NCBI GenBank assembly: GCA_963720545.1
Contig: OY970399.1
Span: 1,664,001 to 1,728,000 of the forward strand
Direction: 5' to 3'
Length of the DNA: 64,000 nt
Origin: an uncultured Acidobacteriota bacterium
GTDB lineage: Bacteria; Acidobacteriota; Vicinamibacteria; Fen-336
Shown: piece by piece, positions 1-64,000 of the stretch
Position numbering within the stretch: position 1 is the first letter of the stretch
Layout: every line of letters begins with the position of its first letter
Notes under the pieces: generated by a model
The model's input: the letters and a program-made list of their open reading frames with translations, nothing else
The model's database searches: none
Told to the model about the DNA's origin: nothing
Translations under genes and position numbers: made by a program

Positions 1-2
1 AA

Positions 3-431
3 GCGCCGGCGGAGATCGCCTCTCTGCCGGCGGTGAGCGCGGCGGGACTCAGCGGCGAACCGCTGCAGCTTGCCGGGCTGAAGGACAAGGTGGTGCTGGT
101 CGAGTTCTGGGCCACCTGGTGCCCGCCGTGCCGCTCCACGCTGCAGTGGCTCGGCGAGCTGAAGAAACAATACGGCGACAAGCTCGAGGTGGTTGCGTTC
201 GCGGTCGAGTCGCCCGACGACCAGGTGCGCAGCCTGGTCGCGCAGCTGAGCCCCGAGGTGCGCTGGGCCATCGCGAGCCCGGAGCTGGCCCGCGAGTTCG
301 GCGACGTCTCAGCGGTGCCGACGCTCTTCGTCTTCGATGGCACGGGGCGCACCGCCCGGATCGCCTACGGCGCTCCGCCCGACCTGCACGACACGGTCGG
401 CAAGCTGGTCGCGGAGTTGACGCAGCGCTAG
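3..431 (+). CDS. TlpA/ResA-like thioredoxin-fold disulfide reductase (5' truncated by window edge)
   Basis: KVVLVEFWATWCPPC CxxC motif and cis-Pro VPT; frame is open back to the window start. Confidence 0.85.
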   Translation, partial: APAEIASLPAVSAAGLSGEPLQLAGLKDKVVLVEFWATWCPPCRSTLQWLGELKKQYGDKLEVVAFAVESPDDQVRSLVAQLSPEVRWAIASPELAREFGDVSAVPTLFVFDGTGRTARIAYGAPPDLHDTVGKLVAELTQR

Positions 432-451
432 ATCTGCTAACTTCTGCGGCC

Positions 452-1648
452 ATGACCATGACCACCCGCAGAGAGCTGTTGCTGTCGGCACTCGGCGCCT
501 CGAGCGCCGCGCTCCTCCCCCGCTTCGCGCGTGCCGCACAAGCCCCGGCTGCGGCCGCGGCGGCGCCGGCCAGGAACTATTCGGCGCGCGCGGTGACATT
601 GGTCCGCGAAACGACGGTCATCGACATGCTGAGCCCGTTCTCGCTCGACTTCGACACGCTCGCGAAGTGGACCGCGAACCCGGAGATGTTCACCTCTGCC
701 ATGCTGCAGCGCTACCTCGATTCGGGGATCAACGTCTTCCACATCGCGGTGGGCACCGGCGGCCAGAACGCCTACGACGAGACGCTGCAGTTCGTCGCCG
801 GCTGGGACTCGTTCATCGCCGGCCAGGACGGCGCGTTAATGCGCATCGACAGCAGCGGCGACTTCGACCGCGTGAAGGCCGCACGCAAGGCCGGCATCCT
901 GGTGGGCGTGCAGAACTCGGAGCATTTCCGCAAGCCTGACGACGTCGACCTGTTCCACGGCCTCGGGCAGCGGGTTTCGCAACTCACCTACAACAGCCGC
1001 AACCTGATCGGCGACGGCTCCACCGAGCGCACCAATGCCGGCCTCAGCGACTTCGGCGTCGCCATCGTCGAGCGCATGAACAAGGTCGGCATGGCGGTCG
1101 ACGTCTCGCATTCGGGAGAAGCCACCTCGATCGACGCCTGCACCGTCTCGAAAAGGCCGGTGCTGTTCACGCACGCGAATGCGCGCGCCCTCAACCCGAA
1201 GCAGCCGCGCTGCAAGAGCGACGAGGCGATCAAGGCGATGGCAAAGAGCGGCGGCGTCATGGGCATCACCGGCGTGCGCATGTTCGTGAAGCCGGACGAG
1301 CCCACCACCATCGAGCACGTGCTCGACCACTACGACCACGTCCGCGACCTGGTGGGCGTCGAGCACCTCGGCATCGGCAGCGACATCGACCTCGACGGCT
1401 ACGACGACATGCCGCCCGAACTCAACAAGCAGCTGCGCGCGGGCTACAAGGCGAGCTACGCGTTCCGCGACAAGATCGACATCGAGGGGCTCGACCACCC
1501 GAAGCGCGTCTACGACCTCACCGAGGGCCTGATCTCGCGCAAGTACGCGGACGAACAGATCCGCGGCATCCTCGGCGGCAACTTCCAGCGAGCGCTCGGC
1601 GAGATCTGGAAGCCGCAGCCGGCAGCGGCGGAAGCGCCGAAGAAGTAG
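452..1648 (+). CDS. Membrane dipeptidase (peptidase M19) with Tat signal peptide
   Basis: TRRELL Tat motif; QLTYN, VDVSH, FTHANARAL, HLGIGSD motifs. Confidence 0.85.
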   Translation: MTMTTRRELLLSALGASSAALLPRFARAAQAPAAAAAAPARNYSARAVTLVRETTVIDMLSPFSLDFDTLAKWTANPEMFTSAMLQRYLDSGINVFHIAVGTGGQNAYDETLQFVAGWDSFIAGQDGALMRIDSSGDFDRVKAARKAGILVGVQNSEHFRKPDDVDLFHGLGQRVSQLTYNSRNLIGDGSTERTNAGLSDFGVAIVERMNKVGMAVDVSHSGEATSIDACTVSKRPVLFTHANARALNPKQPRCKSDEAIKAMAKSGGVMGITGVRMFVKPDEPTTIEHVLDHYDHVRDLVGVEHLGIGSDIDLDGYDDMPPELNKQLRAGYKASYAFRDKIDIEGLDHPKRVYDLTEGLISRKYADEQIRGILGGNFQRALGEIWKPQPAAAEAPKK

Positions 1649-1655
1649 GGCCGGC

Positions 1656-2246
1656 TCAGGAGCCGGCTTTGGTCAGCTCCTGCAGCACCAGCTTGGCGAC
1701 GCCGCGCAGCGTGTCGAAGACGCCTACGCCCTTCGATGCGACCGCCTCGATGACCGGCTCGTGGTCGCGCAGCAGGTGGCGCTTCAGGTCGTCGAGCGGC
1801 AGCGCGGTGGGCAGGTCGCGCTTGTTGAGTTGCAGCACGTAAGGCACGGCGTCGAGGTCGTAGCCCTGCAGCTTCAGGTTATGGCCGAGGTTGTCGAGCG
1901 ACTCGAGGTTCGCGTCGAGGCGCTCTTCCTGGCTGTCGGCCACGAACACCACCCCGTCGACGCCCTTGAGGATGAGCTTGCGGCTCGCGTCGTAGAACAC
2001 CTGGCCGGGAACCGTATAGAGGTGGAAGCGCGTCTTGAAGCCGCGCACCGTGCCGAGCTCGAGCGGCAGGAAGTCGAAGAACAGGGTGCGGTCGGTCTCG
2101 GTGGCGAGCGAGATGAGCTTGCCCTTGGCGTTGGGGTTGGTCTTGTCGTAGACGTACTGCAGGTTCGTGGTCTTGCCGCAAAGGCCCGGCCCGTAGTAAA
2201 CGATCTTGCAGTTGATCTCGCGCGACGCGTAGTTGATGAAGGTCAT
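1656..2246 (-). CDS. mglA: MglA small GTPase (motility/polarity switch)
   Basis: [45 protein letters not shown]; true start ATG 2246 lies inside the long 668 aa ORF. Confidence 0.96.
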
Positions 2247-2263
2247 GGGTGCGTGGAGGTCGC

Positions 2264-2764
2264 CTACTCGCCGCTGAACAAGCTGTCGATGTCCTCGTCG
2301 GTGATCTCGGCGAACGGGCTGTCGAAGCGCCCGCTTGCCGCTTTCTCCGTCTCGAGCTTGCTCATCATCTTGGTGAAGATGTCCGTCAGCTCCACCGAAG
2401 CCTTCTTCACGCGCAGGCGCACGAGTCCGAGGCTCGAACGCTCGTCGAAGATGACCACGAGGATTACCCGCTGCGCCACCACGGAGATGTGGATGTTGTC
2501 CTTCTCGCCCTCGTGGAACAGGATCGAGAACTCCTTTTCGCCGATCAGCTTGGCGAGGCCGTCGGTCGCCGCCACGTTGCCCGCGGTCAGCGAGGCGAGC
2601 GAGGTGGTGTCGAGGTCGGCGGTGTCGCCATGCGAGGCGATCTGCTGCCCATTCTTGTCGACCAGGAAGACCACCTTGGCATTCGCATCGGCGCGCAGCT
2701 TGCCGATGACGTGCTTGATCTGGTTGAATTCCTCCTCGTACATGACGATGTCGGGAGACGGCAT
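2264..2764 (-). CDS. mglB: MglB roadblock/LC7 GAP
   Basis: [42 protein letters not shown]; directly upstream of mglA. Confidence 0.95.
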
Positions 2765-2875
2765 TCGGACAGCAACCTCCAGTGATGACGGCTCGGGGGA
2801 GTCTAGCGCGCTTTGGCCGCTTCCCCGCTTCTACGCGCGTGACGGCGCTCACGCCGCGCGCGGCGGCCGGAGGCG

Positions 2876-3472
2876 CTAGAAGTCGCGCCGCCCCGATATG
2901 GAACGGGCCATCGTGACCTCGTCGGCCCAGTCGAGATCGGACCCCACCGGCACCCCCATGGCGATGCGGGTGAGCTTCGGGCCGAGCGGCCGCAGCAGGC
3001 GCGCCAGGTAGGCGGCCGTCGCCTCGCCTTCCACGGTGGGCGAGGTCGCAAGCAGCACCTCCTCCACCCCGCCCGCGCGCACGCGCTCGATGAGGCCACC
3101 GATCTTCAGGTCGTCCGGGCCCACCCCGGAGAGCGGTGAGAGCACTCCCTGCAGCACGTGGTAGCGGCCCTTGAACTCGTGGGTGCGCTCGACGCTCATG
3201 ATGTTGTGGGCTTCCTCGACCACGCAGATGAAGCGGTCGGAGCGGTTCACGTCCGAGCACCAGCCGCAAACCTCCTGGTCGGTGATGGCGTTGCAGATGC
3301 GGCACGAGCGCAGGCTGTCGAGCAGCGTGCCCACCGCGTTCGCAAGCCGCGTGGCGTCGTCCTTCGAACCCTTCAGCAGGTGGAAGGCGATGCGCTGTGC
3401 CGATTTCGGCCCGATCCCCGGCAGGCGTTTCAACTCGTCGACGAGGCGCTGCAGCGGTGCGGGAAATTCCAT
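2876..3472 (-). CDS. recR: Recombination mediator RecR
   Basis: [11 protein letters not shown]hH, C4 zinc finger, Toprim GRYHVLQG and VEGEATA. Confidence 0.97.
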
Positions 3473-3525
3473 CGCGGAGCGGCCATTCTAGACGCGCTCG
3501 CGCCGCGGTCCCTTTCTCCCTGGCG

Positions 3526-3565
3526 CAAAAAGAAACGGCCGGCGCCCTTGCGGACAGCCGGCCGT
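3526..3565 (-). terminator. Intrinsic terminator after the TonB receptor
   Basis: ACGGCCGGC/GCCGGCCGT stem (3535-3565) followed on the minus strand by TTCTTTTT. Confidence 0.75.
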
Positions 3566-3606
3566 GATGCTGCGAACAGCCATGCGGGAACTCGCCCGCG
3601 GCGGCG

Positions 3607-6600
3607 CTACCAGATGAGGCGGACGCCGACCTGCGCCTGGCGCGGGTCGCCGAGGCCGGCACGGATGGTGCCGTCGAAGTTGAAGATCAGGTTGGTCGTC
3701 TGCGGCGTCAGCAGGTTCTTGCTGTTGAGCAGGTTGAACACCTCGAAGATCGGTTCGAGGGCCACACGCTCGTTGAGCCGGAACTCGCGCGACAGGCGCA
3801 GGTCGACCGACGAGTAGGTGTTGTCCTTGCGGCCGCTGTTGCGTTCGACGATGGAGCCGTCAGCGCGGATGCGGTCGGACGCCGGACCGAACGGCGTCGC
3901 CGAAATATCGCCGTTCGCGGCCAGGGACACCGGCTGCGCGGAGCGGTACGAGTAGCGCAGGTTGATGTTGACGTCGCCCGGCCCCTTCCAGACCGCGAAG
4001 CCGTTGAAGCGATGGCGCTGGTCGCGGTCGGAATAGCCGTACTCGGCGTCGAGGTTGTTGATGTTGATGTAGCGGTAGGTGAACGGGTCGCGCTCGTTGT
4101 CGTCGTCCGACTTGTCCCAGGACAGCGTGTAGTTGGCCTGGAACTGGAAGTTGTCGGCGTAGCGGCGGTTCAGCCCCAGGGTGATGCCCTTGTAGGTACT
4201 GCGCGCGTTCGACGCCACCACGGTCAGGCCGGCGCTACCGGACGTGCCCGCCGAGATGCCATTGGTGCCGCCGGGGCCGATGCCGGTGGTCCAGGGGCTG
4301 CCGAACACGGCGTCGTTGCCTTCCTGGAAGCGCGTGATGTGCTGGCCCTTGGAGTAGTTGAACTGCACCAGCGCCGCGAGGTTCGGGACCAACTCGCGTT
4401 CGACGCCGATGGAGCCCGACCAGGTGCGCGGGTTGGAGAAGTCCTTGTCGAAGACGAAGACGCCGGGATGGTCGGGTACCTCATTGGCGGCCGGGGCCGG
4501 CACCAGGCTGGTGTACGCAGGCGGGGTCACGCCGAAGCCGTTGAAGAAGCTGGCGCGGAATATGTTCTGGCCGCGGCTGCCGTTCGTGGAGCGCGACGAG
4601 GCGAGCGACAGGCCAGGAATGCGCCCGTAGAACAACCCGCCGTTGAGGCGCACCACGGTGCGGCCGTCGCCCTTGGGGTCCCAGGTGATGCCGACGCGCG
4701 GCTGGAACATCTTGTAGTCGGATGGGATCTCGCCGTTCGACGGAAATTCGAACGTGCCGAAGGCGTTCGTCACCGACTTGCCGATGAGCGGCGCGTAGAA
4801 CACTTCGGATACGGGCGTGATCATGTCCGCCTGCTTCTGCATCTCCCAGCGCAAGCCATACTGGATGGTCAGCTTGTTGTTGGGCTGCCACTTGTCCTGC
4901 GCGAACAGGGCGAACTCGGTCTGCGGGATGTCCTGGGTGCCGGCTTCGTCCGGGGTCAGGCCGCCGACGCCGACCTGCTGCAAGAAGAGGAGCAGCGGAC
5001 CGGTGATGCCGGTGCCCGCCGGGCAGGTGCCCACCTGCGACGAGGAGCCGTCCGAACACTCGACGTAGCGCGGGTTGGCGGCATAGTTCAGGAAGCCGTC
5101 GGTCGAACCGAAGATGAAGCGGCCGTTCTGGAAGCCGCGGAACGTCTGGTTCGAGTTGACGCGGTTGAACTCGGCCCCGAACTTCATCTGGTGGCGGCCC
5201 CTGATCATCGACAGGTTGTCGTTCAACTGGATGCGCTTGTCGAAGTAGTCGACCGGGATGAAGAACGGCTCGCCGAAGCGGTAGGAACGGCCAAAATCGA
5301 AAGCCGTGTCGGGCAGCGGCCGGCTCTGGCCGGTGATGGACGGGCCGTCGTAGGGCCGCGGCCGCCACTCCTTCGCCCACTGGAAGCGGAACTCGTTGAG
5401 GGTGGTCGCCGACAGGTTCGAGATGGCCGAACCGGTGACCGCGTGCGAGTAGTCCTTTTCGGTGGCGTTGGCGCTCACGCCCCACGAGTCGACGTCGAAG
5501 GTGCCGTTCTTCTGCTCTGACCAGGTGTAGTTGTAGCGCACGGTCAGGAGGGTGCTGGAGCTTGCCTGGTAGTCGATCTTGCCGAGGAACACGCGCGCGT
5601 CGTTGGTGCGCTCGATCGGGCCGTTCTCGTTCGGGCTGCCGAGGTTCGCGAAGAAGTCCACGAGGCGCTGCTCGATGCGGGTGGGGTCGGTCTGCTTGGT
5701 GCTGCTCGCGTTCTGGTAGTCGAGCGCCAGGAAGTAGAACGCCTTGTCCTTTTGCAGCGGCCCGCCGAGCGTGAAGCCGCTCTGCAGCTGGTTCGAGTCG
5801 AACTTGTCGCCCTTGGTGCCGTCGGCTTTCTTGGGCGCCGACGAGAGGCTGTCGTTCTTGAAGAAGACGTGCGCCGTGCCGTGGGTCTCGTTGGTGCCCG
5901 ACTTGGTGACGACCGTGACGAAGCCGCCGTTGCTGCGGCCGAACTCGGCGTTGGCGCCCTCGGCGACGACCACCAGCTCCTTGACCGCGTCGAGGTTGAA
6001 CGTGAACGCGGGGCGCTGGCCGCCCCGCTGTTCGCCGAAGAACGGGTTGTTGAAGTCGGCGCCGTCCACCGAGATGTTGTTGGCGATGCCCTTCTGGCCG
6101 TTGATCGACAGCTCGTCGCCGTCGGGGCCCTGCACGATCGCGACTCCCGGAGTGAGCTTGGTGAAGTCGAGGAAGTTGCGGCCGTTGTTCGGCAGGCCCT
6201 TGATCGAGCGCTGGTCGATGAGCGTCGAGCCCTCGGCGCGCGCGGTGTCGACGACCGGCAGCTCGCCGGTGACGACCACTTCTTCCTGCACCGCCGACAC
6301 CTTGAGGCTCAGCCGCAGGTTGACGGCCTGGCCGACCGCGAGGTCGATGCCTTCGCGGATGACGGTGGCGAAGCCGGTGAGCGAAGCGACCACGCGATAC
6401 GGGCCGAGCGGCAGCAGCAGGCCGCGGAAACGGCCGTCCGCATCGGTCGCCACGACGCGTTCGAAGTTGGTGCCCGTGTTGCGGATCGTGACGTTGACGC
6501 CAGGGACGGGCGCGCCTGATTCGTCGACGACCGTGCCTTCGATGACGCCGGTGGTCGCCTGGGATTGGGCAAACGCACCAGGAGCGAGGGCGCCGAGCAG

Positions 6601-6639
6601 AAGAGCGAAGGTGAGAAACACATGAAACGACTTGCGCAT
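3607..6639 (-). CDS. TonB-dependent receptor, Oar-like, with N-terminal carboxypeptidase-regulatory-like domain
   Basis: Signal peptide, [26 protein letters not shown] plug, C-terminal [20 protein letters not shown]. Confidence 0.92.
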
Positions 6640-6674
6640 GGCCGCCTCCGGAAAGAGATCTTGCGGCGGCGAGC

Positions 6675-6989
6675 TTACATCAAGCCGGGTATGCGCAGGC
6701 CGCCCGTGAGGGCGCCTAATTTCTCCTTGACGGCGTCGTCCACCTGGCGGGCGGCTTCGTTGACCGCGGCGAGTACAAGATCCTGGAGCATCGCGACATC
6801 GTCCTTGCTGACGGCCTCGGGATCGATGGTGAGGCTCTTCAGGTTTTTCTGGCCGTCCATCACCACCTTGACCACGCCGCCGCCCGAGCTCGCCTCTATT
6901 TGCAGCGCCTCGATTTCGGCCTGGGCGCGCTCCTGCATCTGCTGCATCTGCTTCATGAGCTTGCGGGGATCGCCGAACGGGTTGGCCAC
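6675..6989 (-). CDS. ybaB: YbaB/EbfC nucleoid-associated protein
   Basis: GTG start with AGGAG RBS; MKQMQQMQ, SGGGVVKV, LQDLVLAAVNEA. Confidence 0.93.
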   Translation of the reverse strand: MANPFGDPRKLMKQMQQMQERAQAEIEALQIEASSGGGVVKVVMDGQKNLKSLTIDPEAVSKDDVAMLQDLVLAAVNEAARQVDDAVKEKLGALTGGLRIPGLM

Positions 6990-6999
6990 TGGTGTCTCC

Positions 7000-8694
7000 T
7001 TACTTGGCTTCGCGCACGTCAACGATACGCCCGCCGAACAGGTCGAGCGCCTCGCGCACCGCGGGCTCCTTCGACGCCTCGGCGATGAGCTGTTCCTTGT
7101 TCTTCGCGGCGGTGTCGACGGCGGCCGCCTCGGGCGCCGCGACGGCTCCGTCGCCGGCGATGCGCAGCTTGATCTTCCGCCCCATGGCCTCGCTCGCCAT
7201 CGTTTCGTATTCAGCGGTGTGCATCTGCGCCATCTGCACGAAGGCCGGGTCGAGGAACAGGGTGCAGACGTCGCCGGCGCTCTCGGCGCGGGCGCGGCGC
7301 AGCGGCATGGCGAGCGACGGGCGCGACGCGGTGGCGGCTTGCAGCGCCACCAGCACGTCGTCGTTGCCGACCGTGCCGGTGACCGGCGCCGACGCGGGTG
7401 GCGCTGCCGGCGCTGCGGCCGGTGCCGCACTGGCTCGGGCCGGCGCCGAAGGCGCGGCAGCGGATGCGCGCGCGGGTGCGGCGGCAGCAGGCCGGGGCGC
7501 AGGAACGGCGGCAGCAGGCCGGGGCGCAGGAACGGCGGCCGGCAGCGCGCCCGCGGTTCCCATGACCCGCGCCACCAGCTCGGCGAACGGCACCAGCCGG
7601 CGCAGGTGAGCCATCTTCATCAAGGCAAGTTCCATGGTGACCCGCTGGTCCTGCGCCTGCCGCAGGTCGGTGTCGGCCTTGGCCAGCACGTCGATCATGC
7701 GCAGCAGGTCGTCTTCCGAGAATGCGGTGGCGATGGGCTGCAGGCGCTCTCTTTCCTCGGGAAGCACCTGCGCCAGCAGCGGGCTCTCGTGAGGCGCGAT
7801 CTTCACGAGCAGGATTTCGCGGAAGTGCAGCAGCAGCTCGCGTGCGAAGTTGCGGTGGTCGGCGCCGTAGTCGGAAAGCCGCTCGACGAGGGTCAGCAAG
7901 CGCAGCGCATCGCTCGCCGCAACGGCGGAGGACGCCTCCAGCAACAGCTCGCGGTCGATGAGACCCAGCAGCGCGGTGATGTCTTCGTCGGCAATGTCGT
8001 CGCCGCTGAAGGACAGCACCTGGTCGAAGAGCGACAGCGAGTCGCGGACGCTGCCGTCGGCCGAGCGCGCGATGCGCGCCAGCGCCTCGTCCGAGACCTT
8101 GATGTTCTCGCCCGAGGCGACGGCGCGCAGGTGCGCCTGGATCTCGCGCGCGGGCACCAGACGGAAATCGTACTGCTGGCAGCGCGACAGGATGGTGTCG
8201 GGGATCTTGTGGTACTCGGTGGTGGCGAAGATGAACTTGACCCGCGGCGGCGGCTCTTCGAGCGTCTTCAGCAGCGCGTTGAAGGCGCCGGTGGACAGCA
8301 TGTGCACTTCGTCGATGATCCAGATCTTGTAGCGGTCGCGCGACGGGTTGTAGCGAGCGCTCTCGCGCAGCTCGCGCACCTGCTCGACCCCGTTGTTGGT
8401 GGCGCCGTCGATCTCTTGCACGTCGATGGCCGTGCCGGCCGCCACCTCGACGCACGACGAGCACACGCCGCACGGGTCGGGCGTCGGCGCGTCGCCGCGC
8501 GAGCAGTTGAGCGCCTTCGCGAGGATGCGGGCCGTGGTGGTCTTGCCGACGCCGCGCGCGCCCGACAGCAGGAACGCGTGGCCGATGCGGCCCGAGGCGA
8601 GCGCGTTCTTGAGCGTGCGCACCACGGTCGCCTGGCCGACGATCTCGTCGAACGTCTTCGGTCGCCACTTCCGGGCGAGAACCAGATAGGACAT
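7000..8694 (-). CDS. dnaX: DNA polymerase III subunit gamma/tau
   Basis: MSYLVLARKWRP, GARGVGKTT, IDEVHML, FNALLKTLEEPP, SRC motif. Confidence 0.97.
   Translation of the reverse strand: MSYLVLARKWRPKTFDEIVGQATVVRTLKNALASGRIGHAFLLSGARGVGKTTTARILAKALNCSRGDAPTPDPCGVCSSCVEVAAGTAIDVQEIDGATNNGVEQVRELRESARYNPSRDRYKIWIIDEVHMLSTGAFNALLKTLEEPPPRVKFIFATTEYHKIPDTILSRCQQYDFRLVPAREIQAHLRAVASGENIKVSDEALARIARSADGSVRDSLSLFDQVLSFSGDDIADEDITALLGLIDRELLLEASSAVAASDALRLLTLVERLSDYGADHRNFARELLLHFREILLVKIAPHESPLLAQVLPEERERLQPIATAFSEDDLLRMIDVLAKADTDLRQAQDQRVTMELALMKMAHLRRLVPFAELVARVMGTAGALPAAVPAPRPAAAVPAPRPAAAAPARASAAAPSAPARASAAPAAAPAAPPASAPVTGTVGNDDVLVALQAATASRPSLAMPLRRARAESAGDVCTLFLDPAFVQMAQMHTAEYETMASEAMGRKIKLRIAGDGAVAAPEAAAVDTAAKNKEQLIAEASKEPAVREALDLFGGRIVDVREAK
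7481..7539. repeat. 27-bp tandem repeat (about 2.2 copies) in the dnaX Pro/Ala linker
   Basis: GCGGCAGCAGGCCGGGGCGCAGGAACG at 7481-7507 and 7508-7534. Confidence 0.85.
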
Positions 8695-8735
8695 TGATTT
8701 TCGGGGGTTTCGTGCCGCGACCGGGCCCACGTGAA

Positions 8736-8830
8736 TCCCGGCTGTCCCGCGGCACACCCAGGAGCGCCTGACCGTTGCTCCCTTCCGGGCCTGGCGGGGT
8801 TGGGGCGTCCCACGTTGCGCGGGGCCGGGA
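8736..8830 (-). ncRNA. ffs: Signal recognition particle (4.5S) RNA
   Basis: Minus strand CCAGGCCCGGAAGGGAGCAAC helix-8 signature within a TCCCGG...CCGGGA hairpin, immediately upstream of dnaX. Confidence 0.93.
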
Positions 8831-9066
8831 TCCACGTGCGACCGGCCGCGAACTTCTAGGTTACCCCGAAGGCCTGCGCGGCGAGGACCGCCAGAAAAGA
8901 CTCCGACGAACGGCCCCCGCCCCTCCTCAGATACCGGGAACCGCTCGTCGCGAGACAGATTCGACCGGCTTGCGCCAGGCCGTCCATCTCATGCCGGGAA
9001 GATACGCCCGACGCCCGCGGCAAGTCTTCAGCGAGTTCTCAGGGAATCCTCAAGAGTATCGGGCGC

Positions 9067-9942
9067 TCAGCGGCTGGCGCGGCGCACCACCCAGGCGCCG
9101 AGCAGGCACAGAGCAGCGCCGGCGATGGCGAGTGGCGCGACGCGTTCGCCCAGAACGATCACGCCCAGCAGCAACGCGACGCCCGGCATGAAGAAAGTGG
9201 TGGTGGAAGCGCGGGCGGCGCCGAGGCGGCCGGCGGCCAACGCCGAGAGGACGTTGGCGATTGCGGTGCCGCCGGCGCCGAGCGCCAGGAGCGCCAACAC
9301 CGAACGCAGGGACCAGTGCCGGGCGGCGAGGACGGCCGGCACGCCCAAGGGTGCCGTCAACAACAGCGCGACCGCCTGGGCGCGCCATACGACCGGCAAC
9401 GCACCGTTGCGGATTTGCAGCGGACGGGCGAGGTTGACGGCAACACCGTAGGAAAGCACCGCAACCAGGATCAGCACGATGCCGAGAGCGCTGCTGCGGC
9501 CGGCGCCGATACCGGGCACTGCCATCGCAGCCGCGCCAAGGACGCCGAGCGCGACGCCGGCGAGCACGCCAGGCGTCGGGAAAGTGCGCGCCAGCAGGCT
9601 CGCGACGGCGACGGCGAAGATCGGTGTCGCGGCATTGAGCATCCCGGTGAGCGCGGACGAGACGTGCTGCTCGGCGAACGGAAACATGCTGAGTGGGAAC
9701 GCGAACCAGAGAAGGCCGAGGAGCGCTATACCACCGCGGTCGCTGCGCTCGACCGGTCGGCGTGCGGCCGGAACGAGTGACAAGGTGAGGAACCCGATGA
9801 GGATGCGCAGGAACGTCACGCCGTTTGGTCCCACCGACTCGAGGCCCATGGCGATGAACAGGAACGACGCGCCCCAGATGAGCCCGGGAACGATGATGAG
9901 GAGCCAGTCCGAGAAGCCGGGAGATGCGGTGCGCGCGTTCAT
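9067..9942 (-). CDS. EamA/DMT family transporter
   Basis: IWGASFLF, about 10 hydrophobic segments, C-terminal LGERV motif. Confidence 0.88.
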   Translation of the reverse strand: MNARTASPGFSDWLLIIVPGLIWGASFLFIAMGLESVGPNGVTFLRILIGFLTLSLVPAARRPVERSDRGGIALLGLLWFAFPLSMFPFAEQHVSSALTGMLNAATPIFAVAVASLLARTFPTPGVLAGVALGVLGAAAMAVPGIGAGRSSALGIVLILVAVLSYGVAVNLARPLQIRNGALPVVWRAQAVALLLTAPLGVPAVLAARHWSLRSVLALLALGAGGTAIANVLSALAAGRLGAARASTTTFFMPGVALLLGVIVLGERVAPLAIAGAALCLLGAWVVRRASR

Positions 9943-10010
9943 CGATAGGTAAAAGGATAATGTCCGAAAACCGCGAGCGGAAAACGCCTGAACGTGAGAA
10001 CGTGGCGGAG

Positions 10011-11495
10011 ATGGACCTGCTCGACCGACGCGCCTGCTACCGCGCCTTGCAAACCCACGACGCGCGCTTCGACGGCCGCCTCTTCTTCGGCGTGACTTCG
10101 ACCGGGATCTACTGCCGGCCGGTGTGTCCGGGACGTGCGCCGAAGTTCGAGAACTGCGTCTACTTCGCGTCGGCGGCCGCGGCGCAGGCCGCCGGCTTCC
10201 GGCCATGCCTGCGCTGCCGGCCCGAAACGGCGCCCGACCTCGCGTCGTGGCACGGCACCTCCAACACCGTCTCGCGCGCGCTGGCACTCATCGCCGATGG
10301 CGCTCTCGACGGCGGCGACGCCGGTGTCGCGGCGCTCGGCGAGCGGCTCGGCGTCGGCGATCGGCAGCTGCGCCGCTTGTTCGCGCAGCACCTCGGCGCA
10401 TCACCAGTGGCGGTGGCGCAGACTCGGCGCATCCTGTTCGCGAAACAACTGCTGCAGGAAACCCGCATGCCCATGGCTGCGGTGGCCATGGCCTCCGGCT
10501 TCGGCAGCATCCGCCGCTTCAACGAGACGTTCCGCACGATGTTCCGCCGCGCGCCGAGCGCGCTGCGCCGACTCGACCGCATCAAGGAACCGGCCGGTCC
10601 CGTGGCCGAGGTGGGTGTGACGCTGCGGCTGCGCTACCACCCGCCTTACGACTGGACCGCGATGCTCGGCTATCTCGACGCCCGCGCGGTGGCGGGCGTC
10701 GAACATGTGGAACGCGGCGTCTATCGCCGCGCGGTGACGGACTCCGGCAAGCTCGGCACCGTCGAGGTTCGCCACGAACCGGCGGCGCACAACCTGGCGA
10801 TGACCGTGCGCTTCCCTGAAGTGCGCTCTCTGCCGGCAATCGTCGCGCGCGTGCGGCGCGTGTTCGACCTCGGCGCCGACATCGCGACCATCGAGACGCA
10901 CCTGTCGCAAGACCCGTTCCTGGCGCCCCTCGTCGCGATGCATCCCGGCTTGCGGGCGCCGGGCGGATGGGACGGCTTCGAGCTCGCGGTGCGCGCCGTC
11001 CTCGGCCAGCAGATCTCCGTGGGCGCCGCGCGCATTCTGGCCGGCAAGCTGACGGCGCTTTGCGGCGAGCCACTGAAGGCGCCGAGCGGCTTCCCCGCCA
11101 TCACGCGCGCCTTCCCCACCGCGAAGCGCGTGGCCGCCGCCGACCTGCGTGCGCTCGGCATGCCGCAATCGCGCCGCGACGCGCTGCTCGCGCTGGCGCA
11201 GGCCGCGATGGACGACCCGCAGCTCTTCAAGCCGTTCGGCACGGTGGAAGAGGCGATCGCGCGGCTGCGCCAGATTCACGGCGTCGGCGAGTGGACCGCG
11301 CAGTACATCGCGCTGCGGGCGCTGCGGGAAACCGATGCCTTCCCGGCAAGCGACATCGGCCTGCTGCGCGGCGCCGCCGATGCGGGCGTGCGTCCGCTGC
11401 CCGCGCAACTGCTCGAGCGCGCCGAGCCGTGGCGCCCGTGGCGCGCGTATGCTGCGCAGCATCTGTGGGCCGCCGACCAGGGAGTGTCTCGATGA
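10011..11495 (+). CDS. alkA: AdaA-AlkA fusion (Ada Zn-binding, AraC HTH, 3-methyladenine DNA glycosylase II)
   Basis: STGIYCRPVC, GFRPCLRCRP, GVGEWTAQY, DAFPASD, WRPWRAYA; alternative start at 9960. Confidence 0.92.
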   Translation: MDLLDRRACYRALQTHDARFDGRLFFGVTSTGIYCRPVCPGRAPKFENCVYFASAAAAQAAGFRPCLRCRPETAPDLASWHGTSNTVSRALALIADGALDGGDAGVAALGERLGVGDRQLRRLFAQHLGASPVAVAQTRRILFAKQLLQETRMPMAAVAMASGFGSIRRFNETFRTMFRRAPSALRRLDRIKEPAGPVAEVGVTLRLRYHPPYDWTAMLGYLDARAVAGVEHVERGVYRRAVTDSGKLGTVEVRHEPAAHNLAMTVRFPEVRSLPAIVARVRRVFDLGADIATIETHLSQDPFLAPLVAMHPGLRAPGGWDGFELAVRAVLGQQISVGAARILAGKLTALCGEPLKAPSGFPAITRAFPTAKRVAAADLRALGMPQSRRDALLALAQAAMDDPQLFKPFGTVEEAIARLRQIHGVGEWTAQYIALRALRETDAFPASDIGLLRGAADAGVRPLPAQLLERAEPWRPWRAYAAQHLWAADQGVSR

Positions 11496-12307
11496 CCCAA
11501 CGCAACGACCACGCCGCCGCCTTTCACGCGCTGCATCACGACGGCCTGCTGATCCTGCCCAACGCGTGGGATGCCGGCAGCGCGCGTCTCGTCGAGAGCC
11601 TCGGCGCACGCGCCATCGCAACGACCAGCGCGGGCGTCGCCTGGTCGCACGGCTACGCCGACGGCAACAACCTGCCGATCGAGCTGCTCACGATCACGGT
11701 GAAGACCATCGTGCGCGCGGTCAGCATCCCGGTGAGCGTCGATTTCGAGGGCGGCTACTCCGACGATCCGGCCGCGGTCGAGCGCAACATCGCGCCGATC
11801 CTCGACGCCGGCGGCGTCGGCATCAACATCGAAGACGGCCATGGCGACCCGTCGCTGCTCTGCGCCAAGATCGAAGCCGTGAAGCGCGCCGCATCACGCT
11901 CCGGCACTTCGTTGTTCGTGAACGCCCGCACCGACGTCTACCTTCGCGAGCTGGTTGGCGCCGAGCTGGCCCTCGAAGAAACGCTGGCGCGCGCGAAGCG
12001 CTACCAGGACGCCGGCGCCGACGGCCTGTTCGTCCCCTGGGTATACGACGACAACACCATTCGCCAGCTGGCCACGGGCACTCCCCTTCCCCTCAACGTC
12101 CTCGCGCGCACCGATCTTCCGGCCGCCGACAAGCTGCGCTCCCTCGGCGTGCGGCGCCTCAGTGCCGGCTCCGCCCTCGCGCGCCGTTCCTTCGACAACA
12201 CAGGCGCCCTCGCCACCCGCTTCCTCAAAACCGGCGAATCGGAAGGCATGGTCGACGGCCCCCTCACCCACGCCGTCATCAACACCCTGGGTTGGCCCCC
12301 GCCTTAG
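11492..12307 (+). CDS. Isocitrate lyase/PEP mutase family protein
   Basis: LPNAWDAGSA, ATTSAG, DFEGGY, GINIED, NARTD; ATGA overlap with alkA. Confidence 0.88.
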   Translation: MTQRNDHAAAFHALHHDGLLILPNAWDAGSARLVESLGARAIATTSAGVAWSHGYADGNNLPIELLTITVKTIVRAVSIPVSVDFEGGYSDDPAAVERNIAPILDAGGVGINIEDGHGDPSLLCAKIEAVKRAASRSGTSLFVNARTDVYLRELVGAELALEETLARAKRYQDAGADGLFVPWVYDDNTIRQLATGTPLPLNVLARTDLPAADKLRSLGVRRLSAGSALARRSFDNTGALATRFLKTGESEGMVDGPLTHAVINTLGWPPP

Positions 12308-12417
12308 TCATCGACGGATTGCCGGTCGTTCGCATCCAATCCGTCGATTTCGTTCCTCCGTTCTTTTCCCAGGCGCTTGCGTCAACGTCCGTTCCCTTCC
12401 CGCCATTCCGATCTCCT

Positions 12418-12441
12418 GCTACTGCGTCCGGACGCAGTAGC
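12418..12441. repeat. 24-bp perfect palindrome with GTAG end (REP-like)
   Basis: GCTACTGCGTCCGGACGCAGTAGC, with a partial second copy at 12445-12457. Confidence 0.7.
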
Positions 12442-12519
12442 TATGTCCGGACGCAGTGGGATCCCTCGGTCGTGGCGCAAGCGCTGCGCTCCTCGGGAAA
12501 ACGGAACTGAGTAGCAGCC

Positions 12520-12688
12520 GCCGCAGGCGACTCGCGCGGAACTGAATCCCTCTCGATCCGACACGACTGAGCGCAGCGAAGGAGAGGCGGTCTTTGCGGA
12601 GGATTCGATTACGTCGGCGAGGAGCCGCAGGCGACTCGCGCGGAACTGAATCCCTCTCGATCCGACACGACTGAGCGCAGCGAAGGAG
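12520..12688. repeat. 65-bp direct repeat (2 copies) abutting the tRNA-Ser(GGA) 3' end
   Basis: 12520-12584 is identical to 12624-12688; period 104 bp. Confidence 0.9.
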
Positions 12689-12778
12689 TGGCGGAGAGAG
12701 AGGGATTCGAACCCTCGGTAGAGTTACCCCTACACGTGATTTCCAGTCACGCCGATTCAGCCGCTCTCGCATCTCTCC
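12689..12778 (-). tRNA. tRNA-Ser (GGA)
   Basis: GGAGAGA acceptor, CGTGA-CT-GGA-AA-TCACG anticodon arm, long variable arm, GGTTCGAATCC, encoded CCA. Confidence 0.97.
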
Positions 12779-12861
12779 GCAAGCAGAAATGGCGCTGAAA
12801 CGAAGGGCGATTGTAACAGCCTGGCGGCGGACAGCTTTGTAATACACTCGAACGGAACACC

Positions 12862-13887
12862 ATGAGCACCATGAAGGCGGTCGGCTACATCGAAAGCCGG
12901 CCGATCAGCGACGAGCGCTCGCTGTTCGACTTCGAGGCGCCGAAGCCGATTCCCGGGCCGCGCGACGTGCTGGTGAAGATCGAGGCAATCTCGGTCAACC
13001 CCATCGACACCAAGGTGCGCAAGCGCAAGGCAGGGACCGCCGAGAGCCCGGTGATACTTGGCTGGGACGCGGCCGGCACCGTCGAGACGATCGGTGCCAA
13101 CGTCACCCGCTTCGCAATCGGCGACCACATTTACTACGCCGGCAACTCGCTGCGGCCGGGCAGCAACGCCGAGTACGGCCTGGTCGACGAGCGCATCGCC
13201 GGCCACATGCCGACGACCATCTCGTTCGCACACGCCGCGGCCCTGCCGCTGACCGCGTTGACCGCATGGGAGTGCCTGTTCGACCGCCTGCTGGTGCCGG
13301 CGCGCAAGACGCACAGCGGCGACGCCATCGTCATCATCGGCGCGGCCGGCGGCGTCGGCTCGATCGCCGTGCAGATCGCGCGGCGGCTCACCGGGCTCAC
13401 GGTGATCGGCACCGCGTCGCGTCCGGAATCGCGCGACTGGGTGCGGGCGCTCGGCGCCCACAAGGTCATCGACCACTCGAAGCCGCTCGCGGACGGCCTG
13501 GCGCGCGCCGGCCTCGGCGCGGCGCGCTACGTGCTGTCGCTCACCCACACCCACGAGCACTGGGACGAGATCGTCAAGATCCTGGCGCCGCAGGGCGACA
13601 TCTGCCTCATCGACGATCCGGCGGAGCCGCTCGACGTGATGAAGCTGAAGAGCAAGTCGGGCGCCTTGCACATAGAGCTGATGATGACGCGCTCCACCTT
13701 CCAGACGCCGGACATGGAACAGCAGGGATTCATCCTCGACGAGGTCGCGGCGATGGTCGACGAGGGGCTGTTGAAGACCACGTTCGGCGCGAACTTCGGC
13801 GTCGTCAACGCCGCTAACCTGCGGCGCGCGCATGCCGCGATCGAGTCGCACCGCACCGTCGGCAAGATCGTCCTGTGCGGCTTCTGA
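12862..13887 (+). CDS. Zinc-binding alcohol dehydrogenase / quinone oxidoreductase family
   Basis: SVNPIDTK, LGWDAAG, AAALPLTALTAWE, GAAGGVGS. Confidence 0.9.
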   Translation: MSTMKAVGYIESRPISDERSLFDFEAPKPIPGPRDVLVKIEAISVNPIDTKVRKRKAGTAESPVILGWDAAGTVETIGANVTRFAIGDHIYYAGNSLRPGSNAEYGLVDERIAGHMPTTISFAHAAALPLTALTAWECLFDRLLVPARKTHSGDAIVIIGAAGGVGSIAVQIARRLTGLTVIGTASRPESRDWVRALGAHKVIDHSKPLADGLARAGLGAARYVLSLTHTHEHWDEIVKILAPQGDICLIDDPAEPLDVMKLKSKSGALHIELMMTRSTFQTPDMEQQGFILDEVAAMVDEGLLKTTFGANFGVVNAANLRRAHAAIESHRTVGKIVLCGF

Positions 13888-14405
13888 TCCTCGCGGGCGT
13901 GCTCGCTGCAAGCATTGCATGCCGCACCGGAGAGGCGCCGCCGCCGGCCGCGCAAGCTTCGGCTGCGCCCAGCGCCCCCGCCTGGACGGTGACCGACGCC
14001 GGCGTCGGGCCGGTGGCGATCGGGATGACCGACATCGAGCTGCGCACCGCAACCGTCGATCGCGTGGAGAAGCCCGACCTCGAGGCCGGCTGTTCGATGG
14101 TGCGGCTCCTCGATGCGCCGGGCGACGTGCTTGCGATGGTCGCCGATCAGCATGTGGCGCGCATCGACGTACTCACCCCTGGCGTGCGCACCGTGGAAAA
14201 CATCGGCATCGGCGACAGCGAGGCGCAGGTCCGGGCGGCCTACACAAAGGTTGCGGTGCAGCCGCACAAGTACACCGACGGGCACTATCTCAGCGTACAG
14301 CGACCGAACAAGCTCCGGCTGGTGTTCGAGACCGACGGCAATGTGGTGACCCGCTACCGCTTCGGCGCGGTGCCCCAGGTGGATTGGGTCGAGGGCTGTT
14401 CCTGA
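13875..14405 (+). CDS. Hypothetical lipoprotein
   Basis: Lipobox-like signal MRLLILAGVLAASIA-C; protein-like composition. Confidence 0.7.
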   Translation: MRLLILAGVLAASIACRTGEAPPPAAQASAAPSAPAWTVTDAGVGPVAIGMTDIELRTATVDRVEKPDLEAGCSMVRLLDAPGDVLAMVADQHVARIDVLTPGVRTVENIGIGDSEAQVRAAYTKVAVQPHKYTDGHYLSVQRPNKLRLVFETDGNVVTRYRFGAVPQVDWVEGCS

Positions 14406-14453
14406 AAAAGGAACTGAGCTCCTCCCCGCCCCCCGGCAGGAAGGAGCTCAGTT
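14406..14453 (-). terminator. Intrinsic terminator between convergent genes
   Basis: 13-bp inverted repeat GAACTGAGCTCCT/AGGAGCTCAGTTC with a T-run on the minus strand. Confidence 0.7.
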
Positions 14454-14502
14454 CACAGGGGCTGCCACGCGCGCGGGGCAGCTTGTGACAACGTCCGAGC
14501 AG

Positions 14503-15045
14503 CTAGCTTTTCGAGTCTGCGATCGTTACTTCGCTCGACACGCGCTTCACGCCCTTGACTGCACGCGCCGCCTCGATCGCGTAGAGGTGCGCATCGACGC
14601 TCTTCGCGCTGCCCTTCAGCAGCACCACGCCGTCGTTGACCGAAGCCACCGAGACGCCGCTGTCGGCGAGCTTCTTGTCGGTCTTCCAGGCGCGCTCGAG
14701 GCCCGACTTCAGCGCGTCGTCATTGGCCTCCACGGCATTGCTCTCCGCCTGCGCCACCACCTGCAGCAGGTTCTTGACGCTGGCCACGCCCTCGATGCCC
14801 TTCGCGACTTCCTCGGCCTTCGCCTTCTCCGCGTCGGTCGGCACTTTGCCGTGCAGCGTGACGACGCCGTTCACGGTGTCGACGTTGAGCCCGAACGCGC
14901 GCACGCCGTCGGTCGTCATCAGGGCGATCTTCGTCTTGGTGGTGAGCCACGCGTCCTTCGCCGTGTCGGCGAGAACCGCGGTCGCGGCGCCGGCGCTGAG
15001 AGCGAGCGCCAGGAAGGATGCGGCAAATGCCTTGTGAATCTTCAT
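14503..15045 (-). CDS. Dual-BON-domain periplasmic protein (OsmY-like)
   Basis: Signal peptide; DAWLTTKTK, NVDTVNGVVTLHG, GVASVKNLL; AAGGAG RBS. Confidence 0.9.
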   Translation of the reverse strand: MKIHKAFAASFLALALSAGAATAVLADTAKDAWLTTKTKIALMTTDGVRAFGLNVDTVNGVVTLHGKVPTDAEKAKAEEVAKGIEGVASVKNLLQVVAQAESNAVEANDDALKSGLERAWKTDKKLADSGVSVASVNDGVVLLKGSAKSVDAHLYAIEAARAVKGVKRVSSEVTIADSKS

Positions 15046-15248
15046 GAATGAGTCTCCTTAAGAATCTGCACGTCGGAAAACCTCTTCAATAGCAAGATCC
15101 AGTCCCGGGCATACCGTTTCGTAAGTTGCTTCGCTTCAGCACTTAAACCCAGCCGCTGGCCAGCCTGGGCCTCCGGCTTCGGCGGCCCTTTCTACATTCG
15201 TCCCGAGCAGCCACGCGGCTATCTTCTTTGAAGCACGCGACTTGCGGC

Positions 15249-15264
15249 TGGTCCCGATGTTGCT
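15249..15264 (+). promoter_or_regulatory. Putative sigma54 promoter upstream of a small ORF and csbD
   Basis: TGGTCCCGATGTTGCT, GG-N10-GC spacing. Confidence 0.55.
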
Positions 15265-15276
15265 TCGTCAGTGAGC

Positions 15277-15441
15277 ATGGCGATTCGTTCGCAAGCCGGA
15301 ACGCCCGTACCCGGTCGGCCGCCGGGAGATCCTCTGCCAGGACCCGACCGGCCGGTTCCGCCGTTGCCGCCCGACGAGCCGACGCCGCCGCCGGTCGACG
15401 ATCCACCGGCCGAACCGAAGCCGCCGTACACCGTCCGTTGA
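15277..15441 (+). CDS. 54-aa Pro-rich small protein (not in ORF track)
   Basis: MAIRSQAGTPVPGRPPGDPLPGPDRPVPPLPPDEPTPPPVDDPPAEPKPPYTVR; lies between the promoter and csbD. Confidence 0.5.
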   Translation: MAIRSQAGTPVPGRPPGDPLPGPDRPVPPLPPDEPTPPPVDDPPAEPKPPYTVR

Positions 15442-15470
15442 ATGAACAAATTGATGATGAGGAGGCAATC

Positions 15471-15722
15471 ATGAACAAGGAAACTCTCGCCGGACAGTGG
15501 CGGCAGCTGAAGGGTGAAGCCAAGGCCAAGTGGGCGAAGCTCACCGACGACGACATCAGCCGCATCGGCGGCAACTACGACAAGCTGGTCGGCAGCCTGC
15601 AGGAGCGCTACGGCTACATGAAGGAAGACGCGATGAATGCGATCGACGAGTGGAGCGACCGCAAGTCCGACTCGATCGCCGGCGACGACACGCAGCCGCT
15701 GCCGCGCAAGAAGCCGGCCTAA
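15471..15722 (+). CDS. csbD: CsbD/YjbJ family stress protein
   Basis: MNKETLAGQWRQLKGEAKAKWAKLTDDD...LQERYG; GAGGAGG RBS. Confidence 0.9.
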   Translation: MNKETLAGQWRQLKGEAKAKWAKLTDDDISRIGGNYDKLVGSLQERYGYMKEDAMNAIDEWSDRKSDSIAGDDTQPLPRKKPA

Positions 15723-15778
15723 GCCCTTCCCACCCTGCACCTTGCTCTGACGGCGCTTAGATGATGTGATCGGTAGCC

Positions 15779-17056
15779 GTGCCTACCGACACCCAACGCG
15801 CCATCGATGCCGTCTGGCGCATCGAAGCGCCGAAGTTGATCGGCGGGCTCACCCGCATCGTTCGCGACGTGGGCCTGGCCGAGGACCTGGCACAGGACGC
15901 TCTGGTCGCTGCGCTACAACAGTGGCCGGACGACGGCATCCCGCGCAACCCGGGCGCCTGGCTCATGGCCGCGGCCAAGAACCGCGCCATCGATCATTTC
16001 CGCCGCGACAAGCTGCTGGCGCGCAAGCACGAGGAGCTGGGGCACGCGGGAGTGCCAGCGGCTGCATCATCTGGCCGGCCCGCGGCCGCGGACATCGAGG
16101 CGGCACTCGACGATCCCGTGGGCGACGACGTCCTTCGGCTGATGTTCATCGCCTGCCATCCAGTGCTGCCCATGGAAGCGCGCGTCGCGCTCACCCTGCG
16201 CCTCGTCGGCGGCCTCACCACCGCGGAGATCGCGCGCGCCTTCCTTTCGTCGGAACCGACGATCGCGCAGCGCATCGTCCGCGCCAAGCGCACGCTCGCC
16301 GAAAAACAGGTGCCGTTCGAGACGCCGCAGGGCGAGGAGCTGAAGGGCCGCATCGACGCGGTGCTGGGCGTCGTCTACCTCGTCTTCAACGAAGGCTATG
16401 CCGCGACGGCGGGCGACGAGTGGATGCGCCAGCCGCTCTGCGACGACGCGTTGCGCCTGGGGCGCATCCTGGCGGAACTCGTGCCCAATGAGTCTGAGGT
16501 GCTGGGCCTCGTGGCGCTGATGGAGATCCAGTCGTCGCGGGCCCGGGCGCGCGTCTCACCCACCGGCGAACCCATATTGCTGCTCGACCAGAACCGCGGC
16601 CAGTGGGATCAGCTTCTCATTCACCGCGGCCTCACCGCGCTCGACCGCGCGCTGCGCCTCGCAGGCAACACGCCTGGTTCGTACACGCTGCAGGCCGCCA
16701 TCGCCGCATGCCACGCGCGCGCGACGACGGCGGCCGAAACCGACTGGAGCCGAATCGCGGCACTCTACGCTCAGCTCGCGCAAATAGCGCCGTCGCCAGT
16801 GGTCCACCTCAACCGCGCGGTGGCGGTGAGCATGGCGGACGGTCCGCAAGCCGGGCTCGACATCGTCGAGGAATTGCTCGCCGAGCCGGCGCTGCGCGGT
16901 TATCACCTGCTGCCCACCGTCCGCGGTGACCTGCTGTCGAAGCTGGGGCGCTTCGCGGAAGCACGGCCGGAGTTCGAGAAAGCCGCGTCGCTGACGCGCA
17001 ACGCGCGCGAGCGTGCGGTGTTGCTGGAGCGGGCACGTGGCTGCGCCAGATCGTGA
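15779..17056 (+). CDS. ECF sigma factor with C-terminal TPR extension (ECF42-like)
   Basis: LAEDLAQDA, LRLMFIACHP, AQRIVRAK, YLVFNEGY, LQAAIAACH, VVHLNRAVA. Confidence 0.9.
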   Translation: MPTDTQRAIDAVWRIEAPKLIGGLTRIVRDVGLAEDLAQDALVAALQQWPDDGIPRNPGAWLMAAAKNRAIDHFRRDKLLARKHEELGHAGVPAAASSGRPAAADIEAALDDPVGDDVLRLMFIACHPVLPMEARVALTLRLVGGLTTAEIARAFLSSEPTIAQRIVRAKRTLAEKQVPFETPQGEELKGRIDAVLGVVYLVFNEGYAATAGDEWMRQPLCDDALRLGRILAELVPNESEVLGLVALMEIQSSRARARVSPTGEPILLLDQNRGQWDQLLIHRGLTALDRALRLAGNTPGSYTLQAAIAACHARATTAAETDWSRIAALYAQLAQIAPSPVVHLNRAVAVSMADGPQAGLDIVEELLAEPALRGYHLLPTVRGDLLSKLGRFAEARPEFEKAASLTRNARERAVLLERARGCARS

Positions 17057-17159
17057 AGCTCGACGTCAAGACGCTGGAAAAGGCCGATAAAGCCGCGTAG
17101 CACAGCGATTTTTCGCGAAGACAAAGTCGGGAGTCCCGGAGTTAAGATCGTGAAACTCC

Positions 17160-17540
17160 ATGGACCTGGCGTACCTTAGATTCTGCGGCACGCCCGCGTT
17201 CGGGCGAGACGGGCTACGCCGTGCGCTCGACGCTCCAGCCGTAAATCCAGCACCGCTGTTCGCGATTCCGGCGTTCCCCGCGATGGTCCTCGAACGGGCT
17301 GGCCTCGACCCCCGCTGCTACCGCGACGTGCCGCTGGCGCGCCGCACCGCCGCTTGTGTGCGCGCGCTGCGCGCGCCTTCTGTCGGCGCGGCCGGAGAGC
17401 GCCGCGCGGCCGAGATTCTCACGCGCATCTCGTCGCAGCTGGCGCCGCGGGGACTGCTGGTCGTCGGCAAGGCGGAGCGCCCGCCGGCGGCGCTGCCGCT
17501 GCGCAGCCTTGCCCGCTGCATCTACCAGACCCATGGTTAG
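17160..17540 (+). pseudogene. CheR-like remnant: N- and C-terminal parts joined, SAM-binding core missing
   Basis: GLDPRCYRDVPLARR resembles the CheR N-domain and LAPRGLLVVGKAE the CheR C-terminus; only 126 aa. Confidence 0.55.
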
Positions 17541-19539
17541 GCCGCGCCTGGCGCTGCCGCGCCGCCCCTCGCGCGTGCTCGGCGCCGCCATCAGCATGGC
17601 GCTGGTGCTCGTGTGGGCCTACGTGCGCCTGGTGTTGTTCGAAACCACGATGTTCCCGCTCACCTACGCGATCCCGCTGCTCTTCTGCGTCTGGACCTGC
17701 GACCGCATCGCCCTCTGGCTGATGACGGCGAGCTTCGTGGCTATGCACGCCGCGAAGGTGTTCTGGGTGATGCCGCCAAGCGCGGTGCCGGCCGGCGATC
17801 CCTGGGTCAACTTCATCGCCACCGCGCTCAACATCGTCGCCTCCGCCGCTGCGGTGCACGCGATCATCGCGCTGCGGGAGCGGCTGGAGACTGCAGTGCA
17901 CGAGGTGACGTCGCAAGGCGAGGAACTGGAGCAGCAGAACGAGGAGCTGCAGTCGCAGTCGGAGGAGATCGGCGCGCTCAACACGGCGCTCGAGCGCCGC
18001 GAGCTGCTGCTCGAGACGCTGCTCGACACGGCGCGGCTGTCAGGCAGCGAACAGGCAGCGGTGCAGCACATTGCCGCGGCCGCGCTCGACCTGTTCGGCG
18101 ACCTCGCCGGCGGGGCCGCGGTGTACGAGAACAACGGCGACACCCTGCGCTGCCACACATCGACGAGCGAGCTCGCCGCCGACGCGCAGGACGGCTTCGC
18201 GGCGGTCGTCCTGCAACAAAACCGCGCCGCCGCCCTCAACGACGTCTCGCTGCGCCCCGACCTCGCGTTCCCTGCCGCCGCGGGACAGCCGCCGGTGCGT
18301 TCGGCCCTGTGCGCCCCGATCGCCTTCGACAACCAGGTCGCCGGAGTGTTCTCGATCTACGGCACGCGCGTGCACGACTGGAGCGACGAGGAATTCCGCC
18401 TCGCGATGTGGCTGGCCGACCAGAGCGCGCGCGCCCTGCACGCCATCCGCGTCCAGGCAGGCCTGCGCGATGCCGATCACCGCAAGGGCGAGTTCCTGGC
18501 GACGCTGTCGCACGAGCTGCGCAACCCGCTGGCGCCCATCCGCTACGCGGTGGAGCTGATCGAACAGGGGCCGGCGCAGCAGGGCACCGCCGTGCGCATC
18601 ATGCGCCGCCAGCTGCAACAGCTGGTCCGTCTGGTCGACGACCTCCTGGACGCGACCCGCGTATCGCGCAACAAAGTGCAGGTGCGCAAGAGCCGCGCCG
18701 ATTTCGGCGCGGTCGTACAGCACGCGATCGACGCGTCGCGCGCCGACATCGAGCTTGCCGGCCACGTTCTCGACGTGGACATGCCGCGGCAACCGGTCTG
18801 GCTCGAAGCCGACCCGGAACGCCTGGCGCAGGTGGTCGCGAATTTGCTCAACAACGCCACGCGCTACACACCCCGAGGCGGCCGGGTGGGCGTCAGTGTC
18901 GAAGCACTGCCCGGCGAGGTGCGGCTGCGGGTCACCGACACCGGTGTCGGCATCGAGCCCAGGAACCTCAGTCGCATCTTCGAGATGTTCACGCAGGTGG
19001 GCGGACCAGGCAGCGGCGGGCTCGGCATCGGCCTCGCGATCGTGCGCGGCATCATCGACCTGCACGGCGGCACGGTCGAGGCGCACAGCGAGGGAGTCGG
19101 CCACGGCAGCCAGTTCGTGGTGACGCTGCCGCGCTCGGCCACGGCAGCGGAAGCCGGCGGCACCGCCACCACCAGGATCGTTGCGCCTGTGGCGCGCCGC
19201 GTGCTGGTCGTGGACGACAACACCGACGCCGCCGCGATGCTCGGCGCCTTCCTCGAGCTGCATGGGCACACCGTGTTGATCGCGCACGACGCGCGAGCAG
19301 CGCTGACGGCGGCGGGAGAGGCGGTGCCCGACGTCGCCCTCCTCGACATCGGCCTGCCGGGCATGGACGGCTACGAGCTTGCGCGGCGCCTGCGCGAGGG
19401 CGACGCGACGCGCCACGTGCGCCTCGTCGCGCTCACCGGCTGGGGTCAGGACGGCGACCGCGCCCGCGCCCGCGAGGCCGGGTTCGACGCGCACCTCACC
19501 AAGCCCGCCGAACCGCACATGATCCTGGGCGTGCTCTAG
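17533..19539 (+). CDS. Membrane hybrid histidine kinase (TM-GAF-HisKA-HATPase-REC)
   Basis: LSHELRNPL, NLLNNA, DTGVG, GLGIGL, VVDDN, LLDIGLPGMDG, KP. Confidence 0.92.
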   Translation: MVRPRLALPRRPSRVLGAAISMALVLVWAYVRLVLFETTMFPLTYAIPLLFCVWTCDRIALWLMTASFVAMHAAKVFWVMPPSAVPAGDPWVNFIATALNIVASAAAVHAIIALRERLETAVHEVTSQGEELEQQNEELQSQSEEIGALNTALERRELLLETLLDTARLSGSEQAAVQHIAAAALDLFGDLAGGAAVYENNGDTLRCHTSTSELAADAQDGFAAVVLQQNRAAALNDVSLRPDLAFPAAAGQPPVRSALCAPIAFDNQVAGVFSIYGTRVHDWSDEEFRLAMWLADQSARALHAIRVQAGLRDADHRKGEFLATLSHELRNPLAPIRYAVELIEQGPAQQGTAVRIMRRQLQQLVRLVDDLLDATRVSRNKVQVRKSRADFGAVVQHAIDASRADIELAGHVLDVDMPRQPVWLEADPERLAQVVANLLNNATRYTPRGGRVGVSVEALPGEVRLRVTDTGVGIEPRNLSRIFEMFTQVGGPGSGGLGIGLAIVRGIIDLHGGTVEAHSEGVGHGSQFVVTLPRSATAAEAGGTATTRIVAPVARRVLVVDDNTDAAAMLGAFLELHGHTVLIAHDARAALTAAGEAVPDVALLDIGLPGMDGYELARRLREGDATRHVRLVALTGWGQDGDRARAREAGFDAHLTKPAEPHMILGVL

Positions 19540-19541
19540 GT

Positions 19542-20477
19542 CTACGCCGCCCGCAGCCCGTCGGCTGCCGCCGCCATCGCACGAATGCCTTCGTGGTAGC
19601 TGCGGAACCGCGGCTGCCAGCCCAGTTCGCGCTTCGCCGTGGCGTTGCTGACGCGCATCGACGTGCCGACGGCGACGCGCGCGGCGTAGGGAGCCGCAAT
19701 CCGGAGCAGCCAGCGCGGCAGCACTCGCGGCCGCGGCGCGCCGAATGCCTCGGCCATCGCGGTGAACACCTCACGCCAGGTGGCGGGCTGGTCGTCGACG
19801 ATGTTGTAGGCACGCGAGGCGCGGCCCCGCTCGAGCGCGGCGACGGTGGCCATGACCGCGTCCTCGTGGTGCACCCAGCCGAGCAGGCCGCCCGCAACAA
19901 CCGGCAGGCGCCGCCGCTTGAGCATCGGCTGCATCAGTTCGCTGTCGCCGCCGTAGAAGAGCCCGTAGCGCAGCGCAATGCCTTCGGGCATGCTCATCGC
20001 CTGCCGCTCCGCCGCGAGCATCGCCGCCATGTGGGCGTCGAACGCGTCACCCGCGGGCATGCCGAACGGCACCTCCTCGGTGAGCAGCGAGGTGCCGTGA
20101 TCGTAGTAGCCGTAGCCGAAGACGATCGACTGCGTCACGAACCGCTTCGCCCCGAGCGCGTGCGCCGCCGCCACCAGGTTCGCCGAGCCCTCGATGCGCA
20201 GCCGGTTGGTCATCGCCATGCCGCTGTGGTGATACGGCGGCTTCTTGAGGGCGGTCAGCTCGTCGACGATGGCATCGGCGGCGCGTCCGCGAACCGCGCG
20301 CAACAAGGAGTCGCGATCGAGCGCATCGGCGACGAGCGGCGTGGCGCCGATGGCCTCAAGCGATGCAGCGCCGGCGGGGTTGCGCGCGAGACCAAGAACC
20401 TCGTGCCCGCGCTGGATCAGCATGCGCGTCAGGGGTACCCCGATGGCGCCGGTGGCACCCGCCAGGAGCACTTTCAA
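19542..20477 (-). CDS. NAD-dependent epimerase/dehydratase (atypical SDR)
   Basis: TTG start with AGGAGG RBS; VLLAGATGAIG, LRYGLFYG, YNIVDD. Confidence 0.85.
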   Translation of the reverse strand: MKVLLAGATGAIGVPLTRMLIQRGHEVLGLARNPAGAASLEAIGATPLVADALDRDSLLRAVRGRAADAIVDELTALKKPPYHHSGMAMTNRLRIEGSANLVAAAHALGAKRFVTQSIVFGYGYYDHGTSLLTEEVPFGMPAGDAFDAHMAAMLAAERQAMSMPEGIALRYGLFYGGDSELMQPMLKRRRLPVVAGGLLGWVHHEDAVMATVAALERGRASRAYNIVDDQPATWREVFTAMAEAFGAPRPRVLPRWLLRIAAPYAARVAVGTSMRVSNATAKRELGWQPRFRSYHEGIRAMAAAADGLRAA

Positions 20478-20589
20478 ACAACCCTCCTGTTTCCAAAGAT
20501 AGGTCGATTTCACGGGGTTGATGAAAAAGATCGTTGCTACGCCCAGGGCGCGCCAGCGGCCGGCACCGCGCGCTAAGGTAGGAGTGGTC

Positions 20590-22209
20590 ATGCTCGACCA
20601 CCTTCAGGAAGGGCGTGAGACGTATGCGCGTCGTGCGTGGCGTGGCGCCTATGAGGCACTGCTCTGCGCCGACGACGCGACGCCCCTGGAAGCGGTCGAT
20701 CTCGAACGGCTGGCAACAGCGGCATACCTCGTTGGCCGCGACCTCGAGTTTCAACGGTTCATCGAGCGCCTCCACAACCTCCATGTCGAGAGCGGCGACC
20801 GGCACCGTGCCGCCCGGTGCACGTTCTGGCTGGCGCTCACCTTGCTGTTTCGCGGCGAAGCGGCTCAGGCGAATGCCTGGACCGCGCGCGGGCAACGGCT
20901 CATCGAGGGCAGCGACTGCGTCGAGCGCGGCTACCTGTTGCTGCCGGCCGCGGCGCAACAGCTTCAGGATGGCCACGCCGAAGCCGCAGAGGCAACGGCC
21001 GGCGACGCGATGGCCATCGGCGAGCGCGGTCGCGATGCCGACCTGACGGCGGCCGCCCGCCACCTGCAAGGGCGCGCCCTAATTCACCGGGGCCTGGTGC
21101 GGCCTGGCCTCACGTGCCTCGACGAGACGATGCTGGCCGTGGTCAGCGGCGAGTTGTCGGCGATCATGACCGGGCTGATGTACTGCAGCGTGATCGAGGC
21201 ATGCCGTGACGTGCACGACCTGCGGCGAGCGCGCGAATGGACGTTCGCGCTGTCCAGCTGGTGCGAGGAACAGTCGGAGATGGTGGCATTCACCGGCGCG
21301 TGCCTGGTGAACCGCGCGGCGATCCTGCAGTTTCACGGCGCGTGGCAAGACGCCCTGACAGAAGCATTTCGTGCATGCGAGCGCGCCGAGCACGCCAACC
21401 GCAGACCCCCGGGCGCTGCGCTCTATCAGCAAGGCGAAATTCACCGCCTGCGGGGCGAGTTCGCCGCGGCGGAGAAGGCCTACCGCGCTGCCAGTCGTCT
21501 TGGCTGCGAGCCGCAGCCCGGCCTGGCATTGCTGCGCCTCGCCCAGGGCCGCACCGATGCCGCGTCGGCGGCAACCAGGCGAATCCTGAGCGTGGCCGGC
21601 GAACATCTGCAGCGCGCGCGGCTGCTGCCAGCCCATTTCGAGATCATGCTGGCCGCAGGCGATCTCGAAGCGGCGCAAAGCGCTTGCGATGAAATCCAGG
21701 GGCTGTCGGAAACGTTCGACACCGATGTCCTCGTGGCGCTTGCAGCTCAGGCGCACGGCGCTCTCGCACTCGGACGCGGCGACGCACGAACCGCGCTCGG
21801 CCGGCTGCGCGAGGCGTTCCGGTTGTGGCAGCGGCTCGAGGCGCCATACGAAGCGGCGCGCGTCCGCGTGCTGGTCGGCGAGGCGTGCCGGGCACTGCTC
21901 GATGGCGAAGCCAGCGCGCTCGAGCTCGATGCCGCCCGCTCGGCGTTCGAGCGCCTGGGCGCCCGGGCCGACCTTGCGCGCCTCGACGCCCCGACCGCAC
22001 CGGGTTCTCCGCCCGCCGGCCCGCTCACCGTTCGCGAACGCGAGGTGCTTCGCCTGATCGCGGCGGGCCATACCAACAAGAGCATCGCCGGCGAGCTGTG
22101 TGTCAGCGAACGCACCGTCGACCGGCACGTGAGCAACATCCTCGCCAAGCTCGCTGTGCCGTCGCGGGCTGCGGCCACAGCGTACGCCTGCACGCACCAG
22201 ATCCTCTGA
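20590..22209 (+). CDS. TPR-like plus C-terminal LuxR HTH transcriptional regulator
   Basis: LTVREREVLRLIAAGHTNKSIA...SERTVDRHVSNILAKL; AGGAG RBS. Confidence 0.9.
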   Translation: MLDHLQEGRETYARRAWRGAYEALLCADDATPLEAVDLERLATAAYLVGRDLEFQRFIERLHNLHVESGDRHRAARCTFWLALTLLFRGEAAQANAWTARGQRLIEGSDCVERGYLLLPAAAQQLQDGHAEAAEATAGDAMAIGERGRDADLTAAARHLQGRALIHRGLVRPGLTCLDETMLAVVSGELSAIMTGLMYCSVIEACRDVHDLRRAREWTFALSSWCEEQSEMVAFTGACLVNRAAILQFHGAWQDALTEAFRACERAEHANRRPPGAALYQQGEIHRLRGEFAAAEKAYRAASRLGCEPQPGLALLRLAQGRTDAASAATRRILSVAGEHLQRARLLPAHFEIMLAAGDLEAAQSACDEIQGLSETFDTDVLVALAAQAHGALALGRGDARTALGRLREAFRLWQRLEAPYEAARVRVLVGEACRALLDGEASALELDAARSAFERLGARADLARLDAPTAPGSPPAGPLTVREREVLRLIAAGHTNKSIAGELCVSERTVDRHVSNILAKLAVPSRAAATAYACTHQIL

Positions 22210-22223
22210 CAAGACCGCGGCCT

Positions 22224-22272
22224 GGCGGAAATTACCCACGCCGCTGCGGCGGGCAATTTGGGTGGTTTCGCC
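22224..22272. promoter_or_regulatory. Imperfect inverted repeat, candidate operator of the LuxR regulator
   Basis: GGCGGAAATTACCCA (22224-22238) and TGGGTGGTTTCGCC (22259-22272). Confidence 0.5.
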
Positions 22273-22346
22273 GATGCGCGCCCGCGGCGCGCGTGCCACT
22301 TTCTAAGGGCGGGAATCTTCCCGCGCTTCGGACGCGAGGAACTGCC

Positions 22347-23258
22347 ATGAACACGACGTACGCGCATTCAAACCAAACCCCGGCGGCGCAGGACGTGCGG
22401 GACCGACTGCTCGCGCGCTTGCCGGCGATCGAACGACGGTTGTCGCTCAACGGCATCGCGACGGCTGTCCTGGACGGCGGTGCCGACGGCACGCCGGTGG
22501 TACTGCTGCACGGTCCGGGCGCGTGCGGCGCCCAATGGGCGCGCTCGATCCGCGCCCTGGTCCCGACCCACCGGGTCATCGCTCCCGACCTGCCGGGCCA
22601 CGGCGCGACGGCCATGTTCGACGGCGTGCCGGACCCTGCGCGAGTCTCCGGGTGGCTCGAGGACCTCATCGACTGCACGTGCGCAGTGCCGCCGGTCCTG
22701 GTCGGCCACACGCTGGGCGGCGCTGTCGCGGCACACTTCGCCAGCACTCACGGCGACAGCGTGGCCGCCCTCGTGCTCGTCGATGCGCTCGGCCTCGTGG
22801 AATTCAGTCCCACACAGGCATTCGGGTCGGCCCTGCATGCATTCCTGTCGGCACCCACGGCGCTCAGCCACGACCGCCTCTGGAGCCAGTGCCTGTTCGA
22901 TGCCGCCGCCGTCGCAAAGCGGTTCGGTGAGGAGTGGGCCCTCATCAAGGCGTACAGCCTCGCGTGCGCGCAACAGCCGGAGAGACTCGCAGCACTCGGC
23001 GCGTTGATGGCGCAGTTCGGCCTGCCGGCCATCTCGCCGGCGACATTGAAGGCCATCAAGCCGCCCACGACGCTCATCTGGGGCCGGCACGATCGCGCGA
23101 CCGCACTGGCGGCGGCTGAGGAATGCGCCAGGCGCTATCGATGGAACCTTCTGGTGATCGACGGGGCCGCGGACGATCCGACACTCGACCAGCCCGAGCT
23201 CTATCTCGCCGCACTGCGCCGGGTTCTCGAATCGGCGGCCATCCGCCGCGCGAGCTGA
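22347..23258 (+). CDS. Alpha/beta-hydrolase-fold protein with non-canonical triad
   Basis: VVLLHGPG, APDLPGHG, GHTLGG, IWGRHD; GAGGA RBS. Confidence 0.85.
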   Translation: MNTTYAHSNQTPAAQDVRDRLLARLPAIERRLSLNGIATAVLDGGADGTPVVLLHGPGACGAQWARSIRALVPTHRVIAPDLPGHGATAMFDGVPDPARVSGWLEDLIDCTCAVPPVLVGHTLGGAVAAHFASTHGDSVAALVLVDALGLVEFSPTQAFGSALHAFLSAPTALSHDRLWSQCLFDAAAVAKRFGEEWALIKAYSLACAQQPERLAALGALMAQFGLPAISPATLKAIKPPTTLIWGRHDRATALAAAEECARRYRWNLLVIDGAADDPTLDQPELYLAALRRVLESAAIRRAS

Positions 23259-23262
23259 CGCC

Positions 23263-24489
23263 ATGTACGACGCGATCGTCATCGGCGCGCGATGCGCCGG
23301 CTCGCCAACGGCAATGCTCCTTGCGCGCAAGGGGTATCGGGTGCTCCTGCTCGACAAGGCAGGTTTTCCAAGCGACACGCTCTCGACGCACATCGTCTGG
23401 CCGCACGGCGCCGAACTCCTGAATCGCTGGGGGTTGCTCGATCGGCTCGCGGCGACTGGCTGCCCGCCTATCGCACGCCGAATGATCTTCGACCTCGGCC
23501 CGTTTGCGTTGCGGGGTGCGGTCACGGACGCGAACGCCGGACGCGGCGGGTTCTGCCCCAGGCGGACCGTGCTGGACAAGCTGCTGGTCGACGCCGCGGC
23601 TGCGGCCGGTGCGGAGCTGCGAGAACGGGTGGCCGTGGAGGAGCTCACGTGGGACGGTAACCGCGTCTGCGGCATCAAGGCGCGCACCGCTGCCGGCGCG
23701 TCGCTGGCCGAGCGGGCACGAGTGGTGATCGGAGCCGACGGTGTGCACTCACTGGTGGCGAGAGCCGTGCACGCGCGCGAATACGACGTCAAGCCGCCGA
23801 TCGCGACGTACTACTACAGCTACTACAGCGGCTACCAGGCCGACGACATCGAGCAGTACGTGCGCCCCCAGCAAGGCGCAGGCTTCTTCCCGACGCACGA
23901 CGGCCTGACACTCGTCGCGGGGGTGTGGCCGAACCGGAAGTTCCCGTCGATCCGCGAGGACATCGAAGGGCACTTCCGCAAGCTGCACGAGTCCGCGCCG
24001 AGCGCGGCGGAACGGCTTCGGCGCGCCCAGCGTGTCGACAAATGGTTCGGCACGGCCGGCGTCGCCAACTACTTCCGCAAGCCGTACGGTTCCGGCTGGG
24101 CGCTGGTCGGCGACGCGGGCTACGACAAGGACCCGCTCACGGCCCAGGGAATCAGCGACGCGTTCGTCGACGCGGAGTCGCTGTCCGTGGCGCTCGACGA
24201 AGCGTGGTGCGAACGACGCTCGTTTGACGACTCGCTGCACGACCATCACTCGCGCCGCGATCGCCGTGTCAAGCCGATGTACGACTTCACGTGCCAGTTG
24301 GCGCTGCTGGAGCCGCCGCCGCCGCATTTGCAGGAGTTGTTCGCGGCCTTGAACGGCAATCAGCAAGCCACGAACGATTTCTACGCGGCGCTGACGGGCG
24401 CGGTCCCGCTGCCAACCTTCATGAACCCCGAGAATGTCGCGCGCATCATTGCGCAGTCGCAGCCTGAGGTGTCGGGCCGACTAGTGTAG
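23263..24489 (+). CDS. FAD-dependent oxidoreductase (geranylgeranyl reductase/monooxygenase-like)
   Basis: VIGARCAGS, VIGADG, WALVGDAG, DPLTAQGISDA. Confidence 0.88.
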   Translation: MYDAIVIGARCAGSPTAMLLARKGYRVLLLDKAGFPSDTLSTHIVWPHGAELLNRWGLLDRLAATGCPPIARRMIFDLGPFALRGAVTDANAGRGGFCPRRTVLDKLLVDAAAAAGAELRERVAVEELTWDGNRVCGIKARTAAGASLAERARVVIGADGVHSLVARAVHAREYDVKPPIATYYYSYYSGYQADDIEQYVRPQQGAGFFPTHDGLTLVAGVWPNRKFPSIREDIEGHFRKLHESAPSAAERLRRAQRVDKWFGTAGVANYFRKPYGSGWALVGDAGYDKDPLTAQGISDAFVDAESLSVALDEAWCERRSFDDSLHDHHSRRDRRVKPMYDFTCQLALLEPPPPHLQELFAALNGNQQATNDFYAALTGAVPLPTFMNPENVARIIAQSQPEVSGRLV

Positions 24490-24515
24490 GTTGGCGGCCA
24501 TCCAGGGGGTAAGAG

Positions 24516-26554
24516 ATGGCTGAGCTGCGGGTCTCAATGCGCGCGCTGTCGGTGCTGTGCATGTCGCTCGCGGCCTTTGCCCCCTCCGTCGCGGCACAGG
24601 AGCGGCTGCAGAGCAGTGACTTCCTGCGCCTGCGTTCGGTCGGGGCGGTCCGGTTCTCGCCGGATGGTTCGAAGATCGCCTACACGGTCACGAATAACGA
24701 CGGACCGGGCGGCCCGTACTCGCAGCTGTGGCTCGTCGAGACCGCTACCGGCAACTCGACGCGCGTTGGCGACGCGACGAGCCGCGGCAGCCAGCCCGTG
24801 TGGTCGCCGGACGGCCGCAGCATCGCCTACATGGGTTCGACGAGCGGCAGGTCGGGCCTGATCGTCGCGCGCGGCAACGGAACATCGCCGTCATGGATCG
24901 CCGACGTCGCCGATACCAACAGCAGTGCGCTGACGAACACCGGCCGGACCATTGCCTGGTCGCCCGACTCGAAGACGATCGCGTACGTGCACGCGACACC
25001 CGGACCGGAGACGAAGGACGCGAGCGGCGACCCGATGGTAATCACGCGCTTTCTCTACAAGCCCACGTTGACCGAGGGCAACACGCGCTTCAACGACAAT
25101 CGCCGCCTGCATATCTTCCTGCTCGACGTGGCCACCGGGCGTTCGCGCCAGCTGACGGATGGCGTAAGCGACGAGCACTCGATCGACTGGTCGCCGCAGG
25201 GTGACGAGATCGTGTTCGTCTCGAACCGCGAGCCGGACGCGGACCAGTTCTTCAACAACGACCTGTTCACGGTGCGCGTCGCAGACGGCACGACAAGGCG
25301 CCTCACCGCGACCGAGAACGCAGAGTACTGGCCCGTGTGGTCGCCCGATGGGCGAACGATCGCCTACCAAGGAACGAAGCGCGGCCTCACCGATCTCGAG
25401 ACGACGATGGAAGACACGCACGTCTGGCTGATCGATGCCGATGGCGGCAATCGCCGCGAGGTCGGGATCGGAATCGACAACCGTCAGGGGCCGCCAGCCT
25501 GGGCGGCCGACGGCAAGTCGTTGTACTTCACCGTACAGGAGCGCGGCACCGTGAAGCTGTGCCGTTTGCCAATCGCCGGCGGCGATGTGCAGCCCGTGGT
25601 GGCCGAACGCGGCACCGTTGGCCAGTTCGACGTGGCGGGCGACCGCGTCGCGTACTCGCTTGCGACCACGCGCGACCTGCCACAGCTTTACTTCGCAACC
25701 GCTGCCGGCACGGCGCCCAAACAAGCCACCGACCTCAATGCCGCGGTGCTGGCGGGCAAGACGTTGGGCGAGGTCGAGTCTTTCAGCTTCGTCAGCAACG
25801 ACAACAAGTTCAACGTCGAAGGCTTCCTGACAAGGCCCGTGGGCATGAGCGCCTCTTCGCGGCATCCGCTCATCGTGATGATCCACGGCGGACCCCACGG
25901 CCAGCAGGGGCCCGCGTTCAACTTTCAGAGCCAGGCCTATGCGGCGCGCGGTTGGGCAACGCTCATGGTGAACTACCGGGGTTCGACCGGATACGGACAG
26001 GCGTTCACCGACGCCATCTTTCGCGACCAGGACGGCGACGAGGCCCAGGACGTGCTGTACGGCGTGAACGCGGCTATCAGGCGCAACCCGTGGATCGATC
26101 GCGGCCGCCTCGGCATCGAGGGCGGCAGCTACGGCGGCCAGCTTACGGCGTGGCTCATCACCCAGACGCACATCTTCAAGGCGGCGATTCCCAACCGCGC
26201 CATCATCAACCTGGTCAGCTACAACTACATGACTTACTACAACCAGTACGAAGAAATGGAGTTCGGCATGCGTCCGCACCAGGCGGACCTGATGGACGAA
26301 CTATGGAGGCGCTCACCGCTGCGCTACGTCGCGCAGGTGAAGACCCCGACGATGTTGATTCACGGCGAGAACGACAACGACGTGCCGATCGCCGAGTCCG
26401 AGCAGTTCTACATCGGCCTCAAAGACGTGGGCGTCGAGACCGTGATGCTGCGCTATCCGCGCGAAGGCCACGGCCTGCGCGAGCCGAAACACGTGGTCGA
26501 TGCCATCGATCGCTCGGTCGCCTGGTACGAGCGCCACTTTCCGGCGCAGGCGCG

Positions 26555-26558
<4 letters not shown>
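24516..26558 (+). CDS. Secreted S9 family peptidase
   Basis: Signal peptide, WSPDG propeller repeats, HGGPH, GGSYGG, D and EGH triad residues. Confidence 0.92.
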
Positions 26559-28917
<2,359 letters not shown>

Positions 28918-28921
<4 letters not shown>

Positions 28922-30444
28922 GGCTGCGAGCGAGTGAAGGTGAGCGTCTGGATCTGCGGCGCCTTCGTGGGCGCGAGCAGGACGTGCCCCTTCACGCGAC
29001 CGCGCTCGCAGGTCCAGGTGAAGTCGCCCGCAAGCGCACCTGTCGGCACGATCGGTGCGGCGGTTTCACAGGCGCCCACCTCTGCCTTCAGCTCGGCGAG
29101 GTCGCGAGCCCGCTGGTCCGCGTCGCGGTCCATCAGGAAGTTCATCGCCAGCACATCCCCGGCGGACGCTACCGATCCCGCAGCGAACATCTTCACGGCC
29201 GCGCCGTAGGCACTGGTCAGCGCGGCTGACGGCGTCGAGGATCGCTGCTTCAATCGGGCCGCGCGCAACAGCGTGACTGCCGCATCCCGCACCCGCCCAC
29301 CCGGCCCTGCGTAGGTGCGATTGGCAAATGCGAAGATGCCGACGCCGTAATCCGGCAGCAGCAGCAAGTTCGATCCGTAGCCTGGGTAACCGCCGCTGTG
29401 ACTCAGCGTGAAGGCGAACTCACAGTCGGTCGCCGCGACAAAACCCATCCCGTAGGTCGACGCTTCACGACAGACCTCTGCTCCATTCGCCCCCGGGCGC
29501 TGCCGAATGGACGCGAAGTTCGCTCCTTGCGCCAGCTCACGCACGCTCGAACGTCGCACAGGCCCGCTGTCCGCGTCGTCGCGGGGGGGCCACGCGGAGA
29601 GGAGATAGGAAACCCACCTGGCGTAGTCGGCGGCGCTCGTCTGGACACCGCCGATCGAGCCGAAGGCACCGTGCGCCATGGTCGGCTCGAGTTTCCACTT
29701 GTTGTCTTCCCAGCGGTACCCGAGCGCACGACGATCCTGAGGAGAGGCCGACACGTCGTACCCGCTGGCCGTCATGCCAAGGGGTTTCATCAGCATTCCC
29801 TCGACGAAGTCCTTGTAGGGCTGACCGGAAACGTTGGCGACGACGCGGCCGAGTATCGCGTAGCCGAGATTCGAGTACTCCATCGCCGTTGCCGGCGGTC
29901 GCGTGAATGGCACGCCGTCGCTGAGAAGTCGGGTGAAGTCGTCCTCGGGCATCGGCGTCTGCCGATCGCCCCACGGATCGTCGGTGACCAGGCCTGCGGT
30001 GTGCGTCAGCAGCTCGCGCACTCGAATCTTCGGCGAGTCGGCGGTCGGGTACTTCCACCCTCGCATTTCCGGCACGTACGTTTCGACGGGTGCATCGAGC
30101 GACAGCTTGCCCTCGTCCCGCAGCTTCAGGATCGACAACGCCGTGAACGCCTTGGTCATCGACGCGATGCGAAACAGCGAATCGGCATTCACGGGCCGCT
30201 TCTTTTCCAGATCCTGCACGCCAGCGCCCTTCACATGCACCAGCCGGCCATCCTGTACGATGCCCCACACCATGCCGGGAATGTGCGCATCGAGCCGGTA
30301 GTTCTCCATCGCCTTGTCGATGTCGTCGAACACTGCGTCGTCCTGTGCGACGGCGGTCTGGACGAAGACTCCGCTGATGACCATTACCGCAATCGCGGTG
30401 GCCGGACCAAGGACGCGACTGGGGCGACCTGACAGCTTTGACAT
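28918..30444 (-). CDS. Secreted serine hydrolase (beta-lactamase fold)
   Basis: IASMTK, YSN, HSGG; signal peptide; GAGGAG RBS. Confidence 0.9.
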
Positions 30445-30538
30445 GACACTCCTCAAACCGTTCAAGACGATTGGTGCGAAAGCCGGCCAGGCGTGATCGC
30501 GACTGGATGGCTACACACGACGGAGCGTAGCGACGGAG

Positions 30539-30628
30539 TGGCGGAGAGGGTGGGATTCGAACCCACGATACCCTTACGGGTATAGCAGTTTTCGAGACTG
30601 CCCGCTTCAACCACTTGCGTACCTCTCC
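30539..30628 (-). tRNA. tRNA-Ser (CGA)
   Basis: GCAGT-CT-CGA-AA-ACTGC anticodon arm, long variable arm, GGTTCGAATCC, encoded CCA. Confidence 0.97.
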
Positions 30629-30684
30629 GTTGCTGCTGGCTCTTGCGGAAGGGCGATTCTACCAGCGTTCAGGGGCCGTTCCCG

Positions 30685-31155
30685 TTAGCGGCGGCGGGCG
30701 AAGAAGGCGGTGACGAGGGCTCGGCATTCCTCTTCGGCGATACCGGAGCGCACCGCGAAACGGTGGTTGCCGGGAAGGCGTTCGGCGTCCATCACGGACT
30801 CGATCGCGCCGAACTTCGGCTCGACGGCGCCGTACACGACCTCGGCGACGCGGGCCTGCATCAGGGCGCCGACGCACATCAGGCACGGTTCGAGCGTGAC
30901 GTAGAGGGTCGCTCCCACGAGACGATAGTTGCGGATGCGCCGCGCGGCACTGCGCAGTGCGACGATCTCCGCGTGCGCCGTCGGGTCGCGCGCGCTGATC
31001 GGCCGGTTGAAGCCGGCTGCGAGGACCGCGCCGTCCAGGGCGAGCACCGCGCCGATCGGCACCTCCCCCGCCCGCTCCGCGCGTCGTGCTTCGCGGAGCG
31101 CAAGCGCCATGCCGCGTTCGTCATCGAGCGGTGCGAGCGGCGATTTCAATGCCAC
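30685..31155 (-). CDS. tadA: tRNA adenosine(34) deaminase
   Basis: GEVPIGA, DPTAHAE, TLEPCLMC; start uncertain (GTG 31155 or ATG 31110). Confidence 0.93.
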   Translation of the reverse strand: MALKSPLAPLDDERGMALALREARRAERAGEVPIGAVLALDGAVLAAGFNRPISARDPTAHAEIVALRSAARRIRNYRLVGATLYVTLEPCLMCVGALMQARVAEVVYGAVEPKFGAIESVMDAERLPGNHRFAVRSGIAEEECRALVTAFFARRR

Positions 31156-31270
31156 GTTGAGTTTTTGATAATGCGATGTTGCAGATTTGATGACACGCGA
31201 CCTCAAGTCCTGCCGCAACGAGTGGGCCTAACTGTATGCCATGTCTACGAATCGCGTTTTGGTTGTGTGC

Positions 31271-31286
31271 TGGCATGCGCCCTGCA
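31271..31286 (+). promoter_or_regulatory. Putative sigma54 promoter
   Basis: TGGCATGCGCCCTGCA, GG-N10-GC. Confidence 0.6.
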
Positions 31287-31296
31287 GTATCAAGCG

Positions 31297-31487
31297 GCAG
31301 ACGGATAGGGATCGTAAGCCCAAGGCGCACAGGCGCGAGAGCTTCGGTACCCATCGATCGAGGTCGGCGTGGTTTGGAGGGAGCTGCGCCGGCGTCGTCG
31401 AAACGCCACGGTCAAGCGATCGTGGCGGGGTTGAGCCGAAGAAGCAACTGGTCGCCGTAAGCCCGATCCCTTTATTTTTTCCCCTGC
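31297..31487 (+). ncRNA. Candidate structured ncRNA of unknown family
   Basis: AGGGATCG/CGATCCCT closing stem, nested helices, two internal hairpins, T-run at the 3' end. Confidence 0.55.
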
Positions 31488-31500
31488 TATCCTTCGGCGC

Positions 31501-32403
31501 ATGCACTTTTCGCGCACTTGCGCCGTCCTTGCCGCAGCGTTCCTCTGCTGGTCCTCTCCGGCGCAAGCCGCCGAGCGCAGTCGCGAATTCTGGCGCGACA
31601 TCATTAGTAAGGACTACGCAGTGCCTGCCGGCGAGACCGCCGCGGGGCTGCTGAACGAACTGCTCGATTCGCTCGGCTCGCCCGACCCCGAGGTGCGCGA
31701 CAAGTTCTGCTACGAGATCCCGGCCACGTGGATCTATCGCGACGGCAAGTTGTCGCCCGCCGAACTGGAAGCCTTGCGCCGGCGGCTGCAGGGAAACCTC
31801 GCCGAGAAGATTGGCAGCGCCGGCGACGACAGCGTCTTGCTGCGTTCCTTCTCAGCGCTCGACCTGTCGGTGATCGCTGCGTACGAGAACAAGTCGCCTT
31901 ATCTCGCCCCGGCCGCATTCGCCGACCTGCTGGACGCGGCGCTCCAATACCTCGCGAACGAGAAGGACCTGCGCGGCATCGACCCCGACAAGGGTTGGAT
32001 GCACGCCACCGCCCATACGGCCGACCTGCTGAAGTTCCTCGCTCGCTCGCAGAAGCTCACCGCGGCCGGCCAGGCACGCATCGTCGAGGGCATCGCCGCC
32101 AAGCTCGACACGGCGCCTGTGCCCTTCACCCACGGCGAGCACGAGCGGCTGGCGCGCGCGCTCCTGGCCCTTGTGCTGCGTGCCGATTTCGATCCGCAGC
32201 CGCTCTCTGGGTGGATCACGCGGACGCAGGCGGCGAACAAGGCGCTGTGGGCGGCGCCCAAACTCGACCTCGTCCGCTATGACGAGGTCGAGAACACCCG
32301 CCTCACCTTGCGCAGCCTCTACGTGCTGGTGACGCTGCAACCCGCCGGCAAGGTGAAGCCAGGCGTTGCCGAACTGCTGCGCAATGTCGTGAGCGACGAG
32401 TAG
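31501..32403 (+). CDS. Secreted DUF2785-like protein
   Basis: Signal peptide; LGSPDPEVRD, RSFSAL, EKDLRG, GWMHATAHTAD. Confidence 0.75.
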   Translation: MHFSRTCAVLAAAFLCWSSPAQAAERSREFWRDIISKDYAVPAGETAAGLLNELLDSLGSPDPEVRDKFCYEIPATWIYRDGKLSPAELEALRRRLQGNLAEKIGSAGDDSVLLRSFSALDLSVIAAYENKSPYLAPAAFADLLDAALQYLANEKDLRGIDPDKGWMHATAHTADLLKFLARSQKLTAAGQARIVEGIAAKLDTAPVPFTHGEHERLARALLALVLRADFDPQPLSGWITRTQAANKALWAAPKLDLVRYDEVENTRLTLRSLYVLVTLQPAGKVKPGVAELLRNVVSDE

Positions 32404-32554
32404 CTAGCGAGCGCCAGTCCCGCGATCTTCGACCCTGGATTCGGCTCGATCACACGGTATTCGTCCGGAGCGCGGCGATCCGGGGTTGCGCTCCACCCCC
32501 GACTAGGCGCAAGCTCCACCTAAAGAACGCGAATAGCGCATGCCCAGGAAAGAC

Positions 32555-32986
32555 ATGACGCGCCCAGAGAACCGGATCACGCCGCCCGCAGAAACGCCAA
32601 CAGGGCCGCTCCAGGTGGCGCCCGGTTCCCAACGAGACGACCCGCGCGCGCCGCGGCGCGCCGAGAACCTGTCTGTCCCCATCACCTGCGTCCTGCTCGA
32701 AGGCACCGGTTACAAGTTCAAGATCACGACGCCCGGCGAGCATCTCGTCGGCCGCGGCAACGACGCGCAGCTGCGGCTCATGAGCCCGATGGTCTCGCGC
32801 CGCCAGGCGCTGATCGTCCTCACGCCCGACCGCCTGCTCGCCACCATCGAGGATCTCGGCGGGGCCAACACCACGATGCTGAACGGACGGCCGATGGAGA
32901 AGGCGACGCTGCTCGACGGCGACGAGCTCGCGATGGGCGACATCCGGCTGGGGGTCGGCGTGGACCGCGAAGGCGAGACGAGCTAG
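32555..32986 (+). CDS. Small FHA-domain protein
   Basis: VGRG...VSRRQA...IEDLGGANTTMLNG...LLDGDELAMG; alternative start at 32540. Confidence 0.8.
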   Translation: MTRPENRITPPAETPTGPLQVAPGSQRDDPRAPRRAENLSVPITCVLLEGTGYKFKITTPGEHLVGRGNDAQLRLMSPMVSRRQALIVLTPDRLLATIEDLGGANTTMLNGRPMEKATLLDGDELAMGDIRLGVGVDREGETS

Positions 32987-34467
32987 GCCCTTTCGTCGGC
33001 GGCGAACGTCGTCATCGCGCGCGCCAGCAGCACCGCCCCCACCGCGTAGCCGGCGAGACCGAGGCTGATTCCCACCCGCAAGTCGCCGCACGCAACGCTC
33101 AGCCGGCCCATGACGTAAGGGCCGAGCGCGAGGCCGACGAGGGTGTTGAGCAGCAGGAACGCCGCGGTGGCGACACCGCGCATGCGCGGCAGGACCAGGT
33201 CCTGGATGGTCGCGAGGCCGGGGCCGAGCCAGAGCGACGCCGTGAAGTTCAGGAGCAATGCGAAGAAGAGCGCAGCGCCGCGGCCCGGCACCCAGAGCAT
33301 CGCGAGGCACGCCGGGATCGACAACAGGCAGTTGAGGAGGGCGACGCGCAAGCGGCCGGTGGGCACGGTGTGCCGCCAGCGATCCGCGCAGAGGCCGCCC
33401 AGCGTGACGCCCAGCCAACCGCCCGCAGCAGCGGCGCCGCCGACATACAGGCCGGCGTGCGCTGCGTCGAGCCCGTGGACCCGCACGAAAAAAGGCGCTG
33501 TCCAGAAGCCGAAGCCGTAGCCAGAGAAGGAAGTGAACGCGAGGCCGAGCGCCGTCATCCGCAGCGAGCGCGTCGCGAACAGCACACGAAACGCAGCGGC
33601 GTCGCGCAGCGCGAGTGACTGGCACCACGAGGCGGCCGCGTAAGCGCCCACGGCCAGCGACCACCACTGCCCCGGATTGCCGAACGCGCGGGCGGCGATC
33701 CACGCCGTGCCGGCGAACGCCGCCGCGACTCCAAGGTTGAGGAGGCTGTCGCGCATTCGGCCGCCAAGTTCCGCCAGCCGGAAGAAGCTGAACGGCGGCA
33801 GCACGGCGCGCAACTCATTCCAGAAAACCGCGAGCGGCGATTCCTGGCCGGTTCCCTGCTGCTGCGCCGCCGCGGCACCGTCGCCGGCGCCGCGCGCCGG
33901 CTCGCGCAAGCGGCGGATCCCGAATGCGAGCGCGAGGCCGGGCAGGCCGGCAACGAGGAAAGCCACGCGCCACCCCCAGCGGTCGGCAACCAGCCCGCCG
34001 AGGCCGAGGCCGAGCCCCGTGCCGATGTAGATGCCGGTCGAATAGAACGCGAGCGCCGTCGCCCGCCGCGCCCGCGGATACAGGTCGCACAGCATCGAAT
34101 AGGCTGCCGGGTTCGCCGACGCCTCGCCGATGCCGACCCCCATGCGCGCGAGCGCCAGCTGCGGGAAGGTGCGCGCGAATGCGGACAGGGCCGTCATCGC
34201 GCTCCAGAAGCCGAGGCCAAGCGCAAGTAGACGGCGGCGATCCCATACGTCGGCGAGACGGCCCAGGGGGATGCCGAAGACCGCGTAGAAGACCGCGAAC
34301 ACGGTGCCGTAGAGATAGCCGAGCTGGGCGTCATCGACGCCCAGCTCCAGCTTGATGTGCTCCGCCAGGATCGAGACGATCTGGCGGTCGACGTAGTTGA
34401 GGACGTAAGCGCCGGTCAGCAGCCCGAGGGCATAGCGGGCGTAGCGATCGGCCGGGGGTGCCGCCAT
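32983..34467 (-). CDS. MFS transporter (spinster-like)
   Basis: NYVDRQIVSIL, GRLADVWDRR, RMGVGIGEA. Confidence 0.9.
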   Translation of the reverse strand: MAAPPADRYARYALGLLTGAYVLNYVDRQIVSILAEHIKLELGVDDAQLGYLYGTVFAVFYAVFGIPLGRLADVWDRRRLLALGLGFWSAMTALSAFARTFPQLALARMGVGIGEASANPAAYSMLCDLYPRARRATALAFYSTGIYIGTGLGLGLGGLVADRWGWRVAFLVAGLPGLALAFGIRRLREPARGAGDGAAAAQQQGTGQESPLAVFWNELRAVLPPFSFFRLAELGGRMRDSLLNLGVAAAFAGTAWIAARAFGNPGQWWSLAVGAYAAASWCQSLALRDAAAFRVLFATRSLRMTALGLAFTSFSGYGFGFWTAPFFVRVHGLDAAHAGLYVGGAAAAGGWLGVTLGGLCADRWRHTVPTGRLRVALLNCLLSIPACLAMLWVPGRGAALFFALLLNFTASLWLGPGLATIQDLVLPRMRGVATAAFLLLNTLVGLALGPYVMGRLSVACGDLRVGISLGLAGYAVGAVLLARAMTTFAADERA

Positions 34468-34505
34468 TCGGCGGCCATTGTCCTATGGCTTCGCGGCTTT
34501 GCCGC

Positions 34506-34919
34506 TCACTCGCAGTACTGGCCGGTGCAAGGCGGCGCCGGGTTGCCGTTCTGCGCGTTCACGCGCCCGACCATGGTGGGATGGATCTGGCAGTGGTAGT
34601 TGGTGCCGCCGCTCGGCATCTGCACCGAGCGACTCGAGGTACCCGCCGCGATGTCGCCGGTGTCGATGGTGCCGTCGTTCAGTACCACGCGGTGCGTGAT
34701 GCTGTCGCTGTTGCGGAAGACGACGCTCCTGCCACCCGCGCTGGCCGGGTTGGGGCTGAACGACATCGACCCGTTCTGGCCGACGACCGTGACGATGAAG
34801 TCGCTCGACGCGGGTGGATTGGCGGGAGTGACCGGCGTCGAACCACCGCCTCCGCCACCGCACGAGGGAAGGGCAAGGACCGTGGCTAGCGCGGCCGATC
34901 TCGTGAACAGAGATCGCAT
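34506..34919 (-). CDS. Cupredoxin-like lipoprotein
   Basis: Lipoprotein-like LPS-C, FSPNP, NSDSITH, YHCQIHPTM type-1 Cu ligands; AAGGAGG RBS. Confidence 0.8.
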   Translation of the reverse strand: MRSLFTRSAALATVLALPSCGGGGGGSTPVTPANPPASSDFIVTVVGQNGSMSFSPNPASAGGRSVVFRNSDSITHRVVLNDGTIDTGDIAAGTSSRSVQMPSGGTNYHCQIHPTMVGRVNAQNGNPAPPCTGQYCE

Positions 34920-34975
34920 GAAACCTCCTTGTTTACGCAACAGCTGGACAGCTGTCTTGTCGTAAATCGTCAAGG

Positions 34976-34991
34976 AGCAATGCATGTGCCA
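34976..34991 (-). promoter_or_regulatory. Sigma54 promoter of the cupredoxin lipoprotein
   Basis: Minus strand TGGCACATGCATTGCT, near consensus. Confidence 0.75.
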
Positions 34992-35088
34992 CGCTCAAAT
35001 CTCTGAAACAGTCCACTTTCATGGCTTTCGTCCAAGGTCGGCAGGGCCAATCGCTACGGGAATCCGGGCCCCGAACCAATAAAGTGAT

Positions 35089-36849
35089 TCAGCGCAGCAC
35101 GGGCACGACCAGCCGCGAGGGGTGCGCGTTGTCGTGGTGCACCGTGATTGTGGCGGTGCGCGCCGCGGCGGACGTCGTTTCCAGTTCGCCCGTGTGCAGG
35201 TTGCGCGAGAAGTGTGGGAAGAACGACGGTGTCAACACCGCGCGCAGCCGATGGCCTTTCTTGAACTGGTTGCCGGTGACGAGGTCGGCGAATCGCAGCT
35301 CATAGATATCGCCGGGCTTCAGCAGCTTGCGCTCCGGGCCGCCGTCGCGATAGCTGGCGCGCAACACGTCGAGGCCAGGGCTCATCAGGTTCCACGCGGT
35401 GCCGTCGGGCGCGACGTCGAAGAGCTTCACCCACAGGTCGAGATCCGGAGCGTCACTCGAGACGAAGATGCGCGCGTCGATGGGGCCGACGACGCGCGTT
35501 TCGGCCGCGAACGGTTCGGTCTCGAAGACCAGGAGATCGCTGCGCTTCACCAGGTCGCGATAGTCGTGCGCGCCGGATTCCAGGGCGAACGGATCGGCGA
35601 CCGGGTTCATCGGATCGGACACGAACTTGCTCGCGGGCGAACCGGCCACGCGCGTCGGCGCAAGCCTGCCACTGCGCTCCCCTTTGGGAGCGCCGGAGAG
35701 GAAGAGCTGCAGCGGTTCCGCCGAGGATGGCGGCGGCCACGACGGCGCGTCGCGCCAGGCGTTTTCCCCCATCACGAACACCCGCACCGGCGCCGGCGCC
35801 GGTGCGGCAATGGATGGCGCGGGCTTGAGATAGCGGTCCATGAAGTCGAGCACCAGCGCGTCGTAATCGATCGCAGCCGCGGGTCCGAAGCTGCGATCGC
35901 CCGAAGACTCCTGCCGCTTCGAATCGCGGCTCATGGGGCCGCCGTGAATCCACGGCCCGAGCACGAGCGTGGTACGCGGGTCCTGGCCGCGGCGCGACTG
36001 CAGCAGCCCGAGGTAGTTGGTGATGGCACCCTCTGGGCCGTATGCCTCGTCGTGCCAGCCGGAAATGTTGAGCACAGCCGCCTTGACCTTGTCGTACTTG
36101 CCGCGGATCTCCATCCAGTCCCAGCGCGCATCGCCCGGCGGCACCAGCATCCATTGCGTGAGCCACGGGGCAACATCCTTGAACTCTGGCAGGTTGGTGA
36201 GCGGCAGCCGCTTCTGCACCGAATCGCGTTGCTCGTCCCAGGCGGCGCGCGCGGCCTCGCCGGTGCACGGACCGGGCAGGTTCTTGCGCACGCGCACGTC
36301 GGGCGCGATGTTGTTCCAGGTCCAGGTGGTCCACGAGCCGTCGAAGACGCCGCCGGAGTAGATGAAGTTGCGCGAGGTCGAAAAGGTCATCGCCGGCACC
36401 ATGGCGGCCAGATGCGGCGGCGACTCGACCGCCGCGAGCCACTGGACGGCGCCCGGATAGGACAAGCCGAAGGTGCCCACCTTGCCGTTCGACCAGGACT
36501 GGGCAGCCGCCCATTCGATGGTGTCGTAGCCGTCCTTGCCCTCGTTTACGTACGGCACGAACTCGCCGGCCGAGCCGTAGCGTCCCCGCACGTCCTGCAC
36601 CACCACCGCATAACCGCGGCCCACGGCGGCGCGCACCGTGCCGCCTTCGAAGGTGCCGCGGCGGCTGTAAGGCGTGCGGTAGACGAGCGTCGGAAAAGGC
36701 CCCGCGCCCGCGGGCCGAATCACATCGGCGGCGAGCTTCACTCCGTCGCGCGTGACGATCGCCACGTCGCGCTCGATGACCTGAGCCGGGACGGCGCCCG
36801 GGATGGTGACTTCCAGCACAAAAACGAGGGCCGCGAGGTGTCTCTTCAT
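35089..36849 (-). CDS. CocE/NonD family hydrolase, secreted
   Basis: RTPY, QDVRGRYGS, GLSYPG, GWHD, LGPWIH. Confidence 0.9.
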   Translation of the reverse strand: MKRHLAALVFVLEVTIPGAVPAQVIERDVAIVTRDGVKLAADVIRPAGAGPFPTLVYRTPYSRRGTFEGGTVRAAVGRGYAVVVQDVRGRYGSAGEFVPYVNEGKDGYDTIEWAAAQSWSNGKVGTFGLSYPGAVQWLAAVESPPHLAAMVPAMTFSTSRNFIYSGGVFDGSWTTWTWNNIAPDVRVRKNLPGPCTGEAARAAWDEQRDSVQKRLPLTNLPEFKDVAPWLTQWMLVPPGDARWDWMEIRGKYDKVKAAVLNISGWHDEAYGPEGAITNYLGLLQSRRGQDPRTTLVLGPWIHGGPMSRDSKRQESSGDRSFGPAAAIDYDALVLDFMDRYLKPAPSIAAPAPAPVRVFVMGENAWRDAPSWPPPSSAEPLQLFLSGAPKGERSGRLAPTRVAGSPASKFVSDPMNPVADPFALESGAHDYRDLVKRSDLLVFETEPFAAETRVVGPIDARIFVSSDAPDLDLWVKLFDVAPDGTAWNLMSPGLDVLRASYRDGGPERKLLKPGDIYELRFADLVTGNQFKKGHRLRAVLTPSFFPHFSRNLHTGELETTSAAARTATITVHHDNAHPSRLVVPVLR

Positions 36850-37014
36850 GGTGAACGAGAACCTAGCGCAAGTCGTTGGGTGTGAGGCACATCCCAACGA
36901 GGGAATTCGCACAATTGCGCGACAAACGCAAGTGCTACCATTCGCATACTAAATTCACGGAGAAGGAGCGGGTTGCGCCCCGAAGCCCCACTAGAAGAGT
37001 CGACGCTCGGCCAG

Positions 37015-40000
37015 ATGAAGCGCGTTCCGGGCGCTCAGGCCACTGCGCCGCTTCTCATGCACGGCGTGCGCCGTTTTGCGGCCATCGCCCTCACCGGGGT
37101 GGTCGCCCTGATCGCGCTCGACTTCTTCGTGTACGCAGCGCCATGGCTGCGCAACCTCAACCTCGCGTCGATGGCGCTGTTCGCCTGCGTCTGCACCTGG
37201 GTGGTGATGAGCCCGTCGGCCGGCACCGGTGCCGGCGCTCGCCTGCTCTCGCTATCCTTCGTCGCCGCCAGCTGGATCGCCGAGTACCGCTTCGGCCTGC
37301 TGTCGGCGCTGCCGTTCTTCGTCGCGCTCGGCACCGCCCTCATCGCGCGCTGGGTGAAGGGCCGCGTCGAGTTGATCCCGGCGGTGGCCGGCATCGGCTG
37401 GGCAGTGGTCACCTTCCTCACGATCCGCAGGACGCTGCCCGACGCCGGCGCCGTCTCGGTGTTCGAGGCGGGCCCGGCGATGGAGCTGACGCTCGGCATC
37501 GCCATCTCGGTCGCGTTCTTCTTCGCGTTCCTGGTGGCGCGCGCCGACCGCCGCGCCGAGACCGAGAGCGAGCGGCGCTTCGGCAGCGCCTTCTCCAGCC
37601 TCAGCCAGTTCAACGAGCTGGTCCTCAACTCCGCGGGCGACGGCATCTACGTCGTCGACCTCGACGGCATCATCTCCTTCGCCAACCCTTCGGTCACCTC
37701 GCTCACCGGGTACGAGATGCGCGAGCTCGCCGGAAACAGCGCCCACGAGCTGCTGCACGCCGGCAACCTGCGCACCGGCCGCGACGAGTGCAAGGTGTGC
37801 GGCGCCATCGGCGGCAGCGGCGGCAGCGCGCCGCGCTCGGCCGATGAGCTCTTCTGGCGCAAGGACGGCGCCACCTTTCCGGTGGAGTGCGTCGTCAGCC
37901 CGATCCGCACCGACGAGCAGGTGCTCGGCCATGTGGTCGCCTTCAAGGACCTCAGCGAGCGCCGCGCTCTGTTCCGCGTGGTGCACGACACCGCTGTCGC
38001 CAAGAGCCTGCTGGAGGTCTACTCGCGCATCCATGCGGTCGCGGCCGACATCATGCCGGCGAAGAATTTCTACCTGGCGCTCTACGACGATGCCACCAGC
38101 ATCCTGAGCTTCCCCTACTTCGTCGACGAGCACGATCCACAGCCGGACGACACGCCGATGGGCCGCGGCCTCACGGAATACGTGCTGCGCACCGGCAAGC
38201 CGCTGCTCGTCGACCCGGAGCGGTTCGAGGGTCTAGTCGCCGCCAAGGATGTCGACCCGGTCGGCTCGCCGTCGGTCGTGTGGCTGGGCGTGCCGCTCAC
38301 CTCGGGTGGCAAGACTTTCGGCGTGGTGGCGGTGCAAAGTTATGAGGAGCGCGTGCGCTACGGCCAGCGCGACCTCGAGCTGCTCACGGTCGTCTCGCAG
38401 CCGATCGCCGACGCCATCGTCCGCAAGCGCTCCGAGGAAGAGACGCGCGCCACCGTTTCGGTGCTGCAGGCGACCCTCGAAGCGACGGGCGACGGCCTGC
38501 TGGTGGTCGACAATTCCGGACGTGTGGTTTCGTTCAACACCGCGTTCGCCCAGATCTGGGGCCTGCCGAAGGCGCTGCTCGACTCGCGCAGCGACCGCCT
38601 GCTGACCGCGGCGACGCAGCAGCTGGTGCGCGATCCGCAGGAGTTCGTCGAGAAGATCGCGACCATCTACGCCGACGTCGAGGGCGACTCGTTCGACGTC
38701 GTGGAACTGAGCGACGGGCGGGTCATCGAGCGCGAGTCGCGGCCGCAGCGGCTCGACGGGGCCGCCATCGGCCGCGTCTGGAGCTACCGCGACGTCACCG
38801 AGACCCGCCAGGTGGCGGCGCGCGTCGAGTACCAGGCGTTCCACGATTCGCTCACCGGCCTGCCCAACCGCCTGCTGTTCCGCGACCGCCTCGAGATGGC
38901 CCTGCGCCAGGCGCAGCGCAAGAACGAACGCATCGCGCTGCTGTTCCTCGACGTCGACCGCTTCAAGGGCGTCAACGACAGCCTGGGCCACGCCGGCGGC
39001 GACAAGCTGCTGCAGGCGCTGTCCGAGCGGATCCGCGGTCAGTTGCGCGAACAGGACACGGTGGCGCGGCTCGGCGGCGACGAGTTCGCGATCCTGCTGC
39101 TGGGGGTGCCGACGCCGGAAGTGGCCGCACGCATGGCGGAGAAGATCCAGGCGAGCCTCGCTCCGCCGATCACCATCGAGCAGCGCGACCTCGAAGTGTC
39201 GGCGAGCATCGGCGTCGCCATCTATCCCGACGACGGCGCCGACGGCGAGGCGCTGCTGCGCAGCGCCGACATCGCGATGTACCGCGCCAAGGAACTCGGC
39301 GGCAACAGCTTCCAGTTGTGCACGCACGCGATGAACACGCGCGCGCTGGAGCGCGTCAACCTCGAGGCGATGCTGCGCCATGCCGTGGACCGCGGCGAGT
39401 TCCTGCTGGAGTACCAGCCTATGATCGACGTCGCCTCGGGCCGCATCGTCGGCTGCGAGGCGCTCCTCCGCTGGCAACACCCGCAGCTTGGCCTCATCTC
39501 GCCCAGCCACTTCATCCCGCTCGCGGAGGAGACGCGGCTCATCGTCCCCATGGGCGAATGGGTGCTGCACACCGCCTGCCGGCAGCTCGAGATCTGGCAC
39601 CGGGCGGGCCACACCGACCTGAAGATGACCGTGAACCTGTCGGGCCGTCACGTGCAGCAGCCGAACATCCTCGAGGTGGTGGAAGCCGCGATGGCCAGCG
39701 CTGGCCTCGGGCCGGGCGGGCTCGAGCTGGAGATCACCGAGACGGTGGCGATGAACAACGTGGAATGGACGCGCTCCGTGCTCGACGGCTTCCACCGCAT
39801 GGGCGTGCCCATCTCGATCGACGACTTCGGCACCGGCCAGTCGTCGCTCAGCTACCTGCGTCTCTTCCCGCTGAGCACGCTCAAGATCGACCGCTCGTTC
39901 GTGAGCGACGTCGTCACCCACCCCGAGAACCAGGCGATCGTGCGCGCCATCGTCGCGCTCGCGAAGGCGCTGAACCTCAAGGTCGTGGCGGAAGGCGTCG

Positions 40001-40206
40001 AGACCCGCGAGCAGCTCGAGTTCATCCGCGGCGTCGGCTGCGACCAGTTCCAGGGCTTCCTGGTGGGCCGCAGCATGACGGCGTCGCATTTCGAGGACGC
40101 GCTGCGCGCGCACAGCCCCGAAGAGTGGATGACGGCGGTTGAAGAACCCGCGGTCTCGCGCGCCGGCTCTAGTCGGTCAGTACGATCCGCAGCGCCTCAG
40201 CCGTGA
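37015..40206 (+). CDS. Membrane PAS-GAF-PAS-GGDEF-EAL protein
   Basis: TM region, HDSLTGLPNR, RxxD-RLGGDEF, EALLRW, DDFGTG, AEGVET; start approximate. Confidence 0.92.
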   Translation: MKRVPGAQATAPLLMHGVRRFAAIALTGVVALIALDFFVYAAPWLRNLNLASMALFACVCTWVVMSPSAGTGAGARLLSLSFVAASWIAEYRFGLLSALPFFVALGTALIARWVKGRVELIPAVAGIGWAVVTFLTIRRTLPDAGAVSVFEAGPAMELTLGIAISVAFFFAFLVARADRRAETESERRFGSAFSSLSQFNELVLNSAGDGIYVVDLDGIISFANPSVTSLTGYEMRELAGNSAHELLHAGNLRTGRDECKVCGAIGGSGGSAPRSADELFWRKDGATFPVECVVSPIRTDEQVLGHVVAFKDLSERRALFRVVHDTAVAKSLLEVYSRIHAVAADIMPAKNFYLALYDDATSILSFPYFVDEHDPQPDDTPMGRGLTEYVLRTGKPLLVDPERFEGLVAAKDVDPVGSPSVVWLGVPLTSGGKTFGVVAVQSYEERVRYGQRDLELLTVVSQPIADAIVRKRSEEETRATVSVLQATLEATGDGLLVVDNSGRVVSFNTAFAQIWGLPKALLDSRSDRLLTAATQQLVRDPQEFVEKIATIYADVEGDSFDVVELSDGRVIERESRPQRLDGAAIGRVWSYRDVTETRQVAARVEYQAFHDSLTGLPNRLLFRDRLEMALRQAQRKNERIALLFLDVDRFKGVNDSLGHAGGDKLLQALSERIRGQLREQDTVARLGGDEFAILLLGVPTPEVAARMAEKIQASLAPPITIEQRDLEVSASIGVAIYPDDGADGEALLRSADIAMYRAKELGGNSFQLCTHAMNTRALERVNLEAMLRHAVDRGEFLLEYQPMIDVASGRIVGCEALLRWQHPQLGLISPSHFIPLAEETRLIVPMGEWVLHTACRQLEIWHRAGHTDLKMTVNLSGRHVQQPNILEVVEAAMASAGLGPGGLELEITETVAMNNVEWTRSVLDGFHRMGVPISIDDFGTGQSSLSYLRLFPLSTLKIDRSFVSDVVTHPENQAIVRAIVALAKALNLKVVAEGVETREQLEFIRGVGCDQFQGFLVGRSMTASHFEDALRAHSPEEWMTAVEEPAVSRAGSSRSVRSAAPQP

Positions 40207-41221
40207 GCCGATGGCCGGCGTCGTTCAGATGGCCGATGTCGTCGAGAGTGAACTTCCCGAAACCCAGTTCGTCCTGGTGATACGCGTGGTCGAGGTAGAC
40301 CACGTCCAGCCCCTGCGCCTCGGGAGCCTCCAGCAGGCTGGTGACCCAGCGCGAGCCATGCCGGTAGCCGAACTTGTTCGGATGAATGCTCAGCACCAGG
40401 CGGCCGCCATCGGCCTCGACAGTCGAGCGTAGCCGGCCAACCAGAGCCGCAACCAGGCTGACCGCGGCATCCTCATCGCTGGTGGCGCTCGCCTTCCGTG
40501 CCGACCAGTGCCTGGTCTTGTCCACCTCGAACACGGGACGGCCGCGGCGAGTGAGCTTCCTGACGAGCGCCGAGTTCTTCTGCAGCCAGTTCCCCAGCCG
40601 CATGCGCGGCCGCAGCCGCACGTGGCGATCCTGCAGCTGCAGGTCGTCGTCCTGCAGGAAGAACTGCGGCTTTGGATGCCGGCCGTCGTAGAGCGACACC
40701 GGCAGCATGACGTCGGCAAGGTCGTTGTCCACGCACAGGCTGAGGACCACCACGCCTGGATGCCACGATCGCCCCTCGCTCTCGTAGCGCAGCAGCGATT
40801 GATCGATACCGTACCCGGGAACCGCGAGGTTCACCACCTCCACCGCATCGTTCTCGGCATCGAGGCGCTGGGCGAACGTCTTGTCGTCGGCGACACCGTA
40901 CCCGAACGCAACCGAATCTCCGAGCAGCACGACCCGCGTGACACCGGGCGCCGGCAGCCGCGTCTTCGGCACCTCGCCGCGCCAGCCGTGTGCATTGATC
41001 GTAGTGACAGCGCCAAGAACCGTCGCCCGCGCGTCCGGCCGCAGCTCCCAGCCCAGCGTCTCGGAGTAGTCGAACAGTTCGTCTACATCGGCCGCAGGAT
41101 TGGCCGCCGAGCTGCGATGCGCAAGCACACGAGCGCCCACCTCGAGACCGGCAATGAGGGCAACGCCAACGATGATGCTGGCGGCGGCGCTCACCAGATC
41201 GCCGCGCTTGATCGAAACCAC
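40169..41221 (-). CDS. SGNH/GDSL-like membrane-anchored hydrolase
   Basis: LGDSVAFG, NLAVPGYG, ND, DDIGHLN. Confidence 0.8.
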   Translation of the reverse strand: MVSIKRGDLVSAAASIIVGVALIAGLEVGARVLAHRSSAANPAADVDELFDYSETLGWELRPDARATVLGAVTTINAHGWRGEVPKTRLPAPGVTRVVLLGDSVAFGYGVADDKTFAQRLDAENDAVEVVNLAVPGYGIDQSLLRYESEGRSWHPGVVVLSLCVDNDLADVMLPVSLYDGRHPKPQFFLQDDDLQLQDRHVRLRPRMRLGNWLQKNSALVRKLTRRGRPVFEVDKTRHWSARKASATSDEDAAVSLVAALVGRLRSTVEADGGRLVLSIHPNKFGYRHGSRWVTSLLEAPEAQGLDVVYLDHAYHQDELGFGKFTLDDIGHLNDAGHRLTAEALRIVLTD

Positions 41222-41293
41222 TGAAAACAGGGTACCAAGAAAAGACGCCGCGAAGCGCTATCCTCTCCGTTTCCATCAGGAATTACGGAGGAC

Positions 41294-41953
41294 ATGATGA
41301 GCACCCCCGGCACTGCCCCTCTCGACATGAAGCTCGAGGCCGTCGTGATTCCGGTTGCCGACCCTGATCGAGCCAAGGCCTTCTACGCGGGCCTGGGCTG
41401 GCGGCTCGATGCCGACTTCCCGGGAGTCGGGGACTTCAGAGCCATCCAGTTCACGCCTCCCGGCTCGCAATGCTCCATACATTTCGGCAAGGGAGTGACG
41501 ACAGCAGCGCCGGGGTCGATCCAGAATCTCTATCTCGTCGTCTCCGACATGGAGGCGGCTCGAGCGGAACTGATCTCACACGGTGTCGATGTGAGCGAGG
41601 CGTTCCACTTCGCCGGCTTCGGCGGAGAAAAAGTGCCGGGTCCCGAGCCGTCGGGTCACTCGTACGCCACACTCGCAACCTTCAAGGACCCGGACGGTAA
41701 TGGCTGGCTGCTCCAGGAGATCAAGACGCGGCTCCCCGGCCGCGGCTTTAGTTGGGACGTCCCCACACTGACCGACCTCCTGCGCGAGGCCGAGCAGAAT
41801 CACGGCAAGTTCGAAGCGGTCGCCCCGAAGCACCACTGGTCTGGTTTCTACTCCGCGTTCATCGTTGCGCGCGTGGCGGGAAAGACCGCCGATGAGGCCT
41901 TCGAGGCTGGCAAGCTCGAAGTGGAACGGACACTTGGCGCATCCAAGGTCTGA
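41294..41953 (+). CDS. VOC/glyoxalase family protein with C-terminal extension
   Basis: IPVADPDRAKAFY, QFTPPGS, FKDPDGNGWLLQE; GGAGG RBS. Confidence 0.88.
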   Translation: MMSTPGTAPLDMKLEAVVIPVADPDRAKAFYAGLGWRLDADFPGVGDFRAIQFTPPGSQCSIHFGKGVTTAAPGSIQNLYLVVSDMEAARAELISHGVDVSEAFHFAGFGGEKVPGPEPSGHSYATLATFKDPDGNGWLLQEIKTRLPGRGFSWDVPTLTDLLREAEQNHGKFEAVAPKHHWSGFYSAFIVARVAGKTADEAFEAGKLEVERTLGASKV

Positions 41954-41984
41954 CCGAACTCCGTAGCGACTAGCAATACACCGC

Positions 41985-42032
41985 TTGACGATAGTCGATA
42001 TATCTGATATTAATATTCGATATCGAATGTCA
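41985..42032 (+). promoter_or_regulatory. AT-rich promoter/operator of the DUF2975-XRE pair
   Basis: TTGACG -35 box and perfect palindrome ATTCGATATCGAAT at 42015-42028. Confidence 0.65.
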
Positions 42033-42047
42033 ACAAGGTGGTGAATC

Positions 42048-42575
42048 ATGTCGAGTCCGGCTCGGGAATCGAAAGCGCTGCCCATCGCCTATGTGGCGCT
42101 TCGGATCCTCGTCGTCCTGAACTGGCTGGGAGGCGCTGCGATCTTCGCCCTCCTGGTCGCAATGCCCACGAGGCGATGGATCTTGAGTTCTTTCGCGATG
42201 TCTCCGGGACCTGAAGCGGATCGCGTGGTCTTTGGCTTGCGCTCGATCGCGGCGCTCGGCCTTGCTGCGATTCCGATCAACCACGTCGTCCTCAAGCGGC
42301 TGCTTTCGATCGTCGAGACGGTCCGCTCGGGCGACCCGTTCGTCGGCGCGAACGCAGCCCGTTTGCAGACGGTCGGCTGGGCGCTGCTCGCGCTGCAGCT
42401 TCTCAGCATCGTCATCGGCTCGATCGCCAGCTCCGTCTCCAGCCCGGCGCACCCGCTCCACATCGATGCCGGCTTCTCGATCGACGGTTGGCTTGCCGTG
42501 CTCCTGACGTTCCTGCTGGCGCGCGTGTTCGCGGAAGGCGCGCTCATGCGCGAAGACCTCGCGGGAACGGTCTGA
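42048..42575 (+). CDS. DUF2975 membrane protein
   Basis: Four TM segments; GDPF...NAARL, ARVFAEG...DLAGTV. Confidence 0.8.
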   Translation: MSSPARESKALPIAYVALRILVVLNWLGGAAIFALLVAMPTRRWILSSFAMSPGPEADRVVFGLRSIAALGLAAIPINHVVLKRLLSIVETVRSGDPFVGANAARLQTVGWALLALQLLSIVIGSIASSVSSPAHPLHIDAGFSIDGWLAVLLTFLLARVFAEGALMREDLAGTV

Positions 42576-42576
42576 C

Positions 42577-42792
42577 GTGGCAATCACCGTCAAGCTCGAC
42601 GACCTTCTCCACGAGAGGCGAATGACCTTGACCGAACTCGCGGATCAGGTCGGAATGGCTTTGGCCAACCTCTCGATCCTGAAGACCGGGAAAGCGCGAG
42701 CGATCCGCTTCTCAACGCTCGAAGCCATCTGCAAGGCGCTGTCATGCCAGCCCGGCGACATGCTCCGCTTCGAGCCGGAGGAGAACCAATGA
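42577..42792 (+). CDS. Small XRE HTH regulator (YozG-like)
   Basis: ANLSILKTGKARAIRFSTLEAIC..L.CQPGD. Confidence 0.92.
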   Translation: MAITVKLDDLLHERRMTLTELADQVGMALANLSILKTGKARAIRFSTLEAICKALSCQPGDMLRFEPEENQ

Positions 42793-42814
42793 AGACTCCA
42801 CTCGCAGCCTGACG

Positions 42815-44224
42815 TTACTGCGCTGCCACCTTCCAGTGGCCGGTCGCCTGATCGATCGTGATGCGGGTCGAGAAGCGCTGGGAAGCCTTCGCGACCTGAT
42901 TCAGGATCGCCTGGCCTCGTGCCCCGACCGCCACGCGCGGGGTTCCGCGTTGGGCCCGTCCGTCTCCGGACAGGAACGGGCCCGTATTGCCGAGCTCAAT
43001 GGGCAGGATCTCGATCGACTCGACGTCGTGACCCCGGAAGTGAGACAGGACGACCGCGCCATCCCACCAGTGGGCATTCTCGGGCAACAGGCTGTAGTCC
43101 GCGCCCTGTCCTTTCGGGTCGTACAAATCGCCCTCGAGCGCCAGCGGTGAGCCAACGCCGAACTCATCGTAGATGTCCTGGCTCTGGGGCGTCGTCGTCT
43201 CATATTGGAAGACGAAGTCGCCGAGGCTGTAGAAGATGGGCTTGCCCTTGTAGATCTCTATGCCGCGGAGCCGGTGGGGTCCGTGCACGATGAAGCTGGT
43301 GGCGCCCGCGTCCACGATCCGGTGTGCGACGTCGATCAGCCAGTCGGGAGGATCGTCGACCGTGGCCCCGCCCTCGTGGGAGTGGGTGGTGACGAGGACG
43401 AAGTCGGCCTGGCGTGCCGCGCTCCGCACGTTGCGCAGGATCCGCTCCACATCTTCATCGCGGGGCTGTTCGCGACGGCGCGTCTTGTCGGCCGGCACGA
43501 AGGTCTGGCCGAAAGCGCGCACGGAACTCGGTGGCTTCCCTGCCTCCTCCTTGGTGTGGAGGCTCGTGAGCAGTTCCCGCAGACTCTTCATGCCCTTGGC
43601 GTCCAGCTCGTAGCTCACATCCAGGCGCAAGGGGTTGAGCCCGGGCCGCCCTTGTACCTCGCCGCGCACTGAACCGGCGCGCAGAAAATCGTTGAACGTG
43701 CTGGCGAAGCTGATGAGCGCGACCCGGCCATTCCTGGTTTCGAAATACCTGGGCTGGCTCGCCATGCCCAGGTTGCGATCGACGCCGGCGTGCACGAGCC
43801 CGATCTCGTCCAGCGTCGCGTTGGTCGCCAGCATGCCCTCGATTCCGTAATCGCCCGAGTGGTTGTTGGCCCGCGACACCACGTCGAAACCCGCCCACTT
43901 CAAGGACAGCGCCACCTCCGGTTCGCCGCGCTCGTAGCCACCGCCGCTGCTGGCGGCCGGCCAGCCCTTGAACTCGGAGAAGCGGAACACCTGGCACTCC
44001 AGGTTGGTGAACGCCACGTCGGCGCCGCGCACCGCTTCGACCCAGCGAAGGAAGAGCGGATCGTCGAAGATGCGAAGGTCGCGGGTGATGAGCGAGTCGC
44101 CCGTGGCCGCGAGGGTCCATTCGTGCTTCGGGTCCATCTGCGCGACGGCCGGCGAGGCGATGAGAAGGATGAAGGCCGCGTGGGCGACGGCGCCGAGCGT
44201 GGTTTGTCCGGGCCGCCGCGTCAC
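42815..44224 (-). CDS. Secreted CapA-family metallophosphoesterase-fold protein
   Basis: TGD, NLE, ANNH.GDYG, HSHE, HGPH, YSLGDF; signal peptide; GTGA overlap with upstream gene. Confidence 0.88.
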   Translation of the reverse strand: MTRRPGQTTLGAVAHAAFILLIASPAVAQMDPKHEWTLAATGDSLITRDLRIFDDPLFLRWVEAVRGADVAFTNLECQVFRFSEFKGWPAASSGGGYERGEPEVALSLKWAGFDVVSRANNHSGDYGIEGMLATNATLDEIGLVHAGVDRNLGMASQPRYFETRNGRVALISFASTFNDFLRAGSVRGEVQGRPGLNPLRLDVSYELDAKGMKSLRELLTSLHTKEEAGKPPSSVRAFGQTFVPADKTRRREQPRDEDVERILRNVRSAARQADFVLVTTHSHEGGATVDDPPDWLIDVAHRIVDAGATSFIVHGPHRLRGIEIYKGKPIFYSLGDFVFQYETTTPQSQDIYDEFGVGSPLALEGDLYDPKGQGADYSLLPENAHWWDGAVVLSHFRGHDVESIEILPIELGNTGPFLSGDGRAQRGTPRVAVGARGQAILNQVAKASQRFSTRITIDQATGHWKVAAQ

Positions 44225-45957
44225 GGCTTCGCCGCCGCTGCGGCCGGGCTGGGCCGCGCCCGGTAGCCGGGTCCTCTCACCACCATCCCCGGCCGTGCCG
44301 CGGTGATCTTGCCGTCGTCCACGACCACCTTGCCATTCACCAGCACGTACGGGATCCCCGCTGCGAATTGATGCGGCTTCTCATAGGTGGATCGCTCCGC
44401 GATCGTCGCCGGGTCGAAGATCACGACGTCGGCATAAAAGCCCGGGTACAGAAGGCCGCGATCCCGAATCCCCAGGCGTTCTGCGGACAGCGAGGTCGCC
44501 TTGCGCACCGCGTCCTCCAGCGTCAGCAGGCCGAGCTTGCGAACGTACTCCTCGAAAATCCGAGGAAAGCTGCCGTACGCCCGCGGGTGGACTAGGCCGT
44601 TCGACAAGGGACCATCCGGCGCGACGCTCTGCCCGTCGGTCCCGAACCCGACCCATGGCCGGGGCATCGCGTAGCGCAGGTCGTCCTCGTTCGTGATGAG
44701 CACCGTATCGCCGGCGTCGCCGGCGAGGATGATGTCGAGCACCAGGTCGCGCGGGTCCTTTTTCTCGGCTTCCGCCGCCTCGGCCAGGGTCTTGCCCTGG
44801 TATTTCTCCGCGACGGCGTTGCCTCGGGCGTCGGTGATCGAGAAGCCCGCGGGCCCACCGCCGGCGCCCAGGTACTCGTTCTCCCATTCTGCTCCGGGCG
44901 TCGCGAACTCGGTCTTGATGCGCTCGCGTGTCGCCGGATCCTTCAGCCGCCCGACAATTGCCTCGCGGCCGCCTTCCTGCGCCCAGGGCGGCAGCAACGG
45001 CGTGAACGACCCGCCGGCCCGCACGTAGGGGTAGAGGTCCGCTGTGATGTCGAGGCCCTCCTTCCGAGCAGCCTCGATCCTGGCGACGATCTGAGGCATC
45101 CGGCCCCAGTTCTGCTGGTAGGTCACCTTGAAATGCGTCACGTGCGCCGGGATGTGCGCCTCGCGCGCAATGCGGAACACCTCTTCAATGGCGCTCTCGA
45201 CGTGATCGCTTTCGCTGCGGATGTGCGACTGGTAGTAGCCCCCGTACTCGGACGCTACCTTGGCCATCTCTATCAGCTCTTCGGTCCGGTTGTAGCGATC
45301 CGGTGAGTACATGAGCGCCGAGTACAGCCCCATAGCGCCGTCCTGCATCGCCCCGCGGACGATGGCCTTCATCTGCTCGAGCTCGTTTTTGCTCGCCGGC
45401 CGGTCGGCGTGGCCGATCACCATCTCGCGCGGATTCAGGGTGCCGATGTGGGTGGCGAAATTGACGGTGGGGGGCGTGCGCTCGAGGCGGCGGAAGTAGT
45501 CGCCGAGGGTGCGCCAGTCGGGTTTGATGCCGAGGCGCTCGTACTCGTCGCGACGAGCGGCGAGAAAAGCTTCGTTCACCGGCGCGATCGACTCGCCCTC
45601 ACCCTCGACCTCAAGGGTGATGCCTTGGGTCACCTTGCTGGCCGCACGGCCGTCGACAAGGAGCTTCCAGGAGGCGTGGCTGTGCATGTCGACGAAGCCT
45701 GGACACACCACCCGGCTGGCGGCGTCGATCCGGCGCGCTGCCTTCGCCTTCGAGAGGTCGCCGATCGCGGCGATGCGCTTGCCGCGGATGCCCACGTCGC
45801 CCCGGAACCAGGGATTGCCGGTGCCGTCGACGATATGGCCTCCCGAAATCACGAGATCGAACGGCGGGTCCACAGGCGCCGGCGTGGCAGCCGCTACCGC
45901 CGTCAGCGACAGGGCGAGTAGGGATAGACGTCCGTTACGGGTCCAGCCTCTCGACAT
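44221..45957 (-). CDS. Secreted N-acyl-D-amino-acid deacylase family amidohydrolase
   Basis: DGTGNPW, PGFVDMHSH, HIRSE, THFK, DLYPY, HPRAYGSFPR; true start ATG 45957. Confidence 0.9.
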   Translation of the reverse strand: MSRGWTRNGRLSLLALSLTAVAAATPAPVDPPFDLVISGGHIVDGTGNPWFRGDVGIRGKRIAAIGDLSKAKAARRIDAASRVVCPGFVDMHSHASWKLLVDGRAASKVTQGITLEVEGEGESIAPVNEAFLAARRDEYERLGIKPDWRTLGDYFRRLERTPPTVNFATHIGTLNPREMVIGHADRPASKNELEQMKAIVRGAMQDGAMGLYSALMYSPDRYNRTEELIEMAKVASEYGGYYQSHIRSESDHVESAIEEVFRIAREAHIPAHVTHFKVTYQQNWGRMPQIVARIEAARKEGLDITADLYPYVRAGGSFTPLLPPWAQEGGREAIVGRLKDPATRERIKTEFATPGAEWENEYLGAGGGPAGFSITDARGNAVAEKYQGKTLAEAAEAEKKDPRDLVLDIILAGDAGDTVLITNEDDLRYAMPRPWVGFGTDGQSVAPDGPLSNGLVHPRAYGSFPRIFEEYVRKLGLLTLEDAVRKATSLSAERLGIRDRGLLYPGFYADVVIFDPATIAERSTYEKPHQFAAGIPYVLVNGKVVVDDGKITAARPGMVVRGPGYRARPSPAAAAAKP

Positions 45958-45983
45958 CGAAACCTCCGTATCGCGTGCGGGCC

Positions 45984-48752
45984 CTAGTAGTCGACCTTGG
46001 CTCCCAGCATCAAGCGGCGAGGCGCGAGCACGTCTTTCGGCGCATGGTAGATATCGGATGTGGCCAGGTCGCTGCGGAAGGCGGTCGCAACGTTGCCGTT
46101 GAACACGTTCAGGAGGTTCGCGATCAACGAAAGACGGGCATCGCCCTTCCCCAGGTTGAAGTCCTTCTGCAGCCTCAGGTTCAGGACGTCGATGTTCTCG
46201 AAGCGCCGGTCGCTGGCTCGCGGCAGTGTCTGGACGGTGCTGTTGAGTCCGGTCTCCTCGATGCGCACCTGCCGCTGCGTCGGGTAGCCCGTGAGATAGG
46301 ACCAGTCGGCAGCCAGGGTCATGCCCAACGGAAGTCCCGCGTAGAGGAACTGGGTCTTGGCCAGTATCCGGCGGTCGCGAAAGGCCAGGCCGTCCGAGTT
46401 GATGTAGTTGTTCGGATCGCGGCCGTACTCGCGGAAGTTGAGCTGGGCGGTGCTGCCGAAGATGTGGTCGCTCGTCGCCTTCTGCACGGTGAGGGCGGTG
46501 GTGAGCTGCCACTTCGAGGCCATCCGCTTGGTGGCGGTCACGGTGAACGCATTCACGTCCGCTTTCGTGTCGCGGCCAGTGGTCAGCAGGAACCGGCGCG
46601 CGCCGCGATCGTTCTGGAGCTGCAATACGTTGAAGGTGCGCCCGGACGCGTCGACTCCAACGTCGTCCACATAGGGCACCGGCGCATAGATGCCCCCCAC
46701 GTCTTCCCAGTTGCTGAGGTGGCGGCCGCGTTTCATCACGAACGTGGCGGCGACGTTCAGTGTCTTGAAAAGCTCGTGTTCGAGGCTGAGAGTGAACTGA
46801 TCGGTCCGCGCCGGTTTCAGGTCCGGATCGACGGCGGCGTTCGACGGCGTGCTGTTCACCACGATGTTTTCAAACTGGCCGGTCACGAAGTTCCAATCGC
46901 CGAGCAGGCTCTGCACGCGGGTCGGCGAGGTGGCGGCGCTCCACTCTCCGGTGTTCCCGGCGCGGTAATAACGCCCGTAGTGTCCCTTGAGGACGGTCTT
47001 CCCATCGCGGGAGAGCTTGAGGTTGAAGCCGATCCGCGGCGCCACGGTGTTCCAGTTGTAGACGTCGGAACCCTTGACGATCTCGCTCGTTGCGTTGCCG
47101 AGCTCGTCCGACACGGGCTGGTCGGTGAACCTCGCCTTGGTGTTGTCGTAGCGCAGCCCGGCGTTGAGTTGGAGGCGCTCACCCACCTGCACGGAGTCGT
47201 CGGCGAATGCGCCCACCGTCTTCACGGTGCCACCGTAGAAGTAGGGCTGGTAGTCGTAGCCGTACCCGGTGATGGAATCGGAGCTGTAAACACGATCGTT
47301 TACGCCATAAATGCCGTCGACCGGTGCGTTCGAATACTGGATGCCGAACTTGAAGTCGTGGCCCGCGCCAAGGAACTCGTCGGCGTGATGCGACAGCTTC
47401 GCGTTTATCGAAGTGCGACTCGTTTCGTACTCATACCAGCCGAAGATCGCGCCGCTGGCGTCGCCCGTCTCGAGGTTCTCGAAGCGGGTTCCCACCACCC
47501 GCTTGCCGCCGCCAGCGCCGCAGCACTTGTGGTCGACGTAGTAGCCCGCGTACTGCGCTTCGAGCAGCGTGTTGCTGTTGAGGGCGCCGCTGTAGGCAAC
47601 GCTCGTCGTCGTCGTATGGCGGCCGGTTCCCTCGGCGGTCTCGGGGGCCTGTCCCGGGAAGCGCCCCTCGTCGTGCTGGGCCACGTCGTAGTTAACGACG
47701 CCGGTCAGCTGGTGCCCCGGCTGCAACTGGAAGTTGAGTTTTCCGAGGTAGTGATCGAGTTGATCGTTGCCCGCCTGGTCGGCGGGCACCGTGGGCTGGG
47801 CAGACGAGTCGCGGAGCCGTTCGTACGACGTGAAGAACCACATCCTGTCCTTGATGATCGGACCTCCGAGCTGCGCCGTGAAGTTGCGATAGTGCAGCCG
47901 GGTGAAAGGATTGCCGTCGTCGATGTCCTGGGTCGTGTTGCGGGAAGTCAGGCCGTCACTTTGATAGTAGAAGGCGGCGCCGCCGCGAAAGCGATTCGTG
48001 CCCTGGCGCGTGACGACGTTGAAGACGGCGCCCTCATGGTCACCGTACTCCGCGGGCGCGCCGAGCGACAGGACCTCGATCTGCTCGATCGTGTCGATGC
48101 TGGGCTGGACCAGTGTTGTCGCGTTGCCGTTGAAATGGTCCGTGACGTTGACGCCGTCCAGCTGATAGAGGTTCTGGTCCACGTTGCTGCCGAACGATGC
48201 CGGCTGCAGTCGCGTCCCGTCCGGCGCCGGATCGACGCCGGGCGCGTTGGCCAGGATGTCCATGTAGCTCTTGCGTTCGTTCGGAGCGCCGGCGATCCAG
48301 TCGCGGTCGTAGGTCGTCTCGACCTTGGCCGAGGTGGTGTCCACCACTTCCTCGCTGGCTTTCACCGTGATCGCCTCGACCTGGCCCGCGAGCTTCAGGG
48401 TCACATCCTCGGTAATCGTGGCGCCGACACGAACCCGGACGTCCGTGCGCTTCGTCGTGCCGAAGCTGGCCAGGGTGAAGGTCAGCTCGTAAGTCCCCGG
48501 CGGCAGGGAATTGAAGCGGTACTGGCCGCGCTCGTCGGTGGTGAAAGTGTGAACACCCATCACGCGGTCGCCGGCAAGCTCGACCCGGACACCGGGGAGC
48601 GTGGCACCCGATTCGTCCTTCACGGCGCCGACGACCCGGCCGGTGGATGCGACCTGGGAGCGGGCCGGAGCTGCCGTCACCGTGATGAGGGCGAGGGCGA
48701 CGAGCGTTGCCGTCCTCGAGCTGCTCCAACGGGCCTGCTGACTTCTCGACAT
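45984..48752 (-). CDS. TonB-dependent receptor (acidobacterial type)
   Basis: Signal peptide, PAEYG...NVVTRQGTN plug, GLRYD, PRRLMLGAKVDY; AGGAGG RBS. Confidence 0.9.
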   Translation of the reverse strand: MSRSQQARWSSSRTATLVALALITVTAAPARSQVASTGRVVGAVKDESGATLPGVRVELAGDRVMGVHTFTTDERGQYRFNSLPPGTYELTFTLASFGTTKRTDVRVRVGATITEDVTLKLAGQVEAITVKASEEVVDTTSAKVETTYDRDWIAGAPNERKSYMDILANAPGVDPAPDGTRLQPASFGSNVDQNLYQLDGVNVTDHFNGNATTLVQPSIDTIEQIEVLSLGAPAEYGDHEGAVFNVVTRQGTNRFRGGAAFYYQSDGLTSRNTTQDIDDGNPFTRLHYRNFTAQLGGPIIKDRMWFFTSYERLRDSSAQPTVPADQAGNDQLDHYLGKLNFQLQPGHQLTGVVNYDVAQHDEGRFPGQAPETAEGTGRHTTTTSVAYSGALNSNTLLEAQYAGYYVDHKCCGAGGGKRVVGTRFENLETGDASGAIFGWYEYETSRTSINAKLSHHADEFLGAGHDFKFGIQYSNAPVDGIYGVNDRVYSSDSITGYGYDYQPYFYGGTVKTVGAFADDSVQVGERLQLNAGLRYDNTKARFTDQPVSDELGNATSEIVKGSDVYNWNTVAPRIGFNLKLSRDGKTVLKGHYGRYYRAGNTGEWSAATSPTRVQSLLGDWNFVTGQFENIVVNSTPSNAAVDPDLKPARTDQFTLSLEHELFKTLNVAATFVMKRGRHLSNWEDVGGIYAPVPYVDDVGVDASGRTFNVLQLQNDRGARRFLLTTGRDTKADVNAFTVTATKRMASKWQLTTALTVQKATSDHIFGSTAQLNFREYGRDPNNYINSDGLAFRDRRILAKTQFLYAGLPLGMTLAADWSYLTGYPTQRQVRIEETGLNSTVQTLPRASDRRFENIDVLNLRLQKDFNLGKGDARLSLIANLLNVFNGNVATAFRSDLATSDIYHAPKDVLAPRRLMLGAKVDY

Positions 48753-48810
48753 GACACCCTCCTAGGCAAGGGAAGGAACGAGCGGGCCGCACGGCGAGTC
48801 CTTGTTCGGA

Positions 48811-48949
48811 TGAACACGTGAACAATAATCTGTGAGAGCAATCGCTGTCAAGCACTGTGAACACGCCTACAAACTCTGCCGGACCCTGGTCCTGCCGAGC
48901 GAAAGGCGTTGACAGGAAATGGTGTTCACGCTATTGTTCACATGTTCTC
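48811..48949. promoter_or_regulatory. Divergent sigma70 promoters sharing a TGTTCAC(A/G)TGTTC operator
   Basis: Plus: TTGACA(48909)-N17-TATTGTTCACATGTTC; minus: TTGACA(48851)-N18-TATTGTTCACGTGTTC. Confidence 0.75.
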
Positions 48950-49014
48950 GTTCATTGCAGCCGAGCAGTCGCCTCGAGGAGATCGATGCTCATGACGGCC
49001 CATCGGGCAGAGCA

Positions 49015-50169
49015 GTGACGACCACGACCGCCGCGGCGAAGGGCTCGATCTTCGAACGCCTGGGCGTCAAGCCGGTGATCAACGCCTGCGGCGTCTACAC
49101 CGACCTCGGCGGCTCGGTGCTCTCCCCGGGCGCCTGGGCGGCCATGGCCGAGGTCAATGGCTCCTTCGTCAGCATGATCGAGCTGCTCGACCGCACCGGC
49201 GCGATCCTCGCCGCGAAGGTCGGCGCCCAGGCGGCGCGGGTCACCCCGGGCGCGTCGGCCGCCATCGCCCTGGGAACGGCCGCCTGCCTCACCGGCACCG
49301 ATGGCGAGCTGGGCCAGCAGCTGCCGGATACCACCGGCCTCAGCAGGACCGAGGTGCTGATCCAGCACGGCCATCGTTATAAATACGATCGCTGCGCACG
49401 GCTTGCGGGCGCGAAGCTCCGCGCCGTGAGTGCCGAGACCCTCGACCAGCTGAGCTCCGCCATCAGACCGGAGACTGCCGCCATCCTGCATCCGGCTCAT
49501 CTGGACGGGCGGCCGGGCACGGTGCGCCTCGCGGATGTGTCTCGCATCGCCCGCTCCAAAGGCGTGCCAGTGTTCGTGGACGCTGCCTATGCGAACGACC
49601 CTCCCGAGCGCATGCGGACCTTCGTCGCCGACGGGGCCGACCTCGTGTGCTTCAGCGCCAAATATTTCGGCGGTCCCAACGCGGGAGGCTTCATCGCGGG
49701 CCGCGCCGACCTCATTGCCGCGGTCACCAGCGCCGACTTCACGCGTTACGAATCGGGGAAGTACCTGAAATTCGGCCGCGCCTTCAAGCTCGATCGCCAG
49801 ATCGTGGTGGCAGTGGTGGCCACTCTCGAGGAGTGGTTTGCCATGGACCACGCGGCGCGCTGGGCGGGCTACAGGAAAAAAGCCGAATTCCTGGTCGCGA
49901 ACCTCGCCGGGGTCCCGGGGATCAAGGCGTCGGCCGAATGGTTCACGATGGATGAGCGGCTCGTGACCGAGCGCGCGAACTGCGCCGCGATCCGCTTCCT
50001 GCCCGGCTCCCGGCACACGGCCGCCTCGGCTTCCGCCGCGCTGCTGGCGGGCGATCCGAAGATCGCCACGGTGGTGCTGGGTGACGTGCTCGTCGCCGGC
50101 GTGGATTCGGTCCTCGACGGACAGGAGGAATTCCTGGGGCGCGAACTGCGGCGCGTCCTGTCGAACTGA
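49015..50169 (+). CDS. SelA-like PLP-dependent enzyme (DgaE-related)
   Basis: LGVKPVINACG.YT.LGGS, VFVDAA, ADLVCFSAKYFGGP; lacks the N-terminal tRNA-binding domain of true SelA. Confidence 0.82.
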   Translation: MTTTTAAAKGSIFERLGVKPVINACGVYTDLGGSVLSPGAWAAMAEVNGSFVSMIELLDRTGAILAAKVGAQAARVTPGASAAIALGTAACLTGTDGELGQQLPDTTGLSRTEVLIQHGHRYKYDRCARLAGAKLRAVSAETLDQLSSAIRPETAAILHPAHLDGRPGTVRLADVSRIARSKGVPVFVDAAYANDPPERMRTFVADGADLVCFSAKYFGGPNAGGFIAGRADLIAAVTSADFTRYESGKYLKFGRAFKLDRQIVVAVVATLEEWFAMDHAARWAGYRKKAEFLVANLAGVPGIKASAEWFTMDERLVTERANCAAIRFLPGSRHTAASASAALLAGDPKIATVVLGDVLVAGVDSVLDGQEEFLGRELRRVLSN

Positions 50170-50193
50170 CAGCTACATTCGAAGAGGTGGCGA

Positions 50194-51306
50194 ATGGCGA
50201 TGATGGGTCGGCTGCTTTGTCTACTGGTTGCGTCCTCGGCAGCTGCTTCGGCCGCGCCGCTTCCCGACCTGCACACGGTCGTGGTGAAGCCCGGCGCGGG
50301 CGTGCGGCTCGACCAATACATGAACGCCCTCACCGCGGCGGGCTTCAGCGGCACGCTGCTGGTGGCGAAGGACGGCGAGATCCTGATCCACAAGGGCTAC
50401 GGAATGGCCGATCGCGAGCGCAAGATCCCGTGCGGCCCTGACACGGTCTTCGACATCGGCTCGATCACCAAGCAGTTCACGTCCGCCGCCATCCTGCGGC
50501 TCGAGATGGCCGGGAAACTCAGCACCACCGATCGTCTCGACAAGTACTTCCCCGACGCCCCGAAGGACAAGGCCGGCATCACCCTCCATCAGTTGCTGAC
50601 CCACACCTCCGGCCTGGACCATGGCTATGGTGAGGACACCGACTACGCGCCGCGCGACCTTGCGATCAGCGTGTTCATGAAGATGCCGCTGATGACGCCG
50701 CCGGGGAAACAGTACCGCTACTCGAACTCGGGCTTCAGCATCCTGACCGCGATCATCGAGAAGGTCACAGGCGGCAGCTACGAGAAATACCTCGCCGACA
50801 CCTTCTTCGCTCCTGCCGGGATGACGCAGACCGGCTACGTGCTGCCCGCCTGGAACATGGACCACATGACGCGCAACTACAGCGGCGAGAAGGACAACGG
50901 ATTCACCTTCAACCGCAGCTGGGGGCCCGAGGGTCCGTACTGGCACTGCTACGGCAACGGCTGCATCTTGAGCACCACCGGCGACATCTACCGCTGGGAG
51001 CAGTCGCTGCAGAACAACGTCGCGCTGTCGGCCGAGGCGCGCCGCAAGCTGTGGACACCGTACGTGGCGGTCGATGGAGAAGGCAAGGGCTCGTACGCCT
51101 ACGGCTGGCGCGTCGGCAAGACCGATCGCGGCACGTCCTACATCGGCCACGGCGGCGGCTCGGACTTCGGGGTGTGGTGCCTCTTCTTCCGCTTCCCGGA
51201 AGACCACCTGCTCGTGGTGTTGTTCTCCAACCAGAGCCCGGTCCCTGGTGGCGACAGTCAGGCGGATTTCGCCGCCCGGCTCTCGGCCGTGGCGGTCGGG
51301 CAGTAA
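50194..51306 (+). CDS. Secreted serine hydrolase (beta-lactamase/D-peptidase fold)
   Basis: GSITK, LLTHTSG, YSN, HGG; signal peptide. Confidence 0.9.
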   Translation: MAMMGRLLCLLVASSAAASAAPLPDLHTVVVKPGAGVRLDQYMNALTAAGFSGTLLVAKDGEILIHKGYGMADRERKIPCGPDTVFDIGSITKQFTSAAILRLEMAGKLSTTDRLDKYFPDAPKDKAGITLHQLLTHTSGLDHGYGEDTDYAPRDLAISVFMKMPLMTPPGKQYRYSNSGFSILTAIIEKVTGGSYEKYLADTFFAPAGMTQTGYVLPAWNMDHMTRNYSGEKDNGFTFNRSWGPEGPYWHCYGNGCILSTTGDIYRWEQSLQNNVALSAEARRKLWTPYVAVDGEGKGSYAYGWRVGKTDRGTSYIGHGGGSDFGVWCLFFRFPEDHLLVVLFSNQSPVPGGDSQADFAARLSAVAVGQ

Positions 51307-51322
51307 CGACGGCGCGCGCCGG

Positions 51323-52213
51323 CTAGTCGACGTGGAAGGTGTTGATGCCGTCAATCGCCGAGAAGAAGCGCGCCGCTTCGATCATGTCCTTGGCTGTGAA
51401 CACGACGGTGTTGCCGTTGATGCGTTCGGTGCCCGGCAGGTAGGACATCAACTCGGCGTCCACGACGTTCTTGAAGCGGATCTCCATCTTCACGGGACGT
51501 GTGAGGCGCCAGGGCTTGATCTCGGCGCGGCGCTCGACCCCCCGCCGCACGCCTGCAGCGATCCGGCGTTGTGCCTCTTCGGGGTGAATCGTGCGGACTG
51601 CGAAAAAGCCGAGCGCCTTCTTGACGACCGCCGTCTCGATGGGGCCCAGCAGCTTCTGCGTGTGCGCCGTGACGGTCTGATCGCCGGAGATGAAGACGAC
51701 CGGCACGCCGAACTCCCCCGCTATGGCCGCGTTGAACCCGGACTCCGCGACCGCCGTCCCGTTGAGCTTGATCTCGACCATCCCGTTCATGGTGTGGGCC
51801 AGGGTGCCGTCGCGCTCGCCCTCGGCGGCGTGATAGCCGATGAAGACGACGGCCGCGAAGCTCTCGTCGATGCCGTCCATCATGCTGAGTGGCCGCGGCC
51901 CGCCACGGACCAGCTCCACGCGTTTGTCGAGCTGCTCGATGTCGAGGTTCTGGGAGTCGCCGTGGGAGTCGCTCACGAGCACGCTGGTCGCCCCGGCGTC
52001 ATAGGCGGCAGCGATCGCTACGTTCACTTCCTTGGTCATGAGCTGGCGGAACTTCTCGTACTCGCGTCCCTTGGAGCCGGCCTGGACGGCCCAGGTCGCC
52101 ACCCCCTCGACGCCTTCCATGTCTGCCGAGATGTAGACCTTCACCGGCTTCGCCGGGGGTTGGGCGGCTCCCGCAGCGAGCGCCGCAACGAGCGCTGAAA
52201 CAAGGACCATCAT
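51323..52213 (-). CDS. M55 D-aminopeptidase (DppA-like) with signal peptide
   Basis: KVYISADMEG, DSHG, RPLSMM.G, GYHA, LAHT, SGD. Confidence 0.92.
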   Translation of the reverse strand: MMVLVSALVAALAAGAAQPPAKPVKVYISADMEGVEGVATWAVQAGSKGREYEKFRQLMTKEVNVAIAAAYDAGATSVLVSDSHGDSQNLDIEQLDKRVELVRGGPRPLSMMDGIDESFAAVVFIGYHAAEGERDGTLAHTMNGMVEIKLNGTAVAESGFNAAIAGEFGVPVVFISGDQTVTAHTQKLLGPIETAVVKKALGFFAVRTIHPEEAQRRIAAGVRRGVERRAEIKPWRLTRPVKMEIRFKNVVDAELMSYLPGTERINGNTVVFTAKDMIEAARFFSAIDGINTFHVD

Positions 52214-52246
52214 GTTTCCCTCCCGCTTGCTGGTATGTTTGTTGAC

Positions 52247-52263
52247 TTGTTCTACAATACGAC
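52247..52263. promoter_or_regulatory. Candidate GntR operator
   Basis: TTGTTCTACAATACGAC, similar to sites at 55125 and 56582. Confidence 0.65.
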
Positions 52264-52301
52264 ATAATGCTGCACGAGAGGCAAGTTTCGGGGAGGATGC
52301 G

Positions 52302-54065
52302 GTGAAAAACTTCATGGTGCGGGCGACACTGGTCGGCCTGCTGCTCTGCTTCAACCTGGCACCGTGCGCCATGGCAGCCGACGACGGGCCGGTCGTCGCC
52401 GGCGAGCTCGGCGCCAGGCTCGACGCATACCTGACGCGTCTCGAGAGCCTGGGTTTTTCAGGAGTGGCTCTCGTCCAGAAACATTCAGACGTCGTCTTGC
52501 GCAAGGGATATGGCTGGGCCGACAAGAAGAACGGCCTCAAGATGACGACCGGGAACGTCTTCGATCTCGGCTCGATCACGAAGCAGTTCACCGCGGCCGC
52601 GATCCTGCGACTGGAGGCCGACGGCAAGCTCAGCACCACCGACAAGATCACCAGGTTCTTCAAGGACGTGCCACCCGACAAGCAAGGCATCACGCTGCAC
52701 CACCTGCTGACGCACTCGGCGGGCCTCGAATCGGATTTCGCGGACTCGGACTACGCACCGGTGGGCCGCGACGAGTACGTCCGGCTGGCTCTCGCCTCGA
52801 AGCTGATGACGCCTCCCGGCGAGCACTACGAATACTCGAACGCCGGTTACTCGCTGCTCGCCGCGATCGTCGAGCTCACCTCGGGCATGAGCTACGAGGC
52901 GTTCCTCGCCGAACGCCTCTTCAAGCCGGCCGGGATGGTCGAGACCGGCTACAAGCTGCCGCATTGGCCCGAAGCGCGGATCGCGCGCGGCTCGCAGGAC
53001 GGCAAGGACTGGGGGACGATCATCGCCCGGATCAGCCCGCCCGATGCGCCTTACTGGGTGCTGCGTGGCAACGGCGGTATCCATACGACGCTCCACGACG
53101 TGGCGCGCTGGAACGAGGCGCTGTACGACGATCGCGTGCTGCCCGCAGCGGAACGCGTCAAGCTGATGTCGCCGTACATAGACGAGGACGACAGCGGCAA
53201 GACCCGGTACGCCTACGGCTGGGTGGTCGAAAAGACCGCGCGCGGGACGCGCGATATCTGGCATAACGGCGGCAACGACATCTATTCCGCCGAACTGCAC
53301 CGGTATGTGGACGAGAGCGTGCTCATCTGCGTGGGCACGACCGTCGCCGAGCTCAAGTCGACGCCCGTCTTCGCCACGGTCGAGAAGATCGTCTTCGGCC
53401 AGCCTTACGATCTCCCGCCCGCAGCCGTGCAGCTCCCGGCCGCGAGTCTCGCGGCGCCGGCGGGCCGTTACAAGCTCGCGACCGGCGGCGAACTGGCCTT
53501 GAAGGTCGAGGGCGAACGGCTCGCGCTCTCGATGCGCGGCCCCGATGCCTATGCGGCCTGGTATGGAGCGGCGGGCGACGCCCTGGCGCACCTGCGCGCG
53601 CTCGACAAGAAAGCGGAAGGCATCCTCAGCCGCAGCGTCACAGGCGACTACGCTCCGCTCGTCGCGGCAGCGACAGGCGACGCCGGGCGCGGGCGCGACC
53701 CCGAAGAGGTCCGGAAGGCCGAGGCCGAGCTGATGGCGGACCGCCGCTCCCGCCTCGGTGCTTTCCAGCGGTTCGAGATGCTGGGAACGATGCCCGTCCG
53801 CGGCGACATCGCCGTGACGGAGGCCGAGCTCGTCTTCGAGAAGGGCACGGTGTTCAATCGTTACGTCTGGCGCGGCGAGCACCTGCTCGAGGTGCGCGGC
53901 GTGCCGAGCCTGCCCACCTACCGGCTCGTGCCGCAGTCGGAGAGCGAGTTCGTCGCTTTCGACGTGCGGCTTGGCACGGGACCGCGGCTCAGGCTGGAGG
54001 CCGGTGGCACCTCGCTCGTGCTCGTCACTCCCGCGGCGGAGCTCAAAGCGGAACGCGTGCGCTAG
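52302..54065 (+). CDS. Secreted serine hydrolase with C-terminal extension
   Basis: GSITK, YSN, HNG; GTG start with GGAGG RBS. Confidence 0.9.
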   Translation: MKNFMVRATLVGLLLCFNLAPCAMAADDGPVVAGELGARLDAYLTRLESLGFSGVALVQKHSDVVLRKGYGWADKKNGLKMTTGNVFDLGSITKQFTAAAILRLEADGKLSTTDKITRFFKDVPPDKQGITLHHLLTHSAGLESDFADSDYAPVGRDEYVRLALASKLMTPPGEHYEYSNAGYSLLAAIVELTSGMSYEAFLAERLFKPAGMVETGYKLPHWPEARIARGSQDGKDWGTIIARISPPDAPYWVLRGNGGIHTTLHDVARWNEALYDDRVLPAAERVKLMSPYIDEDDSGKTRYAYGWVVEKTARGTRDIWHNGGNDIYSAELHRYVDESVLICVGTTVAELKSTPVFATVEKIVFGQPYDLPPAAVQLPAASLAAPAGRYKLATGGELALKVEGERLALSMRGPDAYAAWYGAAGDALAHLRALDKKAEGILSRSVTGDYAPLVAAATGDAGRGRDPEEVRKAEAELMADRRSRLGAFQRFEMLGTMPVRGDIAVTEAELVFEKGTVFNRYVWRGEHLLEVRGVPSLPTYRLVPQSESEFVAFDVRLGTGPRLRLEAGGTSLVLVTPAAELKAERVR

Positions 54066-55075
54066 AGAGTCGGCTGGAGCTTGCTAGGCGTGCCCAGGCC
54101 TTTGGCTCGGGCACGTTCGAGGGCGAAGCAGGCAATCGCCGTGTCCTGGACCCCGACGCCCGTCAGGTCGCAGACCGTGACCTCGGCGTCGCTCTTGCGC
54201 CCCGGATGCTTGCCGGCGGCGAGGGCGCCAAGCTCCACCACCGGTGTCGCGCTCGTGACGGTTCCCGCCGCAACCGCGTGCTGCAATTCGCCGAGGCGCT
54301 CGCACTGCGAGCGGAGGTCGCACACGATGAGATCGGCTCTCTGGAAGATGCGTGGATCGAGCTCCTGCTTGCCCGGGCCGTCCGAGCCCAGGGCTGTGAT
54401 GTGCAGCCGCTCGTGGAGGTCGGCGAAGTCGAGGAGCGCCTCGTGCGCAGGCGTCGCGGTGACCACGATCTCGCAGCGCCGCGCCACCTCGGCCGGGTTC
54501 CGTGCCGGCACGACCTCGACCTGCAGTTCCTGAGACATCTCGGCCATGAACTTCCGCACCGCCTCCGGTTTGCGGCCGTAGACCACGACCTTGCGGAAGT
54601 CGCGGACGAGCTTCAGGGCGCGAAGCTGGAAACGCGCCTGCATGCCGACACCGACGACGCCCGCCGTGTGGACCGCAACGGGGGCGAGGTATTTCGCGGC
54701 GATCGCTCCCGCCAGCGCCGTCCTTACCTCGGTGAGGTAGGAGTTGTCGAGCAGCAGCGCCAGCGGCCAGCCGGTCTCGGCGGAGAGCAGGACCATGAGG
54801 CCGCTCGACACCGGCAGGCCGACCTTCGCGTTGGCGTAGAACCCCGAGGCGATCTTCACCGCGAACCCGGCAAGGCCGCGCACGTAGGCCGACTTCACGT
54901 GCACCTCGGCCTCGCGCTCGGCGATGTCGATTCCGATCGGCGGCGGCACCGTCACCTCGCCGCGCCCGAGGCGAGCGAAGCCGTCCTCGACGGCGGCCAA
55001 CGCCGCGGCGTCGAGACCGACGCAGGAACGGATCTCGGCCTCGTTGAGCTGCAGGAAGGGGGCGGGCGTAGGCAC
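54062..55075 (-). CDS. Ornithine cyclodeaminase/mu-crystallin family (EutC-like)
   Basis: VKIASGFYAN, LTEVRTA, GVGMQA, DLTGVGVQD; GGAGG RBS. Confidence 0.9.
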   Translation of the reverse strand: MPTPAPFLQLNEAEIRSCVGLDAAALAAVEDGFARLGRGEVTVPPPIGIDIAEREAEVHVKSAYVRGLAGFAVKIASGFYANAKVGLPVSSGLMVLLSAETGWPLALLLDNSYLTEVRTALAGAIAAKYLAPVAVHTAGVVGVGMQARFQLRALKLVRDFRKVVVYGRKPEAVRKFMAEMSQELQVEVVPARNPAEVARRCEIVVTATPAHEALLDFADLHERLHITALGSDGPGKQELDPRIFQRADLIVCDLRSQCERLGELQHAVAAGTVTSATPVVELGALAAGKHPGRKSDAEVTVCDLTGVGVQDTAIACFALERARAKGLGTPSKLQPTL

Positions 55076-55124
55076 CTTTGGTCAACCTCCGGAAGGAACG
55101 GCTCGAGTCTAACATGCTGTTGAG

Positions 55125-55154
55125 ATGTTGAACAATACGGCAGATTGTTCTACA
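55125..55154. promoter_or_regulatory. Two candidate GntR operators between divergent genes
   Basis: ATGTTGAACAATACGGC (55125-55141) and TTGTTCTACA (55145-55154). Confidence 0.6.
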
Positions 55155-55201
55155 GTTCGGGCTTCGACCCTGGGGGTTCCTTGTCGCTGACGCCGGGCAC
55201 C

Positions 55202-56578
55202 GTGCGAGACACAGAGGCCCCCGGGCTTCGCCGCGAGCTGGGGCTCGTCGACTCGGCCCTGATGCTCGTCGGCGTCGTGCTCGGCTCGGGCATCTTCATG
55301 ACGACCGGCCTCATGGCGTCGGCCCTTCCCTCGCCCGGTCTGATCATGCTGGCCTGGGCAGTGGGCGGGCTCCTGACCCTCGCCGGGGCGGCCGTGTTCG
55401 CGGAGCTCGGCGCCGCCCTGCCGGAGGCCGGCGGCGGCTACGTCTACCTGCGCGAGGCGTACGGTCCGCTCGTCTCGTTCCTGTTCGCGTGGGTGACGCT
55501 GCTCGTGTACCAGCCGGGAGCGATCTCGGCGGTGGCCGTTGGCTTCGCTGAGCATCTCGGCTACCTGGTGCCTGTGCTGGGCGCGGACGTGGTGGCCGTG
55601 CGCGTGCCCCTGGGCAGCTACACGCACTCGATCTCGGCCGCCCAGCTCGTGGCGTCGGCCACCATTCTCGGCCTGACGGCCGTGAACATCATCGGGCTTC
55701 GCGTCGGCAGCAACATCGCGAACGTGGTGACGACGCTGAAGGTCGCGGCACTCATCGCCTTTGCTTTTCTCGGGATGCTCGTCGGGCGGCCGCCGGCCGC
55801 GGCCGCCGCGACAACGGCGGCGAGCCTCGGAACGTCCGATCTCCTGACCGGCTTCGGTCTCGCCCTGGTCGCGGCGCTCTGGACCTACGACGGCTGGATC
55901 AACCTGAGCTTCTCTGGCGGTGAGGTGAAGGACCCGGGGCGTACGATCCCGCGCGCGCTCATGCTGGGCACCAGCGCACTGACGGCGCTCTTCCTGCTGG
56001 TCAACGCGGTGTACCTGTACGCGCTGTCGATTCCGCAGATGCAAGGCGTCACCCGGGTCGCCGAGCGAGCGACCACCGCGCTCTTCGGTGCAGGAGCCGG
56101 GATCTTCATGGTGGCGGTCGTGGCGCTCTCTTCGTTTGGCGGCACGCACGGCACTGTCCTCACCGGTGCCCGGCTCTACTACGCGGTGGCGAAGGACGGG
56201 TTCTTCTTTCGGTCGATGGCCCACGTGAATCGCAAACACCACACCCCGGACGTCGCGCTCTGGGTCCAGGGGGTGCTCTCGGCTGCCCTCGCGCTCTCCG
56301 GCCGCTTCGACCAGCTCTTCACCTATTGCATGTTTGCGGCGCTCCTCATGTACGGGATGACGACCGCTTCGGTCATGACGCTGCGCCGCACGCGCCCGGA
56401 CCTGGCGCGTCCCTACCGGGTCTGGCCCTACCCCGCCCTGCCCCTGATCTACATCGCGGCGTTGGCGGTGCTGTGCGTGAACACGCTGCTGACCCGGCCG
56501 CTCGAATCCTTCTCAGGGCTGCTGATCGTGGCCGCCGGGGTTCCCGCCTTCTTCGTCTGGCGTCGCCGCGCTGCCTGA
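55202..56578 (+). CDS. APC family amino acid permease
   Basis: LRRELG, GSGIF, AELG..P.AGGGY.Y, WTYDGW, RPYRVW; start approximate. Confidence 0.92.
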   Translation: MRDTEAPGLRRELGLVDSALMLVGVVLGSGIFMTTGLMASALPSPGLIMLAWAVGGLLTLAGAAVFAELGAALPEAGGGYVYLREAYGPLVSFLFAWVTLLVYQPGAISAVAVGFAEHLGYLVPVLGADVVAVRVPLGSYTHSISAAQLVASATILGLTAVNIIGLRVGSNIANVVTTLKVAALIAFAFLGMLVGRPPAAAAATTAASLGTSDLLTGFGLALVAALWTYDGWINLSFSGGEVKDPGRTIPRALMLGTSALTALFLLVNAVYLYALSIPQMQGVTRVAERATTALFGAGAGIFMVAVVALSSFGGTHGTVLTGARLYYAVAKDGFFFRSMAHVNRKHHTPDVALWVQGVLSAALALSGRFDQLFTYCMFAALLMYGMTTASVMTLRRTRPDLARPYRVWPYPALPLIYIAALAVLCVNTLLTRPLESFSGLLIVAAGVPAFFVWRRRAA

Positions 56579-56581
56579 TTT

Positions 56582-56609
56582 TTGTTCAACAATCCGACTG
56601 TGGTACATT
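56582..56609 (+). promoter_or_regulatory. Palindromic operator plus extended -10 promoter
   Basis: TTGTTCAACAA palindrome; TG-n-TACATT ending 5 nt before the GTG start. Confidence 0.65.
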
Positions 56610-56614
56610 CAATC

Positions 56615-58240
56615 GTGGGCTTCGATCTGCTCGTCACGGGGGGCGTTGTCGTCGACGGCACAGGATCGCCCGGCTTCCCCGCTGACGTCGGAATCCGTGA
56701 CGGTCGGATCGCCGCCGTTGGCCGGCTTGGCGCCGCCTCGGCGCAACGCCGGCTCGAGGCCAACGGGCGCGTGGTGGCGCCCGGCTTCATCGACCTCATG
56801 GGCACCAGCGATTGGACGCTCCTCGCCGACCGCCGCGCAGCGTCGAAGATCAGCCAGGGCATCACGCTGATGGTCGCCGGCGAGCGCTTCTCGGCGGCGC
56901 CCCAGAGTGAAGAGCGGCGTCGCGAGCTGCAGCCCGAAATGGCGCGCCTCAGCGTCGCCCCGGATTGGACCTCCCTCGCGGACTTCTTCGCGCGCCTCGA
57001 GGCCTCGCCGCCAGCAGTGAACTTCGCCACCTTCGTGGCCGCGGGAAGCCTGCGGGACGCCGTGATGGCCCGCGAGGATCGAAGAGCGTCGGCTTCCGAG
57101 CTTGCCGCCATGGAGCGCCTCGCCGGCGCCGCCATGGAGGACGGGGCCCTGGGCGTCGCGAGCGCCCTCATTTACGTTCCGCACCGCTACGCTCCGACCG
57201 AGGAGCTCGTCGCCCTTGCCCGCGTGGCCGGCAGTTACGGCGGAATATACGCGACCCACCAGCGCAGCGAGGGCGACGAGATCGACGCCTCGCTCGACGA
57301 GGTGTTCGAGATTGCCGCCGAAGCTCGCGTGCCCGCCCACATCTTTCACCTCAAGACGACATTCCAGAGGAATGCCGGACGCATGAGTGCCGTGACGAAA
57401 CGTATCGATGCGGCGCGGCAACGCGGCCTCGTCATCACCGCCGATGTCTACCCGTACACGGCGGCGTGCGGGAACCTGCGCGCGCTGCTCCCGCCCTGGG
57501 CCCGCGAGGGTGGCCTCGACGCGACATTGGCAAGGCTGCGCGACGCATCGACTCGCGAGCGGATCATGACCGAGCTCGCCGCGCTGGGCGCCGGTTGGGA
57601 CAACGAGTATCTCGGGGCCGGCGCCGAGCGCATCGCGATCGCGGAGACGTCGGCGCCGTCTCTCGCGCCGCTGCTCGGCCGCTCGCTCTCGGACATCGCT
57701 CACGAGAGGAACCAGGACCCGCGCGCGTCGCTGCTCGATTTGCTCCTCGAGGACGAGGGCCGCACCCGCATGCTCTGCTGCATCATGGATGAAAGAGACG
57801 TCGCGCTCGCGCTGCAACAGCCGTGGACGGCGTTCTGCACCGACTCGGAGCAGCGCGCCGTCGATGGACCGCTGGCGACGGGCCGGCCGCATCCCCGGGC
57901 ATTCGGTGCATTTCCGCGCGTCCTGGGCCGTTACGTCCGCGAGTCCTCGCTGCTCTCTCTCGAGACGGCGGTGCACAAGGCCACGTCGCTGCCCGCGCGC
58001 ATCCTCGGGCTGCGCGAGCGCGGCCACGTCCATGAGGGCTTTCACGCCGACCTCGTGGTGTTCGACCCCGAGAAGGTCATCGACCGAGCAAGCTACGAAG
58101 CGCCGTACCAATACTCGGCGGGAATAGACTACGTCGTCGTCAATGGTCAGGTGGTCGTAGATCAGGGACGGATCACCACCGCGCGTCCGGGGCGGGTCAT
58201 CCGCGGTGCGGGATGTCGCGGTCAAGGAGAGAGGCAATGA
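56615..58240 (+). CDS. Cytoplasmic D-aminoacylase-family protein with variant metal motif
   Basis: DGTG, PGFIDLMGT (HxH absent), HQRSE, FHLK, DVYPY, HPRAFGAFPR. Confidence 0.88.
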   Translation: MGFDLLVTGGVVVDGTGSPGFPADVGIRDGRIAAVGRLGAASAQRRLEANGRVVAPGFIDLMGTSDWTLLADRRAASKISQGITLMVAGERFSAAPQSEERRRELQPEMARLSVAPDWTSLADFFARLEASPPAVNFATFVAAGSLRDAVMAREDRRASASELAAMERLAGAAMEDGALGVASALIYVPHRYAPTEELVALARVAGSYGGIYATHQRSEGDEIDASLDEVFEIAAEARVPAHIFHLKTTFQRNAGRMSAVTKRIDAARQRGLVITADVYPYTAACGNLRALLPPWAREGGLDATLARLRDASTRERIMTELAALGAGWDNEYLGAGAERIAIAETSAPSLAPLLGRSLSDIAHERNQDPRASLLDLLLEDEGRTRMLCCIMDERDVALALQQPWTAFCTDSEQRAVDGPLATGRPHPRAFGAFPRVLGRYVRESSLLSLETAVHKATSLPARILGLRERGHVHEGFHADLVVFDPEKVIDRASYEAPYQYSAGIDYVVVNGQVVVDQGRITTARPGRVIRGAGCRGQGERQ

Positions 58241-58968
58241 TGCCCAATACGTCGAAGGCCGCTTCCAGGGCAGCGGCCCAGGCCGTGGCCAAGGCCAACT
58301 TCGCCGGTCTCACGATCCAGAAGACGAGCACGGCCGATCAGGTGGCGGGGCTGCTCCGCGAGCGGATCCTCGGCGGCCAGCTGCGTCCCGGGATGCCGCT
58401 GCGCGAGGTGCTGTTGGCGGGATCCATCGGCGTTTCACGCAACACGCTGCGCGAGGCGCTCCGCATCCTGATCCAGGAGGGTCTCGTCCTGCACACGGTC
58501 CACCGCGGAATCACCGTCACGCAGCTGACCAAACAGGCGGTCGCCGACATCTACCAGGTGCGCCGCATGCTGGAGCTGCGTGCGGTCGAGACGGGCAAAC
58601 CGGACAAGTCGCAGATCGCGGGCCTCTACGAAGCCACGGACCGGCTCGAGGAGGCCGCGAAGACCCAGGATTGGCCCGGTGTCTTCGAAAGCGACATGCT
58701 CTTCCACGGGCGCCTGGTCGCGCTCCTCGGGAGCGAGCGGCTGGACGTGTTCTACGGAAACCTGCTGAGCGAGCTGCGACTGGGTCTCGTGGAAGTGGAC
58801 CGCCAATCGCGCGATGTGAAGCGCAGCCGGGCTGCACATCGGCGTGTCGCCGACCTGCTGGCGGCCGGCAAACGGCGCGAGTGCGCGCGCTTCCTTGCCG
58901 AGCACCTGGCGGAGGCCGAGCGCCTCGTCACGGCGGTCGTGGCTGGGGAAGCGGTCGCCGCGAGCTGA
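58237..58968 (+). CDS. GntR family regulator (FCD)
   Basis: LRERILGGQLRPG...GVSRNTLREAL; D..FH; ATGA overlap. Confidence 0.92.
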   Translation: MMPNTSKAASRAAAQAVAKANFAGLTIQKTSTADQVAGLLRERILGGQLRPGMPLREVLLAGSIGVSRNTLREALRILIQEGLVLHTVHRGITVTQLTKQAVADIYQVRRMLELRAVETGKPDKSQIAGLYEATDRLEEAAKTQDWPGVFESDMLFHGRLVALLGSERLDVFYGNLLSELRLGLVEVDRQSRDVKRSRAAHRRVADLLAAGKRRECARFLAEHLAEAERLVTAVVAGEAVAAS

Positions 58969-59005
58969 CGTCGCCGCACTAGACCTTTCATCGGAGTCAT
59001 CGCGC

Positions 59006-60115
59006 ATGCAAATCGAACCGTTCGCGCTGGAACGCTGGCAGTCCGAGTGGGAAAACCTGGTCAAGCACAACCTCTCCGAGAGCGGCGTGCATCGGATGAG
59101 CGTCCAGGAGCTGCTCGGCCCGGGCGAGGCTGACGAGGTTCTCTCCCAGGGGCTCTCCTACGGCTATTCGAACGGCAGCGACGCGCTGCGGGCCGCGATC
59201 ACCGCGCAATACCCCGGCGCAAGGCCGGAGCAGGTCGTTGTCACCAATGGCTCGGCCGAGGCAAACTTCATCTCGGCCTGGCGTGTGGTCGAGCCCGGGG
59301 ACGAGGTCGTGATGGTGCTGCCGAACTACATGCAGCTCCACGGCCTGTTCCACGCATTCGGCGCGAAGGTGGTCGGCGTCCAGCTGCACGAGGCAAACGG
59401 ATGGGCCCTCGACGTGGACGAGCTGCGCCGCGCGGTGAACCCGAAAACGCGGCTCATCTCGGTCTGCAATCCCAACAACCCGACCGGCGCGATCCTCAGC
59501 GAGGCCGAGATGCAGGGCGTCGTCGCGGCCGCCGCGCGCCACGGCTCGTGGCTCCTGGCGGACGAGGTGTACCGCGGCGCCGAGCGCGAAGGCCCCGAGA
59601 CCCCGACGTTCTGGGGTCGCTACGAGCGCCTCTTCGCCACCTGCGGTCTCAGCAAGGCGTACGGCCTGCCCGGACTGCGGATCGGCTGGGCGGTGAGTCC
59701 TCTCGAGACCGCGGGCGAGCTGTGGGCGCGGAAGGACTACACGAGCATCTTCCCGAGCATCCTCTCCGACCTGCTCGCGCAGAAGGCGCTCGGAATGCGT
59801 GACCGCATCCTCGAGCGCACCCGCGGCATCCTGCGCGCCAACTGGCCCGGCATGGAGACGTGGCTCGCGCGGAATCGCCACGTGCTCACCGTCGTTCCCT
59901 CGAAGGCGGGCGCCATCGTGTACGCGCGCTACAACCTGAAGATGCCGTCCACAGAGCTGATCGCGCTCCTCAAGGACGAGGAAGACGTCCTCATCGTCTC
60001 GGGCACTCACTTCGGCATGGACGGCTTCGTCCGCATCGGGTACGGCAACGAGCCGGCAGATCTGCAGGCCGCCCTCGCCAGGCTGACGGCGTTCCTCGAA
60101 CGACACGCGAGCTGA
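59006..60115 (+). CDS. Aminotransferase class I/II
   Basis: NPNNPTG, DEVY, GLSKAYGLPGLRIGW. Confidence 0.92.
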   Translation: MQIEPFALERWQSEWENLVKHNLSESGVHRMSVQELLGPGEADEVLSQGLSYGYSNGSDALRAAITAQYPGARPEQVVVTNGSAEANFISAWRVVEPGDEVVMVLPNYMQLHGLFHAFGAKVVGVQLHEANGWALDVDELRRAVNPKTRLISVCNPNNPTGAILSEAEMQGVVAAAARHGSWLLADEVYRGAEREGPETPTFWGRYERLFATCGLSKAYGLPGLRIGWAVSPLETAGELWARKDYTSIFPSILSDLLAQKALGMRDRILERTRGILRANWPGMETWLARNRHVLTVVPSKAGAIVYARYNLKMPSTELIALLKDEEDVLIVSGTHFGMDGFVRIGYGNEPADLQAALARLTAFLERHAS

Positions 60116-60121
60116 CCGCGG

Positions 60122-62086
60122 TCAGGCCCGAGGCGATGGCGTTCCCGTTGCCTTCAAGTACTTGTCGATCCAGTCGAACTCCCGTTGCATCTTGTCGCGC
60201 TGATAGCTCGGGACGCCGATGCCGTGGGGTTGATCCGGGTAGATGATGAGCTTCGTCGGCACCTTGTAGTGCTTGAGAGCCGCGTAGAACTCCTGGCTCT
60301 GCCCGATCGGGACGATCTGGTCTTTCTCCCCCTGGAAGATCAGGCACGGCGTCTTGACGTGCGGTGCCGCGGTGAGGGGTGAGCGCTCGGTCCAGCGCTC
60401 GAACTTCCCGTACGGATCTTCGTTCATCATGTCGAAGCCCGGGTTGATGATCGCCGTGCCGTAGTAGCTGATCAGGTTGGTATCGCCGGCGCCGTACGCC
60501 GCGACCTTGAACCGGTCCGTATGGCCGATGACCCACGACGTGGAATACCCACCGTAGCTCCAGCCCTTCACGGCCAGACGCTCCGGGTCCGCGATGCCGC
60601 GCGCCACGAGGCTGTCGAGGCCAGTCATCAGGTCCGCGAAGACACCGTCTTCGAGCGCCGCGGAATTGGAGCCCGCGCCGTGGGCGAAGCGCGCGCCGTA
60701 GTTCGCGGACGTCCTGAAGTTGGGAAGGAACGTGACGTATCCCGCCGCGGCGTAGACCTGCGGGTCGCTCGACCAGTTCGCGGTGTAGCTGCGGGTGTGG
60801 GCGCTCTCCGGGCCCCCGTGAATGTCGAGGACGGTGGGATAACGGCGCCCCTCCTGGTAGTCCGTCGGATAGACAATGAGCCCCTCGATCTCGATGCCGT
60901 CCGCCGACTTCCATCGCACCGTCTCCATCTTGCCCAGGGCCAGGCCCTCGAGCTCTGCGTTGAGGTGCGACACCTGCCGCATCGGCTCCTTGCCGTCGCT
61001 GCGGAGCCACAATTCGAGCGGCCGCTGCGGCGTTTCGTGGAGCAGGACCATCTGCGTGCCCGAGCGGTTCATGGCGAAGGGGCCGAAGTCTCCCTCCCCT
61101 TTGGTGAGGGGCGCCAGCTTCTCGTCGGCGCTCGAGAGCTTGAACAGACGCGTGTTGACGTGCAGGCCAGCCGCGACGATGAAGTCGGCGTCGTCCAGCC
61201 ATTCGTGCTGAGCGATGTAGCCCTCGAACTGCCGGGCAAGGATACGAACCGGCCCTCCGCTCGCGGCCACGACGTTGACGCGCGGCGGACCGACGCCAAG
61301 TGGATTGTCGTCCGAGGGAGCCAGGAAACTGACGCGAGACCCGTCCGGGCTCCAGCGGACGTCGAACTCCGCGTCCTGGTTCGTCGTGAGCCGTTGCGAC
61401 GGCCCACCCGCCAACGGCATCACGTAAAGCTCGCGCTTGAACGACTCCAGGAACCGCGGGGAAGGCTCGGCGAGGTACGCCACCGTGCGCGAGTCGGGTG
61501 AGACGACCGCCTCGACGACGTAAGGAGCCGGCTCGGTCAGCGGCTTGACGGTTCCATCGCCCGCTTGCCATCGCCAGGCGCGGCTCGAGAGCGGCTCCTC
61601 GTCCACGACGATCACCGGTTTCGTGATCGACGGCTCCGGGTCCGAATCGGCCGCGAGGAAGACGATGGCCTTCCCGTCAGGCGACCATTCGAACCCGCTG
61701 ATCGCGGCCGGGTGCTTGAAGAGCCGGCGCGGCTCGCTGCCGGTCGCCGCCAACGCGTACACGGCGGCACTTCCGTCGCGATCCGAGAGGAAGGCGAGCG
61801 TGCCGTCGGCGCTAAACCGGGCCTGCCACTCCGATCCGGCGCCAGAGACAGCCCGTCCAAAGGACCCGGCGCGCAAACCCGCGACGTAGACGTGCTTGTC
61901 GAAGCGGTCTTTCTCGCGGTTCCACTCGGTCGCCTCGAACGCCGCCCGCGAGCCGTCGGGCGACAGCTGCGGGTCGGAGGCGCGGCGCACGCCCAGCACG
62001 TCCTCGATGCGCATCGGCCGACCGCCGGCTGCCGCGCTCCCCCAAAAGAACGACCAGGCGGCGAGCACGAACAAGGTTCTCTTCAT
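60122..62086 (-). CDS. Secreted S9 family peptidase
   Basis: Signal peptide, WSPDG repeats, HGGP, GWSYGG, D and PHG; GGAGG RBS. Confidence 0.92.
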   Translation of the reverse strand: MKRTLFVLAAWSFFWGSAAAGGRPMRIEDVLGVRRASDPQLSPDGSRAAFEATEWNREKDRFDKHVYVAGLRAGSFGRAVSGAGSEWQARFSADGTLAFLSDRDGSAAVYALAATGSEPRRLFKHPAAISGFEWSPDGKAIVFLAADSDPEPSITKPVIVVDEEPLSSRAWRWQAGDGTVKPLTEPAPYVVEAVVSPDSRTVAYLAEPSPRFLESFKRELYVMPLAGGPSQRLTTNQDAEFDVRWSPDGSRVSFLAPSDDNPLGVGPPRVNVVAASGGPVRILARQFEGYIAQHEWLDDADFIVAAGLHVNTRLFKLSSADEKLAPLTKGEGDFGPFAMNRSGTQMVLLHETPQRPLELWLRSDGKEPMRQVSHLNAELEGLALGKMETVRWKSADGIEIEGLIVYPTDYQEGRRYPTVLDIHGGPESAHTRSYTANWSSDPQVYAAAGYVTFLPNFRTSANYGARFAHGAGSNSAALEDGVFADLMTGLDSLVARGIADPERLAVKGWSYGGYSTSWVIGHTDRFKVAAYGAGDTNLISYYGTAIINPGFDMMNEDPYGKFERWTERSPLTAAPHVKTPCLIFQGEKDQIVPIGQSQEFYAALKHYKVPTKLIIYPDQPHGIGVPSYQRDKMQREFDWIDKYLKATGTPSPRA

Positions 62087-62104
62087 GTGGATCCTCCGCG
62101 TGCT

Positions 62105-62146
62105 GAACATGTGAACAGATTGTCACGGGAGCGCCCCGGCCGTCAA
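62105..62146 (-). promoter_or_regulatory. Promoter with third TGTTCACATGTTC operator
   Basis: Minus strand TTGACG ... CAATCTGTTCACATGTTC. Confidence 0.65.
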
Positions 62147-62196
62147 CGAGGGAAACTTCTGGAAACAGCGCGTCCCCTGAGCGAGGCGACAAGACG

Positions 62197-63036
62197 ATGA
62201 CTCGACCGCGTCACGTTGATCCGGCGATCGCCGACTTTTATGAGAAGACGCCGGAGGAAGATCGGCTGGAACGAGGACCGTTTCTTCTCGAAGCGCTTCG
62301 CACGCGCGAACTGATCGAACGATATGCGCCGCCAGCACCGGCCACGGTGATGGACATCGGTGGCGGAGCTGGAGCCTATTCGCTGTGGCTGTCGGAGGCG
62401 GGCTATACCGTCCATCTGCTCGACGCAGCCCCACGTCTCATCGCCCAGGCGCAGGGCCGAAGCGAGACGAGTTCGCGACCGCTCGCGTCGTGCAGTGTCG
62501 GCGACGCCCGCGCCACGAATTTTGAGACTGGTTCGGCCGATATCGTCCTTCTCCTGGGACCGCTCTACCACCTGACGGAGGCGGCGGACCGCAATGCCGC
62601 CCTCGTGGAGGCGGCACGCATCCTCAAGCCCGCCGGACGACTGTTCGCCGCCGCCATATCGCGCTGGGCTTCAGCCCTGGACGGTCTCTCCCGAGACCTG
62701 TTCGAAGACCCCGAGTTTGCGGAGATCGTCGAGCGCGACGTACGGGACGGCCAGCACAGAAACCCCACCGAGCGCCTCGACTACTTCACCACCGCCTACT
62801 TCCACCGTCCCGAAAACCTGCGCGCAGAGGCCGACGCCGCCGGCCTGGCCGTCGATGGAATCTTTGGCCTGGAGGGCCCAGGCTGGTTGCTCGCGGACGT
62901 AAACGCGCGACTCGCGGACCCAAGACGCCGCGAAGACCTGCTGCGGATCGCTCGCACCTTCGAAGCGGAGCCTGTCGCTGCTCGGCATCAGCGCCCACCT
63001 GCTGTTAGTGGCGCACCGCACCTGACGGCTCCTTAA
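62197..63036 (+). CDS. Class I SAM-dependent methyltransferase, probable C-terminal frameshift
   Basis: DIGGGAG, GDAR, LLLGPLYHL, FTTAYFH. Confidence 0.85.
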   Translation: MTRPRHVDPAIADFYEKTPEEDRLERGPFLLEALRTRELIERYAPPAPATVMDIGGGAGAYSLWLSEAGYTVHLLDAAPRLIAQAQGRSETSSRPLASCSVGDARATNFETGSADIVLLLGPLYHLTEAADRNAALVEAARILKPAGRLFAAAISRWASALDGLSRDLFEDPEFAEIVERDVRDGQHRNPTERLDYFTTAYFHRPENLRAEADAAGLAVDGIFGLEGPGWLLADVNARLADPRRREDLLRIARTFEAEPVAARHQRPPAVSGAPHLTAP

Positions 63037-63620
63037 GACGAAGTCACGACGATTGCCGTACAAGGGCGCGCGCTGCCACGGCGATAGGTGTGCGCGACGC
63101 TCGAGTCGAAATAGATCGAGTCGCCGGTAGCCAGGGTGTGCTCGTCGCCCCCGATCTGCAGGCAAAGCGTACCGCCCAGCACGTAGATGAGCTCGGCGCC
63201 CGGATGCGTGTGCGGCCGCGCGGCGTCCTTCGCGGTTGCAGGGAACTCGGCAAAATAGGAGTTGAAGCGACGCTCCGGTGCGGGAAAGTCGAGCGACTCG
63301 AATCGGTACGCGGGTTGACGCTCGCCAGCGCGCTCGGGCAGCCGCACCCTCTGGGCCTTGCGCACCACTGCCGCCACCGGCTTCTCACGTGCGCCGGCGA
63401 AGAAGAACTCGAGGCCGACGCTGAAGACGAGAGCAATGCGCAGCAGTGTCGGCAATGTCGGGAACAGGCGCGAGCGCTCGATCTTCGACAGGAGCGCGGG
63501 CGAGAGGCCTGTGTGCCGGCCCAGCTCGACGAGCCCCATCTTCTTCTTCAGCCGCAGCGCGCGCACCTTCGCACCGATTCCGTAGCCACTCAGCCCGCTC
63601 GTCAAGGTTGCCGACAGCAT
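63033..63620 (-). CDS. XRE HTH plus cupin transcriptional regulator
   Basis: IGAKVRALR, LSKIER, HTHPGAE, GDSIYFDS. Confidence 0.9.
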   Translation of the reverse strand: MLSATLTSGLSGYGIGAKVRALRLKKKMGLVELGRHTGLSPALLSKIERSRLFPTLPTLLRIALVFSVGLEFFFAGAREKPVAAVVRKAQRVRLPERAGERQPAYRFESLDFPAPERRFNSYFAEFPATAKDAARPHTHPGAELIYVLGGTLCLQIGGDEHTLATGDSIYFDSSVAHTYRRGSARPCTAIVVTSS

Positions 63621-63706
63621 CGCGACTCTCCGGTTTCTTTCCTGACACTCAAGTTTCGCGATGACTTTGTCGTGCTGTTCACACGACTTGTCGTCGCCGA
63701 CACCGT

Positions 63707-63721
63707 TTGACTGATAGTCAA
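63707..63721. promoter_or_regulatory. Palindromic operator between the XRE-cupin and fasciclin genes
   Basis: TTGACT-GAT-AGTCAA. Confidence 0.55.
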
Positions 63722-63788
63722 TTTGAAGTGCACTAAGGTCAAGAGCATAACGAACGGATGTGCCGTTCGCCATGCAGGAGACAACCAA

Positions 63789-64000
63789 ATGTTGAGACAT
63801 CTCGCAACCGGTGCTGTGGCTTTGATGCTCGCCGCATCGACCCAGGTGCAAACCGCCGCCGCCGCTGACAAGGACATCGTCGATACGGCGGTCGCGGCCG
63901 GCTCGTTCAATACGCTCGCCAAGGCGCTGACCGCCGCCGGCCTCGTGGACACCCTCAAGGGTCCCGGTCCATTCACCGTCTTCGCACCCACGGACGAGGC
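63789..64000 (+). CDS. Fasciclin-domain protein (3' truncated by window edge)
   Basis: AGGAG RBS; signal peptide, [28 protein letters not shown]. Confidence 0.92.

Follow-up and report, generated by a model that had tools for sequence, protein, structure and literature searches.

Introduction

Sigma54 activators that are devoted to one small RNA, such as those of Pxr, GlmY, CrcZ and Qrr, tend to top major lifestyle or envelope decisions. CrcZ/CrcY and CsrB/RsmY/RsmZ are abundant trans-acting sponges that stand behind two-component regulators, and the sponges of the Csr and Crc systems carry many sites. In Myxococcus and the Cystobacterineae, the accessible text on Pxr and on PxrK/PxrR (Nla19) (PMC5684412, PMC5568312, PMC10217877, PMC11928866) describes an RNA that is 108 nt long and folds into three separate stem-loops, the first of which has a C-rich loop region. 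Its gene lies directly downstream of that of an NtrC-like activator, the spacer holds a sigma54 promoter and an enhancer, and the RNA is found in one clade, has paralogues in some genomes and has a function tied to a hairpin loop. For GlmY and the GlrK/GlrR and RapZ proteins, the accessible part of PMC4152352 gives a sigma54 promoter, a dedicated activator with sites more than 100 bp upstream (TGTC-N10-GACA for GlrR) and a partner RNA, GlmZ, which frees a hidden ribosome site on glmS. Acido-1, Acido-Lenti-1 and atoC are presented in the corresponding part of PMC2864571 as orphan structured RNAs of Acidobacteria or deltaproteobacteria.

Here we describe an RNA locus in a stretch of 64,000 nucleotides (the window) from the genome of an uncultured acidobacterium, G000. 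The RNA recalls Pxr by its place directly downstream of an NtrC-like activator gene in the homologues (54/65, relocated in the source genome), by the sigma54 promoter and enhancer in that spacer, by its restriction to one clade and by paralogues in some genomes; a function tied to the hairpin loop is proposed here. Unlike Pxr, it measures 125-175 nt, is closed end to end with a junction and exposes a G-rich loop; no kinase gene was seen near the activator in seven neighbourhoods, and no Pxr model matches it. With GlmY it shares sigma54, a dedicated activator (here a candidate), sites more than 100 bp upstream, an envelope-related neighbourhood and a RapZ-family gene in the genome, but we found no match to GlmY or GlmZ sequences or models and no GlmZ-like partner or target, and the GlrR site is unlike the enhancer described below. 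The RNA therefore belongs to neither system, having no model match and another fold and loop. The three orphan RNAs are all in Rfam, and none of them matched at E values up to 10 or 5. We regard the locus as a new RNA under a known kind of regulation.

Results

A sigma54 promoter and an enhancer precede a long closed rod

An earlier note on this DNA, made from the letters alone, had proposed a sigma54-driven structured RNA divergent from tadA. The promoter-like box TGGCATGCGCCCTGCA on which it relied is indeed at 31271, and the transcription start predicted from it, about 31297, agrees with the one that had been proposed; in two runs, both from the same study, RNA-library contigs begin at 31299. 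The plus-strand fold of 31290-31490 reaches -101.3 kcal/mol (z -5.78, 0/200 shuffles equally good); for the minus strand of the same interval z is -2.49, with 3/200 shuffles equally good. The pairings that had been listed were all located: the outer stem AGGGATCG (31307) with CGATCCCT (31464), then GGCG 31324/CGCC 31453, CTTCGG 31342/CCGAAG 31436 and ACCC 31349/GGGT 31428, as were the apical hairpin with its GGAG-containing loop, the second hairpin and the T-run after the rod (Table 1). The repeat GTAAGCCC (GTAAGCC) does occur twice, at 31314 and 31457, but the large internal loop that it was said to flank is only a series of small loops; moreover the doubled form occurs in 1 of 104 distinct homologues, that is, it is private to the source genome and not conserved.

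Table 1. Features of the locus and of related sequences (window positions unless a locus is named)
Feature	Position	Strand	Remarks
Upstream activator site (enhancer)	31154..31183	+	about 115 bp before the sigma54 box
Sigma54 -24/-12 promoter	31270..31286	+	GG 31272-31273, GC 31284-31285
ncRNA, about 175 nt	31299..31474	+	long irregular rod closed by a three-way junction
P1a closing stem, 5' strand	31307..31314	+	pairs with 31464-31471
P2 arm with apical hairpin 31363-31393	31354..31401	+	loop GGAGG 31376-31380
P3 hairpin	31404..31427	+	preceded by unpaired AA
Closing stem, 3' strand, and U-tract	31464..31480	+	probable terminator; T-run 31471-31480
tadA	30685..31155	-	divergent; start 31155 or 31149 by inspection, uncertain; NF008113 174 bits (cut-off 150)
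Extended -10 (TG-n-TATCCT)	31485..31493	+	7 nt before the ATG of the DUF2785 gene
DUF2785 gene	31501..32403	+	PF10978, E 1e-38
SRP RNA	8732-8831	-	
tRNA-Ser genes, two	12689-12778 and 30539-30628	-	
Small-protein copies	L363:1349-1555	+	
	L364:884-1090	-	
	L367:886-1089	-	
	L371-L377		

We folded every third of the 104 homologues. In each of these 35 the unpaired stretches reached 5-6 nt at most and the rod measured 125-174 nt; the loop GGAGG, closed by weak U-G, U-A and U-G pairs, was unpaired in 34 of the 35 folds. The U-tract (at least 5 T in 8 bases) is present in 101/104 homologues, and two RNA contigs end at 31474, a weak hint for a terminator. The statement of the earlier note that there is no credible ORF holds, since a hexamer gene model trained on the source genome called none of the three ORFs of more than 100 aa crossing the element, and the lengths of the homologues are spread over all three frames (39/24/39). 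Behind the loop we found no conserved small ORF; a start codon occurs there in 11/104 sequences, at scattered positions.

A strict YGGCA-N7-TGCW box stands at the same distance in 78/104 homologues, against 0/97 and 0/81 in control windows, and the source genome has an rpoN gene. The enhancer follows the consensus AYGTTGCG-N5-GATA-N6-YGTTG. Among the 102 homologues with enough flank, 62 have the strict motif and 85 score above 12 with a profile, which was built from the same homologues that it scores; the 17 with a low score include the relocated copy of G013. In the 4.09-Mb source genome this profile finds a single above-threshold site (score 38.5), and the pattern occurs in 35/59 genomes of the family (reversed control 0). 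An IHF-like site was seen in only 16/102 homologues, with no strict match at the source locus. The locus thus unites what marks a sigma54-dependent small RNA: a conserved -24/-12 box, an enhancer, a probable terminator and a non-coding transcript. By their conservation, the enhancer, the sigma54 box, the rod and the U-tract form one gene. The functional unit starts upstream of the span given by the earlier note, at the enhancer.

The divergent tadA also begins right at the enhancer (31140-31200). The tadA promoter must therefore overlap this site, and tadA is possibly coupled to the activator in the source genome.

The RNA is found in RNA libraries

Six RNA runs of two studies hold 7-8% of the words of 30700-32300. 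From four of these runs, covering both studies, we recovered contigs without differing letters that span 31299-31474 (X1, X2), 31308-31456 (X5) and 31308-31465 (X6); such contigs carry no strand, level, true ends or DNA control. Outside the RNA there was only a 36-nt piece in tadA, from a contig running on unlike the source genome, and these bare flanks argue against DNA carry-over. The RNA is probably abundant.

The rod could also be the precursor of a shorter, active RNA that is released by RNase III cleavage or by trimming, in the manner of the processing of Pxr-XL/L to Pxr-S described in the accessible text of PMC10217877. The long, mostly paired stem would suit such a fate, the genome has RNase III, and two contigs begin at 31308, in the closing stem. 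However, contigs of near full length were obtained in two runs and the middle stem is conserved neither in sequence nor in length, and we consider this fate quite improbable; it may combine with any of the mechanisms discussed below.

Homologues share a covarying structure and a constant loop

A BLAST search over 60 relatives returned five weak matches, of which three were true homologues sharing GGTTTGGAGGGAGC and two, L004 and L006, were rejected as coding chance matches. A 15-nt pattern gave 4 homologues among the 120 stretches listed from genome contigs. In metagenome contigs a pattern scan gave 108 stretches, from which 18 partial-length matches, duplicates and L175, a chance match, were dropped. 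This filtered set and seven seeds made 76 distinct sequences, and the genome searches raised the number to 104. The strict sigma54 box, which lies outside the search pattern, was present in 69 of 77 sequences examined.

A 36-pair structure was derived from a sequence-only alignment of 51 of the 76 homologues. Two-sided changes were observed at 24 of the 36 pairs, a count that kinship among the sequences inflates, with 95.8% paired (0/500 shuffles; slid controls 40-52%); in the genome set fitted to the model they were seen at 21/36. The closing stem P1a, with 9 pairs, is paired in 96.9% of cells and has two-sided changes at 6. P3 is the best-covarying helix (7/9 pairs; at one of them as many as 29 sequences differ on both sides), and it is reduced or lost in some genera. 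Alignment A3, in which row L297 is reversed, was left out of the counts. The covariance model gives the locus 102 bits, its own sequence being part of the model. This covariation, together with the lack of an Rfam match and the coverage in RNA libraries, bears out the proposal of a sigma54-driven, structured, trans-acting RNA, and we hold it nearly certain that the family is real.

The covariance model found the RNA in 26/36 genomes of the family and in none of the class and phylum samples outside it, where 19-47 candidates were scored per genome. Six genomes that the model missed have a shorter form of the RNA behind the activator gene, and two more homologues were recovered via the enhancer. 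A promoter-plus-loop pattern matched 39/52 genomes of one family and 0/348 others of the class; its matches in the phylum (3/398 genomes, against 2 in the control) were rejected, as they have no closing stem or U-tract. One pattern match in viral contigs is not a homologue. The named records that hold the RNA (L062, L084, L121, L131) are titled Vicinamibacteria or Acidobacteria. By these sequence searches, the RNA appears restricted to a single family of soil Vicinamibacteria.

Within the family, the sigma54 box, the closing stem, the U-tract and the apical hairpin are constant; P3, the middle of the rod and the total length vary. GGAGGGA is present in 34/34 genome-derived loci, 28 of which came from the model that contains the loop, and 8/8 loci to which only synteny or the enhancer had led keep it; changes in the flanking letters are rare. 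Second copies of the RNA lie away from the activator gene in G035 (L368/L299) and in G006 (L294).

Catalogued RNAs do not account for the locus

Rfam 15 was searched with the whole window at gathering thresholds, with the locus at E values up to 10 and with five homologous loci at up to 5. The window search gave only the SRP RNA and two tRNAs, the locus one 20-nt chance hit, and the homologous loci three sub-threshold hits; the absence of a match, on which the novelty claimed by the earlier note depended, is therefore confirmed for the RNA locus. We found no description of the RNA in the literature, although motif lists in the supplements of ncRNA screens could hold one, and nothing bearing on it in the accessible part of bioRxiv 10.1101/2025.09.11.675593. 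A repeat or MITE was rejected, the element being single copy in the genome by BLAST and by covariance model.

The gene neighbourhood and the RNA as a leader

The usual order is activator, RNA, gmd. Among homologues with enough flank, the activator is upstream in 54/65 and gmd downstream in 47/56; among genome matches each was found in 24/28. In G000 the activator-gmd spacer, about 80 nt, is empty and the RNA lies 1.5 Mb away beside tadA, the enhancer, promoter and RNA having moved together with the full enhancer kept. G013 represents a second relocation, with a short, empty activator-gmd spacer and the RNA elsewhere behind its promoter and a weakly scoring enhancer. On this sequence evidence both neighbours of the RNA in the window appear to be there by chance: tadA is upstream in 1/76 homologues, and none of 29 tadA loci retrieved from relatives gave a DNA match to the RNA; the DUF2785 gene is downstream in 1/76, the source genome only. 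The latter probably has its own promoter and is leaderless, judging from the extended -10 just before its ATG; 278/3380 predicted starts have TAnnnT at that spacing, whereas a control window gave 76.

The earlier note had also thought of a cis-regulatory leader of the DUF2785 gene, or of a 6S-like RNA. A leader or riboswitch acting on whatever gene follows, DUF2785 in the source genome and gmd in others, would agree with a next gene on the same strand as the RNA, and with gmd following so often; and the size and closed 5'-3' rod of the RNA do recall 6S RNA (RF00013). However, the class of the downstream gene changes, at times with the opposite strand, the U-tract is constitutive, and the downstream genes have separate promoters (for gmd, a sigma70-type promoter follows the U-tract in at least 11/34 cases). 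Besides, the RNA contigs stop short of DUF2785. Against a second 6S RNA, the rod has a three-way junction and no central bubble and does not match RF00013, a canonical 6S RNA is encoded at C1:458564-458741 (92.6 bits), and our model R1 does not match it. The leader and 6S readings are thus already largely refuted, and we give them almost no credence.

A candidate activator is found with the RNA

The gene at C1:202.7-204.1 kb encodes an NtrC-type protein with receiver, sigma54-AAA and Fis-type HTH domains (REC-AAA-HTH), which scores below the NtrC and NtrX cut-offs. Its orthologues, with 65-73% identity, occur only in the RNA-bearing family (27 genomes including G000); relatives in other families reach about 50-54%. 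No such RNA follows the genes of the twelve next-best paralogues, whose identity is about 50%. From this synteny and co-distribution it is highly probable that the activator controls the RNA via the enhancer. Its neighbours, a divergent lipoprotein-like gene, a CtpA protease gene and gmd, hint at an envelope signal. The lipoprotein-like gene (L324:12146-12658, minus strand) encodes about 165 aa without a Pfam match, is conserved and divergent from the activator in seven neighbourhoods, and is a candidate signal partner of the activator. In G004 (L323), a gene that we recognised by eye as RNase P RNA-like lies directly behind another NtrC-type regulator.

The same hairpin occurs in leaders of small-protein genes

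An unannotated family of proteins of 67-70 aa, with an arginine-rich start and an acidic middle, is encoded in 6/59 genomes, belonging to three genera (g2, g3, g25), has 14 database relatives and gave no Pfam or Atlas match. All nine copies have the sigma54 box, 8/9 have the enhancer by profile, and 7/9 leaders hold the GGAGG hairpin some 50 nt ahead of the AUG. The protein was not found in G000; the RNA is therefore independent of it. One copy (L365) diverges after about 11 codons. In L378 (G025:C8:510200-511500), a fifth enhancer and sigma54 box of G025 precede, without the hairpin, a short ORF that by eye we take to resemble a 3D-domain cell-wall protein.

Discussion

We propose, tentatively and at slightly less than even chances, that the RNA is a trans-acting decoy which titrates an RNA-binding protein via its one loop, a reading close to the protein sponge that the earlier note had considered. 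Synteny and co-distribution suggest that the phosphorylated activator would bind the enhancer and turn the RNA on; a dedicated NtrC-type sigma54 activator would then act mainly through this stand-alone RNA, its sole predicted target in the source genome. The RNA probably accumulates as a stable piece, as the RNA-library contigs suggest. The rod may serve as a nuclease-resistant scaffold, the constant business end being the apical hairpin GGUUU-GGAGG-GAGC, which would bind and titrate its protein as GlmY does RapZ. A protein site fits best because the scaffold is nearly fully paired, with one constant stem-loop, and because this stem-loop is reused in mRNA leaders. In favour of a protein ligand, no unpaired run exceeds 6 nt, and length, P3 and middle stem vary freely whereas the letters of the loop and of its closing stem stay; the single site per molecule speaks against a decoy.

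Which protein would be titrated was considered among the known cases. Like CrcZ/CrcY (CbrB) and CsrB/RsmY/RsmZ, the RNA would act in trans behind a two-component regulator and has GGA in a hairpin loop, but it has one conserved GGA hairpin and not repeats. CsrA as the partner, and with it a CsrA sponge, was rejected, since PF02599 was found in 0/59 family genomes, against 3/14 controls. Hfq was not found in G000 (genome 94.8% complete). A divergent Hfq-like gene, below the Pfam cut-off, is present in 3/5 relatives (G013, G009, G024; L326:1249-1692, L327). G000 has a RapZ-family gene; RapZ is widespread (7/14 controls), so its presence there says little. At G000:C1:254553-257198, rpoN is followed by an HPF-like gene and then by the RapZ-family gene.

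GGAGG is also the Shine-Dalgarno core of the source genome (320, against 40 in the control) and matches the 16S tail, so that pairing with anti-Shine-Dalgarno tracts or with 16S rRNA remains a reading. In the former case the loop would base-pair with CU-rich tracts, freeing a hidden ribosome site or sponging a CU-loop small RNA, and GGAGG(GA) would extend to about 11 nt once the weak apical pairs open. The identity of the loop with the Shine-Dalgarno core, an apex closed only by U-G, U-A and U-G pairs and partly open in two relatives, and the anti-antisense precedent of GlmZ in the accessible text of PMC4152352 all speak for it. Over 3380 predicted starts, however, a crude test gave best duplexes with 5' regions of -24.4 kcal/mol, against -24.1 to -26.9 for five shuffled seeds; TCCCTCC, the loop complement, shows no enrichment ahead of starts (2, with 1 in the control), and none of its 103 sites in G000 is prominent. 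The lack of an Hfq hit in G000 also weighs against pairing, and the RNA differs from Hfq-dependent small RNAs in that it offers only a 5-nt loop as a single-stranded seed and no target rises above shuffles. We therefore regard pairing as possible but doubtful. TCCCTCC also occurs in the T-arm 3' strand of several tRNAs of G000, probably by coincidence.

In the latter case the loop, a Shine-Dalgarno mimic without a start codon, would dock on the 16S tail and park 30S subunits when the activator fires, and the hairpin in small-protein leaders would serve as a ribosome loading site. The 16S tail, ending in GATCACCTCCTTTCT, has a predicted duplex of -11.1 kcal/mol with the loop, a conserved start codon after the loop is absent and the hairpin is kept in most of the mRNA leaders. 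But only 5 Watson-Crick pairs form, the conserved G-A after GGAGG mismatches the 16S tail, and GGAGGGA is rare as a Shine-Dalgarno form in the source genome (5/3380). Pairing all five bases of a pentaloop is, moreover, sterically hard, and a literature search for precedents of such mimicry found none; this docking is rather unlikely. Unlikely as well, if a little less so, is a portable Shine-Dalgarno-mimic module, by which the RNA would capture 30S subunits or a protein that reads Shine-Dalgarno sequences and the leaders would let co-regulated mRNAs be translated or autoregulated.

As the host family lacks CsrA and Hfq was not found in G000, the invariant loop is likely to engage either an RNA-binding protein that has escaped recognition or a pairing target of an uncommon kind. 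If the module described above is real, the entire output of a sigma54 two-component pathway would be an RNA decoy directed at translation initiation. The locus brings one more RNA family to such dedicated sigma54 systems, from soil Acidobacteriota of a single uncultured family. Its enhancer, promoter, ends and structure and a candidate activator are defined, which allows the system to be rebuilt in a laboratory host.
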